Shown piece by piece: positions 1 through 64,000 of a stretch of 64,000 nucleotides of DNA. The stretch spans positions 24,499 through 88,498 of the forward strand of contig JBEKIG010000010.1 in NCBI GenBank assembly GCA_050011875.1. The letters are read 5' to 3'. Both the position numbers and the translations under genes were made by a program. The notes under the pieces were generated by a model. The model made no database searches and was not told where the DNA came from. It was given only the letters and a program-made list of their open reading frames with translations. Position 1 is the stretch's first letter, and each line of letters opens with the position of its first letter. Source of the DNA: Nitrososphaeria archaeon. Lineage in GTDB: Archaea > Thermoproteota > Nitrososphaeria > JACIWG01.

Positions 1-367
1 AGCACACCACTAAAGCGAAACCATAGGTGGACGTTATCTGAGGCGGCCTCAGATATGTTAACAGAATCAGGAACGCTACAACGAAAAACGCCATGTAAGC
101 AGTCTGGAAGGGTATGAGCGTCCTCCTCACTCTGACCATGTTCTCGAAGACAACTCTGTCCATGACGTAGCCTTTATCCTGCTCTTTGACGAGCCCAGCT
201 TGGAGAAGCTTGTTGACGTGGTATGATGCAACGGACGAGGAGCTGAAGCCAAGGCCCTCCTGCACGTCGCTAATACCTACGGGCTTTCCCACCTTGAATA
301 TGAAACGGTAAACTCTGAGAGTTGTACCCCTTAAAATCTTTGCTTCATCTTCTACCCTCTCACTCAA
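1..367 (-). CDS. Winged-HTH transcriptional regulator with C-terminal transmembrane helices (partial, runs off window)
   Basis: Manual translation from TTG at 367: LSERVEDEAKILRGTTLRVYRFIFKVGKPVGISDVQEGLGFSSSSVASYHVNKLLQAGLV...FQTAYMAFFVVAFLILLTYL; ArsR-like wHTH followed by hydrophobic segments. Not in ORF track because it is open-ended. Confidence 0.8.
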   Translation of the reverse strand, partial: MSERVEDEAKILRGTTLRVYRFIFKVGKPVGISDVQEGLGFSSSSVASYHVNKLLQAGLVKEQDKGYVMDRVVFENMVRVRRTLIPFQTAYMAFFVVAFLILLTYLRPPQITSTYGFALVVC

Positions 368-414
368 CGGTTTTCAACCTTACGATAAGCGATAACGTAT
401 TAAGCCTTACTAAA

Positions 415-493
415 TTCTAAAATTAGAAAAACACTTTCTAAAATTAGAAAAACACTTTCTAAAATTAGAAAAACACTTTCTAAAATTAGAAAA
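415..493. repeat. Tandem 21-bp repeat (TTCTAAAATTAGAAAAACACT x3 plus a 16-bp partial copy), each unit palindromic
   Basis: Units start at 415, 436, 457, 478; core TTCTAA-AA-TTAGAA is an inverted repeat; lies between divergent TATA-like boxes (398-403 and 513-520). Confidence 0.95.
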
Positions 494-550
494 CTGCGCT
501 TTCCAGTCTTTCTATTAATAGCAATATATCCAGTTCATAGGTACTGGCTG

Positions 551-1276
551 ATGAGCACAATGTCGGAATATAAAAGACAAATAGTTATAGGAGTTTTCGC
601 AGCTGCTGTAATAGCGTTGGTTCTGGCAGGTGGAGCAATCTACCTTCTTCCACTGCAGCCAGCGCAGACGACTTCCACAACACCCAGTTCTACAAACTCA
701 GTTGTGGCTTCGCTCACTACAGCTACAAGCACGATTACGTTCTCTCCTACGACTACGTTCACTTCACAGTCAACTTCGTCTGGTACGACGTCTACAACAG
801 CTATTACAACTATAACCTCAATACATACTGGACCTACTGTAACTACTGGTTCTACGACTATACAGACCGGACCTACTGTAACTACGACTATACAGACCGG
901 ACCTACTGTAACTGTTACTGTGACAGAACAAGTTGGTACTGCGACTGCGACCGTAACAACAACGGAGACACAAGGTCAAACGACAACTGTGACAACATTC
1001 GCCACGGTAACCAGTATAGAAAGGCTTGAAATAACGAACGTGACGGACGTTAGCCCAACTCAGGTGGTTGTAAGCGTCATGAACACCGGGAGCACAGACC
1101 AGATCATTACAGGTATACTAGTAAACGGAGAGTCTTTATCAAGCGTGAACGGAGGCACATCAAACCCAAGCCTACCTATCAAGGTGGCAGCGAATGCATC
1201 GCTAACCATCTATCTAACCTTCAGCTCTCCACTATCATCAAACACAATATATTTTGTAACAATCCAAACCAGTTGA
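551..1276 (+). CDS. Thr/Ser-rich membrane-anchored surface protein with C-terminal beta-sandwich (pilin-like) domain
   Basis: N-terminal KR plus hydrophobic helix, long T/S stalk, C-terminal VSVMNTGS...ITGILVNG pattern seen in archaeal pilin-like Ig folds. Confidence 0.7.
   Translation: MSTMSEYKRQIVIGVFAAAVIALVLAGGAIYLLPLQPAQTTSTTPSSTNSVVASLTTATSTITFSPTTTFTSQSTSSGTTSTTAITTITSIHTGPTVTTGSTTIQTGPTVTTTIQTGPTVTVTVTEQVGTATATVTTTETQGQTTTVTTFATVTSIERLEITNVTDVSPTQVVVSVMNTGSTDQIITGILVNGESLSSVNGGTSNPSLPIKVAANASLTIYLTFSSPLSSNTIYFVTIQTS
852..913 (+). repeat. Exact 30-bp tandem duplication encoding TTIQTGPTVT x2
   Basis: CTACGACTATACAGACCGGACCTACTGTAA at 852-881 and 882-911. Confidence 0.9.
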
Positions 1277-1281
1277 TCTAA

Positions 1282-1857
1282 AAGAGTAGTGATAAGATCA
1301 AACAATCGGTCGATAAAAGCTCCTATAAGATAGCTTTTGTCGCCCTTATAGTTACAGCTGCAGTTGTTGGAAGCCTCATCTACTCCAACGCAACATTATT
1401 CAGAAGTTCAGCGAGCACTTCAACTGTTTCCACAAGCTCGTCAAACACTACATCTACTACTACGACGACTTCATTTATATCAACAACTACAATGATCCGC
1501 ACAGTTACAGCAACGACCACAGTTACAGCAATGATCACATGTTCTCCCGCAGCCACTCAGGAAAATCCACTTATGACCTTCAGAATAAACGTTGAGTACA
1601 ATGGTCCATGGAATGCAACCGCAATCGGCTATTCGAACACCACTGCCAATCAAGCATTTCAAAGGTGCTACTACGGTAATGGAGACGGCTGGATTCTGAT
1701 CTCGGACTGGAATCCCTCTGGTGGAGCTATACTCAGCTTGACCGTCCAGAAAGGGGACGCTAGCAGCGGTAACCTTACAGCTATCGGGAATGGTCAGGTA
1801 AAGAGCACTGTTGCCCCCTATGGTGCCGTGACGATCTCGATAACGGCAGTTCCATGA
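1282..1857 (+). CDS. Second Ser/Thr-rich secreted or anchored protein (true start uncertain, upstream of ORF-track ATG 1492)
   Basis: Frame is open from 1282 and encodes SYKIAFVALIVTAAVVGSLIYS (signal/TM) plus an S/T stalk before 1492; no ATG/GTG/TTG precedes the hydrophobic segment. Confidence 0.6.
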   Translation, partial: KSSDKIKQSVDKSSYKIAFVALIVTAAVVGSLIYSNATLFRSSASTSTVSTSSSNTTSTTTTTSFISTTTMIRTVTATTTVTAMITCSPAATQENPLMTFRINVEYNGPWNATAIGYSNTTANQAFQRCYYGNGDGWILISDWNPSGGAILSLTVQKGDASSGNLTAIGNGQVKSTVAPYGAVTISITAVP

Positions 1858-1976
1858 AGCATTAGTGGCTAACCGTGATTTCAATCTTATCAGCAGGTCG
1901 CCATGGGAATAAAGAAAAGGAATGCAAAGATTATCAGCAAATCTTTAATGTGTATCTATCAGATGGGGTGTTGACT

Positions 1977-2165
1977 ATGCCAGTAGTAATAATTGAGATG
2001 TGGGAAGGAAGAACCGAAGAACAGAAGGAAAAGCTAATGAAAGCGGTCACAAATGCTTTCGAGACAATCGGGATAAAGAAAGGGAGAGTTACCGTCATAA
2101 TACATGACATGCCAAAAAGCAACTGGAGCGTTCAAGGAGAACAAGCGTCAAAGATGAACCTCTAA
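1977..2165 (+). CDS. 4-oxalocrotonate tautomerase family protein
   Basis: MPVVIIEMWEGRTEEQKEKL...VIIHDMPKSNW; catalytic Pro-1 fixes the start at ATG 1977. Confidence 0.92.
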   Translation: MPVVIIEMWEGRTEEQKEKLMKAVTNAFETIGIKKGRVTVIIHDMPKSNWSVQGEQASKMNL

Positions 2166-2315
2166 AAATTAAAGTTAACCAAACTATTCAATACGTATGG
2201 GAATTACTTGTCAGTATAAAATCTGTTAAGACGCATATCTATCTAATATTGATACATATTTAGTGCTTAATTAAGGTCAGAAACCACTGGTCCAGTTTCT
2301 ATTTCAATCCGAGTC

Positions 2316-3761
2316 CTACTTTTTCCCTTGGTCGTACTGCACATACACTACATGGGTCGCCATGAACTCTTCCAACCCATGTTTCCCATCAGCCCCACCA
2401 ATCCCAGACTTACGCCAGCCTGCGTGAAAGCCCTGCATGGCCTCACCGTTTTCACGGTTGACATACGTCTCCCCGAACTTAATTTCCTTGCACGCCCTCA
2501 TTGCAACGTCGAGATTCTGGGTGTAGATGGACGAGGTCAAACCATACTCACAATCGTTGGCGAATTCGATCGCTTCATCAAGATCCCGGAATGTGGTGAT
2601 GGGTAGGACAGGCCCGAAGATCTCCTTCTGCATTATTGCACTCTTATGGTTGCAGTGCGTCAACACAGTTGGTGGGTAGAAGTAACCCCTACGGTCGACC
2701 CGATGTCCGCCCGTGATGAGTTTGGCTCCATCTTTCACTGCCTGATGCACCGCACCGTCTACTGACTCAAGCTGCTGTTTGCTGACCAGTGGCCCCATAT
2801 CCACATCGACCCCAGCCAGTGGATCGCCAAACTTGGTCTCCTCCATCGCCTCGGTGACTTTCGATATGAAGGCGTCAGCGACGGACTCTTGCACGTAGAC
2901 TCGTTCCGCGCAATTGCAGACTTGCCCCGTGTTAATGATACGCGAATCTCGGATAGCTTTCGCAGCCAAATCTAAATCCGCGTCAGACATTACGATCGCC
3001 GGAGCTTTACCCCCAAGCTCAAGCGAAACCTTAGTGACATTGTTCGCCGCGGCTCGCATCACCTCTATTCCGCCCTCGACGCTGCCAGTCATACTCACCA
3101 TCCCGACTTTTGGGTGCCCAGCCAGTGCATTACCGACAATCGCGCCGCGCCCGGACACCAGATTGAATACACCTTCAGGAAGGGACGATTCCGCAACGAT
3201 TCGCGCGAACTCGAACGCGTTGTTAGGAGTATTACAGCTCGGCTTGATTACGATGGTATTCCCGGTTACCAACGCAGGAGCCATCTTGCGGGCGATGAGG
3301 AAAAATGGGAAGTTCCAAGGTAGAATCCCAGCTACCACACCGATCGGCAGCTTGAAAAGGAAGATGTTTTCGTTTGAGCGGTCGCTCTGAATAATTTCAC
3401 CCTCGTACCTGCGGGCGAACTCGGCCGTATAGTCAATGTAATCTGCCATGGAATTCACTTCGAACCTGGCAAGCGGTAAGATCTTGCCTTGCTCCTCCGA
3501 AATGGTCCGCGCAAATTCTTCACTGCGTTTCCTGATAACCTGAGCAAGCTCGTGCAAATACTTGGCTCGCTCAATGGCCGGCTTTTTGGCCCATGTCTTT
3601 TGCGCTCTTTCAGCCGCCGTGACGGCTAGGTCGACATCGGCGGCAGCGCCGTCTGGAATCTCAGAAATCACCTTCTCCGTTGAGGGGTTCGTCACCGAGA
3701 TCATTTTACCAGTGGAGTGAGACACGAACTTTCCATCAATAAACATCTGATACCGATTCAT
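2316..3761 (-). CDS. aldA: NAD-dependent aldehyde dehydrogenase, lactaldehyde/glycolaldehyde dehydrogenase (AldA)-like
   Basis: ILPWNFPFFLIARK, LELGGKAP, GQVCNCAER, EIFGPV, AMQGFHAGWRKSGIGGADGKHG motifs. Confidence 0.88.
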   Translation of the reverse strand: MNRYQMFIDGKFVSHSTGKMISVTNPSTEKVISEIPDGAAADVDLAVTAAERAQKTWAKKPAIERAKYLHELAQVIRKRSEEFARTISEEQGKILPLARFEVNSMADYIDYTAEFARRYEGEIIQSDRSNENIFLFKLPIGVVAGILPWNFPFFLIARKMAPALVTGNTIVIKPSCNTPNNAFEFARIVAESSLPEGVFNLVSGRGAIVGNALAGHPKVGMVSMTGSVEGGIEVMRAAANNVTKVSLELGGKAPAIVMSDADLDLAAKAIRDSRIINTGQVCNCAERVYVQESVADAFISKVTEAMEETKFGDPLAGVDVDMGPLVSKQQLESVDGAVHQAVKDGAKLITGGHRVDRRGYFYPPTVLTHCNHKSAIMQKEIFGPVLPITTFRDLDEAIEFANDCEYGLTSSIYTQNLDVAMRACKEIKFGETYVNRENGEAMQGFHAGWRKSGIGGADGKHGLEEFMATHVVYVQYDQGKK

Positions 3762-4044
3762 TAACTTCTCTTTGGCTCACTTTTATTTATGAGTTTCCAT
3801 AAGATAGCTGCGCAGTTGGCTCTTTGAGGTTTCACTCTTTGGATGATGTTATTCTATCCGTAAGACCCATCCTCCTGCTGCATCAATTACGCGTCCATGA
3901 ACCCTCCAAGATTTGACATCTCGTCCAAGTCCTGTGAATATTGCGTTTTGATTTTGCCTTTATAACCGGATTAATTAAAGCTGATCCTATTTTCAATTTC
4001 GTATTGGAGAAAGGTTTTTATTTTATTTCGGATGTATTCACGTC

Positions 4045-4827
4045 ATGAGACTGAAAAATAGGGTTTGCTTGGTTACCGGGGCTTCACGTGGTATCGGGCG
4101 GGCGATTGCACTAACCTTTGCTAGGGAAGGAGCGGATTTGATTGTAAACTACTCGAAGAGTGAAGAAAAAGCTAAAGAGGTCGCCAAAGAGATCGTCAAA
4201 TTAGGAAGAAAGGCCCTTTTAGTCAAAGCCGATGTTTCAAATAAAGACGAAGTCAAAGCCATGGTCGATAAAGCCATAAAGGAATTTGGAAGGATAGACG
4301 TGCTGGTTAACAACGCAGGAATTACATGGAAACCCACCAAATTATTGGAGGGGACTACGGAAGAGTGGGAGAGAGTGCTGGGAGTTAATCTAATTGGGAC
4401 GTACTATTGTGTGCAGGCGGTAGCACCTTATATGATCAAGAACAGGTATGGAAAGATAATCAACATATCTTCTCTTGCAAGTATCGCTACGACGTTTTCG
4501 GAGAATGTGGCGTACGCGCCTTCGAAGGCAGCGGTCAACGTATTAACGAAAAGGCTTGCATACGAATTAGGACCCCATAATATAAATGTAAACGCTATCG
4601 CACCAGGACTGATTAAAACAGAGATGCTCAGTGTAGGAAAGACACAGAAGGAAGTAGACAAAACACTAAATGAAATCGCAAATGTGGCTGATCTCAGAAG
4701 GACGGGCGAACCGCAGGACATCGCAAATGCGGCTCTGTTCTTAGCGTCGGATGAATCGAACTTTATGACGGGGCAGTTAATGGTCGTAGACGGGGGGAGG
4801 TTTAACTTCCTGTCACATAGTGTATGA
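4045..4827 (+). CDS. Short-chain dehydrogenase/reductase (FabG-like)
   Basis: TGASRGIG, NNAG, YAPSK catalytic motif, GQLMVVDGG. Confidence 0.92.
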   Translation: MRLKNRVCLVTGASRGIGRAIALTFAREGADLIVNYSKSEEKAKEVAKEIVKLGRKALLVKADVSNKDEVKAMVDKAIKEFGRIDVLVNNAGITWKPTKLLEGTTEEWERVLGVNLIGTYYCVQAVAPYMIKNRYGKIINISSLASIATTFSENVAYAPSKAAVNVLTKRLAYELGPHNINVNAIAPGLIKTEMLSVGKTQKEVDKTLNEIANVADLRRTGEPQDIANAALFLASDESNFMTGQLMVVDGGRFNFLSHSV

Positions 4828-4938
4828 TAAGGAAAGTTTTACCCGTCGCAGCTGGTGTAAAGGTATTCCAACCTCATAGAAGGCAACACCAAGGGAAATA
4901 TTAAATTTAATATACTGTAGTTCTCTCCTTTCTGGCGT

Positions 4939-5028
4939 GGCCTCCGTGGTGTAGTGGTAGCATAATGGCCTGTGGAGCCGTGGGCTCGGGTTCGACAAAT
5001 TAAACGTTCGAAAATCCCGACGGAGGCC
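4939..5028 (+). tRNA. tRNA-His(GTG) with encoded G-1 and an 18-nt intron at 59/60 (4997-5014)
   Basis: Acceptor G-GCCTCCG/CGGAGGC-C; anticodon arm ATGGC-CT GTG GA-GCCGT; T-stem TCGGG/CCCGA encloses 25 nt that fold into a BHB. Confidence 0.93.
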
Positions 5029-5043
5029 CCTTCCAGATCTAAG

Positions 5044-5475
5044 CTAGGTTATCCACTTTGAAGAGCCGTCGACATAGTTTTCCTTCTTGAAGATGGGTGG
5101 TTCTTGCTTATACCTCTCCACTGCTTCCTGTACAGCTTTAAATGCTGGTCCTCTTGATTTTGAGGCTACGATCACCGCGACTATTGGTTCAGTTGGGTCG
5201 AAGTCTCCTTCTAGATGTATGATTGATATAAAGATCAGGGAAAACGCTTGCTTTATTTCGTCACAAATTCTTAGTATGGTTTTATCGGCTTCTTCCTTGT
5301 AAGTTTCTATGGTCACACTCTTCACTTTTTTTTCCGAGACGGTACTCGACTCCTTTGAAATGCCTATGAAGGTGACAATGGCTCCGACATTCTTATTAGA
5401 TATGTCCTTTTGAATATCGGTTACAGTGTCAAATAAATTTAATGAATTTTTTAAGTATATCCCCGGGGACAGCAT
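5044..5475 (-). CDS. moaE: Molybdopterin synthase catalytic subunit
   Basis: GAIVTFIG...ASKSRGPAF...PPIFKKE motifs. Confidence 0.85.
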   Translation of the reverse strand: MLSPGIYLKNSLNLFDTVTDIQKDISNKNVGAIVTFIGISKESSTVSEKKVKSVTIETYKEEADKTILRICDEIKQAFSLIFISIIHLEGDFDPTEPIVAVIVASKSRGPAFKAVQEAVERYKQEPPIFKKENYVDGSSKWIT

Positions 5476-5514
5476 TTTAAACTAAAAGTCTTTTGATGAT
5501 TATTAAACGTTCTC

Positions 5515-6045
5515 TTAATAAGAGATAGACTCTTTTTCTACGGCTTTCCTTCTCAGCTCATGCCCACATATAGGGCAAATCGACGTCTTTGAGTCTTTGA
5601 AGACTTTTCCACATGCGGGACAATAGATCATCCACTTTATCTGCTTAGTGATTCCTTTCACTGCCATTGATTTAAACTTGATTCCTAAAGTATACGCTAT
5701 ATTTTGCAAGGAGTAATCATCGGTGATTAAAGTTAGTTCCTCATTCATATTCTCCTTCAAGTAGAGGGCTGAGGCAATTATCGACAAGTCGGTCTTTGAC
5801 AGCGCTTTTAGGTCAGAAGAATCTGCTGTTGCTAAGGATATCTTAGAAAGATACTCGGAGGGTGGGCTAATGATCTTTAATGACCCTTGCAAGACGTATA
5901 TATCTATCTTTGTTCGAAGAAATCTGTTTCTACCAACTTCATGGATAACTTCTTCAGTCGTATATGCAACAGCAGAGGAAGAAAAAGAAAAGCCGAACAT
6001 AAAAGCAGATGAATCTAGAATGTATATCATACGATTTCTATCCAA
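5515..6045 (-). CDS. nob1: Nob1 PIN-domain rRNA maturation endonuclease
   Basis: ILDSSAF, LSKTDLS, ITDDYSLQN, C-terminal CxxC...CPICG ribbon. Confidence 0.92.
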   Translation of the reverse strand: MDRNRMIYILDSSAFMFGFSFSSSAVAYTTEEVIHEVGRNRFLRTKIDIYVLQGSLKIISPPSEYLSKISLATADSSDLKALSKTDLSIIASALYLKENMNEELTLITDDYSLQNIAYTLGIKFKSMAVKGITKQIKWMIYCPACGKVFKDSKTSICPICGHELRRKAVEKESISY

Positions 6046-6874
6046 TTATATCAAAGCCTAGTTTCTGAATTTGTGATAGGCGACCTGTAAAAACCTTTAG
6101 AAATTTAGCTTTTTCTTCGTTTCTCTCTATTTGGATTACTTTGTTTCTTTCCAAACTTTGTTTTATCTGCCCATCAATAACCAGATTTGCTTTGTTAGAA
6201 CATGATACACTTAACGGTAATGGTTGGACAATAATAGGTGGCAGTCTTTGAACAGATCCAATTGAGTTTAGCAAAAAAGCATCAAGTGTTTCATCTAATA
6301 CAGGACCATCTAAAGAGAATGAGTGTCCTGTAGACCCTGTTGGTGTAGAAATGATTAAACCATCCATTCTTTTTTTTATGAGAAGTTCCTTCTGCGCTAT
6401 AGTGAACAGGGGCAGTTCTGTCAACGATCCCCTGTATAAAAGTACCTCATTAAGGGCGGTTAATTTTTTAACAGGATCACCGACGTCAAGTTTAAGCATC
6501 ATATGCTCTTGAACGTGAAACCTATCCCTTTTTATTGAATCGATTGCCAAATCTATTTCATCAGGAAATATTTCCGTAAGGACGCCCTTTGAGCCGACGT
6601 TTATTCCTAGAATTGGGACCTGTTTTGATAAACTTCTAATCACACCTATTATCGTGCCGTCTCCACCTAAAATGCATAGAAGATCTGTATTAGATTGATC
6701 CACATCTTCTATATTTAGACTATTTGTTGACTGATATTTTACTGGTGTTATCGTATTTACGTGAAAATTATTCTTCTTAAAAGACTCGATGATGAATTTT
6801 GTCACCCTGTGTTGGTTTATCTTTTTGATATTTCCTGCGATCGCGATCCTGTTTATTGTGGTCAAATTTGCCAA
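6038..6874 (-). CDS. nadK: NAD kinase
   Basis: GGDGT, ALNE, DGLIISTPTGSTGHSFS motifs. Confidence 0.9.
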   Translation of the reverse strand: MANLTTINRIAIAGNIKKINQHRVTKFIIESFKKNNFHVNTITPVKYQSTNSLNIEDVDQSNTDLLCILGGDGTIIGVIRSLSKQVPILGINVGSKGVLTEIFPDEIDLAIDSIKRDRFHVQEHMMLKLDVGDPVKKLTALNEVLLYRGSLTELPLFTIAQKELLIKKRMDGLIISTPTGSTGHSFSLDGPVLDETLDAFLLNSIGSVQRLPPIIVQPLPLSVSCSNKANLVIDGQIKQSLERNKVIQIERNEEKAKFLKVFTGRLSQIQKLGFDIIG

Positions 6875-7024
6875 CCATATTTGTTCTTTGGTGGTGATAT
6901 TAAATATTGTCGGGAAAAACCTATTTTTACCGGCATTAACAATTATATGGTGCCCGATGAATTACAGGAAGAGCCGTCTGAGCATTATATGTTATGAAGA
7001 TGATTATGAGTTACGAGGGCACCT

Positions 7025-7426
7025 TTAGGATTTACCTTTTACTCGCATAATCTTGCTTTTACCTAAGACGTTCCAATACTCTACTTCCGTTCCTTGACTT
7101 ATTAACTTGGCTACCTCGTCTTCTTTTGGAAATGGCAATTCAAACGTTTCAAACGTTTCCAAGTCCATAATCTGTAGAATGTTTCCTGTGATAGAAATTA
7201 CCTGACCACTCTTTTTTTCAATAAGAGGAACTTCGACCATAGAAGCGACTGGACTTAAAAGACTCTTCTTTGAACTGTCAAATACACCTATGGCAACAAT
7301 ACGTGCTTTTGCAGAACCGTGCTTGCCAGTTTTACTTTTATCATATTCCACAATTTTGCAAGGCTCTCCATCAATAATAATGTATGAGCCTATTTTAAGA
7401 CTTGAAAGATCAGCTGGTCGACTCAA
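7025..7426 (-). CDS. eif5a: Translation factor aIF5A
   Basis: SKTGKHGSAK hypusine motif. Confidence 0.97.
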   Translation of the reverse strand: MSRPADLSSLKIGSYIIIDGEPCKIVEYDKSKTGKHGSAKARIVAIGVFDSSKKSLLSPVASMVEVPLIEKKSGQVISITGNILQIMDLETFETFELPFPKEDEVAKLISQGTEVEYWNVLGKSKIMRVKGKS

Positions 7427-7805
7427 AAACTATCACCTTTATTATCATCAAAGAAGAAGAAACATATATCTATATAAAATTAATGAATAAAAGGTAGCCT
7501 TGTGAGAAGCGTTTTAAAAAAAAGAACATTATAGTCTGATCGTTAAGATGTGGTGAAGGTGTGATGGCGATCTTTTGTCCTAATATTGAACCTCTTTCTG
7601 CAATAATTAAATCTCTCTTGGTCAAACACTTTATGGTAGAGAAGGATTTGACCTGTTTAAGATTTCGAATACATAATCCCTTTATCGTATGTTCTACATC
7701 TTTTGGAAACTTGGAAGGTAAATGGTTATTAGACTCTTCAAATGCAAGGAAAGGGCTGAATTTGAATAATATGATTAAGGGTACATTTATAATTCTAGTC
7801 TGAGT

Positions 7806-9122
7806 GTGAAAAGTTTGTTAGATCAATTAAAAGAAAGCCTAAGGAATGCGATAAAGAAGCTGATCTATAGTGATGTAGTAGACGAGCAGGCGATAAAGGA
7901 GTTTGTAAGGGATATACAAAGAAGTCTACTACAAGCTGATGTCAACGTTAAGATCGTTTTAGATATAACATCAAAGATAGAAAAGGAGGCGTTAAAAAGT
8001 GACATCCCTGCTGGATTATCAAAGCGTGATTATATTATTAATCTGCTTTATGGAGAGCTTACAAAAATTCTTGGCACAGAAAGTAAAGTTGAGTTCCCTA
8101 GAAATAAATGTAACGTAATTTTATTAGTCGGAATTCAAGGCTCTGGTAAGACAACTTTTGCAGCAAAATTAGGAAAATATTTCTTAAGGGAAGGATACCA
8201 AGTCGGAATAGTTTGTGCCGATACATTTAGGCCTGGAGCCTTAGAGCAATTGAAGACTACATGCGAAAGAGGAAAGATAGACCTTTTTGGAAAACAGGGT
8301 GAAAGAAACGCTATAAAGATTTGTGTGGAAGGAAAAAAAATTTTTGAACAAAATAAGAATATCTTAATAATAGATACTGCCGGAAGACACAAAGAAGAAA
8401 AGGAGCTAATTCTAGAAATGAAAGAAATAAATGATGTACTAAAACCTCAAATGGTACTACTAGTTATTGATGGAACAATAGGGCAGCAGAGTTTTGCTCA
8501 GGCAAAAGCTTTCCATGAAGCCACCTCTATAGGCGGAATAGTTCTAACAAAACTGGATGGAGCAGCAAAGGGAGGTGGAGCAATAGCTGCTGCTGCGTCA
8601 ACCCAAGCAAGTATCCTTTTTATAAGCACAGGGGAAGGAATAGATGACATCGAAAGGTTTGTTCCAGAAAGATTTGTGAACAGATTACTCGGATTAGGCG
8701 ACATTAAGGCAATATTAGAGAGAGTAAAGCAAGCAGAAATAGAGCCGGATGAGTCAAGAGCAAGAAGGATAATGTCAGGAAAGATGTCGATAGACGATCT
8801 TTATGATCAATTGATGCAGTTAAAGAAATTTGGTTCTTTGAAGAAACTTTTGGAACTCATACCTGGAATGCCAGAAGTTGATCGCTCTATAAACATGGAC
8901 GAACTAGAAGGTAGGTTAGAGAAATGGCGCTTTGTAATACAATCGATGACAAAGGAAGAAAAACGAGATCCAGATATACTTAATGCATCAAGAATGAGAA
9001 GAATAGCTAGAGGATCCGGAGTGGACGAAAAAGAAGTTAAAGAAATGGTTAAGCAGTACAATAATATGAAAATTGTAATGAAAAAAAACAAAGGCAAATT
9101 TCTACGTGGATTTATGAGGTGA
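7806..9122 (+). CDS. srp54: Signal recognition particle protein SRP54
   Basis: GIQGSGKTT, DTAGRH, TKLDGAAKGG, M-domain SRMRRIARGSG. Confidence 0.97.
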   Translation: MKSLLDQLKESLRNAIKKLIYSDVVDEQAIKEFVRDIQRSLLQADVNVKIVLDITSKIEKEALKSDIPAGLSKRDYIINLLYGELTKILGTESKVEFPRNKCNVILLVGIQGSGKTTFAAKLGKYFLREGYQVGIVCADTFRPGALEQLKTTCERGKIDLFGKQGERNAIKICVEGKKIFEQNKNILIIDTAGRHKEEKELILEMKEINDVLKPQMVLLVIDGTIGQQSFAQAKAFHEATSIGGIVLTKLDGAAKGGGAIAAAASTQASILFISTGEGIDDIERFVPERFVNRLLGLGDIKAILERVKQAEIEPDESRARRIMSGKMSIDDLYDQLMQLKKFGSLKKLLELIPGMPEVDRSINMDELEGRLEKWRFVIQSMTKEEKRDPDILNASRMRRIARGSGVDEKEVKEMVKQYNNMKIVMKKNKGKFLRGFMR

Positions 9123-9928
9123 TTCAAATGAGACCTCCAAAAGAGGTGGTCTTAACTGAAAGGATACTGAAGGAAAAACGGCTCTGTAACAATTGCTTGG
9201 GAAGACAATTTCCCAAGTTTCGACCGGAACTTACAATCAAAGAAAAAGGAATACTGTTAAGGTTCTTAGCTGAAACTAAGACTAAAGGTTGGAATTCAGA
9301 AGGTTACACTTGGGAAGAACTTTACAATCTCTTTGAGAAGCAGCCATGTGAATTATGCAGAGGTATTTTTGATAAGATCGACGATATTGCAGACAGATTA
9401 GTCGATGAAATGAGGGAATACGAATTTAAGAATTTTTTGTGCGGAGCAAATGTGCCCTTCCAGATAACAGAGAAAGAAGATAAAATAAGATCCAAATACA
9501 AACTTAAAGGTGAAAGTTTAAGGAAAGAGATCGTACGTGAAGTGGGATTAAAGTTAAATGAATTGTTAAAGAGGGATACCAGCTTTTCGGACCCGGATAT
9601 CAAGATCATATTACAACCTTTTGAGGATCAATTAAATGTCAAAATCACTACCAAACCTATCTTTATGCATGGACAATATGAAACAGAAAATGAACTGGAC
9701 ATTAAAGAAAGGCTAAAAGAGTTTTTTCTAGGAGAGTTTCAAGCAGAATCTGTAAAAGTGAAAATCAGTCCTTCCTATGACCCTCTTGTTAAAAGAAACT
9801 TGTTTACAATAAGAATTATCCATCCAAAAAAGAGAACGATTCATGTCGAAAAAACTATGATTTCAGGCGGCATAGAAGTCACTGAAATTAAAGAAATGGT
9901 AGGAGGAGGTCGTAGGCGGTCAAAATGA
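9119..9928 (+). CDS. Pus10-related protein (Zn/THUMP N-terminus; catalytic domain degenerate or absent)
   Basis: LCNNCLGRQF...CELCRGIF...GESLRKEIVREVG as in Pus10 and usual position before rpl21e, but only 269 aa and no GREDxD motif. Confidence 0.75.
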   Translation: MIQMRPPKEVVLTERILKEKRLCNNCLGRQFPKFRPELTIKEKGILLRFLAETKTKGWNSEGYTWEELYNLFEKQPCELCRGIFDKIDDIADRLVDEMREYEFKNFLCGANVPFQITEKEDKIRSKYKLKGESLRKEIVREVGLKLNELLKRDTSFSDPDIKIILQPFEDQLNVKITTKPIFMHGQYETENELDIKERLKEFFLGEFQAESVKVKISPSYDPLVKRNLFTIRIIHPKKRTIHVEKTMISGGIEVTEIKEMVGGGRRRSK

Positions 9929-10059
9929 AAGTTATTGTTTAATATAACTAGAGATCCGAAATGTAATAGAACGGTGAGGAGTAGTAGGAGTAAGGTACAG
10001 AGGAAGACTTTAAAATAAAACTATATTACATAAGAAAAGGAAATGGTTGGCGAGCGAAT

Positions 10060-10347
10060 ATGACAAGGTCGCATGGGTATAGAAGGAGAACGAGAAGCTT
10101 GTTCACGAAGGATTTGACGAGTGAGCAAGGTTTATCTTACATTATGAGAGAGTATAATGTTAATGATAAAGTTATTATTAAAATTAACCCATCAATAGTA
10201 AAAGGCATGCCTCACCGTAGATATCATGGGAAAGTAGGAGTAGTGGAAAAGGTAATGAGAAGATCCCTCTTAATCGATGTTAAGGTGGGAGATAAAACCA
10301 AGAAAGTAATTGCCCGACTTGAGCATGTTAAGCCTCTGACTGCGTAA
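10060..10347 (+). CDS. rpl21e: 50S ribosomal protein L21e
   Basis: SHGYRRRTR, KGMPHRRYHGKVG. Confidence 0.97.
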   Translation: MTRSHGYRRRTRSLFTKDLTSEQGLSYIMREYNVNDKVIIKINPSIVKGMPHRRYHGKVGVVEKVMRRSLLIDVKVGDKTKKVIARLEHVKPLTA

Positions 10348-10351
10348 GGGT

Positions 10352-10702
10352 GTGGATTTCATGGAGAAGAAGGAGGCCGTTAAAAAGCCAATAACAATGG
10401 CAGAAGCAAAAGATATCCTAGAGAAGATAAACGTAGAGGAAGCAGATCAGATTCAGAAAAGAACTATTGATTATCTGACAAAGTTCACTAAGGTAAGTTC
10501 AAAAGTTGCCATTATGATAAAGGGAAGGCTCATTAAAGAATTAGGGTTAACAGAAGAAGAAGCCATAGAGGTGACTAATATATTACCCTCCTCATTAGGA
10601 GAATTGAATACAATTATCGCTGGTTGGAGGAAGATTTTTTCCACAGAAAAGAAAAATTTAATTCTGAATATTATTAATGAAGAAAGGAAGAAGGGTGAGT
10701 AA
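10352..10702 (+). CDS. rpo4: RNA polymerase subunit Rpo4 (RpoF)
   Basis: QKRTIDYLTKF...EEEAIEVTNILP; conserved rpl21e-rpo4-DUF655 order. Confidence 0.9.
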   Translation: MDFMEKKEAVKKPITMAEAKDILEKINVEEADQIQKRTIDYLTKFTKVSSKVAIMIKGRLIKELGLTEEEAIEVTNILPSSLGELNTIIAGWRKIFSTEKKNLILNIINEERKKGE

Positions 10703-10704
10703 AC

Positions 10705-11262
10705 ATTTCCTTTCGTGAGCGAAAATTTGAAGAGTACGCTTATCTTTTGGATTTCATTCCTAATGGCAGATCTTCTGTGATAAGGGGGCGGGAAGGATCA
10801 ATTGTACAGGCAATAGGAGAGGAAAACCTTGTGCTATTGGAGATTCTATCAACAAATAACGTCACATTTGAGGAAGGAGAAAGGATTTACATTGGGAAAG
10901 AGGGTAGGAAGAAGATAATAAGTGTACTCGGTAGACTCAATTATGGAGACCTTTCACCCAATTCAAAAAATGAAATACCTTACGTATTGGAAAAAATAGT
11001 TTTAGCAAATGAGCAGAGATTTGTAAAATATTTTAACGAATCCATGCCCGTGACGCCTAGACTACATAGTTTAGAACTAATACCTGGCATAGGAAAAACC
11101 TACATGATGCAAATATTGAACGAGAGGGAAAAACGTCCTTTTGTTTCATTCGAAGATGTTAATAAAAGGAGTGGATTAAGGGACATTGCGAAACTTATAA
11201 CCAAAAGGATACTCGAGGAACTTCAAGGTAATACAAGAATATTTCTCTTCGTAAAAAAGTAG
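10705..11262 (+). CDS. DUF655 family RNA-binding protein (start probably upstream of TTG 10747)
   Basis: In-frame RKFEEYAYLLDF upstream of 10747; RLHSLELIPGIGK HhH motif. Confidence 0.88.
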   Translation: MSFRERKFEEYAYLLDFIPNGRSSVIRGREGSIVQAIGEENLVLLEILSTNNVTFEEGERIYIGKEGRKKIISVLGRLNYGDLSPNSKNEIPYVLEKIVLANEQRFVKYFNESMPVTPRLHSLELIPGIGKTYMMQILNEREKRPFVSFEDVNKRSGLRDIAKLITKRILEELQGNTRIFLFVKK

Positions 11263-11264
11263 CG

Positions 11265-11606
11265 CTATTTTGAAGACAGTTTAAGAATTGCTCGAGCTAA
11301 GTCTCCGTCACATTCCTTTAAGGCTTCTTCGGCGACTACCTTCGTAACACCAGCCTGCTGAGCCACAAGAAGAACATCTTCTTCGCTGTACTTTTTAGCT
11401 ACACCCTGCTCTTCTATTGAACCGCCCATTATTTGATATATCTGCATTCCTTGAGCGCTAACTTGGGATACGGATGGTTTTTTTATCAAGATGTCTTTAC
11501 CCTCCGTTCTTATGATAACTTCTTTTACGTTAGGAACTTCTTTCATATCTAAACCCAGCTTATCCATCATTCGTTTTGCGTCTCTCTGATTTAATCTGAA
11601 TCCCAA
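11265..11606 (-). CDS. nac: Nascent polypeptide-associated complex protein
   Basis: RMMDKLGLDM, EDVLLVAQQAGV...GDLARAIL UBA domain. Confidence 0.93.
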   Translation of the reverse strand: MGFRLNQRDAKRMMDKLGLDMKEVPNVKEVIIRTEGKDILIKKPSVSQVSAQGMQIYQIMGGSIEEQGVAKKYSEEDVLLVAQQAGVTKVVAEEALKECDGDLARAILKLSSK

Positions 11607-12058
11607 TCTTTTACCACCCTATTTTTAACACATAGACCGGATTTAAAACGTTCGATTTGTTCAAAGGAAATTGTGGATCTGCCAACACCGATTAATGTTT
11701 CATTTGGTTCTAGTATGAAAACGTCTGACCCTACAAAAACGTTCTTCCCCATCTTTTTAACATTCTTGACGAAAACGGATGAACCATCCTTGATATGAGC
11801 TACAGCGTCTTCTTTGACAACCACAGTATTTTGTTTAAAATCTTTGGCCTTGTACAATAGATAGTAAGCGTAAGGCGTAGGAGCAAAACTTCCATTTGAA
11901 CGGAATGTGCCTAATAATTTATTTTTGTAAAATAACTGTTTTATTTTACCTGTTCTCTTTGAAACTATAGCCCTGATCTTTTCAATGTCTACTACTTCAT
12001 GAACCGAACGTCCATAGAAATAATCTAATATATAGGGGAGATCTTTTAGTTTACGCAT
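11591..12058 (-). CDS. PUA-domain protein (archaeosine TGT C-terminal-like)
   Basis: VSKRTGKIKQ...GSSVFVKNV...LIGVGRS PUA pattern. Confidence 0.8.
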   Translation of the reverse strand: MRKLKDLPYILDYFYGRSVHEVVDIEKIRAIVSKRTGKIKQLFYKNKLLGTFRSNGSFAPTPYAYYLLYKAKDFKQNTVVVKEDAVAHIKDGSSVFVKNVKKMGKNVFVGSDVFILEPNETLIGVGRSTISFEQIERFKSGLCVKNRVVKDWDSD

Positions 12059-12112
12059 GCTGACATCGTCTTATAACATGGTGAACAACTTAAATTTTGG
12101 GGTAGGAAAACA

Positions 12113-12508
12113 TTGAACTGTGAAATCTGTGGAAAACGAGTGGACGGAAAACCTAATAAAATAATGGTTGACGGCTCAATACTTGAAGTCTGTAATTCGT
12201 GTGCTAACCTAGGAGAAGAAGTTAAAGAAATCCCCAGAAACAAATTAAAGCCTAGGCCAAGGATGATGACGCATACCCAAAAAATTGATCTTGAAGAAAT
12301 GGAAATCGTACCAGATTATGCTCTAACAATAAAAAGAGCTAGAGAAAAAATGGGATTATCCCAAGACGACCTCGCAAGAAGGGTCAACGAAAAAGCATCT
12401 GTAATTAGCCTTATTGAATCAAGCAAAATGAAACCTAGTATATTTATAGGCCAGAAGTTAGAACGCGCACTAAAAATAGATCTATTCGCAATGATCGAGG
12501 AAAAATAA
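12113..12508 (+). CDS. mbf1: Multiprotein bridging factor aMBF1
   Basis: CEICG...VCNSC ribbon plus Cro-type HTH (AREKMGLSQDDLA). Confidence 0.93.
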   Translation: MNCEICGKRVDGKPNKIMVDGSILEVCNSCANLGEEVKEIPRNKLKPRPRMMTHTQKIDLEEMEIVPDYALTIKRAREKMGLSQDDLARRVNEKASVISLIESSKMKPSIFIGQKLERALKIDLFAMIEEK

Positions 12509-13768
12509 ATGTTAAGCAATAGAGAAAATGTTATACTTATCACTTATCCTGAACAATACGTCATAAAGGAGGCTATCGCATTAGCAAGCACAGCAGGCTA
12601 TAACGTGACAAACGTCATCACACAAAAATATTTGAACAGATCTAGTTTTGGTATAGGGAAAGGTAAGTTGAAGGACTTAGAAGAAATGGTAAAGAATACG
12701 GAAGTTGACAAGATACTCTTTGATGAGACATTAAGACCGACTCAAGCATATAATCTCGCAAAGATTCTGAAGAAAGAGGTAATTGACAGGGAAAAGCTAA
12801 TATTACAAATTTTCACAAAACATGCAGTAACTTCAGAAGCGAAACTGCAAATAAAGCTCGCTGAACAAAGATATGAACTAATCAGAGCAAGGAACAAAGT
12901 TAACCTAGAAAAGAAAGGTGAACAGCCAGGATTCTTCGGTTTAGGAGAATATGAAGTTGAGGTTTATGTTAACCAAATTAAGAGACAGATCGAGTATTTG
13001 AACATCAAATTAGCAGATATTCGCAAGCAAAGGGAAACCCAGAGGGCGCAAAGAGAAGAAAATGACATCCCATTAGTTTCATTAGCAGGATATACTGGTG
13101 TCGGGAAGACATCCATATTTAATCTGCTTACCGGAGAAAAACTACAAGTGTCTGATCAGATCTTTACTACCCTAAGGACTACAACAAGAAAAATCCTTAA
13201 TGAGAGAAACATCCTTATTTCAGATACGGTTGGATTCATCCGAAATATACCACCTTATATGATTGAAGCTTTCAAGTCCACCTTAGAGGAGTTAAAGTTT
13301 GCTGATGTTATTCTATTAGTAGTAGATGTGAGCGAGCCGATATCAGAAATCCGGAAAAAATTTTCCACATCTTTGAATATCTTGTACGAGTTAGGAGTCA
13401 TTATCAGTGATATAGTTGTAGTTTTGAATAAACAGGATCTTGTATCAGAAGAAAAAATCAAGGAAGTCGAAAACCAATTTAAAAACGATGAGCTTGAGTA
13501 CATAATCATCTCTGCCAAAACTAATTATGGAGGCAACGAACTCTTAGAGAAGATCAGGATTAAGCTCGATGAGGTAACAAAAGAGTTTTTTGTTGATTAT
13601 CAGAGCGTTGCTTTAATCTCTAACTTTTTAGACTGGTTGAAGCAATCCTCGCGTGTAGAAACTAGAAAAGACCAAAATTGTCTATATATCAAAGTTACTG
13701 GAAGAAAAACAATTTTAAGTCAATTTGAAAACCAGCTTAAGCGTGTCAGAGCAGATATACGTACTTAG
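12509..13768 (+). CDS. hflX: GTPase HflX
   Basis: GYTGVGKTS, FTTL, DTVGFI, NKQD. Confidence 0.95.
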   Translation: MLSNRENVILITYPEQYVIKEAIALASTAGYNVTNVITQKYLNRSSFGIGKGKLKDLEEMVKNTEVDKILFDETLRPTQAYNLAKILKKEVIDREKLILQIFTKHAVTSEAKLQIKLAEQRYELIRARNKVNLEKKGEQPGFFGLGEYEVEVYVNQIKRQIEYLNIKLADIRKQRETQRAQREENDIPLVSLAGYTGVGKTSIFNLLTGEKLQVSDQIFTTLRTTTRKILNERNILISDTVGFIRNIPPYMIEAFKSTLEELKFADVILLVVDVSEPISEIRKKFSTSLNILYELGVIISDIVVVLNKQDLVSEEKIKEVENQFKNDELEYIIISAKTNYGGNELLEKIRIKLDEVTKEFFVDYQSVALISNFLDWLKQSSRVETRKDQNCLYIKVTGRKTILSQFENQLKRVRADIRT

Positions 13769-14276
13769 AATAGGGCATAGAATAGAAAGGGACAAAAGAG
13801 TTACAACGCATGTTGGTCTAGTGGCAAGAGCCTTGGGAGCAAAGGGAATCTTCTTTGTCAACACAGAGAAGGAAATAAAGGAAAAGATCGATGAGGTAAC
13901 AAACTTTTGGGGGGGTCCATTTAAGACGGAGATCATCGAAGAGAATTGGCTAAAATTTATAATTGACTGGAAAAAGGAAAATGGGATAGTTATTCACTTG
14001 ACGATGTACGGTTTACCTATTAATAATATAATTGAAGAGATAAGGAAAAAAGAGGAAAAGAAATTAGTCGTTGTAGGAGCAGAAAAAGTTCCAAGAGAGC
14101 TTTATGAAATAAGTGATTATAATGTATCGATAACCAGTCAACCACACTCCGAAATCGCCGCATTGGCAATCTTTTTAGACCAATTTTACATGGGAAAAGA
14201 GATAAGTTTAAAATTTAGTGGCGCAAAAGTGAATATCATACCTACAAAAAGAGGCAAGAAAATAATTGAAAGTTGA
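13725..14276 (+). CDS. trm56: tRNA (cytidine-56-2'-O)-methyltransferase (alternative start GTG 13743)
   Basis: LRIGHRIERDKRVTTHV, HLTMYG, QPHSEIAALAIFLD. Confidence 0.95.
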   Translation: MKTSLSVSEQIYVLRIGHRIERDKRVTTHVGLVARALGAKGIFFVNTEKEIKEKIDEVTNFWGGPFKTEIIEENWLKFIIDWKKENGIVIHLTMYGLPINNIIEEIRKKEEKKLVVVGAEKVPRELYEISDYNVSITSQPHSEIAALAIFLDQFYMGKEISLKFSGAKVNIIPTKRGKKIIES

Positions 14277-14784
14277 ATATGAAGATTCATTCGTAAAAGC
14301 GGCTAGCCTTTTAGGCGGAGAAGAGCATATAAGAGTAGCTAGAGCACTATTAAACAATGAAAATGCAACCGATGAGGAAATAGCAAGTGCCACGGGATTG
14401 AAGATAAACATCGTTAGACGAGTTCTGTACGATCTCTTTGGTCATTCATTAATTTCAGGAATAAGAGTAAGGGATCCGAAGAAAGGGTGGTTTGTCTATA
14501 GGTGGCAAGCACGGAGAGATCAAACTGAAAGCTTCATAGAGAGCCAGAAAAGAAAAATTCTTGGAAGACTTAAACATAGACTTGAATATGAGGAAGCCAA
14601 TGAATTTTATTACTGTGGAACTCCAGGCTGCAGGAAGCTGCCATTTGTGGAGGCAATGGAGAACTTGTTTAAATGCCCCAAATGCGGCAAAGCTGTAAAC
14701 ATTATAAAAGATGAAGAATTTAAAGAGGCACTTAAATGGAAAATAAAACAGATAGAAGAAGAACTAGAGGAAAGGACACACTAA
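14266..14784 (+). CDS. tfe: Transcription factor E alpha
   Basis: ATDEEIASATGLKINIVRRVLY, GWFVYRW, FKCPKCG. Confidence 0.95.
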   Translation: MKVEYEDSFVKAASLLGGEEHIRVARALLNNENATDEEIASATGLKINIVRRVLYDLFGHSLISGIRVRDPKKGWFVYRWQARRDQTESFIESQKRKILGRLKHRLEYEEANEFYYCGTPGCRKLPFVEAMENLFKCPKCGKAVNIIKDEEFKEALKWKIKQIEEELEERTH

Positions 14785-15314
14785 TAAAAAAAGAAGTGGA
14801 AGAGCTAATAAAATATGGATGCGATGACTACATTATCCAACATGGCCTACTTGTAATGAATGTTTCAGATACGATAGTCAAGGAACTGAAGCGCGTGGGA
14901 GTTGACATAGATGAAAAATCCATTTTAAGGGGGGCAATACTTCATGATATCGGTCGCTCAAAGGAGCATTCTGTCAGGCATGGATTCCTAGGAGGAGAAA
15001 TACTAAAAAAAGACGGATATGATAGAAAAGTTATCAAAATTGTAGAAAATCACGTTGGTGGAGGAATAGACAAGCAAGAATGTGCGAAACTTGGAATGCC
15101 TGAAAGAGATTTTATACCCACATCGTTGGAAGAAAAGATTGTTTGCTTAGCAGACAAATATGTTGAAGACAATCAGATCAAACCTCTCCAAGAGACACTT
15201 AGTAAATTTGATGAAATTCTAGGTGAGGGAAACAAAGCTAACAAAAGAATATTAAAGATAAAAAAAGAAATCGAATTACTAGCTAAGAAAGGGATGGAAT
15301 CAATAATCAATTAA
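14736..15314 (+). CDS. HD-domain protein (archaeal HDIG type)
   Basis: GAILHDIGRS, HGFLGG, HVGGG, EEKIVCLADK; start uncertain (overlaps tfe). Confidence 0.85.
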   Translation: MENKTDRRRTRGKDTLIKKEVEELIKYGCDDYIIQHGLLVMNVSDTIVKELKRVGVDIDEKSILRGAILHDIGRSKEHSVRHGFLGGEILKKDGYDRKVIKIVENHVGGGIDKQECAKLGMPERDFIPTSLEEKIVCLADKYVEDNQIKPLQETLSKFDEILGEGNKANKRILKIKKEIELLAKKGMESIIN

Positions 15315-15364
15315 GGTTAAAAAAAATATAGCGTACTATAATAATTGGATGTTAATTATTATGG

Positions 15365-15439
15365 TAGCGAGGGGTGGATTTGAACCACTGATCTGCGGGT
15401 TATGAGCCCGCCGGGATAACCTAGCTTCCCCACCTCGCT
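15365..15439 (-). tRNA. Initiator tRNA-Met(CAT)
   Basis: AGCGAGG/CCTCGCT acceptor (A1:U72), GCGGG-CT CAT AA-CCCGC anticodon arm; CCA encoded at 15364-15362. Confidence 0.95.
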
Positions 15440-15488
15440 GTTGTTTTCTTGAGGTTATAATCTGCTTTTTAAAGCTTTTGAAAAAGCT

Positions 15489-16826
15489 TTAACTGAAGAT
15501 TTTCAAAAACATGTTATTAAAAGGTGCGTTGATTGTTAAGTCAGTGGAATAATATTGCAAAGGCTTAGTAAGATGGCGATGTGCTGAAGGGGGAGGAATG
15601 TATAGACCTAGTTTAATATCACGAGAAATAATTTTTTTTACTTTCGAAGCTTTTACCAATTTGACTTTACATTTGTCACATTCAAAACCTTGGCTTTTAC
15701 CCAACGATTTCATATGCCTACTACATATTGGGCATAAAGGGTTCTCATAAACGAAGTCGTCCGATAAATTTAAGATTTTCAGGTACTCAATATTTAGTGC
15801 CATAGAATCTTTTTTGTTTGGAGCACGAACTCCACCTCCTATCTCAACTTCGTCTCCAGGCCTTAGTTTTAATACAGAAAATCTAAAGATTTTAGTTGGC
15901 TCATATGCTGCACATTTAACAGAAGAGGTATCGTCTTCTAGTAAAAAGAATACGTGACCACCTATTTCTGTTTTTGGAACCGTTTTCACTTTTCCTTGAA
16001 CCTTGACCGAATAATATGGTTTAATATCCTTTATTTTAAAGAAATTTACGAAGTGTGAATTTGTTCCCTGATTTGTTTTGAAGATCACATAATGTGACGC
16101 TTCTTCGTCAATCTCCAGCATTTTGAAAGCAGTCAATAGTTTTTCTGGAGTTAATCCTCTGATCCCAAATAGTATCGGGTCATGACCATGAGGAGTTATT
16201 ATAACACGATCTGTTATTGGATCATAATTATTATATGTAAAAGGATAAGTTTTAGCTGACATTTTTATTACAGATTTTTTGTACACCTTTCTCGGCTTAT
16301 CGAAATTCTTTCCTTTACGGTAACATATCAGTTCGTAAGTATGTTCTACTAGCGGGTTGCATAACCCCGCTAATGCACCTACAAGCCCTATTTCACCACC
16401 ATAAGTTGAATATATGAAATTGTACTTATCAAGCAGCTGCTTAGCCCTCTTAACACTCAAAACTCTGTATAAGGCTTCTTTTGAGAATTCTAACAGTTCA
16501 TTATTGAAACTGTTACCGTTAAACAGCACTATTGCTGGTGTTGACTTCTTACCAGCCTTAACGTAATTTATATACGCTATCCTTTTGGCGACCTTGAAGA
16601 TATGTTCTGGGTCCTCATGCTCTAAAATAATGGAAACTGCCCCATTACCTCGAGTCTTCCATGGTATGTTGGGGTTAAGACGGACAAGATGAGGGTAATC
16701 TAGGAATTTTGTCCGTGCAGCCTTTAACTCTTTTATAATCAAAGATAAAGCGTAAGTTGTACAACCATAGTTCGGCGTGTCTACATCGTCCAGGGAGACG
16801 TGTATGATTTTATTCTTCGACAACAA
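15489..16826 (-). CDS. tiaS: tRNA(Ile2) agmatidine synthetase
   Basis: DDVD..GCTTY, LVRLNPNIPWKTRGNGAV, PILFGIRG, AAYEPT, RHLTKP. Confidence 0.95.
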   Translation of the reverse strand: MLSKNKIIHVSLDDVDTPNYGCTTYALSLIIKELKAARTKFLDYPHLVRLNPNIPWKTRGNGAVSIILEHEDPEHIFKVAKRIAYINYVKAGKKSTPAIVLFNGNSFNNELLEFSKEALYRVLSVKRAKQLLDKYNFIYSTYGGEIGLVGALAGLCNPLVEHTYELICYRKGKNFDKPRKVYKKSVIKMSAKTYPFTYNNYDPITDRVIITPHGHDPILFGIRGLTPEKLLTAFKMLEIDEEASHYVIFKTNQGTNSHFVNFFKIKDIKPYYSVKVQGKVKTVPKTEIGGHVFFLLEDDTSSVKCAAYEPTKIFRFSVLKLRPGDEVEIGGGVRAPNKKDSMALNIEYLKILNLSDDFVYENPLCPICSRHMKSLGKSQGFECDKCKVKLVKASKVKKIISRDIKLGLYIPPPSAHRHLTKPLQYYSTDLTINAPFNNMFLKIFS

Positions 16827-17043
16827 TCATCGTTAGAGTTGAACGAACTTTTTCTAGACGGCGAATCTTCCAAGTTATGGTATCCTTTACCTTGTCCATA
16901 GTATCTGCTTGAATCTTGGCTATTATATCATAAACACCATAGACGACATAGACTTCCTTTACCTCTTCGATTTTCCTAAGTTCCTTAATTAAGTCCTCTT
17001 CTGTGCCTAAATCTGCATTTATTAAAACAAAAGCAAGTGGCAT
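16810..17043 (-). CDS. Lrp/AsnC ligand-binding (RAM) domain protein
   Basis: AFVLIN...VYGVYDIIAKI...VRSTLTMIV. Confidence 0.92.
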   Translation of the reverse strand: MPLAFVLINADLGTEEDLIKELRKIEEVKEVYVVYGVYDIIAKIQADTMDKVKDTITWKIRRLEKVRSTLTMIVVEE

Positions 17044-17108
17044 TTTTACCCATATATTATAAAAAGAAAAGAATATTAAACTTTTCTTTTAGTATAAGAA
17101 AGCGTAAC

Positions 17109-17645
17109 ATGCATCAAATTAGGATTTACATATTACACCTAGGTGAATGTGATGTTCGAAGGTGCACAGCAATAAAACTGAGAAAATTTGATCTAGTTGA
17201 TTTCATAGGTAGAAGGGATAGCAGGGCAAAAGGAGCCATCTTCCTAAATCCATTTGCAGAAAGAACGATATCAAAAGGAGATAGAACAACGATAGAAAGC
17301 AGGGGGCTAATCGCTTTGGATGGAAGCTGGAATAAAATCAGCAAGGAAAAGTTTATGATATATAATAGAAAATATGAATTTCGTGCTTTACCATACTTGG
17401 TGGCTGGAAATCCTACACACTATGGCTTGCCAACGAAATTAAGTACAGTCGAAGCGCTATCCTTTGCTTTATATATCACGGGGTTTAGGGAAGAGGCTCT
17501 AAAATTGCTTAAGATTTTCTCTTGGGGAATCAACGCGTTTAAACTAAATCAGTATCTACTACAGATGTATTCGGAAGCAAACACATCAAAAGAGCTCATA
17601 GAATTACAGAACAAATTTCTAGACGAACAAACAAGAAAGAGTTAA
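17109..17645 (+). CDS. tsr3: rRNA aminocarboxypropyltransferase Tsr3 (DUF367)
   Basis: CDVRRCTAIKL, ALDGSW, RALPYLVAGNPTHYG..KLSTVEA; ATG at 17109. Confidence 0.92.
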   Translation: MHQIRIYILHLGECDVRRCTAIKLRKFDLVDFIGRRDSRAKGAIFLNPFAERTISKGDRTTIESRGLIALDGSWNKISKEKFMIYNRKYEFRALPYLVAGNPTHYGLPTKLSTVEALSFALYITGFREEALKLLKIFSWGINAFKLNQYLLQMYSEANTSKELIELQNKFLDEQTRKS

Positions 17646-17667
17646 TAAGAACAATCCGAAATCTTTG

Positions 17668-17962
17668 ATGAACATACGCCGGTGGACAGGTTACGGAAGA
17701 AATCCTGTGGAAACTCCTTCCTCCGAGTAAAAGCGTGGCGCTGAGAAGCGCAGCGGTAGACCGTTGGCAACGGAACAGAAACGACACCAACCTAGACGCA
17801 TGACGATGATAAATATTTGAGAAGGTCTAGCAATTGGGTTAAACGGCCGACCCACGCGGAGCAAGACCAAATAGGGCGATGTGCATTTACTCAAAGTCCA
17901 GGTAGGTCGCATAGTCTAATACTGTCAAAACAGAAGAAGGGTTACAGCCGGCTTATGTTCAT
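17668..17962 (+). ncRNA. rnpB: RNase P RNA
   Basis: Terminal P1 ATGAACATA..GCCGG / CCGGC.TATGTTCAT; CR-I GTGGAAACTCCTTC pairing with CR-V AACAGAAGAAGGGTTAC; ACAGAAA and GGAGCAAG conserved blocks. Confidence 0.93.
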
Positions 17963-17973
17963 TAAAAGTAACA

Positions 17974-18384
17974 TTATTTTTTTAGTGAATCGAGATAAGT
18001 AAGATACTCCCCACTTTTCATTAATTTTTTGAAGTCAGCCTCTAAGTTGATTGGTTTCAATTTGAATATCCATCCTTCACTATAGGGTGATGTGTTAATC
18101 TTCTCTGGACTCATGTCAAGAGCTTTGTTCACTTCAACCACTACACCTCCAACAGGACTATACACTTCAGATACAGCCTTTATCGATTCGACCGTAGCAG
18201 CAACACTGCCTTGATCTATCTTTAACCCAACCTCAGGTAAAGAAACGTAAACGACGTCATGTAGTGATTTCACAGCGTAGTCGGTAATGCCTATTATTGC
18301 AGCATCGTCTTCGATCTTGACCCATTCATGCTCTTTGTTGTATCGTAAGTCTTCTGGAATATTATAACCGGACATGCCCATCAA
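17974..18384 (-). CDS. gcvH: Glycine cleavage H / lipoyl carrier protein
   Basis: HEWVK, IGITDYA, VESIKAVSEVYSP (lipoyl Lys), SPYSEGW. Confidence 0.95.
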   Translation of the reverse strand: MMGMSGYNIPEDLRYNKEHEWVKIEDDAAIIGITDYAVKSLHDVVYVSLPEVGLKIDQGSVAATVESIKAVSEVYSPVGGVVVEVNKALDMSPEKINTSPYSEGWIFKLKPINLEADFKKLMKSGEYLTYLDSLKK

Positions 18385-18436
18385 TCGAAGATTATGGAAC
18401 TGGGAAATAAATTTTCCAGAAATGGCAGATAAAAAG

Positions 18437-18601
18437 TTATGATTCCTTGTTCTTAGAGACCGTCATTTGATAGTCCCTTGAAAATTTTGAACCGCATGAT
18501 GGACATTGAAAATTGTAAAGTTTAAGAATAGAATATACTGACTTAAGGTTCTCATCAGAATACATTTTATATTTGCAGGTCCCACAAACGATTTCTATCA
18601 A
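18437..18601 (-). CDS. Small zinc-ribbon protein (54 aa)
   Basis: Manual translation MIEIVCGTCKYKMYSDENLKSVYSILKLYNFQCPSCGSKFSRDYQMTVSKNKES; two CxxC pairs; below ORF-track cutoff. Confidence 0.75.
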   Translation of the reverse strand: MIEIVCGTCKYKMYSDENLKSVYSILKLYNFQCPSCGSKFSRDYQMTVSKNKES

Positions 18602-18670
18602 CTTAGGTAGGTTAAGTAGGACGCAGATAAAAACTCTTTATAAATGCTATTTTAATGGAAGCGTAGTAGT

Positions 18671-20746
18671 TTGGATAGAATACCAAATATTTCAGGCTAT
18701 ACATTAGTCATTTGCGAAAAAGCAGATGCGTCAAAGAGGATAGCATCTGCTTTAAGTGATAAATTTAAGACGTACACATCCAATGGGACACAGATTTATG
18801 TGGTTGAAAAGGACAAAAAAAAGTACATCATTTGTTCTGCATTAGGTCATCTCTATGGTCTAGGAACATCAAGAAAAAAAAGGGATGTTTTTCCTATTTT
18901 CGATTTAATGTGGTTTCCCTTAAGTCAAATCGACAAAGATAAGAAAATCGTATGGAATCGCATACAAACAATATCATCACTTTCAAACCGAGCAAGTGCT
19001 TTTGTGAATGCATGCGATTATGATACTGAAGGGAGTATAATAGGACGTAATATAATAAAATACTCATGCAATGCGGACATTTCAAAGGTGTTACGTGCAA
19101 GATTTTCAACCTTAACTAAAGAAGAACTTTCTGAAGCATTTGAGAATCTTAAAGTTGGAATAGATGATGGGTTCGCTAGAGCAGGAATCACACGACATAT
19201 TATTGATTACATGTGGGGAATCAACCTATCGAGAATTTTAATTTCAGCTTTACAACATTCAGCAAGCAGTGGAGGTTCCATAAGTACTGGAAGAGTGCAA
19301 GGACCCACACTAAAGTTCATAGTGGACCGTGAAATCGAAATAAGATCTTTTGTTACAAGACCTTATTGGACAGCGAAAGCATTAGTCGATTCAAGCAAAG
19401 AAACTTTCTATGCGGAGTACTCTATAGACAGAATAACCAAGGGTAAAGAAGGCCATCGTATAAAAAATGAAAATGAGGGACGTGAAGGGATAGTTGAACA
19501 GTTAAAAAAGACGGAAGTCAAACTCATTCCACCAACGCCATTTAACACAGGTGATCTTCAGAAAGAAGCTTTTAGACTCTTCGGCTTTTCACCTAGCTTG
19601 ACGTTAAGTATAGCAGAGAGACTCTACTTAAACGCCCTAATATCATATCCTAGAACTAACAGCCAAAAACTTCCTCCATCGATAAACTACTTAAAGATAA
19701 TGAATGGGTTAGGTCGATTAGAAGAATATAAGAAAGAAGTAAAAGCCCTACTGAGTACAAGACTTAAACCCAGAGAAGGAGACAAAGATGATTCAGCACA
19801 CCCAAGCATATACCCTACAGGAGAGATTCCAGTAGGAGGTTTTGATGCGAGACAAATAAAATTGTATGACCTGATAGTTAGAAGGTTCTTTTCAGTCTTC
19901 GGTGAGAAAGCAATAAAAGAGAGAATGCAACTTTCAATTAATGTCCAAAACAAACATCATTGGGAGGTTAACGGCCTAAGAACGATATATGCGGGTTGGA
20001 CATTTTTCTATGGAAAATACGTGAATATGGAGGAACATGATCTGCCGCTGTTGCAGGAGGGGGAAAGGGTTTTGATAAAATCTGTTGAAATTGCTGAGAA
20101 ATTTGATAAACGTCCTCCACGGTTCAACCGAGGAAGCCTATTAGAGAAGATGGAGGAAGAGAACCTTGGCACAAAAGCTACCAGAGCAGAAATAATTGAG
20201 ACCTTGTACAAAAGAGGATATATAGTGGGAGATAGCATAGCTCCAACAAATCTTGGTTTCCAGATAACATTAACGCTTTCAAAATACTCTAAGGAAATTG
20301 TTTCAGTAGATTTGACTAAAGAGATGGAGCGCAAGCTGGAACAAATAGAGGTGGGAAAGGAAACGCCAGAAAATGTATTAGAGGACACATTCTATCTTAC
20401 GTTACATTCAATAAGTGAGCTTGTTGACAACATGGAGAAGGTTGGAGAGGAGTTAAAGATAGCTCTCAAAGAAACTTTTTTTGAGAAGAACATTTTGGGA
20501 AAATGTCCCAAATGTAAAGTGGGAAATCTCATAATAATAAGAAGTAAAAGGACAGGAAAACGTTTTGTGGGATGTACTAATTATAAAAATGGTTGCCGAG
20601 CATCGTCACCTCTACCTCAAAGAGGAATAATACAAAACATAGGAAAGGCCTGTGTGATGTGTGGATGGCCAATTATAATTGTACGAGGAGGAAGGATTCC
20701 CTGGAAGTTGTGCATAAACGTGGATTGCCCATCAAAGAAGGGATAA
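18671..20746 (+). CDS. topA: Type IA DNA topoisomerase
   Basis: ICEK, GHL, DYDTEG, STGRVQ, ISYPRT catalytic Tyr, C-terminal Zn ribbons. Confidence 0.96.
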   Translation: MDRIPNISGYTLVICEKADASKRIASALSDKFKTYTSNGTQIYVVEKDKKKYIICSALGHLYGLGTSRKKRDVFPIFDLMWFPLSQIDKDKKIVWNRIQTISSLSNRASAFVNACDYDTEGSIIGRNIIKYSCNADISKVLRARFSTLTKEELSEAFENLKVGIDDGFARAGITRHIIDYMWGINLSRILISALQHSASSGGSISTGRVQGPTLKFIVDREIEIRSFVTRPYWTAKALVDSSKETFYAEYSIDRITKGKEGHRIKNENEGREGIVEQLKKTEVKLIPPTPFNTGDLQKEAFRLFGFSPSLTLSIAERLYLNALISYPRTNSQKLPPSINYLKIMNGLGRLEEYKKEVKALLSTRLKPREGDKDDSAHPSIYPTGEIPVGGFDARQIKLYDLIVRRFFSVFGEKAIKERMQLSINVQNKHHWEVNGLRTIYAGWTFFYGKYVNMEEHDLPLLQEGERVLIKSVEIAEKFDKRPPRFNRGSLLEKMEEENLGTKATRAEIIETLYKRGYIVGDSIAPTNLGFQITLTLSKYSKEIVSVDLTKEMERKLEQIEVGKETPENVLEDTFYLTLHSISELVDNMEKVGEELKIALKETFFEKNILGKCPKCKVGNLIIIRSKRTGKRFVGCTNYKNGCRASSPLPQRGIIQNIGKACVMCGWPIIIVRGGRIPWKLCINVDCPSKKG

Positions 20747-20749
20747 AAG

Positions 20750-20998
20750 ATGAGCATTGAAAATAATACTTGCGCAATCTGCAGTAAAGAGAAAGTGTTG
20801 AATGGACAATTTTGTGAGCACCATAACATCGCATACCATAAAATTGAAGGAAACTATGGGTATTGGAAGGAAGCTTATGAAGAGCTTTCATGGGAGGCGT
20901 ACTTAAAGTTAACCATAGACAACCCTGAAAACGGAGTGTGGGTAAAAGAAGTAGCTAAATACTTAATAACTAAAAAATCGGAGGATCTGAATGTATGA
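20750..20998 (+). CDS. Small hypothetical protein with Cys/His cluster
   Basis: CAIC...FCEHH...WKEAY...GVWVKEV; cotranscribed spacing after topA. Confidence 0.7.
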   Translation: MSIENNTCAICSKEKVLNGQFCEHHNIAYHKIEGNYGYWKEAYEELSWEAYLKLTIDNPENGVWVKEVAKYLITKKSEDLNV

Positions 20999-21402
20999 GT
21001 TTAAGGAAATGGATAGACTCGATATCCAACAGGGTTGGAAGGATTGAAACAAATTTAGGCAGATCATTTAGGTTTGATCTAATCAAACAGAACTTTCTGT
21101 TCATAATAATCATCCTATATTTTGCGGTCTATTTAGGAGGAATAATAAATGCAATTGAATCTGCTCCATCGTTACCCGCTGGAACAATTTTTGTACCGGA
21201 CAGATCATATGAAACAGGAATGGAGTTCATCATCGCTTTGATGAACTTTGTTATAGGTTTTGGAGGCGTATATTTAATATACAGAGGAGCGAACAGTATA
21301 AACCAACGGGATTCCCGTAATAACTTTGTAGCTGGAACGATTTTACTGATCTTGGCAACTATAATTATGATTCTGTTCCTATATTCAAAAGGGATGCTTT
21401 AG
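20995..21402 (+). CDS. Three-TM membrane protein resembling OST3/OST6-family subunit OSTC/DC2
   Basis: TM1 ending GGII..I..APS, loop, ME..TM2 G.GG..LI.R, TM3 ending in K; resemblance judged from memory of the family. Confidence 0.55.
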   Translation: MSLRKWIDSISNRVGRIETNLGRSFRFDLIKQNFLFIIIILYFAVYLGGIINAIESAPSLPAGTIFVPDRSYETGMEFIIALMNFVIGFGGVYLIYRGANSINQRDSRNNFVAGTILLILATIIMILFLYSKGML

Positions 21403-21895
21403 CATTTCTATTTATAATAAACTTGTCATAGAACCTTTTCTCAAAAATTGGAAAAGAAGGAATTCCCTTTTCTGAGTCAAAATATACAAAAACAACTATA
21501 TGTAAAAAATGCTTGGTTTTAGCTAGAAGATACATGAAAAAACGGTCTGCTTTTTCCTCTTCCTCAAAAAAGGCATTTATGATAAAGGGATAGGAATCTA
21601 TCACGATTACTGAACCTCTAGGACAACATAAAAGTGTAGAAAAGAACTGTTGTAACGACATATCAAAGGGAGAAATCACTATTAGATTCTCTGGCTTTTC
21701 CCAAAGCTGTATAAAATTTGAGAAAGTGTCAACGTAGATGACCTGCTTTCTCAGCATAAAAGAAGTATCAATTATATCATTTAGGAAGTATGTCTTTTGA
21801 GCATTAGTTTTGTATCCAAAAAGGACGCTAAAAGGGGGTCCTTTTAAAAAAGTATTAATAGCAAGCGTTTGAGGATTTTTTATCATATAGGACAA
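21365..21895 (-). CDS. Degenerate RecA/RadB-like P-loop protein
   Basis: LFGYKTNAQKT (eroded Walker A), VIYVDT, VIVIDS (Walker B-like). Confidence 0.5.
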   Translation of the reverse strand: MSYMIKNPQTLAINTFLKGPPFSVLFGYKTNAQKTYFLNDIIDTSFMLRKQVIYVDTFSNFIQLWEKPENLIVISPFDMSLQQFFSTLLCCPRGSVIVIDSYPFIINAFFEEEEKADRFFMYLLAKTKHFLHIVVFVYFDSEKGIPSFPIFEKRFYDKFIINRNAKASLLNIGTES

Positions 21896-21905
21896 ACGGA
21901 ATCAA

Positions 21906-22529
21906 ATGACTAAAATAAATAAAGTTTTAGCGCCGTACATCAATATACATTTTGATACCACGAATGCTAGGATCATATATTACATTCTAGGAATTCTTAA
22001 AAAGAAAAATATCCGTTATATTGTTGTAGATAAAGATAATTTAAATGATGCAGATATAATTGTATCTGATAGCAGAAGGGCCGATGGAACGGTTCTAGAG
22101 ACAAAAGAAATAACTTATGATCCAATAGTCGATTTTAAGAAGATCGCTTTGAAACTATTTGGAGGAAGAAAGGAGGAGTTATGCATAGGAGTTGATCCCG
22201 GAAAAAGAACCGGCGTAGCCGTTTTTTATGGAAAAAAATTGATCTTGAATGAAGTGGTTTCTCCTTGGGAAGATGCAATACTTTATGTTGTTGAAATACT
22301 TAAGGAGATAGGGTTCGACAAAAAAGTAGTCAAGATAGGTCAGGGAAATCCGCATGTTGCTGAGGAGCTCAGAAAAGTCCTTCAATACAGGTTTAACCAT
22401 TTGGAAGTGTACTTCATAGACGAAAAGAGAACCACAAAGACTGCGAAAGCTAAAGCTAACCAAGGGAAAGAAAGGGACAAAATTTCAGCTGTTGCAATTG
22501 TTCATAAAAATGGGAAAAGAGTTGTATAG
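21906..22529 (+). CDS. RNase H-fold (YqgF/RuvC-like) domain protein
   Basis: IGVDPGKRTGVAV, VKIGQG, IDEKRTT, RDKISAVAI. Confidence 0.75.
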   Translation: MTKINKVLAPYINIHFDTTNARIIYYILGILKKKNIRYIVVDKDNLNDADIIVSDSRRADGTVLETKEITYDPIVDFKKIALKLFGGRKEELCIGVDPGKRTGVAVFYGKKLILNEVVSPWEDAILYVVEILKEIGFDKKVVKIGQGNPHVAEELRKVLQYRFNHLEVYFIDEKRTTKTAKAKANQGKERDKISAVAIVHKNGKRVV

Positions 22530-22791
22530 AATCCTTTGTTGTCCTATCTTCTTTGCTAAATCAATTAAACCTAGCCGAATTTCTTCACTTATGTTATTTT
22601 CGATGCCTTTTTCTGTTATCTCGAACGAATGAAGCTTAGATATGATATCAGATAGATTATAAGCTTCATCTAATATTATCATTGTTCTTGAAGGATTTCT
22701 TATTAATGATTCAGTAGATGCAGAAAAAACATCTCATAAATCGTAATTCGACTTGCCCTTCACGATAATGATCGTGTGGAAAATATGACAT
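22485..22791 (-). pseudogene. Internally deleted, frameshifted XPD/Rad3-DinG helicase remnant
   Basis: ATG 22791 gives MSYFPHDHYREGQVEL (Q-motif); in another frame NYDL*D...IILDEAYNLSD (motif II DEAHNL-like); rest of the gene is missing. Confidence 0.65.
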
Positions 22792-22863
22792 TAAAAGACT
22801 AATTTAGAATGATATTTATTCACCAGCAAAGTTTTGTAAGATATAAAGCTGATTTATATTTTA

Positions 22864-24177
22864 ATGGGGATGCCCTATAGCGGGAAACAAATGGCGAGCA
22901 CCTATAGAGAATATTTAGCAGAACTTGACAAGCTAGGCAAAATTAGACGGATAGAAGAAGAAGTAGATACAAATTTTGGTGTTTCAAAAATCATTAGCCA
23001 GAGCCAAGAAGTTCCAATTCTCTTTAAGAAGATCAAAGGGTTAGAGAACTCTCAAGTTATAGGAAATATTTGTCCTACTCGACAAGATTTAAGTTTTTCA
23101 TTGAATACTGAAGAAAAAGATTTATCAGAAACTGTGATCAAAGCCTTTTTAAATCTGAAGAAGCCTGAGAATATTTCAATAGATAATTCTTGGATTACTG
23201 AAAAAGCGGATTTAGAAAGATTACCGGTGCCCAAATACTATGAGAAAGATGGAGGAAAATATTTTACATCTTCAATAATTGTTAGTAAATTTCCAAACAG
23301 CAACAGAGAAAATCTATCTATACATAGAATCATGGTTCTAGATAAAAGAAAAGGGGTCATCCGAATTCTTCCCAGACATCTTAACAAAATATTAGAAGAA
23401 AGGGGTGGTAAAGCAGATGTAGCCATGTTAATAGGGGTTCATCCAGCCATATTCCTGGCAGCCGCACTTTCTGTCAATTATGGAATATCTGAATATGACA
23501 TAGCAAATGCACTCCTATGCGGAAAAATGGAATTGGTTGAAATGGAAAATGGAATCATGGTACCTAAAGGAGCGGAAATTGTTCTTTTAGGAACAATTAA
23601 CACCGACCATAGAAGGAAGGAAGGACCTTTCACTGATGTAACAGGAACCTACGACGCAATAAGGGAAGAGCCAGTTATATCCTTTGAGAAGATGTTCACA
23701 CCTTCGAACGGCGTTATTTTCCAAGCACTGTTACCTGCAGGAAGTGAGCATAAATTGTTCATGGGAATACCTCAAGAAATCAAGATAATATTAAATCTAC
23801 GGAGCATTGGTATAGAAGTTAATCAAATCAATTTGACAGACAGTGGATGTGCCTATTTCCATTGTATAATAAGCATAAAGAAAAAAGGTGACAACGACGG
23901 TTTGAGGGTTATAAAAGAAGTCTTTAACACGTCGCATCCAATTAAACTAATTGCAGTTGTTGACGACGACATAAACCCGTTCGATTACAGAATGGTTGAA
24001 TGGGCTCTGGCAACACGCTTTCAAGCAAATCGAGGTTTAGAAGTCATCCATAATCAACATGGATCGAGTTTAGACCCCTCCTCCTTTAAGACATCCATAA
24101 CCTCTAAGGTAGGCATAGACGCTACACTTCCGCTTCATGTTGACAAAAACAGTTTTAAAAAAGCGAAAATCCCGTGA
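22864..24177 (+). CDS. UbiD-family prFMN decarboxylase, likely anhydromevalonate phosphate decarboxylase
   Basis: DGGKY, NLSIHR, EGPFTDVTGTY, VDDDINP..VEWALATR, SSLDPS, KVGIDAT; operon with both AcnX subunits. Confidence 0.85.
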   Translation: MGMPYSGKQMASTYREYLAELDKLGKIRRIEEEVDTNFGVSKIISQSQEVPILFKKIKGLENSQVIGNICPTRQDLSFSLNTEEKDLSETVIKAFLNLKKPENISIDNSWITEKADLERLPVPKYYEKDGGKYFTSSIIVSKFPNSNRENLSIHRIMVLDKRKGVIRILPRHLNKILEERGGKADVAMLIGVHPAIFLAAALSVNYGISEYDIANALLCGKMELVEMENGIMVPKGAEIVLLGTINTDHRRKEGPFTDVTGTYDAIREEPVISFEKMFTPSNGVIFQALLPAGSEHKLFMGIPQEIKIILNLRSIGIEVNQINLTDSGCAYFHCIISIKKKGDNDGLRVIKEVFNTSHPIKLIAVVDDDINPFDYRMVEWALATRFQANRGLEVIHNQHGSSLDPSSFKTSITSKVGIDATLPLHVDKNSFKKAKIP

Positions 24178-24183
24178 AATAAT

Positions 24184-25287
24184 GTGTCATACACTAAGGA
24201 TACCTCTGAAAGGATCTTAACGTCACTTGCAAAATATTACGGAGAAGCTAGTAGGATCAAGATTTTCAGTGCACACCTCTCTGGAGTTTCTTATGAAAAC
24301 ATCGGAGATGAAGGATTATACTTTTTAAGGCAAATATCAAATAATGGCAAATTTTCAGTCTTTACAACAGCCAATCCCATGGGAGCCGATATTTATGACA
24401 ACACCTTTGGCATTCATGATAAGTTCATCGAAAAACAGAAAGAAATTGCGCAAACACTCATTAAATTAGGTGCAGTAGAATCGTTTACGTGCACTCCCTT
24501 TGACTATTTTCCAACTCCAAAACCGTTTTCTCATGTATCCTGGGCAGAGTCTTCAGCAGTAGTCTACGGAAATACTTTTCTTAATCTTCTTACAAACAAA
24601 GAGAGTTCATTAAGTGCGTTGGCAAGCGCAATACTAGGAGAAACCATCAATTCTGGATTACACCACCAGAAAAACCGTATACCACAAATTGGGTTCAAAA
24701 TTGAACGTATTAAAAACGAAGTTGAGGCAGGCTTATATGCTTACCATATAGCCAAGTTGATTGATGTACCTTTTTCAATTAATTCTTATAAACCCATGAC
24801 ATCCTTAATGAAAAAAGCCTTTTCCGGAGCCCTAGGAGCAGTAAGTAATGTTTCAGTTTTTAGATTAAACCAAGTAACGCTTCATAATCAAGAAATTAAG
24901 CCTAGTGATTTAAAAGGAGAGAAGATGGAATTGTCCACAGACGAGCCAGGAGAAATGATTATCCTTGGTTGCCCCCATTGGAACCATTATGAAATTGGGG
25001 AGTTCTTGTCAAAGCTTGGAAACAAACGTCTAAAAAAAGACTGTTTAATCGCCTGCTATAAAGGTGCATGTCAGAGATTTATAGAAAAAAATAGTACCTA
25101 CAAATTTACAAAAAAACACATATTATTCTTTAAAGGAGCTTGCCCGGTCTTCTCACCGCTACTTAAGGAGTTGGGAGTTAAAAAGATAGTAACTGATTCT
25201 GTTAAGGCAGCACACTACTATAAACTAAGGGGGATCCAAGTAAACCTGAAAACCATAAATCAAATAATTAATCAGGAGGCGCAATAA
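24184..25287 (+). CDS. Aconitase X catalytic subunit, likely phosphomevalonate dehydratase large subunit
   Basis: AHLSGVSY, TCTP, WAESSAVVYGN, GCPH, ACPVFSP, TDSVKAAHY. Confidence 0.88.
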   Translation: MSYTKDTSERILTSLAKYYGEASRIKIFSAHLSGVSYENIGDEGLYFLRQISNNGKFSVFTTANPMGADIYDNTFGIHDKFIEKQKEIAQTLIKLGAVESFTCTPFDYFPTPKPFSHVSWAESSAVVYGNTFLNLLTNKESSLSALASAILGETINSGLHHQKNRIPQIGFKIERIKNEVEAGLYAYHIAKLIDVPFSINSYKPMTSLMKKAFSGALGAVSNVSVFRLNQVTLHNQEIKPSDLKGEKMELSTDEPGEMIILGCPHWNHYEIGEFLSKLGNKRLKKDCLIACYKGACQRFIEKNSTYKFTKKHILFFKGACPVFSPLLKELGVKKIVTDSVKAAHYYKLRGIQVNLKTINQIINQEAQ

Positions 25288-25289
25288 TC

Positions 25290-25739
25290 ATGATAGTAGC
25301 TTCGATTAAAGGAAGAGGATTAGTTGAAGGGATCGTGCGTGGAGAAATCATTGCCACTAGACAAGCTTTATCATTTTTAGGTGGAGTAGATAGGCTAACA
25401 GGAAAGATAGTTGATCAAAAGAATGATCTCTATCAAGAAAAAGTCGGAGGTAAAGTTCTCTATATTCCCAAATCAGTTGGAAGTACCGTTGGCGCTTATG
25501 TAATCTATGCAATGAGCAAAAGGAAGCTTGGACCCAAGGCTATCATATGCAAGGATGCAGATTCCATGCTTGTTACAGGCTGTGCAATTTCTGGAATACC
25601 ACTAATTGATGGAATAAGTTTTAGTAAACTCTTTAATTCAAAGTTATACGCTATTGTAAATGGAAATAAAGGTACATTAGATTTACTTGACGAAATGAAT
25701 AATTCTGATCAAACAGAAAGTTTGGAAATAAAGTCTTGA
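25290..25739 (+). CDS. Aconitase X swivel subunit (DUF126), likely phosphomevalonate dehydratase small subunit
   Basis: LSFLGGVD..TG, GSTVGAYVIY, IPLID. Confidence 0.9.
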   Translation: MIVASIKGRGLVEGIVRGEIIATRQALSFLGGVDRLTGKIVDQKNDLYQEKVGGKVLYIPKSVGSTVGAYVIYAMSKRKLGPKAIICKDADSMLVTGCAISGIPLIDGISFSKLFNSKLYAIVNGNKGTLDLLDEMNNSDQTESLEIKS

Positions 25740-26998
25740 TCAATTCTAAAGAGTTCGTCGGTTACTTTTTCCACAATTCCTCTATTTTCTACAGTCGTGT
25801 ACACCCTGAGCATGTCAACATAACCTCTGATTGCGTTCAGGACTACGTTTTCTTGAAATGGCATCATCCATACACTTTTACCTTTGGAAGATTTACTGAA
25901 AACACAAAGTTCGTCTAGCGCTTCACGTTTTGATGATACAGGGATGGAAGGAGCTGTTGTAACATCGATGTACAGTGCTTTTTCTGAGATTTTGGCCCGA
26001 TTACTTATGGTTTTGATAAGAGTTTCACGAAAATCTTTTTGAGTTAATATCTGATATATTAGGGGGTCTTTTCTATGAATTACCTTTTCATAAACACATT
26101 TGACTAACTTCCGATCTTGAACATCTTTGATTAATTCTTGAGATTCCTTAAGTCTTAAATCATCAGAGCCTAATATCTTGTATAAAATGGATTCATCATC
26201 CAGATTTGTTAGACCTTTAATATCTTCAAAGTTAGAGAAGTCAAGAATATCATCAGCTAGTGAAAGGGCACGAATCATCATTATTTCAGCTGCTCGAACT
26301 GTCTTATGAAAATAAACCGCTTTGAACATTTCATACCGTGAAATCATCATTGCTTCCAAAGAATAAACAGCACTGTGATCGAGCGCAAGATGACCATCTT
26401 TTTCACAAATATCAAAAGAATTTAATAACCTACTTACATCTATCTTTCCATACTCAACGCCAGTGAAGTAAGCGTCTCTTAGAACGTAATCCATAATGTC
26501 AACGCTTAATCCACCGCTGACTATCTCATTCATAAATATAGGATCCTTCTTTGAACGACCAACGGCGAGGTCAGCTATATTTTTCGGAGAAAAACCGTAC
26601 TTTTGAAGAATATCTTTTATTCCTGTTTCCTTGATCATCCTTTTTGTCAGATCTTCATGCGTTAGATTCCTTTTTGAAAATATAACTTCTTCAAACAAAT
26701 GTGAAAAAGGACCATGTCCAACGTCATGCAAAAGAGCAGCTACCCTAAGCTTTTGCAGATTATCTGCGGTTATAATCTTTTTAGCAAGAAAAAGGTCACC
26801 AATATACCCAGCGAGGTATAGGGCACCAAGAGAATGGCTGAACCTAGTATGCACTGCACAAGGGTATGCTAAATGGGCGCCTGAAAGTTGTTTTATCCGT
26901 CGTAACCTTTGAAATTCCTTTGTATCAATTAAATCGTACTCCAACTCTGTTAGTTTTATGTATCCATGCACGGGATCTTTAATCTCTAAAACTTCCAT
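25709..26998 (-). CDS. HD-domain phosphohydrolase (dNTP triphosphohydrolase-like)
   Basis: DPVHG, FQRLRRIKQL, HTRFSHSLG, LLHDVGHGPFSH, VYFHKTVR. Confidence 0.92.
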   Translation of the reverse strand: MEVLEIKDPVHGYIKLTELEYDLIDTKEFQRLRRIKQLSGAHLAYPCAVHTRFSHSLGALYLAGYIGDLFLAKKIITADNLQKLRVAALLHDVGHGPFSHLFEEVIFSKRNLTHEDLTKRMIKETGIKDILQKYGFSPKNIADLAVGRSKKDPIFMNEIVSGGLSVDIMDYVLRDAYFTGVEYGKIDVSRLLNSFDICEKDGHLALDHSAVYSLEAMMISRYEMFKAVYFHKTVRAAEIMMIRALSLADDILDFSNFEDIKGLTNLDDESILYKILGSDDLRLKESQELIKDVQDRKLVKCVYEKVIHRKDPLIYQILTQKDFRETLIKTISNRAKISEKALYIDVTTAPSIPVSSKREALDELCVFSKSSKGKSVWMMPFQENVVLNAIRGYVDMLRVYTTVENRGIVEKVTDELFRIDQDFISKLSV

Positions 26999-27011
26999 TA
27001 TGAACCGATCA

Positions 27012-27608
27012 TTAGATGTGACGTTTTAACCTTTCGGAAACAGCTTTCCAAATTAAATTATGAACAGACTCTATCGACAGATTTCCGTCTACAATGACCC
27101 ACTTATTTTCACTTGCTAATTTAATAAAACACCTTCTTACACGTTCCAAATATTCAAGATCTTTCTCATGAATGTCACGATCATGCTCCTTCCTTCTGAA
27201 GGAAACATTAGGTTGAAGATCCAAAACTATCGTTAAATTTGTACGAGGCAAATGCGAATCTAAACTTTTTAACCATTGGATAGGAAGATTGTTGGCTAAT
27301 CCATAAGCCCAATTTGATTGATAATACCTATCGAACACAATTGTATATCTTTGTTCACTTAATTCTTCGATCTTAGGTTTTAACTCCCACCTGTTAGCTG
27401 ACAATAACATATGTTTCACTTCTAAAGGTACTTGAATTTCGTTTGATAATATTTTCTTAATTAGTTTGCCAACAGGTGTCTTGTAATCTGGAAAGGACAT
27501 TTTAGTTGCACTAACACCATTTTCCTTTAGCTTTTCAACTAGTAATTCTGTCTGAGTCTTTTTCCCAGATTGGTCTATTCCTTCTATTGCAATTAGCGAC
27601 GGCATCAT
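27012..27608 (-). CDS. tmk: Thymidylate kinase
   Basis: IEGIDQSGKKTQ, FPDY, SANRWE, FDRYYQS. Confidence 0.95.
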   Translation of the reverse strand: MMPSLIAIEGIDQSGKKTQTELLVEKLKENGVSATKMSFPDYKTPVGKLIKKILSNEIQVPLEVKHMLLSANRWELKPKIEELSEQRYTIVFDRYYQSNWAYGLANNLPIQWLKSLDSHLPRTNLTIVLDLQPNVSFRRKEHDRDIHEKDLEYLERVRRCFIKLASENKWVIVDGNLSIESVHNLIWKAVSERLKRHI

Positions 27609-27663
27609 ACATTAATACATCAAAGATAGACTTAAAAAATGATGCCATTATGGGTATAAACAT

Positions 27664-28796
27664 ATGAAAAGGATAGGTTTCATCGTGAATCCCATAGCCG
27701 GGCTAGACTGAAATAGGGGCCAGGCGGCGTTTTGGGATTAAAAGGAACCGATGATCGTGTAATAGTAGAGTTAGCGATGGTAGAAAAGGTTCCGCCGACA
27801 GCCCAAAAAAAAGCCTTCGAATTCGCCGAGAAGATTGCGAAACTTATAAAAAATGATTTCTGTTTCTATACTTCTAACTCTAAAATGGGTGAAGATTATT
27901 TACGAAAAAAAGGAATTAATTTTGAAGTAGCCTATGAATATAAAGGTAAGTTTAGCACGAGTAGAGATACTGAGAAGCTTTGTGAAAAGCTTATGACAGT
28001 TCGTGTTGAAGCAATATTTTTTGTAGGAGGAGATGGCACTGCTTGTGACATCTTCCGTGTAATAGGAAATAAAGTGCCTCTTATAGGAATACCTGCCGGA
28101 GTTAAGATGTACAGCGGCATATTTTGTACTACAGTCGATACTTCAGTCAAAGCTCTTTCCAATTTTTTGGAAGGATCTTACGAATTATGCGAAGAAGAAA
28201 TAATCGATATAAATGAAGAAAATTATAGAAAGGATGAATTTAATCTTAAAGTATATGGTTATGCTTCGACTTTAAAGGAATTGGAGAATATCCAAGGATC
28301 GAAATCGGATTATTATGGACAGGACAAGGATAATCAAGAAAGGATTGCAAAGTACTTTACAGAAAATATGGAGAAAGAAACTTATTACATATTGGGACCC
28401 GGAACTACAGTCAAGGCAATACCAAAAATGCTGAATCAACCATATACGCTCTTAGGTGTCGATATACTTCTCGAAGGAAAGGTGATTGCACGAGATGTTG
28501 ATGAAAAACACATCTTGAACATTACTAAAGGAAGGAATGTGAAACTTGTTCTGAGCCCCTTAGGTGGACAGGGGATAATACTAGGCCGAGGCAACCAGCA
28601 AATCTCCTCTAAAGTGTTGCGAAGAATTAAAAGGCATGACTTGATATTACTAGCAACAGAAAAAAAACTAAAAGGTTTACGGAGGAATTACCTAATTGCT
28701 GATATTGATGATAGTTTTGTTCGCAAAATATTGGGAGGATATGTACGGGTATTGGTAGATTATAACATAGAAAGGGTTCTGAAATTAACCTATTAA
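27664..28796 (+). CDS. ATP-NAD kinase family protein (COG3199-type), spliced: join(27664..27706,27724..28796), 371 aa
   Basis: Spliced N-terminus MKRIGFIVNPIAGLGGVLGLKGTDD matches the family start; downstream GGDGTA, GIPAGVKMYSG, GPGTT, GGQGIILGRGNQQIS intact. Confidence 0.88.
27707..27723 (+). other. 17-nt BHB-type intron in a protein-coding gene
   Basis: Outer helix GCCG/CGGC, central helix GGCT/GGCC, bulges AG|A and AG|G, inner CT/GG; canonical cut sites give an in-frame join. Confidence 0.85.
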
Positions 28797-28837
28797 AAAG
28801 ATTTAACCTACAATTATTTAAAGGTAGGAGCAGGAGC

Positions 28838-30934
28838 ATGAACCTAAAAAGTCTTTTTCCTAAGAGAGATTTGACTAAAAGGCTAACCATAAAAAGGGAA
28901 AAGATGTTAATTATCTACTCTATCGCAGCGATATTTACATTAAGTGTAGGAACAAGACTACTTTCTGCTCAGTACGGCTACTACTTGAACGAGTTTGACA
29001 CTTATTGGCACTATCTTCAAACTCTTAACATAGTCCAAAGCATTGACCAGAAAGGTTTTTCAGGTCTATTTAATTATTTCCATTTAACAGATACGATGTC
29101 ATGGTATCCCGAAGGAAGAAACGTTGCTGCAACTTCTTTCGGTGGACTATATTATATTGGAGCTTTATCATATATTACGCTGCGAAATATATTCGGCATG
29201 AACATAAGCTTGTATGACTATTTGGTCTTATTGCCAGTAGTAGTTGGAGGATTTATTTCAATAGCAGTTTACCTCCTAGGAAGAAAGATAGACGGTGAGG
29301 CGGTAGGTATTTTTGCAGGAATTATTACTGCTATTTCACCACCTCTAATTTCTAGAGATTCCTTTGGATGGTGGAAAACCGAACCATTTGCTTACCTTTT
29401 TGGAGTACTTGCTCTTCTTCTATTTATTTCACTGGCGGAAGAAGACCGTGTGAACCTTAAAAGCATCGCAAGTTCGTCTATTGCAGGAATCCTGCTTGGC
29501 CTTGGAACGACAATCTGGGGTGGCACAGATTACTTTATTGGTACAGTAGGACTTGCTATTTTTGTTGCCCTATTCTTCATTAAATCCTACAAAGCTCTCT
29601 TTGAAAACGTAACGGTCTTGGTGGTTTGGAGCCTAGTAATTAGCATGATGTTCCAAAAGCCAGGGTTTACCGTATTAATCAGCCCAGCAAATTTTGTAAT
29701 CTACGGTGGGTTACTGAGTTGTTTAATTCTCATTGTGAGGCAGAAGTTTACTCCTTTAGTCACAATCAGGGATAAAATATATTCAATTTTACTTTCAGCG
29801 TTATTCGGTGTGGCACTAGCTGCATTGGGAGCCGTAGGTGGACTTAGTCAAAGATATCTTACGGTTATTTTTCCTACGTTAACTACATCAACGTCTTCTG
29901 TAGGTGAGCTCGTGTCATCCGTCGCTGAACAGACATCATCCACTGTTGTAGAATATTTTGCATATTTCTCTATAATACTGTTCATTTCAGGATTTAGTGT
30001 CTACTACATCCTAAAGAAAGGTGAATTCAAAAAAATAGCTGCATTAATGTTCGCTGCCACAGCGATATATTTTGCTGCGTCATTTGGAAGGCTTGAAATT
30101 TATATGAGCTTTGCGTTTCCTATTTTAGGTGGGATTGGCATTTTAGCAATTCTCAGAGCATTACTTGTCCAACCGACACAACTTTCAACCAAGAAGAGAG
30201 CTAGTAAAGGGCCTTCTAACACTAGCTTGGAGATAGTTTTCGTAATCTTCATAATAACCGTATTGCTCTGGAGTGGCATCATATGGGTTAGCTATGCGAA
30301 TCAGCCGGTTTCCATAGCCACGGGATCAGTTGCAACTACAACAACGAGCTCATCCTGGCTGAACACTCTCACATACATCAGAGAAAACACGCCGCAAGAC
30401 GCAGTGATCATATCTTGGTGGGATTACGGCTATTGGATAAGGGTAGTAGGTAACAGAACTACATTAATCGATAATGCAACTCTTAACGCAACTAAAATTG
30501 CGCTAGTTGGACAGATGTATATGTCAAATGAAACTGAAGCTATCAAATTAATAAAGGAGCTTGTGCCAAATAGAACGAGTATATATGTGGTAGTTTACGC
30601 CGTCACCTATCAAGAGCTTGAACAAGGCCTATATTTAATAGGTGGTGGAGGGGATGAGAGTAAATACGTTTGGATGGCAAAAATAGCACTTCTTAATTCC
30701 TCTCTCTATTTAGACCCTACAACTGGCGATCCGACAAATTATTTCTGGGCTAATACTACGCTAGGATATTTGTATCCTTTTACCCCTGAACAGGTTCAAT
30801 ATGGCACACAAGTAATAACAGCCTTTGCTTACGGCCAAAAGGTAAATAAAGATCCTTACTTCACACTAGTTTATAATTCAACATTCACCTCATACGACCA
30901 AGTATTACTTTACAAAGTTAATTTACAAGGTTAA
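28838..30934 (+). CDS. aglB: Oligosaccharyltransferase AglB (STT3)
   Basis: EFDTYWHY, WYPEGR, SVAEQ, WWDYG, DNAT, DESK; multi-TM N-terminal half. Confidence 0.95.
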   Translation: MNLKSLFPKRDLTKRLTIKREKMLIIYSIAAIFTLSVGTRLLSAQYGYYLNEFDTYWHYLQTLNIVQSIDQKGFSGLFNYFHLTDTMSWYPEGRNVAATSFGGLYYIGALSYITLRNIFGMNISLYDYLVLLPVVVGGFISIAVYLLGRKIDGEAVGIFAGIITAISPPLISRDSFGWWKTEPFAYLFGVLALLLFISLAEEDRVNLKSIASSSIAGILLGLGTTIWGGTDYFIGTVGLAIFVALFFIKSYKALFENVTVLVVWSLVISMMFQKPGFTVLISPANFVIYGGLLSCLILIVRQKFTPLVTIRDKIYSILLSALFGVALAALGAVGGLSQRYLTVIFPTLTTSTSSVGELVSSVAEQTSSTVVEYFAYFSIILFISGFSVYYILKKGEFKKIAALMFAATAIYFAASFGRLEIYMSFAFPILGGIGILAILRALLVQPTQLSTKKRASKGPSNTSLEIVFVIFIITVLLWSGIIWVSYANQPVSIATGSVATTTTSSSWLNTLTYIRENTPQDAVIISWWDYGYWIRVVGNRTTLIDNATLNATKIALVGQMYMSNETEAIKLIKELVPNRTSIYVVVYAVTYQELEQGLYLIGGGGDESKYVWMAKIALLNSSLYLDPTTGDPTNYFWANTTLGYLYPFTPEQVQYGTQVITAFAYGQKVNKDPYFTLVYNSTFTSYDQVLLYKVNLQG

Positions 30935-31092
30935 GGTTTAGAATGCTTCAGTTTAGTTCTTAGGTAAGAATATTTATCATCAGGCGAGAATTTAGGGGGA
31001 TGTGGGACTATCGTTAGGCTTCCGCATTTTGGACAGTGTTCACTTAAAGTATAAACAGCACATTTTTCGCATATTCTTAATAAGGACTTCAT
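30931..31092 (-). CDS. nop10: H/ACA RNP protein Nop10
   Basis: Manual translation MKSLLRICEKCAVYTLSEHCPKCG...PHPPKFSPDDKY; follows aIF2-alpha. Confidence 0.95.
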   Translation of the reverse strand: MKSLLRICEKCAVYTLSEHCPKCGSLTIVPHPPKFSPDDKYSYLRTKLKHSKP

Positions 31093-31105
31093 GTCTATCT
31101 GCTCT

Positions 31106-31891
31106 TTATATCCTTTTCAGGGACACCGTACACTTGTAACGTTTAGCTTCCTTTTGGACTATTTCGTTCGATTGTCTTAGGAGCTGTTCAGCAATTTTAT
31201 AATTCGGAGCCGTTATTGAAAGACGGTAATTTGGTGCGCTCACATATTTTATTGACGCCTTAACATCTTCTCGCTCCATTTTTGTTGTGGAACTCAAAAT
31301 TTGCTTTATTATATCTAAGCCGTTAGAAGCTGAAGAGGAGAGTTGTATTATCTCGTTGACTACAACTGGAGGGGGAGCTAACTTTTCTTTTGCAACGTCG
31401 TACACCTTTTGCGCAAATTCTTCTGGTAAAGATAATTTTGTTAGAATTGAAGTACCTTTTTCCAGCAACGAATCTATCATTGTATACAAAGATGGATATT
31501 CTTCGAGAATTTTTTCCTCAAAACTAGCTACTTGGCTATCAGAGAGTTTTAGATCTAATGCAACCTTCTTTATCACGCTTTTACTTTTTTCCTCTTTCTT
31601 AAGCAAAATCAACTTATCTCTTCTTTCTTCGTCTGTCAGACGTCGGAGGGAAAGGTCTACTTCTTTCCTAGCCTTGTTTATTCTAATTACTTTAAGAATT
31701 GTTTTTTGCTTCTCTTGTATAAAACGATCAATATGCTTTACCCACCCAGAGGCAATTTCGGAGATGTGTAGAAATCCCCTCACATTCTTATATTCATCAA
31801 GTGTAACATAAGCACCATAGGGCGTTATCTCCGTTACTGTCGCAAGGACAACTTCTCCTTCATCAGGGAGCAAAAGGTCTTTTCCAGACAT
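31106..31891 (-). CDS. eif2a: Translation initiation factor 2 alpha
   Basis: PDEGEVV, GAYVTLDEY, HISEIASGW, VDLSLRR, APNYR. Confidence 0.96.
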   Translation of the reverse strand: MSGKDLLLPDEGEVVLATVTEITPYGAYVTLDEYKNVRGFLHISEIASGWVKHIDRFIQEKQKTILKVIRINKARKEVDLSLRRLTDEERRDKLILLKKEEKSKSVIKKVALDLKLSDSQVASFEEKILEEYPSLYTMIDSLLEKGTSILTKLSLPEEFAQKVYDVAKEKLAPPPVVVNEIIQLSSSASNGLDIIKQILSSTTKMEREDVKASIKYVSAPNYRLSITAPNYKIAEQLLRQSNEIVQKEAKRYKCTVSLKRI

Positions 31892-31937
31892 CTAATTCAA
31901 AGTAGGTAAATAATTAGGATATTATAACCTTTGAATT

Positions 31938-32693
31938 TTATTCGATTCTTGGGGCTAGATAGTAGCAAAGGTCAATTCCATATGCTCCAATCTTGAATAA
32001 TAGCTTTATAGGCATCTTGGTTGAGAATTCCAATGAAACGTTTTCTGATACGGAAGATAATGAACCTATTATATCAAGTAAATGCGGTAGACTGTAGGTT
32101 GAAGTACTTTCTTCTTTTACGTCAACAGAAATTATATCTTCATTTGTTTTATCAAGAAGTATTTTGGCGTTTCCTGTATCACCTTGGCCCTCTAGTATTA
32201 TTTGATCTTTCTTTGCAGAAATATTTACAGTTTCTGAGACGACTTGAACGTCGTCCAGAAGGTTCCCTAATGCTTTAGTCCTTATGACAGCCTTTGAATT
32301 AAGTGAAATCTTGGGTAACGGTGTCGATGAACTATAGGGCTCAATTAAATGAACTAAGTATTCCTTTTTATATGAGTTGACAAATTTAATCATAAGGCTG
32401 TTGTCCTTTGTTTCTAGCTCAACTTTATCGTTTGATGAAGCACGCTTTATTAATTTGACGAAATCTTCGATCTTTAATCCTATTTTTAGAGGCTGTGAAC
32501 ATTCATATTTTTCAAATGCAGAATTAGGCCAGTTTAAATCTATCAGTGCAATATGCGAGGGATCCATTCCTCTAAAGTTCAGTCCTTGAGAGGTTGCTTC
32601 AAACGTTGCTTCTTCGACGATTTTGGAGATAGCGACAGCGATTGCTTTCCATTCTTCTGGGGTTTCACTTCTTGCGACGAACATTTGGCTCAC
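31938..32693 (-). CDS. pcn: PCNA sliding clamp
   Basis: RGMDPSHIALI, C-terminal YYLAPRIE. Confidence 0.96.
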   Translation of the reverse strand: MSQMFVARSETPEEWKAIAVAISKIVEEATFEATSQGLNFRGMDPSHIALIDLNWPNSAFEKYECSQPLKIGLKIEDFVKLIKRASSNDKVELETKDNSLMIKFVNSYKKEYLVHLIEPYSSSTPLPKISLNSKAVIRTKALGNLLDDVQVVSETVNISAKKDQIILEGQGDTGNAKILLDKTNEDIISVDVKEESTSTYSLPHLLDIIGSLSSVSENVSLEFSTKMPIKLLFKIGAYGIDLCYYLAPRIE

Positions 32694-32735
32694 AATATCA
32701 TAAAAATCTATGTTAATAAAAGTAACTGTAATTCC

Positions 32736-32942
32736 TTAAACAGAATCAAGTCTCTTAGTTACGCTGCCGTTGATTTTTGCCTTACCACCTGTATTCTCAC
32801 ATAAAATTTCATTACAAGAAGGACATTTGATTGTTTCAGTTGATGCGGAGAATATTACCTTCTGAGCCTTACAATTGTTGCATTCCACGACATAGAAAGC
32901 ACTGTTCGGCTTTGGAACAAGAATTTTCTCCTTTTTATTCAT
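32736..32942 (-). CDS. rps27e: 30S ribosomal protein S27e
   Basis: PKPNSAF..VECNNC...CPSC...TGGKAKI; ATG 32942 preferred as start. Confidence 0.93.
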   Translation of the reverse strand: MNKKEKILVPKPNSAFYVVECNNCKAQKVIFSASTETIKCPSCNEILCENTGGKAKINGSVTKRLDSV

Positions 32943-32949
32943 ATAAAGA

Positions 32950-33231
32950 TCACTTTTCAACGATTTCAGCTTTCCTGAGTCTTATGCCTGGTTTCTGCAG
33001 AGTTTTACTACATTGTTTGCATTTGAGTTTTAGTGAAACTTTTTTCGTTGTCTTAGCAGTCCTAATAAGCTCAGGAAACTTTTGCCCACCATAACCTTTT
33101 CTATCTTGCTCGTGGTGACGTGCACCAGCGGCAGAACGTCTCTCTTTTCCCTTTTTATAAATAGAAACAGTGTGCACAGTATGTGTATTACATTTTGGAC
33201 AATATGTTTTTATTTCTTTAGGTATCTTCAA
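32950..33231 (-). CDS. rpl44e: 50S ribosomal protein L44e
   Basis: TYCPKCNTHTVH, GYGGQKFP, KTTKK. Confidence 0.96.
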   Translation of the reverse strand: MKIPKEIKTYCPKCNTHTVHTVSIYKKGKERRSAAGARHHEQDRKGYGGQKFPELIRTAKTTKKVSLKLKCKQCSKTLQKPGIRLRKAEIVEK

Positions 33232-33791
33232 GAGAGCTCCACCCAGCCTTCGCTCAACGATAACTTGTTTAAAAAGGGTTCGATATTACTATAGGGAAGA
33301 ACTGTGACATCTTCTAGTTCCAACGGACCATATTTCTGAAGATCAACGCCCATAAACGGTGGAATATCTGCCTGGACCTTAACTAGTACAGCTCTTTTAG
33401 TCACTTTTCTCTTCATTTCATTTAAGACGCTTACGTTTCCTATTTCCATATTTTTAAGCAATTGATCAGTGGAAATCCTAAGTCGTTTATAAATTTCATA
33501 CAAAAATCTTTCTTCCGGTGTCAAGTTTGAAAGCGTCAATTTTCCACTAGAATTTAGAAAAATTTTTTTAAATCTTGTTTCCAAAAGCCTTTTAATTAAA
33601 GACATAATAAGAGATCTCTCTTCTGAAGACAAGATATTACTTATGGATTTTGAGTTATTTCCATTTTTACGACTTTGCTTAAAATAAATCGCTACATTTT
33701 CATAAAGAGAATCATCTATTTTAGTCAAATCCGAATTTAAAACCTCTTTGATAAGGTAATCGTAAATAATATCCATATTCAATGATGACAT
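33228..33791 (-). CDS. GINS subunit (Gins15/Gins51-like)
   Basis: NLTPEE, C-terminal IPPFMGVDLQKYGP...DVTVLP B-domain; position after priS. Confidence 0.85.
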   Translation of the reverse strand: MSSLNMDIIYDYLIKEVLNSDLTKIDDSLYENVAIYFKQSRKNGNNSKSISNILSSEERSLIMSLIKRLLETRFKKIFLNSSGKLTLSNLTPEERFLYEIYKRLRISTDQLLKNMEIGNVSVLNEMKRKVTKRAVLVKVQADIPPFMGVDLQKYGPLELEDVTVLPYSNIEPFLNKLSLSEGWVELS

Positions 33792-33826
33792 CCAGCTTTA
33801 TCGTATGTCCTATAGTAGAGATGTTT

Positions 33827-35029
33827 TTATTTGTTTAGGTGATTCTGATCATTCTCCAATGGTTCAGCAAGATTCATTGCAACTAAAAATACAGCAGCCA
33901 TTTCAGGTAGAATCACTTCTTGGTTATTGTATGGCCCAAACTGTTGTTCCTTTAATTCGAATTTTGGAGAGTAGAAGACATGCACTTTGGTCGGTTCATC
34001 TGATAACACTGCTGAGTCTACCAGAGGTGAAAAGGTGCTTATATCTACGATTTTTTTCTTTATAAGACCGGTTCCACCATGTAGTGTATCAGGCATTCTG
34101 AAGATTCTATGTATATCTGTCGTAACGGCAACATCAATTTTTATGCCCAAGTTTTGTTTAATTGACTCGAGTACAGTTAAAAGATCTTTGTATGAATTCT
34201 TTGAAATATATTCAGAAATTGTTTTCCTAAAGAAGTCTTCGTCTAGGTCTTTAATTTGTAAAAGAAGTATTTTTTCAAAAAAATCTTTTGAAAAACGTCC
34301 TGGCCAACCTTTCTCCCAAGGTGTAGGAAAAAGATAGGTTTGTTGCTCTGAAGATGAGCGTTCACCTATGATACTTTTAAGTCTAAATCCATTTAATGTA
34401 AGGTAGTCGGAGAGCTCCAGTCTAAAGGTTTGATCAGCCTTCTCATATGGAGAATTTTCTACTGTAAGATGATATCCTCTTTTTCCTGAAAAGTATATTT
34501 TTAAATCGTTCTTTGATAGTCCAAAATCTCTGATAAGAACATCAGAGAGTTTAACAATTTCTTGTTTGCAATATTCTAAACCATTCTTTGTAGCAATCTT
34601 TATTTCTTCTATCTTATGCGAACCACAATTTGTACAATTCTTCTTGGCACTAGAAAAGAAAGTTCTACAATCGTTACAAAAAAATAAAATCTCCATTAAC
34701 CCTTCTACTTTAGGCAAATGATCTAAATCTATATCAAATATCAGATCTGCACCTTTCCAAACTCTTGAATTAATTGGATCGGAGGGGTCATCGTAATACG
34801 CTGAGGAATAATAAAGGGCTTTAGGGGCTTCATGCAATATTAACGCACTTAGTTCGCCTTCGTTTTTTATCTTTAAATTACGAATCATCCTTTCAGGAGA
34901 AAAAGTAAGGTATCCAATTTCCCTTTCAGACAACCTGGCTGGAACATTTATTTTTGTTACATTGTTATAATAATACTTCTTAAAAATCTTCTTTAGAAAA
35001 ACTTCTTTTTCTGTCAAAATTTTTTTCAC
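33827..35029 (-). CDS. priS: DNA primase small subunit
   Basis: REIG, DLIFDIDLD, FSGKRGYH, IDVAVTTDIHRIFRMPDTLH. Confidence 0.95.
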   Translation of the reverse strand: MKKILTEKEVFLKKIFKKYYYNNVTKINVPARLSEREIGYLTFSPERMIRNLKIKNEGELSALILHEAPKALYYSSAYYDDPSDPINSRVWKGADLIFDIDLDHLPKVEGLMEILFFCNDCRTFFSSAKKNCTNCGSHKIEEIKIATKNGLEYCKQEIVKLSDVLIRDFGLSKNDLKIYFSGKRGYHLTVENSPYEKADQTFRLELSDYLTLNGFRLKSIIGERSSSEQQTYLFPTPWEKGWPGRFSKDFFEKILLLQIKDLDEDFFRKTISEYISKNSYKDLLTVLESIKQNLGIKIDVAVTTDIHRIFRMPDTLHGGTGLIKKKIVDISTFSPLVDSAVLSDEPTKVHVFYSPKFELKEQQFGPYNNQEVILPEMAAVFLVAMNLAEPLENDQNHLNK

Positions 35030-36020
35030 CAGATTTTACTAAACGCCTTCCGTATTGAAGGGGATGCGAAACATTATAGCATGTTTGATTCTTAAAACAT
35101 AAGGATTGGGAGAAAAGGGTTTTACAGTCTGGTACGTTGTATGTTTTCCTTCCTCCCCTTAGACCAGCAATATGTTCAACTTGATACCTTGCTACCTTTT
35201 CATTGAAATCAGGAGAATTAGAGAAGAATTTTATTAAATCGTCAACGCTTTTTCCGGTTTTAAGTAAAAAGGCTGTTAAGAAGAAACGTTCAAAATGCGC
35301 TAGGTTTTCATTTGCTTGAGACCTAACTATAGCATGAGTTACACAAGGAGGGTACTCCGTTATCCTAGTTTCTTCAAATGCAGTCCTAGGTAGAGGATGA
35401 TTTTTTATTATATCAACAAGATATTGTAATTGTTGAGGTATAGCAGGTGTAGTAGATTCTTTTATTCTTTTATATATTTCATGACGGATTTCGTCACGCG
35501 CAAGCCTTATTATTTCATTTCTTTTTGCATAAACTAATCCACAGTCAATAAGCCTATTAACAATTCTCCAATAATCACTTTTTAGCGGAGAAGATAGCGT
35601 CACATAGTCCGTAATACCTACCAAATATTCATAGAAGGAATTTCCTATTGAATATTCGGTTTCGTATACTGGAATCTTTAAGATTTGTTGAATAATATAT
35701 GTTATTGTTTTCTTATTTTCAGTTTTTAGAAAAACTTCAGCACGACCTGCCTCATTTAGAGAAAATCTAGAAATAGCGTCTTCTCTTTGACTTGCTTTGA
35801 TGACCGCGACTGTTAGAATAAAGGATAAAAGATCGGAATCGATATCCAAGACATAAAGTTCTGGAGGATATCTTGAAGATTTTAGCCTAGACTCACATCT
35901 TTTAATTACTCTTTCAAATTCTTCGGAAGAAAGATCATCTAGGGTTAATCCTAGCTGAGATACCCGCGTTCTAGCTTCTTCTAAAAATGGGTACTTTGCT
36001 AAGTCTTCTTCGCCTAAAAT
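34980..36020 (-). CDS. priL: DNA primase large subunit (frame extends about 57 codons upstream of ORF-track start)
   Basis: Upstream in-frame ILGEEDLAKYPFLEEA; YPPC, H.ER, PDFNEKVARYQVEHIAG, Fe-S cysteines. Confidence 0.92.
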   Translation of the reverse strand: MLGEEDLAKYPFLEEARTRVSQLGLTLDDLSSEEFERVIKRCESRLKSSRYPPELYVLDIDSDLLSFILTVAVIKASQREDAISRFSLNEAGRAEVFLKTENKKTITYIIQQILKIPVYETEYSIGNSFYEYLVGITDYVTLSSPLKSDYWRIVNRLIDCGLVYAKRNEIIRLARDEIRHEIYKRIKESTTPAIPQQLQYLVDIIKNHPLPRTAFEETRITEYPPCVTHAIVRSQANENLAHFERFFLTAFLLKTGKSVDDLIKFFSNSPDFNEKVARYQVEHIAGLRGGRKTYNVPDCKTLFSQSLCFKNQTCYNVSHPLQYGRRLVKSGEKNFDRKRSFSKEDF

Positions 36021-36135
36021 GACCTTTTCCGTAGTTTTCCATCTCCTCTTTTATTTTTAGAGGAACCTATTTAATAAGTTTCGTGGAAAAGTTTTAATTG
36101 TTAATAACATTGACGGAAGTAGTAATATAGCAGGC

Positions 36136-38307
36136 ATGAGTTTTATAAATTTAGAGTTCATAAAAGAAAATAAGGTGGAAAAGAGAGACTATCAGGATAG
36201 ACTTTCTGACATCTGCCTTAGACAAAACTGTCTAATCATAGCACCTACTGGTTTGGGAAAAACGATCATAGCAGCTTTATTTATAGCTAAAAGTTTAATA
36301 GAAGATCAAAATCGAAGATTTTTATTGATCGCACCAACTAGAGTCTTAGTAGGCCAACACACAACGACTTTAAGAGATGTACTTAGTTTAGATCCAGAAA
36401 CAATCACAGAAATAACCGGTGAAGATACTATAGAAAAGAGGATAGATAGATGGAAAAAGAAAATAGTTGTAGCAACTTCTGAAATCACTATAAGTGATCT
36501 GGATAAAGGTATTTTTAAGCCAGAAGAATTCTATTCAATAATATTCGATGAAGCCCATCACACAATTGGTAACCATCCTTATACTTTACTTAGTAGCAGT
36601 ATTCACATCAGAAAACCCGACATCCGTGTCATCGGATTTACTGCATCTCCACCGTCAGAAAAAGAGAAACAAGAGGAGGTGCAAAACAAACTTAACATAA
36701 AGCACGTAGAGGTTATCACAGAAAATAGCCCAGAAGTGAAAAAATACTTTCTTGGATCTGAAATAGAGATCATCAAAATAAAACCCACGCCAGCACTATT
36801 AAAAATCAGACAAGACTTATTAATAATAATTCAAAGAATTAGGGAGAATCTGGGGAAAAAAGGCATTTTAGGGAATGTTGAAACATCGTCAATTAAAAAA
36901 TTAATTGAAATTTCAAAAAAAGATCTCGGAATTGAGGAAAGAAGTCAGATAACATCCCTGATAAGATTGTATCATTGTCTAGATATAGCAGAATCTTATG
37001 GAATAGAACCGTTTATTATCTTCTGTGAAAAGATATCTTTGAAAAGAGGAAAAAGCGCAGCGAATTTAAGGGAGGACGCGAACTTTAAAGCAGCTTATGA
37101 AACAGCAAAAAGTATGTTGATTGTAAGAGAAGAGCATCCTAAAGTCTTAGAATTAAAGAAAATTCTAAAAAACAAGAATGAAGGAGATAGAGTAATTATC
37201 TTTTCTAATTATAAAGACACTATTAAAATGCTTTATGAAAAGGCCTTGTTATGGGGACTTGATGCTGATTATTTAATAGGAAAAAGAGGAGAATTTAGTC
37301 AAAGCCAAAAAAAGCAGTTAGAAACTTTAAACAAAATGAACAAGGGTGAAAAAAATATACTCTTCGCAACTAGAGTGGGGGAAGAAGGTCTTGACATAAT
37401 AGAATGTAACTTAGTGATATTCTATGACAGTATATCTGATGCTGTTAGATTTATTCAAAGAAAAGGTAGAACAGGGAGAAAGAAAAAAGGTAGGGTCGTT
37501 GTTCTAGTCATGGAAGGTACGAAGGAAGAAGTATTATTTTGGATAGGCAAAAAAAGAATTGAAAAAGGAAGGGAAATTATAAAAAGAAGTGGAGTAGCGC
37601 AGAATACAGTTCCTTTGGAACGATTTATCAATGGGAAAAATCAAGAAGTAAAAGTAATAGTTGATACACGTGAGAACATAATCATTAAGACTAAATTGAA
37701 GAATAATCCTAATATTGACGTTGAAGAACAAATGTTGGATGTAGGGGATTTTGTTCTTTCTGAAGATGTCTGTGTGGAAAGGAAAACGTTAAAGGATTTT
37801 GAGTCTTCAATAATTGATGGCAGGTTATTTCCTCAACTAATTCAATTAAAACAAAAATACAATAAACCTATTCTAATATTAGAAAAAGGTTCACAATCAG
37901 ATAGAATTAGCCAGAATGCATTTTTTGGAGCTTTAGCAAGCGTTATTACAGACTTTAACATAGCTCTAATTATAACCGAATCTACAGAAGAGAGTGCAGC
38001 TCTAATGTATGTAATAGCAAAAAGGGAGCAAGTAGAGAAGAAAAAGGGTATAAAAATTCGTGAAGGTGAAAAACCTATTAGCATAAAGGAAATTCAAAAG
38101 TATATTTTGGCTGGAATGCCAGGTGTAAGTAACATCTTAGCAACCCGTTTACTTGAAAAGTTTGGAACTTTACAAAATGTGTTTAATGCATCAGAAAATG
38201 AGTTATTTGATGTAAAAGGTATAGGAGACGTTATGGCAAAAAGAATAAAAGAAATAACTATAGCTGATTTTAATAAAAATCAAATAAATGCAATAAATAA
38301 CTTATAG
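36136..38307 (+). CDS. hef: Hef / FANCM-like helicase-nuclease
   Basis: PTGLGKT, DEAHH, TAS, QRKGRTGR; C-terminal VDTRE..GDF..ERK ERCC4 nuclease plus HhH. Confidence 0.93.
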   Translation: MSFINLEFIKENKVEKRDYQDRLSDICLRQNCLIIAPTGLGKTIIAALFIAKSLIEDQNRRFLLIAPTRVLVGQHTTTLRDVLSLDPETITEITGEDTIEKRIDRWKKKIVVATSEITISDLDKGIFKPEEFYSIIFDEAHHTIGNHPYTLLSSSIHIRKPDIRVIGFTASPPSEKEKQEEVQNKLNIKHVEVITENSPEVKKYFLGSEIEIIKIKPTPALLKIRQDLLIIIQRIRENLGKKGILGNVETSSIKKLIEISKKDLGIEERSQITSLIRLYHCLDIAESYGIEPFIIFCEKISLKRGKSAANLREDANFKAAYETAKSMLIVREEHPKVLELKKILKNKNEGDRVIIFSNYKDTIKMLYEKALLWGLDADYLIGKRGEFSQSQKKQLETLNKMNKGEKNILFATRVGEEGLDIIECNLVIFYDSISDAVRFIQRKGRTGRKKKGRVVVLVMEGTKEEVLFWIGKKRIEKGREIIKRSGVAQNTVPLERFINGKNQEVKVIVDTRENIIIKTKLKNNPNIDVEEQMLDVGDFVLSEDVCVERKTLKDFESSIIDGRLFPQLIQLKQKYNKPILILEKGSQSDRISQNAFFGALASVITDFNIALIITESTEESAALMYVIAKREQVEKKKGIKIREGEKPISIKEIQKYILAGMPGVSNILATRLLEKFGTLQNVFNASENELFDVKGIGDVMAKRIKEITIADFNKNQINAINNL

Positions 38308-38367
38308 TACATAACAGAAAGCTTTATGGTTATATTAAAACCAGAGTAGATAAGGGAGGGATGTAAA

Positions 38368-38640
38368 TTGTTAACTACAAATAAAGAGAATCAAGAAAGA
38401 GTAACTAAAACATTATCTGTACTACAAGGAATATCGGAAACAGTTACAGTCCCAAGAAATATACGTAAAACAATAAAAGAAATAATGACAGATTTACAAA
38501 AAGGAGCAGGTAAACTAGGTGTAAGAGCGGCAAACGCAGTATCAACATTAACGGAAATAAGTGAAGACCCCAATTTGCCAATTTTTGCCAGAGTAAAAAT
38601 TTATGATGCAATCAGTTGTTTGGAAAATATCCGTGATTAA
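38368..38640 (+). CDS. UPF0147 family protein
   Basis: VPRNIR, RAANAVS.L.EISEDPNLP..AR. Confidence 0.92.
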   Translation: MLTTNKENQERVTKTLSVLQGISETVTVPRNIRKTIKEIMTDLQKGAGKLGVRAANAVSTLTEISEDPNLPIFARVKIYDAISCLENIRD

Positions 38641-38801
38641 TAGTAAAATGGTAAATATATTAAATTATTCGGGATCATTATTATATATGTAGGTTCCTCA
38701 TTATATATAATTAATGCAGATAATTAAAGGATTTCCAAAACAGCAAATAAGAAAAAAATATTTTATGTTCTGATAAGCATAACGACCTTCAAAGAAGACA
38801 G

Positions 38802-38886
38802 TGCGGGGGGTGGGATTTGAACCCACGAACCCCTTCGAGACGAGGTTCTGAGCCTCGCGCCTTTGACCTATCTTGGCAACCCCCGC
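38802..38886 (-). tRNA. tRNA-Leu(CAG)
   Basis: GCGGGGG/CCCCCGC acceptor, CGAGG-CT CAG AA-CCTCG, long variable arm. Confidence 0.95.
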
Positions 38887-38940
38887 TCGTTAATAGACTT
38901 CTATCCTTTTTTATATGAACTTTTCATAAAAAAAAGAAAA

Positions 38941-39039
38941 CGCCGGGGAAGGGACTTGAACCCTTGAAACGGTAGAGCCGTTACCGGCTATCTTGTTGGA
39001 TCTCGAGGCCGGCCCTTTCGACCACTCAGGCACCCCGGC
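38941..39039 (-). tRNA. tRNA-Ser(CGA) with 12-nt canonical 37/38 intron (38990-39001)
   Basis: GCCGGGG/CCCCGGC-G, CCGGC-CT CGA G|ATCCAACAAGAT|A-GCCGG, long variable arm. Confidence 0.93.
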
Positions 39040-39080
39040 TTAAATGATACTTTAAGAACATGATTTAAAAAGTTTAATAT

Positions 39081-39761
39081 TTATAATTCGTAATCGAATA
39101 ATTTATTGAATTCTTCTTCAGCGGATTTGATCCTTACCTGTCTTTTAGCGAATATATCTAAAGCAGTTAGTATGTCGTTAGGCTCTTCACCCTCCTTCAT
39201 TTCATCTTGATAAATAGTTTTGGCCTTCCGCAGTATGTCACCATTCAACTTAGAGTCAATATAGTCGGCAAGGTGAACGATCATGGCTTCTAAGGTTTCT
39301 GGCCTTACAGGCCCTGAATCACCATGATGAGCTGCCACAGCGTGCACGACTTTAAATGGAAACTTATTCTGAGTCAACTTTATAACAATCATAACGAGAT
39401 GATCCATATAATTGCCCAAAGGTGAATTTGAAGTAGGATCATCCTTATCATATGTGTAAGGCTTGAAAAGATCGTGGAGTAGACATGCGGCGATAACAGT
39501 GTCTTCATCAGTTTTATAACCGTAGATCTCATCAAACTGTTGAGATATTGATAATCCTATTTTAGTTGTCGATAAAGTATGATCAATGAGACCACCTGTA
39601 TATGAATGATGAACTTTCTTAGCAGCGGGTGATAATCTGAAAGATTCATTAAAAAGTGTTGAATTCAAAAGGCCAATCGTTTTTTGTTTTAATACAGGGT
39701 CTTTTATTATATTCGCAAAAACTTTTATTTCATCGATCTTTAAATCAATATTATCAGTCAT
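39081..39761 (-). CDS. HD-domain protein (YhaM-like)
   Basis: SPAAKKVHHSYTGGLIDHT, LLHDLFK, AHHG, HLADYIDS. Confidence 0.85.
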   Translation of the reverse strand: MTDNIDLKIDEIKVFANIIKDPVLKQKTIGLLNSTLFNESFRLSPAAKKVHHSYTGGLIDHTLSTTKIGLSISQQFDEIYGYKTDEDTVIAACLLHDLFKPYTYDKDDPTSNSPLGNYMDHLVMIVIKLTQNKFPFKVVHAVAAHHGDSGPVRPETLEAMIVHLADYIDSKLNGDILRKAKTIYQDEMKEGEEPNDILTALDIFAKRQVRIKSAEEEFNKLFDYEL

Positions 39762-39858
39762 CGCAATTGCACGACAATCTAGTAGTTGTTTAATATTTAT
39801 ATCATTTATTTATAATTTATAAAATACGTTTTATAATACTTATAGTGGCATAAAAAGT

Positions 39859-41343
39859 TTGTCCCTTGATCAAATAGAAAGTATTGTTTATGAGCTAACG
39901 AAAAAAGGCTTTCAGCTTGATCCAGAGGCTTATAATAAAATATCAGAACTTCTAAATTTAAATAACGATATTGATTTAAAGAAATCTCTGCTAGAAATTG
40001 TGGAAGAAAAGAAAAAGGTTGACCAAACTAATATCTTCATAAACGAAAGTGACATTGTTTCTCTTTTTCCAAAAAAAGAAGAATTATTTAATGAAAAACT
40101 AGTATATGATGAAATCCAAGCAGAAATTAAATTAGTCAGGGATCCTGGTAACGAAATTGAAATGTTAGAAGGAATAGATGGTTTTAAAAAATACTTTCTA
40201 GATCGATATAATAAACTAATGAAAATTGTAAATAGCCGTCCTTTCCAAAAAACTATTACAAAAATAGAGGAGGTCAATAAAAATACTAAAAATGTAAGAA
40301 TTGCAGGTCTTGTTAAAGAAAAAAAAGTTTCAAAAGAAAGAACATTATTAGAAATAGAAGATGACACAGGCGTATTAAGAATTATAGCCAAATCAGAACC
40401 TCATACACAGGCTGCAATTGAAGCTTTGCTAGATCAAATGTTAATTGTTGACATAGCTGCATTTAATGGAGGAGTAGCCTTTGCATCTAGAATAGAGTTT
40501 CCAGAAATACCAGATAGAATATTTCATAGTAGTTCTTCTGAGATTTACGCATTACTCCTATCTGACTTGCATATAGGAAGTAAAACATTTCAAAAGGAAG
40601 CTTTTGAACATCTTGTTCACTGGCTAAAGGGATACCATGGCGAACGTGAAATAGTGAAGAAGATTAAGTATATTATAATTGCTGGTGATATTGTTGATGG
40701 AGTTGGTGTCTATCCTCATCAAGATGACGATCTAGAAATAACTAATATTAATGAACAGTACTTTCTTGCAGCACAATACATAGATCAACTACCAAAAAAT
40801 ATGCAAATAATAATAATTCCAGGAAATCATGATGCAATACGACAAGCGTTACCACAACCATCGATACCAAAGAAATATAGTCAGGAACTTTATAGACTAC
40901 AAAATGTTAAAATATACGGAAATCCTTTAGAAGTCAAATTAAACGGAGTGAACTTTCTAATTTACCATGGTAGAAGCTTAGATGATGTTTTTGCTCATTC
41001 ACCAACGGTAGAATCGGCGAAACCGGAAAACGCAATGAAAACTCTGTTAAGAGCCAGACATCTTGCACCAATATTTGGAGGCCGTACAATAATAGCGCCA
41101 TCAAAAGAAGATACTCTAGTAATAGAAAATCCTCCTGATGTATTCCATGCTGGTCACGTACATGTTTTTGGATACTCAAAGTATAGAAATACTTTAATCG
41201 TAAACTCAGGTACATTTCAAGGCCAAACTGCTTATCAAAAGTCTATAGGGATAAATCCTACGCCAGGAATAGCAGCTGTAATTAACTTAAAATCGTTAGA
41301 AATTTATGTGAAAGACTTCAATAAAATTGCTATTATTCAATAG
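39859..41343 (+). CDS. polB: DNA polymerase D small (exonuclease) subunit DP1
   Basis: SDLHIGS, GDIVDGVGVYP, PGNHD, YHGRSLDD, RHLAP, HAGHVH. Confidence 0.95.
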   Translation: MSLDQIESIVYELTKKGFQLDPEAYNKISELLNLNNDIDLKKSLLEIVEEKKKVDQTNIFINESDIVSLFPKKEELFNEKLVYDEIQAEIKLVRDPGNEIEMLEGIDGFKKYFLDRYNKLMKIVNSRPFQKTITKIEEVNKNTKNVRIAGLVKEKKVSKERTLLEIEDDTGVLRIIAKSEPHTQAAIEALLDQMLIVDIAAFNGGVAFASRIEFPEIPDRIFHSSSSEIYALLLSDLHIGSKTFQKEAFEHLVHWLKGYHGEREIVKKIKYIIIAGDIVDGVGVYPHQDDDLEITNINEQYFLAAQYIDQLPKNMQIIIIPGNHDAIRQALPQPSIPKKYSQELYRLQNVKIYGNPLEVKLNGVNFLIYHGRSLDDVFAHSPTVESAKPENAMKTLLRARHLAPIFGGRTIIAPSKEDTLVIENPPDVFHAGHVHVFGYSKYRNTLIVNSGTFQGQTAYQKSIGINPTPGIAAVINLKSLEIYVKDFNKIAIIQ

Positions 41344-42547
41344 ATTCAATTTTGTTTATGATTTCTAATAAAATAGGATCATTTGATAAAACAGATTTTA
41401 TTGTTGAATACGGAATAAGAAGTTTAGGCCTCTTGCTTCTTCCTTGCCTTCCCATGCTAGTCGTATAGGCAGATAAAATACCAAGCATCGATAATTCGTT
41501 TAATAAACCACTTACACGCCTAGGAGTCAATTCTTGAACACCTAAATTATTGCAATATGAGCAATAGCTAGTGTAAACGGCACCTGTAGATAAACTGTCT
41601 TTAATAGATGCTACACTTAAAACAATAAGTTTACTATGTAAAGGGAGGGAATTTAACGCATCAGATAACCTATCTTGATCTATTTTTAGAAGGGCTTCTC
41701 TAATTTGTTGCTCCTCAACATTTTTTAAACCGCTTCTTTCAGAAATTTCACCTGCAACTCTTATAAGATCAACAGCACGTCTAGCATCACCGTGTTCAGA
41801 AGCTGCTAAAGCAGAAGCAAGATTAAGTGCAGCATCTGTAAATACATTTAGCATAAATCCTAACTTAACACGTTCAGAAAGTATGATTTTAAGTTCCTCA
41901 GATGTATAAGGTGGAAATACTAATTCTTCTTCACTTAAACTACTTAAGACCCTAGGATCAAGGAAGTCCTTAAAAGTTAAATCATTAGAAATACCAAGTA
42001 TAGATAGGAATCCTCCTGATAATTTTTCATTTGACCTAGTCAATTCATAAAGTAAATCATCGCCATGGCTTTTAACTAAAAAATCTATTTCATCCAATGT
42101 GATTATTCCTAACAAATTCTCTCTTGAAATTGTTTTAAATATTCTATCAAAAATTTCGCTAATAGAAAGACCAGTGTGAGGAACAATAATACCAAAATCT
42201 CTTGCCACTTCGTATAAAATACGATATTCTGTACCGGCCATTCTAGTATTAACATACGAAAATTTAAACTGTATTTCTTTAGATGATGCTGTTTTTTTTA
42301 ATCTAGACAAAACAAACTTTGCAACAGCAGTTTTTCCTGTACCAGTCTTACCATATAAAAAGATATTAGAAGGTCTAACACCATGGAGAACTGGTGAGAT
42401 GGCCTCTGCAATAATTCTTATTTGGTCATCTCTAAAATAAAGTTTATCAGGAATATAATCAGATCTTAAAGCATTTCTATCTAGAAAAATATTCGTGCTC
42501 TTTAAAGCTCTAGAAAAAATATCATCAATAGAGGAGTTATTGTACAT
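41333..42547 (-). CDS. cdc6: Orc1/Cdc6 replication initiator
   Basis: GKTGTGKT, LDEID, FPPY, GDARRA, C-terminal wH with GRQGRS. Confidence 0.97.
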   Translation of the reverse strand: MYNNSSIDDIFSRALKSTNIFLDRNALRSDYIPDKLYFRDDQIRIIAEAISPVLHGVRPSNIFLYGKTGTGKTAVAKFVLSRLKKTASSKEIQFKFSYVNTRMAGTEYRILYEVARDFGIIVPHTGLSISEIFDRIFKTISRENLLGIITLDEIDFLVKSHGDDLLYELTRSNEKLSGGFLSILGISNDLTFKDFLDPRVLSSLSEEELVFPPYTSEELKIILSERVKLGFMLNVFTDAALNLASALAASEHGDARRAVDLIRVAGEISERSGLKNVEEQQIREALLKIDQDRLSDALNSLPLHSKLIVLSVASIKDSLSTGAVYTSYCSYCNNLGVQELTPRRVSGLLNELSMLGILSAYTTSMGRQGRSKRPKLLIPYSTIKSVLSNDPILLEIINKIESIE

Positions 42548-42589
42548 ATACCATCATTTCCATTGAACAACTATTTATCATTTTTAGCC

Positions 42590-42911
42590 ACCCCTACATT
42601 TCCTCTGTAAATAACAAAGTTAAATTAGGTTAGTAAATTTGATTATTTAAATAATAACCCGATTTAAATTTCAAATTAAATAATAACTTATATATTGTCA
42701 TATTTTATTTACAAACTAATAAATTTTATTAAACAATTAATTATCTCATCATTTCTTTTAAGATTCTACTGGAAGAAATGGGGTAGCTATCATTTGTTAA
42801 GATCTAAAGAATTAATATTATCAAGCTAACCCCTTTGTTTCCATTGGAGCCTATTTTTGTCTGATTAACAGTTAACAAACAATAAGCAAGACCCCTTTGT
42901 TTCCACTGGAG
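42590..42911. other. Replication origin: four ORB elements and AT-rich unwinding element
   Basis: ORB-like sites at 42590-42611 (-), 42764-42784 (+), 42829-42849 (-) and 42891-42911 (-; CTCCAGTGGAAACAAAGGGGT); very AT-rich 42612-42763; directly upstream of cdc6. Confidence 0.9.
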
Positions 42912-43054
42912 AAAAATGAGAAATAAAAACATTAAAACTAATTAAACTGATAACAAGATCTTTAGAATAAAACTTGTAAATTTTCTTAAATTAAAAGGTT
43001 AACAAGTTAACAGTTTATCCATTTATCTTTAAAGATATTAACAGCTAATTAGGC

Positions 43055-43456
43055 ATGCATGCTAATTCTAAAAAGATAAAAATAGAATTCCAGGACTCTA
43101 GTGGAAAGAAAATAAAGATTGAGTTCAATGGCAATACCACTGGACAAGAGGTACAAAGAATTTATGATTTTTTATGCGATTCCCCTGTACTACAAAATGA
43201 CTCAGGGCTTGATGTTGAAGAAAGAGATACAAAATTTCAGAAGTTTTCAGATATAATAATAAAACATTTCCCTATTGGAGAGTTTACTTCTTCAGATGCT
43301 CTATTAATTGCACAAGAAGTATTAGGAGAACAAATAAAGCATGCATTAATTTCAACATATCTTATGAGATTAGTTGATAGAGGTCAGTTAAATAGAAAAT
43401 GGAGTTCAGCAGGATGGGTGTATTCTTTAATTAAAAAAACTATTATTCAACAATAA
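43055..43456 (+). CDS. Origin-adjacent protein with C-terminal winged-helix domain
   Basis: FTSSD....QEVLGEQIKHALISTYLMRLVDRGQLNR...GWVY wHTH pattern. Confidence 0.7.
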   Translation: MHANSKKIKIEFQDSSGKKIKIEFNGNTTGQEVQRIYDFLCDSPVLQNDSGLDVEERDTKFQKFSDIIIKHFPIGEFTSSDALLIAQEVLGEQIKHALISTYLMRLVDRGQLNRKWSSAGWVYSLIKKTIIQQ

Positions 43457-43994
43457 TTCTTTTACCTTGATCCGAGATAAAATAAACAAAATATTTTCCT
43501 TTATTTTCCCTCTCCAAGTATTTTTTCTCAAATAAACTTTTTAATAATCTTGCAGTATGTTCTCTTGACTTCTTGATTGAGTCTTGTACTTCTTTAGAAG
43601 TCTTCGGGCTATCTGATATAAACTTTAGAATAAGAAGTTCTATAGGTCCTATATTTTTGTTTAATGTATTAACAGACTTATTAATGTATGAAGGTAATAT
43701 TTTCATTGATGTTCCTTTTTGACTTAATTCGAAGGCTTGTCTTTGGTTGCTTTTTTCAGAAATTTTTTGGTCTAACACATCTATTTTAACCATCAATTCT
43801 GCAATTTTTCGGTTCTGATTTTCTTCTCTATTATTAAATTCGTTTATTATAACTTTGACAATTCCATAATCCTGTTCAACTTTGCTCTTTTCTGTTCGTG
43901 ACTTACTTAAATTATAAAGTAGATACACCGAGATAACAATAAGTAATGTTGCAATAGTGACGACTATGATGTCATAACTGGACATGCAACACAT
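43443..43994 (-). CDS. Membrane-anchored coiled-coil winged-helix protein
   Basis: N-terminal TM, coiled coil, C-terminal TSKEVQDSIKKSREHTARLLKSLFEKKYLER. Confidence 0.8.
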   Translation of the reverse strand: MCCMSSYDIIVVTIATLLIVISVYLLYNLSKSRTEKSKVEQDYGIVKVIINEFNNREENQNRKIAELMVKIDVLDQKISEKSNQRQAFELSQKGTSMKILPSYINKSVNTLNKNIGPIELLILKFISDSPKTSKEVQDSIKKSREHTARLLKSLFEKKYLERENKGKYFVYFISDQGKRIIVE

Positions 43995-44041
43995 AATATC
44001 ACAAAAAAAGAATTTAAACTTTTTTTAAAAAATATATTAAA

Positions 44042-44434
44042 CTAAATTAGTAAAATATGCTTTATTAAATCTTCTAAAGCAGAAACAATCTGCAGAGACT
44101 GATAATCATTTAATTTTTTATCTTTTGCATTCTCTAATATGGCAACAGTTTTTTCTAAAGATAGAAAGCAATCCGAACTTAACAAACCTAAATATTTAGC
44201 AATAATCAATGAATATAAAGCACGTTTTAAATTTTTTCGCCCCCGATCTCTAGTTATAACAAAAGAAGATTTCGACAAATCTTCTTTATTAGCTCTTAGC
44301 ATTTTATCAAATATTTTTTCTTCAGAATTACCTGATTGTTGAATTAGAAGATAATCAAGTTGTTTGAAAGTAAAATTACTCCTATTAATTATTTCCTTTA
44401 ATAATAAATCTTGTTGAATCTTTTCTTTTAACAT
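44042..44434 (-). CDS. Hypothetical protein
   Basis: 130-aa ORF co-oriented with the TM-wHTH gene; SNFTFKQ, RGRKNLKRALYSL. Confidence 0.65.
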   Translation of the reverse strand: MLKEKIQQDLLLKEIINRSNFTFKQLDYLLIQQSGNSEEKIFDKMLRANKEDLSKSSFVITRDRGRKNLKRALYSLIIAKYLGLLSSDCFLSLEKTVAILENAKDKKLNDYQSLQIVSALEDLIKHILLI

Positions 44435-44441
44435 TATACCC

Positions 44442-44461
44442 GTTTTACGATAACGTAAAAC
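44442..44461. promoter_or_regulatory. Perfect palindrome GTTTTACG-ATAA-CGTAAAAC, candidate operator
   Basis: 8-bp arms with 4-bp spacer, 8 nt upstream of the ATG at 44434 and next to a TTTAAA box. Confidence 0.5.
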
Positions 44462-44662
44462 AATTTAAAGTTTTTCTAAATAATAACACCTGTTTAAATA
44501 TTTTTATTATAGTATTTTAATGTACGATAATTATTTATAAATAGCCATAATAATTAAAATTATTATAATATTTATTTTATTCAAAATAATTATTTTCATT
44601 ATGCATCTCATGTATAAGAAAACAGTTAATAACATTTATTGACGTACTAACTGTCGATAATA

Positions 44663-44902
44663 ATGGGACGTAAAAGAAGAAAAGTGATTAAAGTTTTTAA
44701 AAAAACTCTACCCAAGATCCTAGCATGCCCTGTTTGTGGTAATATTTCTCTTGTTGTTGATAGAATTTCTGAAGATAGTGTCAAGATTAAATGTGGTACT
44801 TGTAAGCTATCATATGAATATCCTGCATCTAAAAATAAGGAAAACATCGATATTTATAATGAATTCGTTGATAAAATTAATCGTAATGAAATAGTTCTTT
44901 AA
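44663..44902 (+). CDS. elf1: Transcription elongation factor Elf1
   Basis: MGRKRRK...LPKILACPVCG...CGTC...IDIYNEFVD. Confidence 0.92.
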   Translation: MGRKRRKVIKVFKKTLPKILACPVCGNISLVVDRISEDSVKIKCGTCKLSYEYPASKNKENIDIYNEFVDKINRNEIVL

Positions 44903-44914
44903 CAGAGAAGAAAT

Positions 44915-47900
44915 ATGATGTCACTAATGCAACAATATTTTTCTTTACTCCGGGAAAGGATTTCTTTGACTCAAAATTACGAATTTTATTATCAAAAAAT
45001 GACAGAAGATATTGAAAAAGCTATTTCAATCGCAGAACTAGCAAGGAAAAAAGGTCAGGATCCTTCTTTAATTATTGAAAATAAATTAGTTTTTGATCTT
45101 GCTTCAAGAGTTGAAGAGTTAATTGGATTGAGAGGGTTATCTGATCGATTAAGGGAATTGCTTAAATTTTATAAAAAAGAAGCAGCAGCTCTAGCTATAG
45201 CTGTTGAAGTTGCTTCTGGTCGATTTGGTTCACTAACTCAGGAACAGGCACTGGATAAAGGTATAAGGACAGGATTAGCGGTAATAACTGACGGTGTCAC
45301 TGTTGCACCGTTGCAAGGGATATCAAGAATCACAATAAAAAAGAATAAAGATGGTTCTAGCTATGCGAGTATATACTTTGCGGGCCCTATTAGATCTGCT
45401 GGTGGCACAGATACAGCCTTTACTTTGGTCATAGCCAATGAAGTTAGAAAGATGTTAGGTATTGAAATTTATCACGTAAATGATTATGATGATGAAATAG
45501 GACGATTTATTGAAGAACTGAGAATCTACGAAAGGGAAGTTGGCAATTTCCAATATAAGGTTTCAGATGAAGATCTTAGAACTGCTCTAATATATATTCC
45601 AGTCGAAGTTAATGGTGTTGAAACAGATCAAGTAGAACTTATGATGCATAGAAATATGCGAAGAATAGAAGCAAATAAAGTTCGTGGAGGTGCTTTAAGG
45701 GTAATAAATGATGGTCTTATCGGTCGTGCAAGAAAGCTCGAAAAACTTGTTAAGGAGCTTTCTATTTCAGATTGGGATTGGCTTTCTCACTTAAAAGGTG
45801 GTCAACAGGAATCAAGTACATTAACACATTTTGGGGATGTAATTGCTGGAAGGCCTATTTTATCATACCCTGGATCAATTGGAGGTTTTAGGCTAAGGTA
45901 TGGTAGATGTTTTAACACAGGTTTATCTACTGTCGGGATAAATCCCGTAACAGCCGTGATTCTTGACTATGCAATGGTCACAGGCACTCAAATTAAATTA
46001 GATAGACCTGGAAAAAGTGCAACAATCGCTTTAGTTGACACAATTGAAGGGCCAATTGTTAAATTACAAGATGAATCTGTAATTAAAGTTGAAGACATTA
46101 AAACAGCTGAAGAGTTAAAGAATAATATCTCTTCAATTCTTTTCCTTGGAGATATTTTAATATCTTTTGGCGACTTTGTCGAGAATAATGCAACGCTTGT
46201 TCAATCAGCCTATGTTGAGGAGTATTGGTCTCAAGATGTGATAGACGCATGCAACAGTTTATATGGAAATATCACGATTGCATCACAGAATTTAAATATG
46301 CCTTTGGAGTCATTATCTAAATGGATAGAGCAACCCAATCAATTTTTTCCTAAATTTGATGATGCCTTTGAACTTTCCGAGAGACTAAAGGTACCTTTGC
46401 ATCCTAGATACCTTTTTTTTTGGGATTTGCTAAGCATTACAAACTTACTTTTTTTAAGGAACACGTTATTGGGATCAACAATTAAGGACAAAGAGCTTAT
46501 TGTCAATAATAATCCAGAAATTAAGAATCTTCTCGAAACGTTATGTGTACCGCATAGAAAAGATAATTCCCTACTAATAATTCCAGAAGAAGTTACAAAG
46601 GTTCTAACTAAGTGTTTAACTCTTGAAAAAGAGGCAATGCTACCCGGTGAGTATAAAACGACGCTTGAACTGGTATCTGCATGTTGTGGGGTTACTATTA
46701 AAAATAAATGCTCTACATATATTGGAGTACGTCTCGGCCGGCCTGAAAAAGCAGAAGAACGTAAAATGAAACCACCTGTACACTTATTGTTTCCTGTAGG
46801 CGCCTTTGGTGGATCTTCAAGAGATCTCATCAAAGCTTCTTCTGCGACAATTAATGTTCCTCTAGTGAACAGGTTTTGTATAAATTGTTCGTCTTTCCAA
46901 CTATTTTCTAAATGCAAGAATTGTGGCTCTCCAACACAGATATCTTATATTTGTCCATCATGTAATTCAACATTAAAAAAAGATGAAATTTGTCCGCGAT
47001 GTAAAACTCTTCCTTCACCATATTCGCAGAGGATAATTAATCTTAAGGATGAACTTGATTCTGCAGTTCAAAAATTTGATTACAAATTGGTTTCGCCATT
47101 GAAAGGTGTTAAAAGTTTGATGAATGAAAACAAACAACCTGAGCCTATAGAAAAAGGTATTTTAAGACAAAAACATGGGCTTCAAATATATCGAGATGGT
47201 ACGATACGTTTTGATGCGACAAATATGCCAATTACTTCTTTTTTACCAAATTTGATTTCAACTAATTTTGATACACTGATTAAGATGGGTTATTCTAAGG
47301 AGGACCTGAATTCTGGGAACCCCGTATCTATTTTCGTTCAAGATGTTGTCTTGCCAAGGAATGCTACAACATATCTTCTTAAAACATCAAAATTCATTGA
47401 TGAATTGCTTGAGAAATTTTATAGTTTACCGACTTTTTATAATGCAAAAAAGGAAGAAGATTTAATTGGTCATCTGATTGTTGGTATCGCTCCACATACA
47501 TCCGTTGCGGTTATAGGACGTATAATTGGCTTTTCTAATTCCCAAGTTTGTTTAGCACACCCCTTCTGGCATTCGGCAAAGAGACGAGATTGTGATGGCG
47601 ATGCTGATTCCGTTGCTCTCCTTTTAGATATCTTAATTAATTTTTCTTTATCGTACGTCCCATCTCAGATAGGTGGTTTAATGGATACCCCCTTACTTCT
47701 ACAGCCTTATATCATACCATCAGAAGTTGAGGATCAATCTCTTTCTATTGACTCTTCACCAAGATATCCAAGAGATTTTTACGAAAAAACATTAAAGGGT
47801 ATATCGGCAAAAGATATTTCCTCAATTACCTTAGTAAAGAATAACCTAAGCCAAAAAGAAGAATATATTAAAATAAATTATAACTACAACACAAGTATTA

Positions 47901-48337
47901 TGTTCTTAAGTAAGGATAGAAATTCCCTTGCAACAGCACCCTCATTTGTTGAAAAAATTGAGAGACAATTTCATTACGAGCTGATAATCAAAGCTGTTAA
48001 TATAAATGATGCTATTGTTTCTATTCTAAGCACGCATTTGTTGCCTGATATAATGGGGAACCTTAAAGCTTTTGGTTCACAGAAAGTTAGATGCAAGAAG
48101 TGTGGAGAAAAATACAGAAGAGTTCCCTTAAAGGGTGTCTGCTTAAAATGTGGAGGAGATCTACAACTATCTGTGACAAAGAGGAGTGTTGGAAAGTTCC
48201 TAGAGTTAGCTGACAGTCTTGCAGCACATGAAGGTGTTCCAACTTACGTTAGAACAAGAGTAGAATTAGCAAAGGAAGACTTTGAAAGTCTATTTGGTAA
48301 GGAAAAGAAACAAGTTCAATTGACGAACTTCACCTGA
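44915..48337 (+). CDS. polC: DNA polymerase D large subunit DP2 (no intein evident)
   Basis: AGPIRSAGGT, FRLRYGR, GRPEKA, DGTIRFD, AKRRDCDGDAD, C-terminal Zn finger. Confidence 0.97.
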   Translation: MMSLMQQYFSLLRERISLTQNYEFYYQKMTEDIEKAISIAELARKKGQDPSLIIENKLVFDLASRVEELIGLRGLSDRLRELLKFYKKEAAALAIAVEVASGRFGSLTQEQALDKGIRTGLAVITDGVTVAPLQGISRITIKKNKDGSSYASIYFAGPIRSAGGTDTAFTLVIANEVRKMLGIEIYHVNDYDDEIGRFIEELRIYEREVGNFQYKVSDEDLRTALIYIPVEVNGVETDQVELMMHRNMRRIEANKVRGGALRVINDGLIGRARKLEKLVKELSISDWDWLSHLKGGQQESSTLTHFGDVIAGRPILSYPGSIGGFRLRYGRCFNTGLSTVGINPVTAVILDYAMVTGTQIKLDRPGKSATIALVDTIEGPIVKLQDESVIKVEDIKTAEELKNNISSILFLGDILISFGDFVENNATLVQSAYVEEYWSQDVIDACNSLYGNITIASQNLNMPLESLSKWIEQPNQFFPKFDDAFELSERLKVPLHPRYLFFWDLLSITNLLFLRNTLLGSTIKDKELIVNNNPEIKNLLETLCVPHRKDNSLLIIPEEVTKVLTKCLTLEKEAMLPGEYKTTLELVSACCGVTIKNKCSTYIGVRLGRPEKAEERKMKPPVHLLFPVGAFGGSSRDLIKASSATINVPLVNRFCINCSSFQLFSKCKNCGSPTQISYICPSCNSTLKKDEICPRCKTLPSPYSQRIINLKDELDSAVQKFDYKLVSPLKGVKSLMNENKQPEPIEKGILRQKHGLQIYRDGTIRFDATNMPITSFLPNLISTNFDTLIKMGYSKEDLNSGNPVSIFVQDVVLPRNATTYLLKTSKFIDELLEKFYSLPTFYNAKKEEDLIGHLIVGIAPHTSVAVIGRIIGFSNSQVCLAHPFWHSAKRRDCDGDADSVALLLDILINFSLSYVPSQIGGLMDTPLLLQPYIIPSEVEDQSLSIDSSPRYPRDFYEKTLKGISAKDISSITLVKNNLSQKEEYIKINYNYNTSIMFLSKDRNSLATAPSFVEKIERQFHYELIIKAVNINDAIVSILSTHLLPDIMGNLKAFGSQKVRCKKCGEKYRRVPLKGVCLKCGGDLQLSVTKRSVGKFLELADSLAAHEGVPTYVRTRVELAKEDFESLFGKEKKQVQLTNFT

Positions 48338-49646
48338 TTTTTATATACTCATGCGCTCTTCTGGTTGCTTCAAAGCAGAAGTGGACCTGTTGAAAGTCTT
48401 TTCTGAAATCTTTTACCTTTTCTCTGACTTCTCCTATATTTTTATTTTTAACTATTATATCTGCAATAAATCCTGCGACAACACTCATATCTGATTCCCT
48501 CATACCTAATCTAGTAAGTTCTGATACTCCAAATCTTAATCCACCCGGATTAGTAAAGTGTCTTCCTTCTTTAATATCCCATGGCAATAGATTCCTATTA
48601 CAGATTATATTTGCTTGCTCTAATCTTCTTTCGAGATCTCCTCCTAAACCAAATTTTGTCACTTCAACCAATACTATATGCGAATCAGTGAATCCCCTTT
48701 TCTCTCCAACCACCTTTAGTCCTTGACTATAAAGTGAAGTTGCTAACGACTTTGCGTTCTTAATGATCTGTTCAGCATACTTTTCTCCAAACTCAAGAAC
48801 TTCTGCAAATGATATTGCTTTGGCAGCAACAGAATGTAAATGGTGATTACTTACATTGCCAGGGAAAACAGCCTTTTTTATCTTCTCTGAAAAGGTATCA
48901 AATGATAAAATCATTCCTCCCTGAGGTCCAAACAGTGTTTTATGGGTGCTACATGTAATTGCATCAGCACCTTCTCTTAAAGGATCTTGAAATTTTTTAC
49001 CGGCCATTAATCCAATAACATGAGCTGCATCATAACAAATAAAAGCTCCTTTTTCTTTAAAAGTAGATGCTAACTCTTTAAGTGGTTGTGGAAAAAGTAG
49101 TACTGAACCACCAAACATGGCTAACTTTATTTTTATTCCAGTCCTTTCAAATTCATTGATTTTATTTATCGTTTTATCCACATCAATATTCATTTCTTCA
49201 TAATCAAAAGGGAAATATTCTGTCCTAAGTCCATGTACAGCTCCCGCCGTGCCTCCTAGCTCAATTTTTCCTGTACTTATGTGACCACCAGATGGAATGG
49301 ATAAGGACATCATATAATCTCCAGGAGAAGTAAAAGCTGTGTAAATTGCGAGATTAGCGCACACACCAGAAATTGGTCTTACATCGACAAATTGACATTG
49401 AAATATTTTCTTGGCTTCTTCTATTGCAAGAAGCTCGATTTGATCGATATAAATGCAGCCAGCATATACTCTTTCACCTGGCCATCCTTCTGCATATCTA
49501 TTTCCTAGATCACTTAATAACGCTTCTCTGACTGCTGGACTCGGAACGTTTTCGCTTGCAATTAAAGGTAAACTTTCTGAGAACCAGTCATGATGAGCTT
49601 TCAATAATTTAAAAACATTATCATAAGCTTCTCTGTTATTGTTCAT
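48330..49646 (-). CDS. glyA: Serine hydroxymethyltransferase
   Basis: LIASEN, RYAEG, YDAAH, STHKTLFGPQGG. Confidence 0.97.
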   Translation of the reverse strand: MNNNREAYDNVFKLLKAHHDWFSESLPLIASENVPSPAVREALLSDLGNRYAEGWPGERVYAGCIYIDQIELLAIEEAKKIFQCQFVDVRPISGVCANLAIYTAFTSPGDYMMSLSIPSGGHISTGKIELGGTAGAVHGLRTEYFPFDYEEMNIDVDKTINKINEFERTGIKIKLAMFGGSVLLFPQPLKELASTFKEKGAFICYDAAHVIGLMAGKKFQDPLREGADAITCSTHKTLFGPQGGMILSFDTFSEKIKKAVFPGNVSNHHLHSVAAKAISFAEVLEFGEKYAEQIIKNAKSLATSLYSQGLKVVGEKRGFTDSHIVLVEVTKFGLGGDLERRLEQANIICNRNLLPWDIKEGRHFTNPGGLRFGVSELTRLGMRESDMSVVAGFIADIIVKNKNIGEVREKVKDFRKDFQQVHFCFEATRRAHEYIKIR

Positions 49647-49729
49647 GCAAGTAAATGCAATTTATCTTTATTTTAAATGTTTTCTAAGCTAAAAATGTTT
49701 AAATTAGGAACTCTAAACTCTAGATAGGT

Positions 49730-49912
49730 ATGAGTTCTAAGAAGAAGAAGAAGGAAAAAGCTGGAGGGCAAATGCCTGCATCGAGCGCTGGGTTACTACG
49801 ATTTTTTGAAGATGAAACTCCTGGGATTAAGATTAGGCCTGAATTCGTTATGGCATTTGCTGTATCTTTGGTTTTAGCTTCTATTTTGTTACTTGTATTT
49901 GTACCACCATAA
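49730..49912 (+). CDS. secG: Preprotein translocase subunit Sec61-beta
   Basis: SAGLLRFFEDETPGIKIRP plus C-terminal TM. Confidence 0.95.
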   Translation: MSSKKKKKEKAGGQMPASSAGLLRFFEDETPGIKIRPEFVMAFAVSLVLASILLLVFVPP

Positions 49913-49927
49913 TCAGTGGTGCGCTGA

Positions 49928-51694
49928 ATGAATGACGACAGAACAGCGCATATTGCTAATTTGTACAAGAAACTTTTTCGTCTTCCTTCAACTAAAATTG
50001 CGCTTTTATCCTCATTATTGGTTACTCTTCTTATATCATTACCGTTTATTTTAATTCTCAAAAATATAATAGATTATTCTATTTTGACTTCTTTCATATT
50101 ATTTTCAATAATAACTATAGCTTTTATTGATACACGATTGACGTCTTTCTCCCCAATATCATCCTTCAGAAGGATTATATTTGCAATATTCTTTGAGCTT
50201 TTTCCTCTAATTTTGCTGTCTGTGTGTAGTTTTTTTTTAATCATCTCAGAGGTACTTACCAGTTCTCTTTTTTTAGGAATTTTTTTATTATTAATAGGCT
50301 ATGTTGTATCTATAAGATTTTTTTTGATGTATGTGTTATTCTATAAAGATTTTTTTAAAACTATATTTCCAACTATTCTTCTTCCAGTCGCAATATACTC
50401 TTCAGTTTTTGTTTTTCAGCCTATCGAATTTCCGATTATCGCTCTTTCGTTACTCTTCAGCTCAATTTTCTTAGGTGCAACGGTTCTGTTTCTAAGATAT
50501 ATAGATCGGGTTGGGCTTAAAATGATCAAATTTAATTCATTCAAAATACTTACTTCTTATTTACAGTCTTGGATAAATTCCATTCCAAATGAACTTGAAG
50601 AAATACTTGAAAAATATAGTGAACCTTCAATGATAAAAACATACCAGATAAATTTAAACCAAAATGGTCGCAAACTCACTCTAGTAATTCCAGGAATTCA
50701 TCCAGGTCCTTTCTCCCCAATTGGAAGCTATAATTTGCCTTCGGATATCATCTCTTTTTTTAAAGAAAAATCAATTCCTTCTATGGTTTTCCACACTCCT
50801 TCTTCCCATGCCATAAATCTACCTTCAAGAAAAGAAGTCGAGAACTACCTCAATTCTTTTGACGTAAAAAAAGATTACAAATTCACGGAAGATAACATCT
50901 GTTCTAAGCCTTTGAGGGTAAGCAAGAACAAAGGAACAGTAACAGGTCTGATGTTCAATAATACGGCTTTAGTGTTTTTGTCTTTAGCTCCGTATGGTGC
51001 GGAGGACTTTCCCTCTGAAATTATAAACTATACTAAACAATTTATTGACAAGAACATCTTAGATGAAATAATTCTCATAGATGCGCATAATGCTTTAGGA
51101 GCTGCAATTGTTGATGATGACTTAAATGATATTAAGAATTGTTTAAGAGATTTGATCCAGAAATTAAAAGTAGAGTCCAAAAGTAGGTTTAGTTTTAACT
51201 TTGTTAGTTTGGATCACTTAGAATTTAAAGAAATTGGGTCAGGAGGGGCGGGCTGTTTATGTCTTACCATAGATAATGATAATTATTTGCTGTATTCAAT
51301 AGATTCCAACAATTGCATACCATCACTCAAAACTAACCTAGAACAAGCTCTCTACAGAAGGGGTCTATTTCTATTAGAAATTTGTACAACTGACTCACAT
51401 TTTCTGTCAGGTAAAACTAAAACAAAGAAAGGCTACTATGCGTTAGGAGAACTATCGTCAGAAAAGGAAATAATTAAGAAATTGGTAGATCCAACTATTT
51501 ACATAAGAGATAATCAAAAAAATGCCAATTTTGAGATAGAGTGCCATACTTCGAATGTTAGAACTATAGGGCAGGCACAAATCAATTTATACTCAAAATT
51601 CACGAATAAAATATTATCTCTCTCATTAAGGGGAGCAATCTTACTTGTACTTTTATCTATTCTATTGCTCGCCATCTTTATCGAGATTTTGTAA
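49928..51694 (+). CDS. DUF2070 family membrane protein
   Basis: Multi-TM N-terminus, IHPGPF..IGS, DAHN, DSNN, TTDSH. Confidence 0.88.
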   Translation: MNDDRTAHIANLYKKLFRLPSTKIALLSSLLVTLLISLPFILILKNIIDYSILTSFILFSIITIAFIDTRLTSFSPISSFRRIIFAIFFELFPLILLSVCSFFLIISEVLTSSLFLGIFLLLIGYVVSIRFFLMYVLFYKDFFKTIFPTILLPVAIYSSVFVFQPIEFPIIALSLLFSSIFLGATVLFLRYIDRVGLKMIKFNSFKILTSYLQSWINSIPNELEEILEKYSEPSMIKTYQINLNQNGRKLTLVIPGIHPGPFSPIGSYNLPSDIISFFKEKSIPSMVFHTPSSHAINLPSRKEVENYLNSFDVKKDYKFTEDNICSKPLRVSKNKGTVTGLMFNNTALVFLSLAPYGAEDFPSEIINYTKQFIDKNILDEIILIDAHNALGAAIVDDDLNDIKNCLRDLIQKLKVESKSRFSFNFVSLDHLEFKEIGSGGAGCLCLTIDNDNYLLYSIDSNNCIPSLKTNLEQALYRRGLFLLEICTTDSHFLSGKTKTKKGYYALGELSSEKEIIKKLVDPTIYIRDNQKNANFEIECHTSNVRTIGQAQINLYSKFTNKILSLSLRGAILLVLLSILLLAIFIEIL

Positions 51695-51778
51695 CTTGGT
51701 CCATTATTATTACTATGAAGGCAATACTCTTTCAAATATTTTAAAATAGTATTTTTAATTAATAGATGTGTTAGAAGA

Positions 51779-53239
51779 ATGCGAGATTTAGAGTCTATAA
51801 TAGAAGAAATTTTACGTAAAAGGCCAGAGATCTCCAGAGAAAATATTCTTCTACTAATTCATGAAAAAAAGGATAATATTGGAAGCGGATATTTGACCGA
51901 TACTGGGGCGGCATATCTAGTAGCTGCTGATCTAGGGTTAACTTTGGATTTTGAACTTCCATACGGATTAGAAATTAAAGATCTATATGTTGGAGCTAAT
52001 TCAGTAAATTTAAGTTGTAGGGTTTGTTCTGTCTCAGAACTAAAGAGCTATAAAAAACATGACGGTACAGAAGGCAGTCTCATATCTTTAACAGTTTTTG
52101 ACAAGACGGGTTTTATAAGGTGCAATCTTTGGGATTCTAAGGCTGAGGAAACACAAAATATGAACCTTAAACCTGAAGATGGAATTTTGATTGGAAAAGC
52201 CTATGTTCGATCTGACTTTAACAATTCTCCATCTTTGCATGTTGGACAAAGAAGTACAATAGTAAAGATTGAAAATGAGGATCTGTTATCAAAACTTCCG
52301 ACACTGAAGGATATCGCTATTCCTCTCGATGATTTTGTTACTCAGCAAGGTCTTTTTTGTTTAAAGGCAATAGTGAATTCCCTGCCTACAACTTCTTCTT
52401 TCTCTAGAAAAGATGGTTCACAGGGTAACGTTGAATCTTTTTTTATAGGCGGTTTAAGGAAGGATATTAAACATCGTATTGTATTATGGTTGTCCTTGAA
52501 CACTTCTAAAAATATCCCTCTTGTTGGATCGCTAGTAGTAATTTGCCCTTTAAAGATGAAACCCCAAATGACAGGAGATATCGAATTTCATGGTGATGAA
52601 AAAACAATAATTATTCAGCTTGCAGAAGAATTTTTGTCGTACACCCCAAAAAAGATGATTAAATCATCACTCCGGTTATTATCGATTGGTGTACCCCAAA
52701 AAACTAAGAAAGGCTCCGATTCGGTAAACGCTCTAGTGCTAACCGAAGATGGAAGGATGTTTTCTTTGATTGGGTTAAATGAATTAGTGCCTTTTCTACT
52801 TTCAATGAAGATAGGTGACGTTATTGAGGGCTCGTTTACCTTTATAGATAAGGATAAACTGCTTTGTACAGATGTTAATAAAATAAGCAAGAAAAACAAA
52901 GCCAGTCCCTTTGATATTTCGAATCAATATCAAAAAATATCAGATATAAAATCAACCATTAATGAGAATAAAAAGTTTTTCTTGAAAGCTGTTGCAATAT
53001 CTCAGGCAACTCAAAGAGAGGTTACCTCAAGGAATGGAGAAAAAATAATTCTCTCAGAACTCCTAATAGGGGACGAAACAGATGAAATCAATTTAATAGC
53101 TTGGAGAGGTCTATCAAAACTAATAGATAAGATATCCCCTGGAGAGCGACTGATTATTAATGGCGTAATGCTTAAGACAAAACCAACTTTTACACTGGAA
53201 TTCAAATCCTTTTCCTCAATCATAAAGATTTCTGAATAG
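51779..53239 (+). CDS. rpa: Replication protein A / multi-OB-fold ssDNA-binding protein
   Basis: GYLTDTGAAYLVA, DKTGFIRCNLW, IGDETDEINLIAW OB folds. Confidence 0.85.
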   Translation: MRDLESIIEEILRKRPEISRENILLLIHEKKDNIGSGYLTDTGAAYLVAADLGLTLDFELPYGLEIKDLYVGANSVNLSCRVCSVSELKSYKKHDGTEGSLISLTVFDKTGFIRCNLWDSKAEETQNMNLKPEDGILIGKAYVRSDFNNSPSLHVGQRSTIVKIENEDLLSKLPTLKDIAIPLDDFVTQQGLFCLKAIVNSLPTTSSFSRKDGSQGNVESFFIGGLRKDIKHRIVLWLSLNTSKNIPLVGSLVVICPLKMKPQMTGDIEFHGDEKTIIIQLAEEFLSYTPKKMIKSSLRLLSIGVPQKTKKGSDSVNALVLTEDGRMFSLIGLNELVPFLLSMKIGDVIEGSFTFIDKDKLLCTDVNKISKKNKASPFDISNQYQKISDIKSTINENKKFFLKAVAISQATQREVTSRNGEKIILSELLIGDETDEINLIAWRGLSKLIDKISPGERLIINGVMLKTKPTFTLEFKSFSSIIKISE

Positions 53240-53241
53240 AA

Positions 53242-55974
53242 TTAATTGTCCCAAAAAGGTCTAGTTCTTATGAAAACCTTTTCAGCTCGGTATATTTCCC
53301 TTAGTAATTCTTCTTCGCTTGCCTTTTTGTCAAGTATTCTAACCGCATTTGATGGACCAACTCCGTATCCTGAAAGAACGTAGACAGCTTTCTTACCATA
53401 ATTTTGAATTAGCGAAGAAGTCTTCCATAACTTTTTGTACTCATCAAATTCCTCCTTTGAAAGCTTTTTGTTCTTAAGTTTTTTCTTTATTATATCTCTC
53501 GCGGTTTCATTCCAACTTGAGACCATCGTTATCAATCTAGATCGACATATCTGACAGTAAATTGGCTCAGTTACTTCCTTTGTTAAAATTGTCTTCTCCC
53601 ATTTTCCACATGATAGACATAAAAATTTATGTTTTCTATTTTCTAGTCTTTCCTTTATTGTATTCAATATAGTTATACTAACATCGTACGCTGTCGTTGC
53701 ACTTTTAGATTTGTACCTGAATCCAATCTTGGCTAATGGGGAGAAATCTTTACCATTTTTTATTAAAACATCAATTTTTCCTTCTCTAATATCGTTTAGA
53801 ATTTTATTTGCGTTATCAATATCAAACTTATCTGTAAAAATTTCATTTAAAGCCTCTAAATATAGTGGTGTACTAAAATATCTCTTTAAAATAAGAGAAC
53901 TAAAGCGGCCATCATATGCCACACCTTTTGGAATGATACCAAATCGTTTACCTATATGCCATCCTCTGGTTTTCATTAAGCTAGAATCTCTAATAGCGAC
54001 TTCTAAAATTTCTCTGAGATTAAATTGTCCAGTTAATGTTTCCTTGACAATTTCTGGGGTTAGGACCTCACCTCCAGTTATTATAATCCTATAAGGGTCA
54101 TATGTATATTCAACAATATAACCAAGCTTCGAAGTCAGAACCGTTGAAAGCAGCGTTCCAAGAGTATTGTTTATCTTCGTCCCACAGCATAAGTGAATGA
54201 CGTAGGTACTGTCACCAATTTTTTTTTCAATAACTAGATGTTTATCATCTGGAATCATTCCTATCTGATCATTTGTTTCCTCAAAAATCTTTTTAGCCTC
54301 TTGGCAAATATTTTCACGCTTGAAATCTCTTCTGATCTTACCTACAAGTACAGCTGTTTTCTGATCGACTGGAATAAGTTCACCCATCCAATAAGGAATT
54401 TCACTTTCTGGAATATTTTTTGGTTCCACTTTAACTGTCTGTTTAACGTCATCTATTGATAGAACATTCCAAGCAGTACCCCTCAAAACAAAAGGTCTTT
54501 CCTGCTCTAATGCTTCTCTGACAAAAAGTTGATCCACATTCCCTACTCTCATATTGTTTACAGCATTAATAACAGAATACTGTAAATTTTCAGGGATCAT
54601 TGAGACATTGCCGAAGTAATAAGTAAAGCATTTACTTCCTCTATAAACAGTATCACCATCAAAGCGAACTGCTTTTATTTCCGATAAAATGTTTATAATT
54701 TCAATAATGTTTTCAGAATTAAGCTCTGTATAAAATATAGTTTCCTTGGCCATTCTAATTATCTCTTCAGACTTTATTGTCTTGTATACTAAGGCTAGAC
54801 CTACTATTTGATGTGCTAAAACGTCCAGAGCACAATAATGTAATACAGGTTCTTCAAGTTCTCCCTTTTCTATTAACTTGCATATGGCAGCAGTCTCGAT
54901 ATAATCGTCGATGGAATTATTTAAAATAAGTCCTTTAGCAATTCCTCCAACTTTATGCTCACTTCTTCCTACGCGTTGTAAAAGCTTGACTGCCTGTCTT
55001 GGTGAGTCGATTTGTATAACAAGAGAAACAGCACCGATATCGATCCCCATTTCAAGAGACGATGTTGTGACTACAACCTTTGCTATTCCCTCTCTTAGCT
55101 CCTTCTCCGCTTGTTCTCTACTTTCTTTAGATAAAGAGCCATGATGAACTTCGATCAATATCTCAGGATTTTTTGCCTTAATTAATGCTGCTAAATATTC
55201 TGCCGTTTGCCTAGTATTTGTGAAGATTATAGTTGATCTATTACCCTTGATTTGCTCTGATACATTTTCTATTGCAACTTTTGCAATATTGGTTAGTTCA
55301 CCATCAACGAACTTATTTTCAAATAAATATTCCCGGGATATTTTATCGATTACAACAGCTCCTTTTCTTTTAACACCAAAGAGAAACTTCTTTGCTTTGT
55401 CTGGGGAGCCAATAGTAGCAGATAGACCGATCCTGACGAATCTCGGGCTAATTTTTTCTAACCTTTCCAATGAAAAAGCAAGATGTACACCCCTTTTGCT
55501 GTTTATAAGTTCATGAACTTCATCAACGATGACCCATTCAACATTCTCTAATATTTTAATAAATTTAGGTAATGCTAGGAGAATGCCCAATGTTTCTGGA
55601 GTAGATATTAGGAGGTCAGGTGGCTCTTCTTGTATCATTCTTCGTCTAGATGCTGATGTGTCTCCATGTCTAACGTCAACGTTTAGGCCAAAATAATCTG
55701 CGTAGCTCTTAATTCTACGAAATAGGTCTCTGTTAAGAGCTCTCAAAGGTGTTATGTACAAAATTTTGGGGTTTTTATGCTCTTTATCTTTTGAGACAAG
55801 GTAAAATATCGGTAAAATAGCTGCCTCAGTTTTTCCCGTACCTGTTGGGGAAATAATTAACGTATTAACCTTGTTCAGTATGATTGGAAAAGTCTTTTTC
55901 TGAATTTTAGTTAGATCTTTAAAGCCAAGTCTATTTACCTGTACGATCAGCTCATCCAGTCTGGTTTCTTTCAT
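53242..55974 (-). CDS. lhr: Lhr-like SF2 DEAD/DEAH helicase
   Basis: PTGTGKTE, DEVH, LSAT, HHGSLS, QRVGRS, PYWMGE, C-terminal Zn ribbon. Confidence 0.9.
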   Translation of the reverse strand: MKETRLDELIVQVNRLGFKDLTKIQKKTFPIILNKVNTLIISPTGTGKTEAAILPIFYLVSKDKEHKNPKILYITPLRALNRDLFRRIKSYADYFGLNVDVRHGDTSASRRRMIQEEPPDLLISTPETLGILLALPKFIKILENVEWVIVDEVHELINSKRGVHLAFSLERLEKISPRFVRIGLSATIGSPDKAKKFLFGVKRKGAVVIDKISREYLFENKFVDGELTNIAKVAIENVSEQIKGNRSTIIFTNTRQTAEYLAALIKAKNPEILIEVHHGSLSKESREQAEKELREGIAKVVVTTSSLEMGIDIGAVSLVIQIDSPRQAVKLLQRVGRSEHKVGGIAKGLILNNSIDDYIETAAICKLIEKGELEEPVLHYCALDVLAHQIVGLALVYKTIKSEEIIRMAKETIFYTELNSENIIEIINILSEIKAVRFDGDTVYRGSKCFTYYFGNVSMIPENLQYSVINAVNNMRVGNVDQLFVREALEQERPFVLRGTAWNVLSIDDVKQTVKVEPKNIPESEIPYWMGELIPVDQKTAVLVGKIRRDFKRENICQEAKKIFEETNDQIGMIPDDKHLVIEKKIGDSTYVIHLCCGTKINNTLGTLLSTVLTSKLGYIVEYTYDPYRIIITGGEVLTPEIVKETLTGQFNLREILEVAIRDSSLMKTRGWHIGKRFGIIPKGVAYDGRFSSLILKRYFSTPLYLEALNEIFTDKFDIDNANKILNDIREGKIDVLIKNGKDFSPLAKIGFRYKSKSATTAYDVSITILNTIKERLENRKHKFLCLSCGKWEKTILTKEVTEPIYCQICRSRLITMVSSWNETARDIIKKKLKNKKLSKEEFDEYKKLWKTSSLIQNYGKKAVYVLSGYGVGPSNAVRILDKKASEEELLREIYRAEKVFIRTRPFWDN

Positions 55975-55980
55975 ATAGAT

Positions 55981-56094
55981 CTAATGTTTTCGTTTGAAAT
56001 TAGAATATTCGTAGAATAATACCATCACTAATCCTAAAGCAAATAGGCCGTACATTATAAGCATCCAATAGTTAAAGAAAGTACTAATGTCCAT
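55981..56094 (-). CDS. Putative 37-aa single-pass membrane peptide
   Basis: MDISTFFNYWMLIMYGLFALGLVMVLFYEYSNFKRKH; stops 6 nt before the lhr start on the same strand. Confidence 0.5.
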   Translation of the reverse strand: MDISTFFNYWMLIMYGLFALGLVMVLFYEYSNFKRKH

Positions 56095-56163
56095 AGCAGA
56101 GCTCTTCCCTCATTTCTATTATATATTTTTATCTAATTTAGCATACAATTTAAAAAGATTTAA

Positions 56164-56235
56164 AGCTCCGAGCGGGTTTTGAACCCGCGGCCTATAGCTT
56201 ACAAGGCTATCGCTCTACCACTGAGCTACCGGAGC
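56164..56235 (-). tRNA. tRNA-Thr(TGT)
   Basis: GCTCCGG/TCGGAGC acceptor, ATAGC-CT TGT AA-GCTAT. Confidence 0.95.
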
Positions 56236-56268
56236 TCGTCAAAACTTAATAACGTAGGTTTAAAACTT

Positions 56269-56580
56269 TTACTTTATATCCATGAAGAGTATCTTCATAA
56301 AAGACTCGAGTTCATCGTCACGATAATAGAAAGTCGAATATTCATCTCTTTTTTTTGCGATCAAAAACGCATTTAGATGATAACAGAACTGCCTCTTCTT
56401 CTTAAGAATGTTAAAATAGAAATCTTTGCAAGAACAAAAAGGGGGTTTTTCATTTACTAAATTGTCTCCCTCCTCTCCAATTACGGTCCAAATTTCTGAT
56501 TGACTAGGTAAGAACACATGTTTTCTGATGGCTTTACGTTCTAAGGTTAATTGTACTTTGTTCCTCGTCTTTTTTTTCAT
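56269..56580 (-). CDS. SWIM zinc-finger protein
   Basis: FCSCKDFYF...CYHL (CxCx(n)CxH). Confidence 0.85.
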   Translation of the reverse strand: MKKKTRNKVQLTLERKAIRKHVFLPSQSEIWTVIGEEGDNLVNEKPPFCSCKDFYFNILKKKRQFCYHLNAFLIAKKRDEYSTFYYRDDELESFMKILFMDIK

Positions 56581-56624
56581 ATCTAGGCGTTAACTTATTT
56601 AAAGAGTCTTATTTATCAATATCT

Positions 56625-57368
56625 GTGGGTGGCCGAAGAATTGACATACTTTACGATAAAGCAGCTTTAGTTTTTAATTCCCCAAATAAAAAATTCTTTT
56701 GCATTGCTGACTTACATTTGGGTTATACGCCGTCATCATCAATTCCGTTACATAATAGAAGATTGGCTGTAGAACTTGCTGAAAAAATAGTCGAATTATC
56801 AAAAAAAGCCAAAGTAGAAAACTTAATTCTCTTAGGCGATGTTAAACACACTATTGCTCGTGTTTCATATTCTGATCGATCATTGCTTGATTCATTCTTC
56901 GTAACCTTAAGGCTGTTCTTTAAAGAGATATACCTTATATTAGGAAATCACGATGGATCCATATCTAAAGCTCTTCCCACTTATGTTAAGCCTATAAAAA
57001 AAGGCATATTATTAAATAACGTATATTTTATGCACGGCCATGCTCTTCCAGGACAAGATGTTCTAAAATCAAACTTGATTGTGATGGGGCATCTTCATCC
57101 ATTGTTCTACAAGGAGCATTCACCGTTAAATGGACAACGAGTATGGATTCTTATGAAATTATCATTGAAAAAAGTGTTTCCTTGGAAAGATAAGATATAT
57201 CAGCTGATAGTTATGCCTCCATTTAACTATGAAATTTCTTTCCCTTTGGGTCACACATACACTCCAAATCTCGATAGCAGAATATCTCCTTTGTTGAACA
57301 GATGCAAAGAAGATGTGCTTGAAACTAAGATAATTTCCCTTGATGGAACGATTCTGTCACAAGTTTGA
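56625..57368 (+). CDS. Metallophosphoesterase (Lhr-associated type)
   Basis: ADLHLG, LGDVKH, GNHD, HGH, GHLHP, MPPFN. Confidence 0.88.
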   Translation: MGGRRIDILYDKAALVFNSPNKKFFCIADLHLGYTPSSSIPLHNRRLAVELAEKIVELSKKAKVENLILLGDVKHTIARVSYSDRSLLDSFFVTLRLFFKEIYLILGNHDGSISKALPTYVKPIKKGILLNNVYFMHGHALPGQDVLKSNLIVMGHLHPLFYKEHSPLNGQRVWILMKLSLKKVFPWKDKIYQLIVMPPFNYEISFPLGHTYTPNLDSRISPLLNRCKEDVLETKIISLDGTILSQV

Positions 57369-57464
57369 TCATTTAAGGATAAATTCAACTTATCCAAGTT
57401 TCGCCCCAAATGCCTTTCCACTTGTAATAAGTTGTGGTCATGCAAACTATCTAACAGTTTAGCA

Positions 57465-57540
57465 TGGGGTCGGTGGGATTTGAACCCACGATTTCACGGT
57501 CCCGAGCCGTGTAGCCTGAACCATGCTAGCTGACGACCCC
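57465..57540 (-). tRNA. tRNA-Pro(CGG)
   Basis: GGGGTCG/CGACCCC acceptor, CACGG-CT CGG GA-CCGTG. Confidence 0.95.
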
Positions 57541-57607
57541 CCTAACATCGATATCAAAAGGATAACCATATATACCCTTATTAAGTCTAAAAAAAATCGC
57601 CGAGAGC

Positions 57608-57710
57608 GCCGAGATACCATTTCGCTCGAGAGCTCAGCTTGGTCAGAGCGTTGGACTCATAATCCAGAGGCCGCGGGTTCGAAACATTCGCGAGAAGCCC
57701 GCTCTCGGCA
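57608..57710 (+). tRNA. Elongator tRNA-Met(CAT) with two introns: 8/9 (57616-57630) and 59/60 (57684-57696)
   Basis: Spliced form GCCGAGA-TA-GCTC..GAGC-G-TTGGA CT CAT AA TCCAG-AGGCC-GCGGG TTCGAAG CCCGC-TCTCGGC-A is a normal cloverleaf; both junctions fold as BHB-like motifs. Confidence 0.85.
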
Positions 57711-57741
57711 TTAACATTATCTAATTTTATAGAAAGTAAAA

Positions 57742-57815
57742 AGCCCTAGGCGGGGATTGAACCCGCGGCCTCCGCCTTACCAAGGCGGCGCTCAACCAGG
57801 CTGAGCTACCAGGGC
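57742..57815 (-). tRNA. tRNA-Thr(GGT)
   Basis: GCCCTGG/CTAGGGC acceptor, CCGCC-TT GGT AA-GGCGG. Confidence 0.95.
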
Positions 57816-57953
57816 ACAAATACCTTTGTCTTTTTTGTATTTATTATTTAAAGTAGTTGTTCTCAAGTTTTCTAATTTTTTTGTACTTGTAACTGGTAAA
57901 CCAAATATTTTTATATGAAATAACTGTCGGGTCTTTCGTAACATTGAGCTAAA

Positions 57954-60374
57954 ATGTCAGGAAATAAAGAGTCACGAAAAACCTTTGAACCTAAGGATGA
58001 ACTTGAAATGCTTGAGTATTGGAAGAAATTGGATCTTTATCACTCTTTTAGTAAGTCATATGACTGGTTTGTCATAGATATTCCTCCACCTTACGCAACA
58101 GGATCAATGCATGTTGGTGGTTCAGCGCATTACATTCAGATCGATATGATCGCTAGGTATTTTAGAATGAATAAGATGAATGTTCACTTTCCTTGGGGAA
58201 TTGACAGGAACGGTTTACCTGTTGAATTAATGGCAGAAAAAAAGTTGAACAAAAGAGCGACAGAAATACCACGCGACATCTTCCTGCAACAATGCAAAAA
58301 AATTCTTGATGAAACAGAGCATAGAATAGTAGATACACTCTTACGTGTTGGCTTAAGTTGCGATTTCGATCGAGGTTATAAAACGGATTCTCCTGAATTT
58401 CGTGCTTTCACGCAATCGACTTTTATTATGGTTTGGGATAAAGGATTAGTTTATGAGGAAGAGCGGCCTGTTAACTGGTGCCCAAGTTGTAGAACCACTA
58501 TCGCTGATGCTGAATTAGATAAGGAAGAAAGAACTTCATCCCTGTTCCACATAAGATTCGATCTTAAAAATGGCAAAGATAAGGTAGATCAAATTGTTGT
58601 AGCGACAACGCGACCTGAACTGATTGGAGCCTGTCAAGCAATAATATATAATCCTTCAGATTCTAGGTACTTCTACCTTGATGGCAGATCTGCCATAGTA
58701 CCAGTTTATGGTCACAAGGTTCCAATTATTCCCCATCCATACGCAAAACCCGAATTTGGGAGTGGCATAGTTATGATCTGCTCTTATGGAGATCAATCAG
58801 ATATTCGCCTCTTTAAGGAATTGAAACTTAAGCCAAGAGTGTTACTTAACGAGGATGCACGGATGAAGGAAAATGCAGGGCCACTGGCAGGGCTTGAAGT
58901 GAATGATGCTAGAAAAAAGATACTATCCATACTAGAAGGAGAAGGTAGACTAATCAAGAAAGAATTTACTATACAAACGGTACCTGTCTGCTGGCGTTGT
59001 TCAACTCCTGTAGAGTATATTAACGTGAAAGAATACTATCTTAAGCAAATTGATTTTCTTCAAGATATACTCAAATTTTCAAGGGAACAGATAAGTTTCT
59101 TTCCTCCCGAATCTGTTAACATACTCATAGACTGGATTAGTTCGATATCTTCTGATTGGCCGATTTCTCGGAGACGTTTCTACGGTACAGAATTGCCTGT
59201 ATGGTACTGTAAAAAATGTGGCACACCTAATCTCCCACCACCTGGACCATATTATCAACCTTGGAGAGAAAATTTTCCATTAAAGTCATGCAAAAAATGT
59301 GGTGGTAAAGAATTCGTTGGAGAAGATCGTACCTTTGACACATGGGTCGATTCGAGCATTTCAGCTTTGTATATATTAGAAATGGCAAAGAAACTTGGGT
59401 ATGCAGAACTGTCAATCCCAGTAAGCATTCGTCCTCAAGGAATTGACATAGTTAGAACTTGGCTCTTTTATTCATTGCTGCGTATTTATCAGCTAACCGA
59501 TAAACCAGCCTTTAAATGGGTTCGTCTTTCTGGAATGGGTCTCGACGAACATGGGCATGCAATGCATCGACACCTTGGCAATGTTGTATACCCTGAATCA
59601 ATGGTAAACAGATACGGTGCAGATTCCTTCAGGTTATGGACTGCCAGCGAATCCAAATTGGGCTCTAATTATCTATTTTCAGAAAGTAGAGTTGCTGGTG
59701 CAAGAAAATTCATTACAAAGTTATGGAATGTTTCTAGATTTATCTCACAATTTGAGCCTCCTAAAGAAGATGAGTACGAACTCGAGCCGATTGACATCGC
59801 AATTTTAGAAAAGCTTGACGAATTAGTCTTAGAGTGTAAAAAATCCTTTAAACAGCTAGATCCATTTGGAGCTGCAAAGTCTATTAGATACTTTGTCTGG
59901 GATATATTTGCTGACCACTATATAGAAGCCATTAAATCACGTGTATACAATAGGAGTAATGATTTTTCATCTTGTTCATCAAAAGGAGCAGTCTATACTT
60001 TATACTTTGTTTTAGACAATGTCTCCAAACTACTCGCCCCGATTTCACCATTTGTTACAGAAGGCATCTATCAGCTTGTTCCGCATAATAAGAAGAGCAT
60101 ACACATAGAAGATTACCCTTCTCCTAAGGGATTAGAAAAGAAATACTCACTCGTCTTTGACATGTTTATGCAGTTGAACTCTATGATTTGGAATTACAAG
60201 AAAGGGAAATCTCTATCTTTGACATCCACCGTTTCTGGGTTATGTATTCCGCCAGAGCTTAAGGCCTTTGAAAAAGAGATCACTTCTATGCACAAAATTG
60301 GCGTTATCGCATACGATACTGCATCAGTAAAAGATTTCGAAAAACTTTCTGAGAATTATTTCATAAAACTATAG
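57954..60374 (+). CDS. valS: Valyl-tRNA synthetase
   Basis: IDIPPPY, ATTRPE, PEFGSG, DWPISRRR, FDTWVDS, RPQGIDIVRTW. Confidence 0.93.
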   Translation: MSGNKESRKTFEPKDELEMLEYWKKLDLYHSFSKSYDWFVIDIPPPYATGSMHVGGSAHYIQIDMIARYFRMNKMNVHFPWGIDRNGLPVELMAEKKLNKRATEIPRDIFLQQCKKILDETEHRIVDTLLRVGLSCDFDRGYKTDSPEFRAFTQSTFIMVWDKGLVYEEERPVNWCPSCRTTIADAELDKEERTSSLFHIRFDLKNGKDKVDQIVVATTRPELIGACQAIIYNPSDSRYFYLDGRSAIVPVYGHKVPIIPHPYAKPEFGSGIVMICSYGDQSDIRLFKELKLKPRVLLNEDARMKENAGPLAGLEVNDARKKILSILEGEGRLIKKEFTIQTVPVCWRCSTPVEYINVKEYYLKQIDFLQDILKFSREQISFFPPESVNILIDWISSISSDWPISRRRFYGTELPVWYCKKCGTPNLPPPGPYYQPWRENFPLKSCKKCGGKEFVGEDRTFDTWVDSSISALYILEMAKKLGYAELSIPVSIRPQGIDIVRTWLFYSLLRIYQLTDKPAFKWVRLSGMGLDEHGHAMHRHLGNVVYPESMVNRYGADSFRLWTASESKLGSNYLFSESRVAGARKFITKLWNVSRFISQFEPPKEDEYELEPIDIAILEKLDELVLECKKSFKQLDPFGAAKSIRYFVWDIFADHYIEAIKSRVYNRSNDFSSCSSKGAVYTLYFVLDNVSKLLAPISPFVTEGIYQLVPHNKKSIHIEDYPSPKGLEKKYSLVFDMFMQLNSMIWNYKKGKSLSLTSTVSGLCIPPELKAFEKEITSMHKIGVIAYDTASVKDFEKLSENYFIKL

Positions 60375-60378
60375 TCCG

Positions 60379-61641
60379 CTAATGGTCCCTTATTCTGTAC
60401 CTTAAGAGAACGCCTATACCCCCGAAGTTCTTTAACATCGCTCCAGACTCAGTCTTTGATGAAATAACCTCAACTTTCGCACCTATAGGGTCTGCTTTTT
60501 CTGCTATATAGTCTATATAGTCTTCTTCTTCCGTATCATAGTCTGTCTTTTGACATTTACTGCAAGGACTAGAAAGTACTTCCTGTTTTCTCTTAACATA
60601 CTCTCCACGTGACAGATACTCTATTATTTCGTTGCCGCATGACTTACACTTTACCTTTAGCCTTATCAAGTTCAAATCATCAACTACTACGACTGTTTCA
60701 GCGTTCCCTTGTTTAAGACTTTTTTCTACCGGTTCAATACCATAAGCTGCAAGACCATCTTCTCGTGAGGCTTCGCGGAGAAAGTTCTGAACGAGTTTTA
60801 TCTCTTCAACCAATCTAAGATTTTCTAAGGTTTCTCCGGATTTCATCACAGTCTCCCGAATTCCCTCTTCACCAGAATACGAAGCGTCTATAATGGCAGC
60901 TACCTTTTCCTTCAGTTGGTAGTGTAAGTAATCTCCTTTTAGGAAATCCTCTTTGGTGGGTCCTGGACCGCTGACTATTAATTTGCTTATCTTACTTTCT
61001 TCCATAAATGTCTTTACAGCATGCCTTGCAATACGATGGAAGAACTCATTAACCTCAGCTTCTCTTAGTCTTTCGAATCTTCTTGCAGACTGGCCACCAG
61101 CTCTATGTTTCCCAGAGATTCCTGAAGTCAAGACATCAACGACTTCAACCGTATCGCCAGATAGAAGTCCTAAGCCAGCTTCCGTCGTATCTATTGTGAG
61201 TATGCCAATGATCGTTTCTTCTTTCAGCATATCCTGTAGAATTTCAACATGGAAGTGGTCATCGCAGCGGTAAAGATAGTTTTGTACAGGCTTTATCGGT
61301 ACGACTTCATACATAAAAATTGTCTCGCTCCCTAATCCGTTTGTTGGTAACGCACCACAAAATATAACTAACCCATTTTCTGGAACTTGTTTGAAAAGCT
61401 TCAATCTCTGCATGGTTTTTACCAGAGCATCCTGTACATGAGTTCGAGTCGTATCTGATTTTATGTTTGATGCTGTTCCCCACTCATCTCTTAATGAATT
61501 GATTACTTCATAAATGGGTTTTCCTGGAGGAATATATAATGAAACAAGTTCTGTTCCCCGACCACTTTTTTTTGATAGCTCTGAGACTAATCGCTTCAGA
61601 CGATATATCTCTACTGAACTTCTCTTTTGTGGGTTGCTCAA
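60379..61641 (-). CDS. prf1: Peptide chain release factor aRF1
   Basis: NIKS, YRCDD, GGQSARRF. Confidence 0.97.
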   Translation of the reverse strand: MSNPQKRSSVEIYRLKRLVSELSKKSGRGTELVSLYIPPGKPIYEVINSLRDEWGTASNIKSDTTRTHVQDALVKTMQRLKLFKQVPENGLVIFCGALPTNGLGSETIFMYEVVPIKPVQNYLYRCDDHFHVEILQDMLKEETIIGILTIDTTEAGLGLLSGDTVEVVDVLTSGISGKHRAGGQSARRFERLREAEVNEFFHRIARHAVKTFMEESKISKLIVSGPGPTKEDFLKGDYLHYQLKEKVAAIIDASYSGEEGIRETVMKSGETLENLRLVEEIKLVQNFLREASREDGLAAYGIEPVEKSLKQGNAETVVVVDDLNLIRLKVKCKSCGNEIIEYLSRGEYVKRKQEVLSSPCSKCQKTDYDTEEEDYIDYIAEKADPIGAKVEVISSKTESGAMLKNFGGIGVLLRYRIRDH

Positions 61642-61696
61642 TCCCTCTCACGTCATATTTTTATTTTGCTTGATGTATACTTAGTGCGAGATACCC

Positions 61697-62389
61697 TTGC
61701 ATCGTATAGTAATTAAGTTGAGTGGTTCGGTCTTCAAGATTCCTATAAACGTTGGGCTAATAAAAGACCTATGTGAAACGTTTACTTTTATTATCAAAGA
61801 AGGCGTACAGCCGGTAATCGTCGCTGGAGGTGGTGAGCTCGCTCGAACCTATATTAATGTGATGAGAGCTTTAAAATCAGATGAAACGACCTTAGATGAG
61901 ATTGGTATCGCCTCATCGAGGTTGAATGCAAGAATTATCATTACATGTTTGGGAAATATATCATATCCCATTATACCATCTGACATGGATGAAGTATCAA
62001 TCGCACTGGACTCTAAAAAAGCTGTAGTTCTAGGTGGGCTTTACCCCGGTCATTCAACAAATGCTACAGCGGCTTTAGTGGCAGAAAAATCCAATGCTGA
62101 CCTTTTCGTTAACGCAACAGATGTCGATGGCGTGTATTCAAGCGACCCACGAATTAATAAGAAGGCAAAGAAATTCACTAAAATTGACACCAAAACACTT
62201 TTTAAATTGATAGGGAATTCTCCTATGAATGCAGGTGTTTATGACCTTATGGACCCACTATCCATTAAAATAATTGAACGTTCAAAAGTAAAGACAAGGA
62301 TTATTCTTTGTACTCCTAAGAATATCATGGCCACCTTTAAGGGCGCTCCTATAGGTACAGAAGTTTTAGTAGATGGGACAATTTTCTAA
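61697..62389 (+). CDS. pyrH: UMP kinase
   Basis: KLSGS, GGGELARTYI, DEIGI, PGHSTNA, TDVDGVY..DP. Confidence 0.95.
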   Translation: MHRIVIKLSGSVFKIPINVGLIKDLCETFTFIIKEGVQPVIVAGGGELARTYINVMRALKSDETTLDEIGIASSRLNARIIITCLGNISYPIIPSDMDEVSIALDSKKAVVLGGLYPGHSTNATAALVAEKSNADLFVNATDVDGVYSSDPRINKKAKKFTKIDTKTLFKLIGNSPMNAGVYDLMDPLSIKIIERSKVKTRIILCTPKNIMATFKGAPIGTEVLVDGTIF

Positions 62390-62597
62390 GAAATCTAAAA
62401 TGTTTTACCAATGGCTAAAAAACGTTAATCTGATTCTGTAACTTCGCTATTTGATCAAGGTCTTTAAGTATTACTGGCAGAATAAGAGTGTCCAACAGGA
62501 ATATATTTGTGGTAAGAGCTGGGCCAAAACGAGCTAAAACGCCTTCTTGACATATTGTCAATAGAAATTCCAAAAGAAGTGGAAGGGGATAATTAGC

Positions 62598-62852
62598 ATG
62601 GAAACAAATGGCCATTCAAGGTCCTCTAACAGACAGCCTCAAATAAATAATTTGCCTGTGTTTGGAAATGATAAAGTAAGCCTAATTGAATTAAAGAGTT
62701 TAGCCCAGAAAATGCTAACAATGGGTAGTATATTCCTAATACTTATTTTATCAGAGCCAGATTTCTTGCCAAGGAGAGAAGCAATAGCGAAGGTCGAACT
62801 TTACGTTCGGCTTCTTTACGAAGAAGTTGCAAGAAAGAGGATCGAAGGATAA
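62598..62852 (+). CDS. Small hypothetical protein, possibly mobile-element associated
   Basis: LKSLAQK...LILSEPDFLPRREAIAKV..YVRLL; family link is from memory only. Confidence 0.5.
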   Translation: METNGHSRSSNRQPQINNLPVFGNDKVSLIELKSLAQKMLTMGSIFLILILSEPDFLPRREAIAKVELYVRLLYEEVARKRIEG

Positions 62853-63079
62853 TGGTTGTAAACGAAGACGAAGTAAAAGAGATATTGAACAAATATGAGA
62901 TAGACTTGGATAAGTTGAAACCGTAGACAGCGGTTCACAGAAGATCGGGAGGTTTATGAGAGAGGATCCTGAGGAGGCTGCTAAAACGATCATGATAACG
63001 GCCCCTGGGCCCGAGAGCGGGTAGTTATAAACCACCTTTACAAACTGGGTAATTTTTTCTTAAAGCGAACATGAAACGT

Positions 63080-63104
63080 TCCGGCGTTAAGAGTTAATGC
63101 CGGA
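63080..63104. terminator. Hairpin TCCGGCGTTAA-GAG-TTAATGCCGGA followed by a T-run
   Basis: 11-bp stem with one G-T pair, between convergent small ORFs. Confidence 0.4.
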
Positions 63105-63424
63105 TTTTCTGCTTTCATGTTATTTGGGTTTTGGTTATTTTTGCTCATCTTTAATCACCCAAGATCAAATTCAGTTGGACGCCCATCCTTTCCCTTTACC
63201 TCTTTCTTTCCTTCCTTAACTTCTGATTTGGCCGTATCCTTAGTTACACTTTTTTCTTTTTTATCTGTTGCAGCAGGTGGTGGCGGAGCAATGGATGGAA
63301 CGCTCTGTGGTTCAGACTCGTTAGGCTCCTCTTTAGGTAAATTATCTTCATGAAACGGATACTGGTCCCATGACTTGTGCAATATTGCATAGTACGGAAC
63401 TTTGTTAAGTTCACTTTTAAAGAG

Positions 63425-63800
63425 CCTTTACCGAATCTGTTAAGGTTTAACAACAGATCATCTAAGTGCAATTATGGTCTGTTCAACTGATTTTTAGACA
63501 AAATATTTAGCGCTAACTTTTTTATTCTGTTCAAGTTAAATGTGCTTTGCATGAGAGCAAGATGATAATCGTTTGAACACAGGGGCATCTGTCCGAGCAA
63601 GTCAGCCGACCGTTAGCGCTAATTTTTTTAAAAAATATCTGCTTGAACGGAAATTATCAACGTCTGTTCAGCATTTTTTCCTTAACAAAATATGTAAAGG
63701 AAACCTTAACAAAATCGGTAAAGGTTATTTAATGTTAGGTGAATGCAGGTTTCGGCTTGATGATAGGAGAAATTTTTAGTATTTACCGTTTTGGTTAAGG
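63425..63800. repeat. Composite inverted-repeat region with four CCTTTAC-N7-GTTAAGG-type sites and two TTAGCGCTAA palindromes
   Basis: Sites at 63425-63445 (+), 63680-63700 (-), 63704-63724 (-), 63780-63800 (+, degenerate); palindromes at 63507-63516 and 63613-63622. Confidence 0.75.
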
Positions 63801-64000
63801 CCTATCGCTATGATGTGGACGGGAAAGGAAAATCTGTTAATGGGATCCAATCAGTTCCACCTAAATCAAGGTATTCATCTGATTTGGCACCCTTTTTCTC
63901 TATATGTTTAAAGGTTTTCAGATTTTTTATGTTTGTGTGTGTTCCAGTTTTTCCTTAATCTCATATAATTTGGCCAAGTCCCTGTTGAGGCTTTCAATGC

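What the first reader, a model, noticed from the sequence alone, without database searches (positions are those of the whole stretch)
27664..27760. BHB intron interrupting a protein-coding gene (ATP-NAD kinase family)
Seen: ATG 27664 reads MKRIGFIVNPIAGLD then TGA (27709), while the rest of the otherwise intact gene is in another frame. The junction folds as a full BHB: outer helix GCCG(27697-700)/CGGC(27725-28), 4-bp central helix GGCT(27701-04)/GGCC(27718-21), 3-nt bulges AGA(27705-07) and AGG(27722-24), inner CT/GG pairs. Cutting after the second base of each bulge (the EndA rule) removes exactly 27707-27723 (ACTGAAATAGGGGCCAG, 17 nt). That restores the frame and gives NPIAGLGGVLGLKGTD, the family's N-terminal motif. 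Established: archaeal mRNA introns spliced by the tRNA endonuclease are well documented mainly in cbf5. Inference: this is an mRNA intron in a metabolic gene. It would make expression depend on tRNA-splicing capacity, and gene callers would hide it as a truncated ORF starting at TTG 27732.
Basis: partly seen in the sequence, partly recalled or inferred. Interest (0 to 1): 0.92.

Follow-up and report, generated by a model that had tools for sequence, protein, structure and literature searches.

The report
Spliced mini-intron in archaeal kinase gene
A 17-base insert near the start of an archaeal NAD-kinase-like gene has the shape that the tRNA-splicing enzyme cuts, and comparison with relatives indicates it is a true mRNA intron, a kind so far confirmed inside the coding sequence of only one other archaeal gene.

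Summary
The ATG at 27664 opens 15 codons and then meets TGA at 27709. The rest of the gene (TTG 27732 to 28796; Pfam NAD_kinase N and C domains) lies in another frame. Bases 27697-27728 fold as a strict bulge-helix-bulge (BHB).

The motif alone is not rare. The genome holds 38,155 such motifs, against 38,285 for a mirrored control. The comparative evidence is what carries the case:
- Nine complete alleles carry an insert at the same codon position: 4 genomes of 3 genera and 5 metagenome contigs. Insert lengths are 16, 17, 18, 22 and 25 nt.
- Every unspliced reading hits a stop.
- Cutting after the second bulge base restores the family's N-terminal motif in 9 of 9.
- The central helix shows compensatory changes; 71 of 72 helix cells pair.
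- Synonymous exon positions keep the outer helix (9 of 9, against 1 of 92 intronless alleles).
- They also keep a further 7-bp exon-exon helix (all 7 pairs in 7 of 9, against 2 of 92).

The host encodes two EndA subunits and RtcB, and its tRNA introns fit the same motif and cut rule. Independent DNA contigs contain the 17 nt. No RNA data were available, so splicing is inferred. I read it as a new member of a known kind: a second coding-sequence BHB intron family after cbf5.

The parts
27631..27640 (.). A/T-rich box (CTTAAAAAAT) in the 55-nt spacer between the divergent thymidylate kinase gene (start 27608, minus strand) and the kinase-like gene (ATG 27664). I take it as a possible shared TATA element, which would make both mRNAs leaderless.
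   Evidence: Read from the sequence. The box and its distance to the ATG are kept in G001, G004, G003, L040 and L042. The promoter role is inferred from the recalled archaeal TATA-to-start spacing of about 26-28 nt and was not tested.
27664..27706 (+). Exon 1: the ATG plus 14 codons and the first base of a split Gly codon. It encodes the first strand and the start of the glycine-rich loop of the kinase domain.
   Evidence: Codon differences among the 9 alleles are mostly synonymous; for example, own against L091 shows 8 synonymous and 1 non-synonymous. In the intronless homologues P0016 and P0040 the Pfam NAD_kinase match starts at residue 4, profile position 1. In the exon-2-only ORF the match starts at profile position 9.
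27688..27694 (+). 5' strand (AAUCCCA) of a distal exon-exon helix that extends the outer helix of the BHB. It pairs with 27733-27739.
   Evidence: RNAalifold consensus on 9 alleles, with changes on both sides at two pairs. All 7 pairs form in 7 of 9 intron-bearing alleles and 6 of 7 pairs form in the other 2, against all 7 pairs in 2 of 92 intronless alleles.
27697..27700 (+). Outer helix of the BHB, 5' strand (GCCG, in exon 1). It pairs with 27725-27728.
   Evidence: It is invariant in 9 of 9 alleles. The codon choices it requires occur in 1 of 92 intronless alleles.
27701..27704 (+). Central 4-bp helix, 5' strand (GGCU, in exon 1). It pairs with 27718-27721.
   Evidence: Two of its 4 pairs change on both sides across alleles (G-C to A-U, and C-G to U-A).
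27705..27707 (+). 5' bulge (AGA). The predicted cut lies between 27706 and 27707.
   Evidence: The rule of cutting between the second and third bulge residues is stated for cbf5 in PMC2738675. The host's tRNA-Tyr intron has the same AGA bulge.
27707..27723 (+). The 17-nt intron, which holds the in-frame TGA at 27709-27711.
   Evidence: It is present without gaps in DNA contigs of 4 runs from 4 studies, one of which may be the source of this DNA.
27708..27717 (+). Inner hairpin of the intron.
   Evidence: It varies in sequence and length among alleles (9-18 nt).
27718..27721 (+). Central helix, 3' strand (GGCC, inside the intron).
27722..27724 (+). 3' bulge (AGG). The predicted cut lies between 27723 and 27724.
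27724..28796 (+). Exon 2: the last two bases of the split Gly codon, the rest of the kinase-like coding sequence, and the stop codon.
   Evidence: Pfam PF01513 scores 69.4 bits and PF20143 scores 33.9 bits, both above their cut-offs.
27725..27728 (+). Outer helix, 3' strand (CGGC, in exon 2).
27733..27739 (+). 3' strand (UGGGAUU) of the distal exon-exon helix.

Best explanation
The gene at 27664-28796 encodes an NAD-kinase-superfamily protein of about 371 aa. A 17-nt archaeal bulge-helix-bulge intron (27707-27723) interrupts its coding sequence inside a glycine codon of the N-terminal glycine-rich motif.

Proposed mechanism:
1. The pre-mRNA folds so that exon 1 pairs with exon 2. This forms a 7-bp distal helix and a 4-bp outer helix.
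2. The end of exon 1 pairs with the 3' part of the intron to form the 4-bp central helix. The two splice sites then lie in 3-nt bulges on opposite strands.
3. The host's heteromeric splicing endonuclease (two EndA-family subunits) cuts after the second base of each bulge.
4. RtcB joins the exons and the full reading frame is restored.

Shown here: the structure, its conservation and covariation, the frame logic in 9 of 9 alleles, and the presence of the enzymes. Inferred: that cleavage and ligation happen in the cell.
For: 1. Anatomy. The coordinates and the fold are as described.

2. Same site, different inserts. Own genome, G001, G004, G003, L040, L042, L082, L112 and L091 carry inserts of 17, 17, 18, 16, 18, 16, 22, 22 and 25 nt at the same codon position. 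Every unspliced reading meets a stop. The same cut rule restores the contiguous NPxAGxGG..GLKGTD motif in 9 of 9. The partial contig L041 fits as far as it reaches. The lengths fall in all three classes modulo 3, so no single frameshift rule fits, but excision does.

3. Covariation. 71 of 72 cells in the outer and central helices pair. Two central pairs change on both sides (5 cells). 0 of 500 shuffles reach the observed covariation score. Sliding the partner strand gives only 17-44% of cells paired.

4. Constraint at synonymous sites, seen only where the intron is present.
- The three codon choices that make GCCG/CGGC occur in 9 of 9 intron-bearing alleles and 1 of 92 intronless alleles.
- The distal exon-exon helix has 7 of 7 pairs in 7 of 9 and 6 of 7 pairs in 2 of 9, against 7 of 7 pairs in 2 of 92 intronless alleles.

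5. Exon 1 is under protein-level selection. Codon differences are mostly synonymous. It corresponds to profile positions 1-8 of the Pfam NAD_kinase domain in intronless homologues.

6. Exon 2 is intact over about 350 codons in all alleles, at 35-95% identity.

7. Machinery.
- Two EndA-family ORFs of 182 and 178 aa are present; the second also gives weak, below-cut-off hits to beta-subunit models.
- RtcB is present.
- Two EndA genes are also found in G001 and G004, and one in G003, which is 68% complete.
- (alpha-beta)2 EndA is described for Thaumarchaeota (PMC5829648, passages).

8. The host's own tRNA-Tyr, tRNA-Pro and tRNA-Met introns (45, 16 and 32 nt) fit the same strict motif and cut rule.

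9. Contigs from 4 runs of 4 studies carry the insert with no gap or joint. Three of these runs are independent of the window's likely source.
Against: - There is no RNA evidence. No RNA run was listed for this DNA, so the spliced junction has not been seen.
- The fold is not unusually stable (z = 0.51).
- BHB-like motifs are as common in this genome as a mirror-image decoy (38,155 against 38,285). The motif alone proves nothing.
- One allele (L112) has a U-U mismatch in the central helix.
- The inner stem is weak or shifted in some alleles, such as L040 and L082.
- The nine alleles fall into about three lineages, so they are not nine independent observations.
- The outer helix never varies and therefore gives no covariation signal of its own.
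Confidence: 0.87

Rival explanations
1. The insert is decoded by the ribosome without splicing, through programmed frameshifting, stop-codon read-through or translational bypassing.
For: The own allele needs a net shift that a ribosome could in principle make. PMC2738675 (passages) notes that cbf5 introns were once confused with translational frameshifting.
Against: Insert lengths of 16, 17, 18, 22 and 25 nt fall in all three classes modulo 3, and each insert holds a stop in the incoming frame. Different alleles would therefore need +1 shifts, -1 shifts or read-through plus 6 extra residues inside a conserved glycine loop. I saw no shared slippery run and no matching take-off and landing codons in the sequences. 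This was judged by eye; no dedicated program was run. The covariation sits in a BHB geometry with 3-nt bulges, not in a downstream stimulator.
Confidence: 0.04
2. The 5' end is decayed. The protein is made from TTG 27732 without the N-terminal segment, or the gene is a pseudogene, and the BHB-like fold is a coincidence.
For: Gene callers produce exactly this truncated product in all 13 closest clusters. BHB-like motifs are frequent by chance.
Against: Exon 1 keeps the family's N-terminal residues across alleles whose proteins are only 35-61% identical, and its changes are mostly synonymous. That is not expected of untranslated DNA. Synonymous sites keep two helices only in the alleles with the insert. 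The supposed start differs between clades: it is simply whichever conserved Leu codon lies nearest. Exon 2 shows no decay.
Confidence: 0.06
3. The 17 nt are an assembly or sequencing artefact.
For: The window comes from a metagenome-assembled genome of 119 contigs.
Against: Contigs of four runs from four studies cover 27598-27776 or more with no gap and no joint. One of the runs may be the source of this DNA. Related inserts occur at the same place in three other genomes and six metagenome contigs.
Confidence: 0.01

Closest known systems
cbf5 pre-mRNA introns of Crenarchaeota (Watanabe 2002, recalled through citations; Yokobori 2009, PMC2738675, passages read)
   Same: Both are short BHB-type introns inside a coding sequence. 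cbf5 introns are 16-44 bp; these are 16-25 nt. In both, the cut falls between the second and third bulge residues. Both sit in a codon of a functionally critical motif. Some members have lengths that are multiples of 3. Both are patchily distributed among relatives, occur in hosts with heteromeric EndA, and are routinely missed or misread by annotation.
   Different: The gene is different: a metabolic kinase-like enzyme, not an RNA-modification enzyme. The lineage is different: Nitrososphaeria and unnamed relatives, not Sulfolobales or Desulfurococcales. The paper describes most cbf5 motifs as unconventional or relaxed, whereas this one is a strict helix-bulge-helix-bulge-helix backed by a further 7-bp exon-exon helix. 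cbf5 in this genome is uninterrupted. cbf5 splicing was shown by cDNA and in vitro cleavage; this case has no RNA data.
BHB intron in the 5' UTR of Haloferax volcanii HVO_1309 (PMC7714728, passages; PMC10485636, passages)
   Same: An mRNA substrate of the archaeal splicing endonuclease outside tRNA and rRNA.
   Different: That intron lies in the untranslated leader of a euryarchaeon with a homodimeric enzyme. This one interrupts the reading frame, so splicing is needed to make the full-length protein.
Archaeal pre-tRNA BHB introns, including the host's own tRNA-Pro (16 nt), tRNA-Met (32 nt) and tRNA-Tyr (45 nt)
   Same: The same 4-bp outer helix, 3-nt bulge, 4-bp central helix and 3-nt bulge, and the same cut rule. 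The size range is the same. The enzymes are presumably the same.
   Different: There is no tRNA body to help recognition. Exon-exon pairing supplies the outer helices instead, and the product is an mRNA.
IRE1-dependent HAC1/XBP1 mRNA splicing in eukaryotes (recalled; mentioned in PMC13149111, passages)
   Same: It works alike. A protein endonuclease removes a short intron from an mRNA, the exons are ligated without a spliceosome, and the reading frame changes as a result.
   Different: The nuclease and the RNA motif are unrelated, and the eukaryotic case is a regulated stress response. Nothing here shows regulation.

Membership tests
Archaeal BHB (EndA-dependent) intron | Two 3-nt bulges on opposite strands, separated by a 4-bp helix | tested here: met
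   27705-27707 and 27722-27724 flank the helix 27701-27704/27718-27721. The geometry is kept in 9 of 9 alleles, with one mismatch in L112.
Archaeal BHB (EndA-dependent) intron | Flanking outer and inner helices (the strict hBHBh' form) | tested here: met
   The outer helix has 4 bp and a distal helix adds 7 bp. The own allele has an inner stem of 2-3 bp. The inner stem is weak or shifted in some other alleles.
Archaeal BHB (EndA-dependent) intron | Cutting after the second bulge residue gives a functional joined product | tested here: met
   The frame and the conserved motif are restored in 9 of 9 alleles. The rule is as stated in PMC2738675.
Archaeal BHB (EndA-dependent) intron | The structure is supported by compensatory change | tested here: met
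   Two central pairs change on both sides. 0 of 500 shuffles reach the covariation score. Two further pairs in the distal helix also change on both sides.
Archaeal BHB (EndA-dependent) intron | The host encodes the splicing endonuclease and an RNA ligase | tested here: met
   Two EndA-family ORFs are above the Pfam cut-off (98.8 and 80.7 bits) and above the TIGR00324 cut-off. RtcB scores 565 bits.
Archaeal BHB (EndA-dependent) intron | The spliced RNA is observed, or cleavage is shown in vitro | not testable with these tools
   No RNA run was listed.
NAD kinase / diacylglycerol kinase superfamily (Pfam PF01513 + PF20143) | Both Pfam domains score above their gathering cut-offs | tested here: met
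   PF01513 scores 69.4 bits against a cut-off of 25.5. PF20143 scores 33.9 bits against 23.7.
Canonical NAD kinase (NCBIfam equivalogs NF002984, NF002521) | A score above the equivalog cut-off | tested here: not met
   25.2 bits against a cut-off of 326, and 24.3 bits against 309. The protein belongs to the superfamily but is not a canonical NadK orthologue. Sources name its relatives 'ATP-NAD kinase family protein' or 'predicted polyphosphate/ATP-dependent NAD kinase'. Its substrate is untested.
cbf5 intron family | The intron lies in the cbf5 gene | tested here: not met
   This is a different gene. cbf5 of this genome matches TIGR00425 positions 5-322 in one open frame with no stop.
Programmed ribosomal frameshift site | One conserved shift direction and one conserved site across homologues | tested here: not met
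   Insert lengths fall in all three classes modulo 3.

The most novel reading that the evidence does not exclude
This intron is old and selectively maintained, and it is not a neutral passenger. It marks a whole sub-lineage of the kinase family. That includes the window's clade of 7 alleles, the L082/L112 clade with about 25 further N-truncated protein clusters, and L091; other truncated forms were not checked at the DNA level. The AU test does not reject a single origin. Cells have also invested in extra exon-exon pairing at synonymous sites. On this reading, splicing by the tRNA endonuclease and RtcB acts as a gate on production of the enzyme. The case would also be the visible tip of a larger, annotation-hidden set of BHB introns in the mRNAs of archaea with heteromeric EndA.
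Probability: 0.2. Interest if true: 0.9.

Novelty: new member of a known kind. Interest (0 to 1): 0.78.

Why it matters
In the papers I read, BHB introns in archaeal mRNAs are confirmed for two genes only:
- cbf5, where the intron is in the coding sequence (PMC2738675, PMC7714728).
- HVO_1309, where it is in the 5' UTR (PMC7714728, PMC10485636).

The 2023 review says more probably remain to be found. Six full-text searches returned no report of such an intron in another protein-coding gene, in Nitrososphaeria, or in this kinase family. The library lacks most subscription journals, so this is not proof of absence.

If the case is confirmed by RNA, four things follow:
- It would be the second coding-sequence case, the first in a metabolic gene, and the first in this lineage.
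- It comes with an unusually clean comparative signature: covariation, plus constraint at synonymous sites that is present only in intron-bearing alleles. That signature could be used as a search criterion.
- Current gene calls for this family are systematically N-truncated in at least two clades.
- It gives a simple substrate for studying how heteromeric EndA recognises a BHB without a tRNA body.

Tried and rejected
- **RNA evidence.** No RNA holder was listed for window 27300-28800.

- **Genome-wide search for further mRNA introns in G000.**
  - Motif definition: 8 core pairs with at least 6 Watson-Crick, a 2-bp inner stem, and intron length 14-100 nt.
  - It found 38,155 motifs, against 38,285 for a mirror-image decoy.
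  - Motifs joining two open frames of at least 40 codons numbered 1,027, against 1,013 for the decoy.
  - The scan has no power without homology or RNA data, so I draw no conclusion about other introns.

- **Wider distribution.**
  - The genome-contig scan with the protein returned only the same-genus relative.
  - A DNA pattern written to match all known intron-bearing alleles hit only G000 among 401 sampled genomes of the phylum. That sample did not include G001, G003 or G004.
  - The organisms behind L082, L112 and L091 remain unnamed.
The count of 6 complete intron-bearing loci plus 1 partial among 80 is therefore not a frequency.

- **N-termini of called proteins.** 15 clusters start at the conserved Met of the motif, and several others start at the Leu. 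These may hide further introns or may be start-codon choices. I could not fetch their DNA, so this stays open.

- **Single or multiple origin.** The trees put the intron-bearing genes in 3 places. The AU test does not reject one clade (p = 0.36). The question is undecided.

- **Second copy in G003 (C5).** Its frame break looks like a single-base frameshift with no insert, not a BHB intron.

- **Paper supplements.** They were not opened. Additional file 1 of PMC2738675, which lists cbf5 intron sizes, was not seen; the 16-44 bp range comes from the main text.

Full report
**What is in the sequence**

The ATG at 27664 opens 15 codons that end at TGA 27709. A 354-codon ORF then runs in another frame from TTG 27732 to 28796. 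That ORF carries the Pfam NAD_kinase N-terminal and C-terminal domains above their cut-offs.

The minimum-free-energy fold of 27690-27735 is the proposed bulge-helix-bulge:
- outer helix 27697-27700/27725-27728;
- central helix 27701-27704/27718-27721;
- 3-nt bulges 27705-27707 and 27722-27724;
- a small inner hairpin.

Removing 27707-27723 gives a coding sequence of 371 codons plus the stop, which is the normal length of the family.

The window is contig C10 (bases 24499-88498) of a 2.64-Mb genome in 119 contigs, 97% complete. The nearest named homologues are from Nitrososphaeria MAGs. The DNA is found in peat and soil metagenome runs.

**Is the motif alone remarkable?**

It is not. The fold is no more stable than shuffled sequence (z = 0.51). 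My strict BHB definition finds 38,155 motifs on both strands of the genome. A mirror-image decoy with the same pairing content finds 38,285. That is about 8 in 100,000 per position and length. The case therefore rests on where the motif sits and on comparison with relatives.

**Relatives**

In the protein database, the 13 closest clusters (55-96% identity) are all called as N-truncated proteins of 303-355 aa. More distant members (43% identity and below) mostly run to 360-390 aa and start with the contiguous N-terminal motif, though a few of them are also N-truncated.

At the DNA level, nine complete alleles carry an insert at exactly the same codon position:

| Allele | Source | Insert length (nt) |
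|---|---|---|
| own | G000 | 17 |
| G001 | same genus | 17 |
| G004 | another genus of the family | 18 |
| G003 | another genus of the family | 16 |
| L040 | metagenome contig | 18 |
| L042 | metagenome contig | 16 |
| L082 | metagenome contig, protein 35-39% identical to the window's | 22 |
| L112 | metagenome contig, protein 35-39% identical to the window's | 22 |
| L091 | metagenome contig, protein 35-39% identical to the window's | 25 |

The partial contig L041 agrees as far as it reaches.

Every unspliced reading meets a stop. Cutting after the second base of each bulge restores the contiguous motif in 9 of 9. The lengths cover all three classes modulo 3, so excision explains all alleles and a single ribosomal recoding rule does not.

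In total, 92 other loci have the motif uninterrupted. Among the 80 metagenome loci, 73 matched the first motif pattern and one more (L100) carries a variant of it.

**RNA-level selection**

On the nine-allele alignment, 71 of 72 cells in the outer and central helices pair. Two of the four central pairs change on both sides: G-C to A-U, and C-G to U-A. None of 500 shuffles reaches the observed covariation score. Sliding the partner strand drops pairing to 17-44%.

The 5' strand of the central helix is exonic and the 3' strand is intronic. A synonymous Leu change in the exon is therefore answered by a change in the intron.

The outer helix is made of exon bases on both sides and never varies. 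It requires three particular synonymous choices (Ala GCC and two Gly GGC codons), which occur together in 9 of 9 intron-bearing alleles and in 1 of 92 intronless alleles. The residue before the cut is Leu in 9 of 9, against Met in 77 of 92.

RNAalifold also found a 7-bp distal helix between exon 1 (27688-27694) and exon 2 (27733-27739), with double changes at two pairs. All 7 pairs form in 7 of 9 intron-bearing alleles and 6 pairs form in the other 2. Only 2 of 92 intronless alleles have all 7. At the three positions free of amino-acid constraint, pairing is 9/9, 8/9 and 8/9, against 34/92, 37/92 and 26/92.

The nine alleles represent about three lineages, so these are not nine independent trials. 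The contrast with intronless alleles is nevertheless large.

**Protein-level selection**

Exon 1 keeps the family's N-terminal residues, and its changes are mostly synonymous. For example, own against L091 shows 8 synonymous and 1 non-synonymous codon difference.

In the intronless homologues P0016 and P0040, the Pfam NAD_kinase match begins at residue 4, profile position 1. In the exon-2-only ORF it begins at profile position 9. Exon 1 thus encodes part of the domain and is evidently translated as part of this protein.

**Machinery and host substrates**

- The genome has two EndA-family ORFs of 182 and 178 aa. Both are above the Pfam and TIGR00324 cut-offs, and the second also gives weak, below-cut-off hits to beta-subunit models.
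- It has RtcB.
- This fits the (alpha-beta)2 enzyme reported for Thaumarchaeota (PMC5829648). That is the type that Yokobori and colleagues link to mRNA introns (PMC2738675).
- G001 and G004 also have two EndA genes. G003, at 68% completeness, shows one.
- aragorn flags 9 of 50 tRNA genes as intron-bearing.
- Of the 8 flagged genes that I re-examined, tRNA-Tyr, tRNA-Pro and tRNA-Met (45, 16 and 32 nt) fit my strict motif and cut rule at aragorn's coordinates. The other 5 do not.
- cbf5 in this genome is uninterrupted.

**Artefact excluded**

Contigs from four runs of four studies cover the site with no gap and no joint. One of those runs may be the source of this DNA. One divergent strain carries three substitutions inside the intron.

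**Evolution**

In FastTree and IQ-TREE trees built without the columns next to the intron, the window's clade of 7 alleles is fully supported. L082 and L112 form a second group, and L091 stands alone. All three lie among intronless genes, so at least 2 to 3 changes are needed.

The AU test does not reject a single clade of all ten (p = 0.36). One old gain with losses and repeated gains at a favourable site both remain possible.

The L082 group is large. Its roughly 25 closest clusters at 90% identity are all 303-352 aa. One genus of the window's own family (g2) has only an intronless gene, from a distant branch of the tree.

**Literature**

The passages I read state that cbf5 is the confirmed coding-sequence case. 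They give intron sizes of 16-44 bp and cuts between the second and third bulge residues. Some cbf5 introns keep the frame, and annotation is often wrong (PMC2738675). HVO_1309 has a 5'-UTR BHB intron (PMC7714728). [quoted passage not shown]

Six searches found nothing on this gene family or on Nitrososphaeria.

**Verdict**

[quoted passage not shown] Splicing itself has not been observed.

Noticed in passing
window 38941-39039 (G000 C10:63439-63537, minus strand): aragorn in intron mode predicts a tRNA-Ser(CGA) with a 12-nt intron next to tRNA-Leu (38801-38886). The standard tRNA tool did not list it. My strict BHB test did not find a motif at aragorn's coordinates.
   Followed up: partly
window 27609-27663: The 55-nt spacer between the divergent thymidylate kinase gene and the kinase-like gene has one conserved A/T box about 28 nt from each start codon. 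This suggests a shared bidirectional promoter and two leaderless mRNAs. It is inferred from the sequence and from conservation.
   Followed up: partly
L121 (G003 C5:32900-34500, minus strand): G003 has a second, intronless copy of the kinase-like gene. Its frame breaks near residue 250 in a way that looks like a single-base frameshift, either a pseudogene or an assembly error.
   Followed up: partly
L122 (G004 C3:574800-575900, minus strand): In G004, the homologue of the first EndA ORF (L032) has an in-frame stop in its N-terminal half, with the same frame open on both sides. The cause is unknown.
   Followed up: no
Proteins (for example P0017, P0019, P0189, P0083, P0142): Many other family members are called with N-termini that start at the conserved Met or Leu of the motif or a few residues before it. 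One of them (P0142) starts with residues that look intron-derived. Some may hide further introns at or near this site. Their DNA could not be fetched.
   Followed up: partly
G000 C13:17266-19999: aragorn reports a tRNA-Thr with a 2,637-nt 'intron'. This is probably a false join of two distant halves, but it was not examined.
   Followed up: no

Follow-up and report, generated by a model that had tools for sequence, protein, structure and literature searches.

Introns in or near the acceptor stem of a tRNA pose a folding problem, in that the substrate of the splicing endonuclease and the structure of the tRNA itself are mutually exclusive. Thaumarchaeota have been described, in the part of the source available to us, as possessing an alpha2-beta2 endonuclease, and such archaea as being rich in non-canonical and multiple introns (PMC4090602). 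In split and permuted tRNAs, according to the accessible portions of the literature, the BHB is built by leader and trailer together, and the endonuclease removes them both. With regard to the order of events, the accessible part of a study of Methanopyrus kandleri reports that the ends of pre-tRNAs are trimmed before introns are removed (PMC3695527). A designed RNase P riboswitch hides or exposes the 5' leader of a tRNA (PMC7897497), and pairing of the leader controls RNase P in designed or mutant pre-tRNAs, both as given in the available sections of these sources. A leader element of the kind described below is not mentioned in the accessible parts of PMC4090602, PMC4033280, PMC3218864 and PMC3293823. 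In the full-text literature searched, no description was found of a leader copy of an acceptor strand or of a decoy for a BHB intron; subscription papers on archaeal tRNA introns may bear on this point.

The gene considered here lies at 57599-57710 of the window, by which we mean the whole 64,000-nucleotide stretch of DNA that was analysed. The source genome is 2.64 Mb in size with 40.8% G+C and is 97% complete. In its unspliced form the locus was missed by ARAGORN and by Rfam at the gathering score. A relaxed Rfam search recovered a partial tRNA at 57631-57691, limited to model positions 9-63, and its 27.6 bits fell below the 29-bit gathering threshold of RF00005, so that no full cloverleaf was found in the unspliced DNA. 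Such a shortfall is to be expected from the two introns which interrupt the gene. Once both introns were deleted in silico, ARAGORN called a 75-nt tRNA-Met(CAT). Thus, the tRNA and the intron between positions 8 and 9 (the 8/9 intron, or intron 1), both of which the preliminary description had assumed, are real. The features of the locus are collected in Table 1.

Table 1. Features of the elongator-type tRNA-Met locus and its surroundings (window coordinates)
Feature	Position	Strand	Basis or remark
tRNA-Pro, divergent neighbour	57465-57540	minus	
Near-palindromic A/T-rich region between divergent tRNA-Pro and tRNA-Met	57562-57581	.	putative promoter function
Copy 1, GCCGAGA, equal to acceptor positions 1-7	57599-57605	+	pairs with 57703-57709
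Spacer GC	57606-57607	+	with G57608 adds 3 bp on T-stem positions 63-65 (57700-57702)
True 5' acceptor strand, copy 2 GCCGAGA (57608-57614), with U8 (57615)	57608-57615	+	
Intron 1 of 15 nt, separating positions 8 and 9	57616-57630	+	sequence, BHB pairing in alignment
Exon 2: A9, D arm, anticodon arm, variable loop, T-stem 5' strand, T loop 54-59	57631-57683	+	
D arm	57632-57649	+	Rfam partial match, ARAGORN spliced form
Anticodon arm, CAT at 57658-57660	57651-57667	+	Rfam partial match, ARAGORN
T-stem 5' strand	57673-57677	+	
Intron 2 of 13 nt, separating positions 59 and 60	57684-57696	+	alignment pairing
Exon 3: G60, T-stem 3' strand (57698-57702), 3' acceptor strand (57703-57709), discriminator A73 (57710)	57697-57710	+	sequence, both copies complementary to 57703-57709, ARAGORN spliced form

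ARAGORN combined with in-silico splicing gave three CAU tRNAs in the genome. The first has an A1-U72 pair and is initiator-like. The second resembles tRNA-Ile(GAU), starts likewise and has a canonical intron, and was taken as Ile2. The third, at the present locus, combines the CAU anticodon with G1-C72 and a body unlike that of tRNA-Ile, and by this resemblance it appears to be the only elongator tRNA-Met gene of the genome. Genomes with such a gene seem to lack an elongator tRNA-Met, since standard tRNA finders miss it. Also relevant to processing are an archaeal RNase P RNA in the window (17674-17956, Rfam, 199 bits) and two EndA-family open reading frames in the genome (PF01974; 186 and 182 amino acids; 98.8 and 80.7 bits). 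The frames are located at C9:5024-5266 and C12:37205-37459. This pair of frames fits the two-subunit endonuclease ascribed to Thaumarchaeota in the available part of PMC4090602.

The preliminary description pointed out that the segment at 57599-57608 (GCCGAGAGCG) is the exact reverse complement of 57700-57709 (CGCTCTCGGC), and the match is indeed 100% over the 10 nt. In the window the 10-mer occurs at these two sites only, with 0.00 occurrences expected from 100 dinucleotide-preserving shuffles. That the leader duplicates the 5' acceptor strand and that pairing reaches into the T stem were likewise borne out. CGCCGAGA stands in tandem at 57598-57605 and 57607-57614, and of the 10 bp in the helix the final three fall on positions 63-65. 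The tenth base of the leader helix, 57608, is already G1 of the tRNA. The 30-nt leaders of the 46 tRNAs of the source genome were screened for the same property, and one leader only, that of tRNA-Met, had seven Watson-Crick pairs to the 3' acceptor strand of 7 nt; the next best leader had five pairs, and 44 of the 46 had four or fewer. No 3' trailer mirroring the 5' strand was present among the same 46 tRNAs. A 6-nt leader copy at tRNA-Arg(CCU) on contig C7 was considered as a second example and rejected as not conserved, one comparison genome (G004) having the intron without the copy and another (G001) having neither.

Relatives of the gene were sought in several ways. In the source family, seven other members have the locus, of nine searched, and all seven retain copy 1; the two members without a match are 76-77% complete. 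Within this family the differences in copy 1 are A-to-G changes only, which turn A-U pairs with the 3' strand into G-U pairs. Public contigs were scanned with a 19-base pattern that spanned intron 1 at its 3' end and the beginning of the D arm, neither copy being included. The scan returned 76 loci (55 metagenomic and 21 genomic), which were sorted into 62 tRNA-Met loci, 13 chance matches in unrelated DNA and one tRNA-Met cut by a contig end (L079). Parsing reached the 3' end in 69 loci, the eight family loci included, and copy 1 was found in every one of these, and also in L079 and in a locus running into N. The 19 archaeal genome records in the scan are labelled Nitrososphaeria, Thaumarchaeota, Nitrosopumilales, Nitrososphaerales, Nitrosomirales or "uncultured archaeon". 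Altogether 46 distinct sequences were assembled, every one of them with copy 1.

An even sample of 301 Nitrososphaeria genomes, the class being taken from record titles, was then used to assess co-occurrence with the 8/9 intron. The pattern consisted of copy 2 followed by T, 8-38 nt, and A9 with the D arm, and the leader formed no part of it; a GCCGRGR acceptor was required, so the counts cover stems of that type only. An 8/9 insertion was detected in 19 of the 301 genomes, distributed over four families: the source genome and seven of nine others in its family, four of nine in f2, five of nine in f11 and two of four in f14. A stricter pattern that accepted CUCG alone yielded nine genomes, an undercount compared with the 19 of the looser form. 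The introns of these 19 genomes use CUCG, CCCG or CCUG, each pairing with positions 3-6 of its own stem. By the same pattern the insertion was absent from f5 (0/181), f12 (0/39), f7 (0/17) and f6 (0/8). Three genomes flagged as unpublished (G230, G131 and G282) are inside the tallies over 301 and were counted only as lacking the insertion.

Copy 1 accompanied the insertion in 19 of 19 genomes, which are related and do not amount to 19 independent trials. A relative carrying the 8/9 intron without the leader complementarity, the observation by which the preliminary description had proposed that its idea could be refuted, was encountered in none of the 19 genomes and none of the 46 sequences. 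An intron-less gene of the same 5' type was matched in 247 of the 301 genomes by a pattern that also matches other tRNAs, and GCCGRG within 25 nt upstream of such a gene was found in a single genome (G265); no copy 1 was seen beside the 17 intron-less tRNA-Met loci inspected. In G265 the 8/9 intron has been lost precisely, with copy 1, the spacer and the other intron retained, and two other members of its family have kept the 8/9 intron. A class of genes may be proposed in which a copy of positions 1-6 or 1-7, complementary to the 3' strand, stands no more than 16 nt upstream whenever there is an 8/9 insertion. This held throughout, and the converse failed only in G265.

Copy 1 follows the acceptor stem as the latter changes. 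In other lineages the 5' strand of the stem reads GCCGGGG or GCCGGGA and faces CCCCGGC or UCCCGGC, and copy 1 is GCCGGGG, GCCGGGA or GCCGGGU, tracking the stem. At position 5 of copy 1 against position 68, the 46 sequences have A-U in 12, G-C in 32 and G-U in two, a covariation that comes from few events among related sequences, with one position showing two-sided change. Spacers range from 1 to 16 nt, and the sequences of spacer, intron and upstream leader diverge freely. The leader helix is 10 bp long in 14 of the 46 sequences, all from the source family, 9 bp in one other group and 6-7 bp elsewhere. Our guess is that the three extra pairs compensate for the two A-U pairs in the stem of the source family. 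In that family the added 3 bp would come at the cost of opening the T stem, which serves the second BHB as its outer helix.

It could be argued that copy 1 is a neutral remnant of a small tandem duplication, as it is a tandem direct repeat and the similar copy at tRNA-Arg(CCU) is not conserved. The copy at tRNA-Met, however, persists across four families and a number of metagenomic groups amid diverged surroundings, and its positions 1-6 show pairing-compatible changes only. We therefore disfavour neutrality and find it scarcely credible. That copy 1 is a functional RNA element which pairs with the 3' strand seems to us quite likely.

The next point to be settled is which of the two copies becomes the 5' strand of the mature tRNA. 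Copy 1 pairs were counted on an anchored parse of the 46 distinct sequences. The base after copy 2 is T in all 46, and every sequence has copy 2 paired to the 3' strand at each of its seven positions. Copy 1 pairs with that strand at positions 1-6 in 46 of 46; its position 7 pairs in 32 and mispairs in 14. The T at position 8 and the complete pairing together identify copy 2 as mature, and copy 1 therefore belongs to the leader. We also considered that copy 1 might be the real 5' exon, with the spacer, copy 2 and the intron excised as one larger intron. CUCG can indeed pair equally well with positions 3-6 of either copy, and ARAGORN accepts the corresponding in-silico product. To our knowledge, U is near-universal at tRNA position 8. 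In such a product, however, position 8 would vary, being whichever base follows copy 1 (G in 31 of the 46 sequences, C in 11, T in two and A in two), and the mispairing at position 7 has no counterpart in copy 2. Furthermore, the conserved loop-closing C...G directly after the 3-nt bulge fits the copy 2 register only. This candidate was rejected on the variable position 8, and we regard it as very improbable.

Two related arrangements were also tried and discarded. Excision of the spacer and copy 2 as a separate intron, through a self-complementary CCGG at positions 2-5, does not agree with the source family, which has CCGA. Pairing of a leader GAGC with the D-stem GCUC as an outer BHB helix loses its register in a genus with a 4-nt spacer. 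With copy 2 as the mature strand, a gene finder that took copy 1 for the 5' end would return a wrong mature sequence.

Both introns have a 4-bp central helix and two 3-nt bulges with predicted cuts after the second base, in agreement with the BHB motif. In intron 1 the central helix joins C3-G6 (57610-57613) with CUCG at 57625-57628. Cleavage is predicted after 57615, the bulges being A7, U8 and then the cut before A, and A57629, G57630 and then the cut before A57631 (A9). The inner helix is a single C-G pair, C57617-G57624, which closes the loop, and the outer helix consists only of the invariant G1C2:G10C11, making this a relaxed motif. In intron 2 the central helix joins UUCG at 57678-57681 (U54-G57) with CGAG at 57691-57694 and the outer helix is the 5-bp T stem; one bulge reads A, A with the cut before A, the other A, A with the cut before G.

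The pairs of the intron 1 BHB are intact in all 46 distinct sequences, and the central helix of intron 2 is paired in all 29 sequences that have this intron. Over ten BHB pairs, 392 of 392 alignment cells hold standard pairs, with variation at one pair of the intron 1 central helix (GU 22, AU 14, GC 10), at another pair of that helix (GC 41, GU 5) and, as UA/UG, in the central helix of intron 2. When the partners were slid against each other at most 48.5% were paired, and eight of 500 shuffles reached the observed value. The MAFFT alignment behind these figures was used for the BHB helices only, with its columns checked, copy 1 being out of register there. Removal of the introns by the splicing endonuclease followed by ligation is predicted from the motif and fits the presence of the two EndA-family frames. 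Formation of the intron 1 BHB excludes the acceptor stem, because acceptor positions 1-6 and D-stem positions 10-11 are occupied in it. The folding conflict close to the acceptor, on which the preliminary description laid stress, is thus upheld by the geometry of the BHB.

Any role for copy 1 in the RNA depends on its being transcribed. ATATATA at 57568-57574, inside the near-palindrome of Table 1, is the likely TATA box of tRNA-Met and is probably common to tRNA-Met and the divergent tRNA-Pro. Thirty-six distinct upstream regions were anchored on copy 1, and an A/T-only block appeared at -30 to -27 (97% A/T), with A/T likewise frequent at -35/-34 and at -26/-25, a step in G/C at -23/-22 and a favoured base at -1. 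When the 36 regions were anchored on copy 2 instead, the A/T signal was smeared. Other tRNAs of the genome have a T/A block at -34 to -28 from the mature 5' end and T at -1 in 66%. A promoter matrix built from them, which is weak (leave-one-out offsets of -20 to +15), scored 57597 and 57600 best at 4.5 bits, and 57608 at -1.4. In pairs of near relatives in which the spacer differs (5 versus 16 nt and 2 versus 4 nt), copy 1 keeps its distance from the promoter to within 2 nt. Because the A/T block is phased to copy 1 and not to copy 2, the start was placed at copy 1. On these sequence comparisons transcription would begin at 57599, give or take about 2 nt, and copy 1 would be included in the transcript.

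The preliminary description had instead proposed TTATTAA as the TATA-like element. The heptamer does lie at 57578-57584 of the plus strand, but the phasing across lineages speaks against it as a TATA box, and it probably does not have that role; it more likely flanks the TATA box on the BRE side of the divergent tRNA-Pro promoter. Were it the TATA box, the start would fall near 57607 and copy 1 would be left out of the transcript. This leads to the alternative that copy 1 is untranscribed, either a DNA element between the TATA box and a start at copy 2 or plain promoter DNA, and the position of TTATTAA about 26 nt upstream of 57608 speaks for it. Against it, the distance between the copies varies from 1 to 16 nt while that between the A/T block and copy 1 is fixed. 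A promoter element would also not be expected to track the A-U or G-C state of the stem, with pairing-compatible changes only, nor to co-occur with an intron, which is a feature of the RNA. We consider an untranscribed copy 1 improbable.

The effect of copy 1 on folding was analysed with ViennaRNA by imposing the central helix of the intron 1 BHB on 19 representatives at 37 °C and 65 °C and averaging the energy cost. With the native leader the cost was 3.0 kcal/mol at 37 °C and 2.9 kcal/mol at 65 °C. It rose to 8.6 and 7.6 kcal/mol, respectively, when copy 1 was replaced by A7, to 8.9 and 7.6 kcal/mol when it was replaced by U7, to 9.2 and 7.9 kcal/mol when it was deleted, and to 10.4 and 8.5 kcal/mol with no leader. 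Shuffled versions of copy 1 are a poor control, as G/C-rich shuffles still pair, and the replacements and the deletion were used instead. Formation of the BHB is thus predicted to be about 5.6 kcal/mol cheaper with copy 1. The native cost was the lowest in all 19 representatives, in one of them (L044) barely so (3.4 versus 3.6 for A7). In the forced-helix fold copy 1 closes the molecule and the BHB hairpin occupies the place of the D arm. Without the leader, the predicted probability of the acceptor stem was 0.2-0.98. Even with the leader, the probability of the BHB helix was low in many sequences (median 0.0085).

In contrast, the hand-over of the 3' strand after splicing was not reproduced. 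With intron 1 removed, the copy 1 helix had a median probability of 0.99 against 0.00018 for the true acceptor stem, which gained on removal of the intron in only 25 of the 46 sequences. In the source family with both introns out, the probability of the acceptor stem was near 0.001 for folding at 37 °C and lay between 0.02 and 0.12 for folding at 65 °C. The idea of the leader as a folding chaperone, put forward in the preliminary description, is therefore supported as regards the cheaper BHB (3.0 against 8.6-10.4 kcal/mol), but not as regards refolding after splicing, which the models do not predict. Nearest-neighbour models ignore tertiary contacts and proteins, and as energies alone fail to predict the hand-over, tertiary contacts, modifications or capture of a minor form by RNase P would be needed. 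The persistence of G265 with the leader copy and without the 8/9 intron argues that the leader helix can be released, and the copy is evidently no bar to maturation there.

Taken together, the comparisons and the folding models lead us to the reading that copy 1 is probably a transcribed decoy which enables splicing of the 8/9 intron in the only elongator tRNA-Met. The precursor transcript would begin at or beside copy 1. The endonuclease would recognise the 8/9 intron only when positions 3-6 of copy 2 are paired with the intron CUCG, an arrangement which, together with G1C2:G10C11, would be mutually exclusive with the acceptor stem and the D stem. Copy 1, made first and having no other partner, would capture the 3' acceptor strand over 7 bp (10 in the source family), and the captured strand could not then displace the intron from copy 2. 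The precursor would take the form of a pseudo-cloverleaf in which copy 1 and the 3' strand make the closing stem and the BHB hairpin replaces the D arm. Once the intron was cut out and the exons joined, copy 2 would be left without a partner and would take over the 3' strand, and RNase P would then remove copy 1 and the spacer. We infer from this scheme that splicing precedes 5' maturation and that the 3' strand is handed to copy 2 afterwards.

Pairing of copy 1 with the 3' strand could alternatively serve to protect or organise the precursor, with the BHB forming co-transcriptionally and unaided; while the intron holds copy 2, the helix might shield a dangling 3' strand from exonucleases, or offer 3' trimming and other enzymes a stem resembling that of the acceptor. 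Such a role would explain the conservation of copy 1 and its co-occurrence with the intron equally. Two further points favour it: the BHB hairpin is a local structure transcribed some 70-90 nt ahead of the 3' strand, and the models have the copy 1 helix prevailing at each stage of processing. However, in the absence of copy 1 these predictions give the acceptor stem an advantage of 8-10 kcal/mol as soon as the 3' strand exists, so that a helper against strand invasion would be needed unless splicing outpaces transcription of the remainder of the gene. A protective role is not exclusive of the decoy; as the explanation in its own right, we think it rather unlikely.

The decoy reading may be taken one step further. 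A transcript starting exactly at copy 1 could fold as a pseudo-tRNA, its acceptor stem supplied by the decoy and its D arm replaced by the BHB hairpin, that hides the real 5' end from RNase P, which would hard-wire a splice-first order and make the leader a conserved timer. We offer this extension tentatively and hold it to be doubtful. Were it true, the RNA timer would be self-contained, triggered by removal of the intron and present in several Nitrososphaeria families, and G265 could be the footprint of a spliced, not yet 5'-trimmed intermediate copied into DNA.

For an essential single-copy tRNA, the locus suggests a simple and conserved solution, encoded in the leader, to the conflict between endonuclease substrate and tRNA structure. 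As the system is small, comprising an RNA of about 112 nt, two endonuclease subunits and RNase P, the processing order and the strand exchange are directly testable. BHB introns themselves are known, and what would be new within their processing in archaea is the leader decoy.

With respect to known systems, both introns of the tRNA-Met fit the motif of the non-canonical BHB introns found in archaeal tRNAs of Thermoproteota and relatives with a two-subunit endonuclease. Unlike those, the 8/9 intron takes the 5' acceptor strand into the BHB, and the leader serves the strand that is left over. Split and permuted tRNA genes, as described in the accessible portions of the literature, offer a likeness in their leaders and trailers, in that sequence absent from the mature tRNA pairs so that the endonuclease finds its substrate. 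The tRNA-Met gene, by contrast, is contiguous and colinear, and the partner of its leader is the mature 3' acceptor strand and not a trailer. The leader forms a plain helix without bulges, would act by removing a competitor, and is presumably cleaved by RNase P.

The Methanopyrus kandleri pathway, so far as the available part of PMC3695527 describes it, likewise concerns archaeal pre-tRNA that carries a 5' leader as well as BHB introns, together with RNase P. The order proposed for tRNA-Met would be the reverse and unusual, splicing coming before 5' trimming, because earlier removal of the leader is predicted to block splicing of intron 1.

Attenuators and riboswitches operate through mutually exclusive helices. 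The proposed precursor would resemble such RNA switches in that copy 1, copy 2 and the 3'-terminal part of the intron compete, with the 3' strand as the prize and the outcome setting which enzyme acts. Unlike a riboswitch, it would involve no ligand, and the switch would be thrown by the irreversible removal of an intron.

The 8/9 intron of tRNA-Met (intron 1) was found to be precisely absent at one locus, L165 of the related genome G265, where U8 directly adjoins A9 while the upstream copy of the 5' acceptor strand, the 6-nt spacer and the anticodon-stem intron are all retained. The intron is still present in two genomes of the family to which G265 belongs, and L165 may represent a recent loss, possibly by way of an RNA that had already been spliced and whose 5' end was untrimmed. 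The coordinates of this locus and of the other features considered here are collected in the table.

Coordinates of the features (window positions unless a genome and contig are named; G000 is the genome of the window)
Feature	Position	Strand	Remarks
tRNA-His(GTG)-like gene	about 4940-5030	+	T-loop insertion of ~16 nt; Rfam only 20.3 bits
Initiator-like tRNA(CAU)	15362-15439	-	DNA-encoded CCA
tRNA with intron	38941-39039	-	Rfam 47.1 bits
Near-palindrome	57562-57581		13-nt arms, 77% complementary, centre ATATATA; between divergent tRNA-Pro and tRNA-Met
tRNA-Arg(CCU), L198	G000:C7:51964-52090	-	outside window
Isolated 3' part of tRNA-Arg(CCU)	G000:C8:29206-29262	-	anticodon arm to 3' end; 98% identity over 49 nt; outside window
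tRNA-Met without 8/9 intron, L165	G265:C6:26537-26565 and flanks
Third insertion in tRNA-Met, L007	G003:C14, around 94730-94760		variable region; one family member

Within the tRNA-Met gene of the window, the heptamer CGAGAGC occurs twice, in the leader (57601-57607) and across the junction of intron 1 with exon 2 (57627-57633), and each copy is complementary to 57701-57707. The junction copy requires a G that is unique to the genus of the window's archaeon, other relatives having A. The variable-region insertion at L007 is found at the same site in two other groups (L075; L146-L149). In contrast to the initiator-like tRNA(CAU), no CCA is encoded in the DNA for tRNA-Met (57599-57710). The near-palindrome upstream looks like a single TATA box with one flanking element on each side, which would serve both directions.

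Outside the window, tRNA-Arg(CCU) carries a 41-nt D-loop intron with the 7-nt direct repeat GCGCAGA on both flanks. Among the three genomes compared, only G000 has the 5' acceptor strand repeated, as a 6-nt near-copy, immediately 5' of the gene; the G004 gene has the intron and lacks the near-copy, and that of G001 has neither. No 5' part was in view beside the isolated 3' part of this tRNA, which could be a remnant of the type left by an integrating element, or a tRNA half.

Neither of two further intron-bearing tRNAs in the window was reported by ARAGORN, the one at 38941-39039 having been missed in a run without the intron option. This gene adjoins tRNA-Leu(CAG) at 38801-38886 and, read by eye, appears to be tRNA-Ser(CGA). 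The other, the tRNA-His(GTG)-like gene, has a T-loop intron that resembles intron 2 of tRNA-Met.

Follow-up and report, generated by a model that had tools for sequence, protein, structure and literature searches.

We describe a tRNA locus of a Nitrososphaeria archaeon that is very probably a functional gene for elongator tRNA-Met(CAU), the sole one found in the assembly, with two bulge-helix-bulge (BHB) introns that would need to be spliced. The gene lies in the window, by which we mean the whole stretch of 64,000 nucleotides that was analysed. One of the introns sits at position 8/9, where the acceptor stem meets the D-arm, and a second copy of the acceptor 5′ strand stands immediately before the gene. 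In the sequences compared here, this copy is tied to the 8/9 intron by exclusive co-occurrence, by variation that preserves pairing and by its change together with the acceptor. About as likely as not, the copy is a 5′ leader that binds the 3′ acceptor strand by base pairing and so leaves the true 5′ strand available for the BHB.

Anatomy of the tRNA-Met gene

Positions 57608-57710 of the window (+) read as an elongator tRNA-Met(CAU) gene with two introns (Table 1). Exon 2 comprises the D-arm, the anticodon arm with the anticodon CAT at 57658-57660, a variable loop of 5 nt, the 5′ strand of the T-stem and most of the T-loop, while exon 3 reads G, CCCGC, TCTCGGC and A, and CCA is not encoded. 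All exons are contiguous, in order and on one strand, and the gene is thus neither split nor permuted. An earlier note on this DNA had placed a 15-nt insertion at 57616-57630, between GCCGAGAT and the AGCTCAG that starts at 57631, and every coordinate matched the sequence. The second intron, at 59/60, had gone unseen in that note, as had the conservation and covariation of the upstream copy.

Table 1. Coordinates of the tRNA-Met locus, its flanking elements and related RNA genes in the window
Feature	Position	Strand	Description
Archaeal RNase P RNA	17674..17956	+	Rfam RF00373, 199.3 bits
tRNA-Pro(CGG)	57465..57540	-	Divergent neighbour; common promoter block
TATA-like box ATATATAC	57568..57575	.	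Candidate TATA box for a start at 57599
Second TATA-like box TTATTAAG	57578..57585	+	Alternative promoter; start at about G1 (57608), copy untranscribed
Upstream copy of the acceptor 5′ strand	57599..57607	+	GCCGAGAGC; candidate leader/'decoy'; direct repeat D1 and inverted repeat I2
BHB motif 1	57608..57633	+	Around the 8/9 intron
Exon 1	57608..57615	+	GCCGAGAT; tRNA positions 1-8, acceptor 5′ strand and U8
Intron 1	57616..57630	+	15 nt, position 8/9
Exon 2	57631..57683	+	tRNA positions 9-59; AGCTCAG at 5′ end, TTCGAA at 3′ end
BHB motif 2	57673..57702	+	Outer helix = T-stem; central helix 57678-81:57691-94
Intron 2	57684..57696	+	13 nt, position 59/60
Exon 3	57697..57710	+	Position 60, T-stem 3′ strand, acceptor 3′ strand, discriminator A73

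When both introns were removed by their coordinates, ARAGORN drew a 75-nt tRNA-Met(cat) in which all stems were paired, and this in-silico splicing restored U8-A9 and a T-loop of 7 nt. The spliced form shows the cloverleaf of an elongator tRNA-Met, with a 7-bp acceptor, a 4-bp D-stem, a 5-bp anticodon stem, a 5-bp T-stem, a 7-nt anticodon loop with CAU, U8, A9 and a T-loop of the UUCGA type. Its G1:C72 pair and its anticodon stem (UUGGA/UCCAG) distinguish it from the initiator and from tRNA-Ile2(CAU); elongator identity was judged by general identity rules. At the 59/60 junction, the BHB register would give G60 and a shift by one base would give A60.

Two other readings of this DNA were considered and rejected. 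One was a protein gene over the locus, where the overlapping open reading frames are all of 63 aa or less. The other was a mechanistic part for the repeat CGAGAGC (57601-07 and 57627-33, with its complement at 57701-07); relatives have CGAAAGC.

Two BHB motifs, one of them built from the acceptor stem

The outer helix of the first motif pairs G57608 with C57633 and C57609 with G57632 (tRNA positions 1:11 and 2:10), and its central helix of 4 bp is formed by CGAG (57610-13) and CTCG (57625-28). Two bulges of 3 nt each, ATA (57614-16) and AGA (57629-31), flank the central helix, and C57617:G57624 forms the inner pair. The CGAG/CTCG pairing, both bulges, the GC/GC outer pairs and the inner C-G had all been described in the earlier note, and each was found base for base. 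The outer helix h (2 bp) and the inner helix h′, a single C:G that closes a loop of 4-9 nt, are both short; h′ has 2 bp and closes a 7-nt loop in one lineage-B sequence. The second motif has its bulges at 57682-84 and 57695-97 and its inner pair at 57685:57690, and its cells were all paired in 8/8 genomes of the family, with U:G or U:A at one pair.

In both motifs, each 3-nt bulge lies 3′ of its own central-helix strand. As a general rule the cut in such motifs falls after the second base of the bulge, and at the 8/9 site a cut at this point would give U8|A9. The proposal that canonical cuts regenerate U8-A9 thus agrees with the register, given this general cutting rule, and with the cloverleaf that ARAGORN drew after in-silico splicing. 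The sequence also permits a junction at 9/10 with an identical product, because A57616 and A57631 are the same base. According to Yoshihisa 2014 (PMC4090602), the canonical 37/38 intron has the first two anticodon bases within the central helix, which is the same register. Only 2131 of 400000 random 15-mers with the composition of the window (0.53%) formed a BHB in this register at the 8/9 site, and 3691 of 400000 random 13-mers (0.92%) formed one at the second site.

The 8/9 motif requires bases of the acceptor stem and is therefore incompatible with the mature fold. It can be presented only as long as neither the acceptor stem nor the first two pairs of the D-stem have formed, which bears out the earlier idea that the acceptor stem must open for splicing. 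Since the outer helix consists of bases 1-2 and D-stem bases 10-11, cutting must precede the formation of both the acceptor stem and the D-stem.

Genome context and detection by scanners

The assembly (2.64 Mb in 119 contigs, 97.2% complete, 4.8% contamination) was searched for other tRNA genes with ARAGORN, introns allowed. Among 49 calls there was no second elongator Met tRNA, and two other tRNAs carried CAU, which answers the question whether this gene is the only one of its kind as far as the assembly goes. The CAU tRNA at 15362-15439 of the window has A1:U72 and the anticodon stem GCGGG/CCCGC with three G:C pairs, which we take to be the identity rule of the initiator tRNA-Met, and it was therefore assigned as the initiator. 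The other one lies on a separate contig, starts with GGGCCCA and has a canonical intron; its anticodon arm is that of tRNA-Ile(GAU), with which 55 of its 76 bases agree, and because of this resemblance it was taken as Ile2-like. A regular-expression scan for a CAU anticodon arm followed by a T-loop gave 11 matches, of which only the candidate and the initiator were tRNA-like. The nearest match of the spliced candidate was an intron-free tRNA-Met from the same class (L030), with 60 of 75 bases in common, and it shared 46-52 bases with the other CAU tRNAs and the tRNA-Ile of its own genome.

That standard scanners could overlook the gene had been anticipated, and this was true of the two that were run. 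On the raw DNA, ARAGORN did not call the tRNA-Met gene. The Rfam tRNA model (RF00005) reached 27.6 bits, below its gathering score of 29, with only model positions 9-63 matched, in a partial match that spans 57631-57691. Such a score is expected because the gene is interrupted at 8/9 and 59/60. The tRNAs for His, Leu-UAA and Arg-CCU were likewise missed or mislabelled by scanners; they bear non-canonical introns and fill the anticodon set. Judging from these genes, non-canonical introns are routine in this organism.

Genes for an endonuclease and an RNA ligase, as needed for BHB introns, are both present. Two EndA paralogues were recognised by PF01974, with 98.8 and 80.7 bits, each in an open frame of its own (186 and 182 aa), and RtcB is encoded as well (565 bits). 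From their number and size alone, the two EndA products would form an (alpha-beta)2 enzyme.

Distribution and covariation of the 8/9 intron

We found the 8/9 intron in 19 distinct sequences from two Nitrososphaeria lineages (A, n=13; B, n=6), and exon 1 was identical within each lineage in 19/19. A DNA search of 40 relatives recovered the whole locus with both introns in seven of the nine other genomes of the family, and in those seven relatives too the search found one such gene. The two family genomes without the locus are 76% and 77% complete. In the family alignment, the intron loops differ, while the exons hardly vary and the bases that form the BHB are conserved; one of these genomes has a third intron, at 45/46. 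The scan of one genome per species returned seven records with the motif, all of them metagenome-assembled genomes (six labelled 'Nitrososphaeria archaeon', one 'uncultured archaeon'). A metagenome scan covering at least 120 loci added at least six more loci of the window's family, with both introns.

Lineage B consists of four of the five sampled genomes of genus g30 (family f2) and at least five metagenome loci. Its tRNA-Met has the acceptor GCCGGGA and an insertion of 18 nt at 8/9, the intron being 17 or 18 nt long over the lineage; the metagenome sequences have extra introns in the anticodon stem and the variable region and none at 59/60. Another tRNA-Met, L116, agrees with the window's gene in its acceptor; it carries introns at 37/38 and in the T-loop and lacks one at 8/9. 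Of 401 genomes sampled evenly from the class, a tandem-acceptor pattern was matched in 27. In twelve of them the match is a tRNA-Met gene of the kind with the 8/9 intron (G000 and seven others in f1, and four of the five in g30 of f2), and in the remaining 15 the matches listed were unrelated sequence.

Over the 19 distinct sequences, 133 of 133 cells of the first BHB motif were paired, compared with 4-33% when the partner was slid. Acceptor pair 5:68 is A:U in lineage A and G:C in lineage B, and the intron partner of base 5 changes along with it: base 5 and its intron partner form A:U in 13 sequences and G:C in 6, a compensatory pair. One further sequence has G:U at base 4. None of 500 shuffles reached the observed covariation score. 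On these alignments, all of the covariation is one substitution event between the two lineages, but a two-sided one. In family A alone, 232 of 232 cells were paired and there were no two-sided changes, and therefore the pairing within this family carries no covariation information by itself.

A copy of the acceptor strand upstream of the gene

As the earlier note had mentioned, a copy of GCCGAGA exists upstream, CGCCGAGA being present at 57598-57605 and again at 57607-57614. Together with G57608, the copy is complementary to 57700-57709 at 10 of 10 positions. It was present in 19/19 distinct intron-bearing sequences, 0-3 nt upstream of G1, and all eight pairs between the copy and the 3′ strand were standard in 19/19; these pairs were counted by script. 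In lineage B the copy is GCCGGGAG, which matches the lineage-B acceptor (A to G together with U68 to C68). The lineage-A copy varies only from A to G opposite U, at position 5 in two sequences and at position 7 in five. Between genera g1 and g2, about half of the positions in the spacer just before the copy differ, and the trailers have diverged too far for alignment.

The exact copy was absent from nine tRNA-Met genes without the 8/9 intron, seven of which were scored by script (three from other f2 genera and four from other families) and two, L116 and L025, by eye. The best match among the seven scored genes was 6/7, at a distance of 12 nt, in one GC-rich genome. When the 20 upstream bases of the other 49 tRNA genes of the genome were searched, none had a copy of at least 6/7 in register, and the best reached 5/7.

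Promoter and start site

The tRNA-Met gene and the divergent tRNA-Pro gene are arranged identically in 8/8 family genomes. The box ATATATAC sits in the conserved two-way promoter block that both genes have in common and is invariant in 8/8 family genomes. Counted manually, 23 nt separate the end of this box from 57599, and the distance of 30 nt from its first T to the copy is the same in g1 and g2, two indels cancelling each other out. The second box also occurs in 8/8 family genomes but is variable (TTATTAAG, TTATCAAG, TTAATAAG or TTATTAAA), and its end lies 22 nt from G1 (57608), a spacing as good as any. When the promoters of the tRNA genes in this assembly were searched for motifs, the unconstrained search converged on no TATA box, and a seeded search gave a weak model with which neither candidate box scored well.

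Lineage B has a single clear TATA box, TAAATATA, which in a manually set register lies 22-24 nt from the first G of the copy and 30-32 nt from G1. The lineage-B genome G047 was used for calibration: 24 of its 30 tRNA genes had a motif score of at least 5, with a box-to-G1 spacing of 22-47 nt (median 26), and 18 of these 24 spacings fell within 22-28 nt. The model from G047 scored the box of the lineage-B tRNA-Met at only 2.8, and its register puts the copy 20 nt after the box. From the box spacing in lineage B and this calibration, the start is predicted at, or within about 2 bases of, the start of the copy.

Predicted folding of the transcript

In the minimum-energy fold of 57595-57715, it is the copy, not the true 5′ strand, that pairs with the 3′ end. 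Predicted folds of transcripts that start at G1 gave the true acceptor stem a probability of 0.87-1.0 and the central BHB helix one of about 0 in 8/8 genomes. When the transcript started at the copy, the true acceptor stem fell to 0.13 or less in 8/8, and the central helix reached 0.51-0.94 in the four g2 genomes and 0.04 or less in the other four, the window's own gene included. Forcing the complete BHB cost 10-16 kcal/mol without the copy and 5-10 kcal/mol with it. With shuffled leaders of the same composition, however, the mean BHB cost was within about 1 SD of native, and 3-22 of about 100 shuffled leaders reached the native probability of the central helix. In this model the native copy was only slightly better than its shuffled controls, and we did not count the forced-BHB cost as support. 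The minimum-energy fold of the nascent 26-nt hairpin contains the central helix and reaches only -3.1 kcal/mol. The folding figures therefore show that thermodynamics permits a decoy, and they do not prove it.

Proposed maturation pathway and alternative explanations

Since the copy lies at the predicted start site, a 5′ leader is its simplest reading. The sequences suggest the following course, in which splicing, the point where transcription starts, what the leader does and how the steps succeed one another are all inferred. The primary transcript would start with the copy (57599-57607) as its 5′ leader. The 3′ acceptor strand would pair with this leader as it is made and so could not displace the weaker BHB hairpin, and the true 5′ strand would remain bound to the 8/9 intron in the BHB for as long as EndA and RtcB need to do their work. 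EndA would cut after the second base of each 3-nt bulge in both introns, and RtcB would join the exons into a 75-nt tRNA in which U8-A9 is restored. Once the exons are joined, strand exchange would give the 3′ strand to the true 5′ strand and the cloverleaf would form, and RNase P would remove the leader.

The strongest competitor accepts the same introns and leaves the copy inert in the RNA: the 8/9 intron would be spliced co-transcriptionally, and the copy would be either a remnant of the origin of the intron (a tandem duplication or an integration repeat) or a part of the promoter. We regard this as a real possibility, though somewhat doubtful. Transcription from the box at 57578-85 would in this genome begin at G1 and leave the copy untranscribed, which counts against a leader, and the nascent 26-nt hairpin, whose minimum-energy fold contains the central helix, could be cut during transcription without the help of a leader. 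Shuffled leaders nearly equalled the native one in the folding model, and direct repeats of tRNA 5′ ends beside disrupted tRNA genes are described by Sugahara 2012 (PMC3293823) as signs that a mobile element has integrated. If a duplicating process had produced copy and intron independently in both lineages, their match would need no selection. However, a neutral remnant of 8-10 nt should decay, as the upstream spacer and the trailers did diverge, and yet the 13 lineage-A copies show only A-to-G changes that preserve pairing, and the lineage-B copy follows the change in its acceptor. Nor does lineage B have a TATA box nearer to G1, and the distance from the TATATAC box to the copy was held at 30 nt in g1 and g2 despite the offsetting indels.

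The earlier note had also pointed to a mature junction that uses the upstream copy, which on these sequences appears less likely. Here the tRNA would be leaderless, with 57599-57605 as its mature acceptor strand, G57606 as base 8 and a 24-nt intron (57607-57630) that includes the proximal GCCGAGAU. The predicted start in lineage B falls on the first G of the copy, the minimum-energy fold described above pairs the copy with the 3′ end, the eighth base of the copy is G in 19/19, and lineage B allows a BHB of formally equal quality to be built on the copy, with unchanged outer and central helices and one C:G as inner pair. U8 is near-universal in tRNA, whereas this tRNA would have G8. In lineage A, moreover, G57608 cannot pair with G57624, so that there would be no inner helix. 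The proximal GCCGRGAU is identical within each lineage in 19/19 and pairs with the 3′ strand by Watson-Crick pairs across lineages, a perfect conservation that the leaderless scheme leaves unexplained, while the copy tolerates G:U at position 5 (2/19) and position 7 (5/19), even within one genus. Because the proximal strand is more strongly constrained than the copy, we take it to be the mature one, and we consider the leaderless tRNA improbable. It is more improbable still that the locus is a decaying or non-functional tRNA-like sequence, with the real elongator tRNA-Met missing from the draft, even though the assembly has 119 contigs at 97.2% completeness and 4.8% contamination and the unspliced locus scored below the Rfam threshold. 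Across 19 distinct sequences from two families its exons barely change, whereas the intron loops do, and both insertions are in exact BHB register. No other elongator Met was found in the assembly, one such gene was found in each of seven relatives, and the other tRNAs missed by scanners (His, Leu-UAA and Arg-CCU) are intron-bearing and belong to a complete anticodon set.

Significance

Archaeal tRNA introns are thought to be free to occupy any site where a BHB can form. To our knowledge, hardly any introns are on record at sites where the acceptor stem competes with the motif. The gene described here has such a site in an essential single-copy tRNA, and the site is kept in at least two uncultured lineages of the Nitrososphaeria. 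If the leader acts as proposed, the decoy would amount to an RNA folding device dedicated to keeping an intron where it clashes with the tRNA fold, and thus a new kind of cis-acting helper in tRNA maturation; it would either have been kept since before the two Nitrososphaeria families diverged or have arisen twice. It would also explain a class of missing tRNA-Met calls in metagenome-assembled genomes, for which the tandem repeat of the acceptor strand would offer annotators a simple signature.

Comparison with known systems

Non-canonical BHB introns, tRNAs with several introns and short introns of the Thaumarchaeota type are already established. What appears to be new is the 8/9 site together with the accompanying copy of the acceptor strand, and we do not assert priority for it. 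The earlier note did not know 8/9 as an intron position, and this held as far as the catalogue text of Yoshihisa 2014 (PMC4090602) goes: that text gives positions from 20/21 to 59/60, presents 3/4 as an extreme case and does not name 8/9. Our literature search, which covered running text, found none naming the 8/9 position; papers that mention positions 8 and 9 together dealt, as judged by their titles and abstracts, only with modification or structure. A 2026 preprint on Asgard archaea classes insertions in the acceptor stem and at junctions under 'other'. In the full texts searched, we found no description of a copy of the acceptor strand in an upstream or leader position.

A close counterpart of the 8/9 intron is the intron that Thermoproteales have at 3/4 in the acceptor stem (Sugahara 2008, cited by Yoshihisa 2014, PMC4090602). 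Like other non-canonical archaeal introns, the 3/4 intron included, the one at 8/9 is short, has two 3-nt bulges around a 4-bp helix, belongs to a lineage with two EndA subunits and occurs in a tRNA gene with several introns. It also resembles the 3/4 intron in that its motif uses bases of the acceptor stem and cannot coexist with the mature fold, and differs from it in its position at the junction of the acceptor and the D-arm and in its host, a member of the Nitrososphaeria and not of the Thermoproteales. Compared with the short Thaumarchaeota-type introns of the tRNAscan-SE 2.0 paper (PMC8450103), which in the text available gives counts of such introns and no positions, it comes from the same class of archaea and is very short, with a minimal inner helix. 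The 59/60 intron is an ordinary member of the Thaumarchaeota type, and a tRNA-Met from another family of the class (L009) has one at that site too.

Split and permuted tRNAs (Nanoarchaeum, Caldivirga and Thermofilum; Chan 2011, PMC3218864) resemble the present case in that sequence outside the mature tRNA, such as leaders and trailers, pairs with tRNA or partner sequence and so presents a BHB to the endonuclease, and there too an odd distance between promoter and tRNA served as a clue. Unlike in these tRNAs, the gene is contiguous and in normal order, and the copy is proposed to occupy the competing 3′ strand rather than to build the BHB. As in the integration repeats described by Sugahara 2012 (PMC3293823), a tRNA gene with an intron has its own 5′ end repeated upstream. 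In contrast to those repeats, the copy is only 8-10 nt long, abuts the gene (0-3 nt) with no element between, and is conserved, with changes that preserve pairing, over at least five genera.

Additional tRNA genes and repeated 5′ sequences

The anticodon set of the assembly containing the window (G000, GCA_050011875.1) was complete once tRNA-Leu(UAA), tRNA-His, Arg-CCU and tRNA-Met were counted. ARAGORN wrongly labelled the Arg-CCU gene, located on contig C7 of the same assembly, as an intron-containing tRNA-His, and the Rfam match to this gene was limited to positions 10-63. Within its D-loop, we observed an insertion of approximately 41 nt flanked by a repeated GCGCAG. ARAGORN gave no call for tRNA-Leu(UAA), and it called the Ser-CGA tRNA in intron mode only. 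When the window was scanned, tRNA-His(GUG) was reported neither by ARAGORN nor by Rfam at the gathering score; its T-loop carried an insertion of approximately 18 nt, which was marked by a duplicated GTTCGA.

Features of the tRNA-Met region and other tRNA genes, in the window or on contig C7 of G000 (outside the window)
Feature	Location	Strand	Remarks
Two-way promoter block, GATAACCATATATACCCTTAWTAAR	window 57562-57589		between the divergent tRNA-Pro(CGG) and tRNA-Met genes
CGAGAGC, two occurrences	window 57601-57607; window 57627-57633		in the upstream copy of the acceptor 5′ strand; spanning the junction of intron 1 and exon 2
tRNA-His(GUG)	window 4939-5028	+	G-1 and C73 present
Initiator tRNA-Met	window 15362-15439	-	CCA end encoded in the gene
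Ser-CGA tRNA, intron-bearing, 99 nt	window 38941-39039	-	detected by Rfam
Arg-CCU tRNA	C7:51955-52060	-	anticodon loop CUCCUAA
tRNA-Leu(UAA)	C7, around 4579	-	insertion in the D-arm

The promoter block upstream of the elongator tRNA-Met contained two TATA-like boxes and was conserved, being found in 8/8 genomes of the family. In the 3′ strand, GCTCTCG (window 57701-57707) was the complement of both occurrences of CGAGAGC at this locus. The second occurrence was restricted to genus g1, relatives presenting CGAAAGC. The orthologue from genus g3 (L007, genome G003) carried a third intron of 21 nt at 45/46, in the segment linking the anticodon stem to the T-stem. This intron started with AC, ended with GGAA, had CCAG:CUGG as its central helix and was built like the other two introns of the gene.

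Repeats of tRNA 5′ sequence were also seen at other loci. A tRNA-Met lacking the 8/9 intron (L023, genome G020) presented CCCGGGG 12 nt upstream, matching the acceptor strand at 6/7 nucleotides; in this GC-rich genome, the match is probably due to chance. On a metagenome contig (L156), at least the first 21 nt of a class II tRNA with anticodon GGA were duplicated, the extra copy lying approximately 100 nt upstream of the complete gene, a duplication of the same kind as the direct repeats that integrating elements leave.
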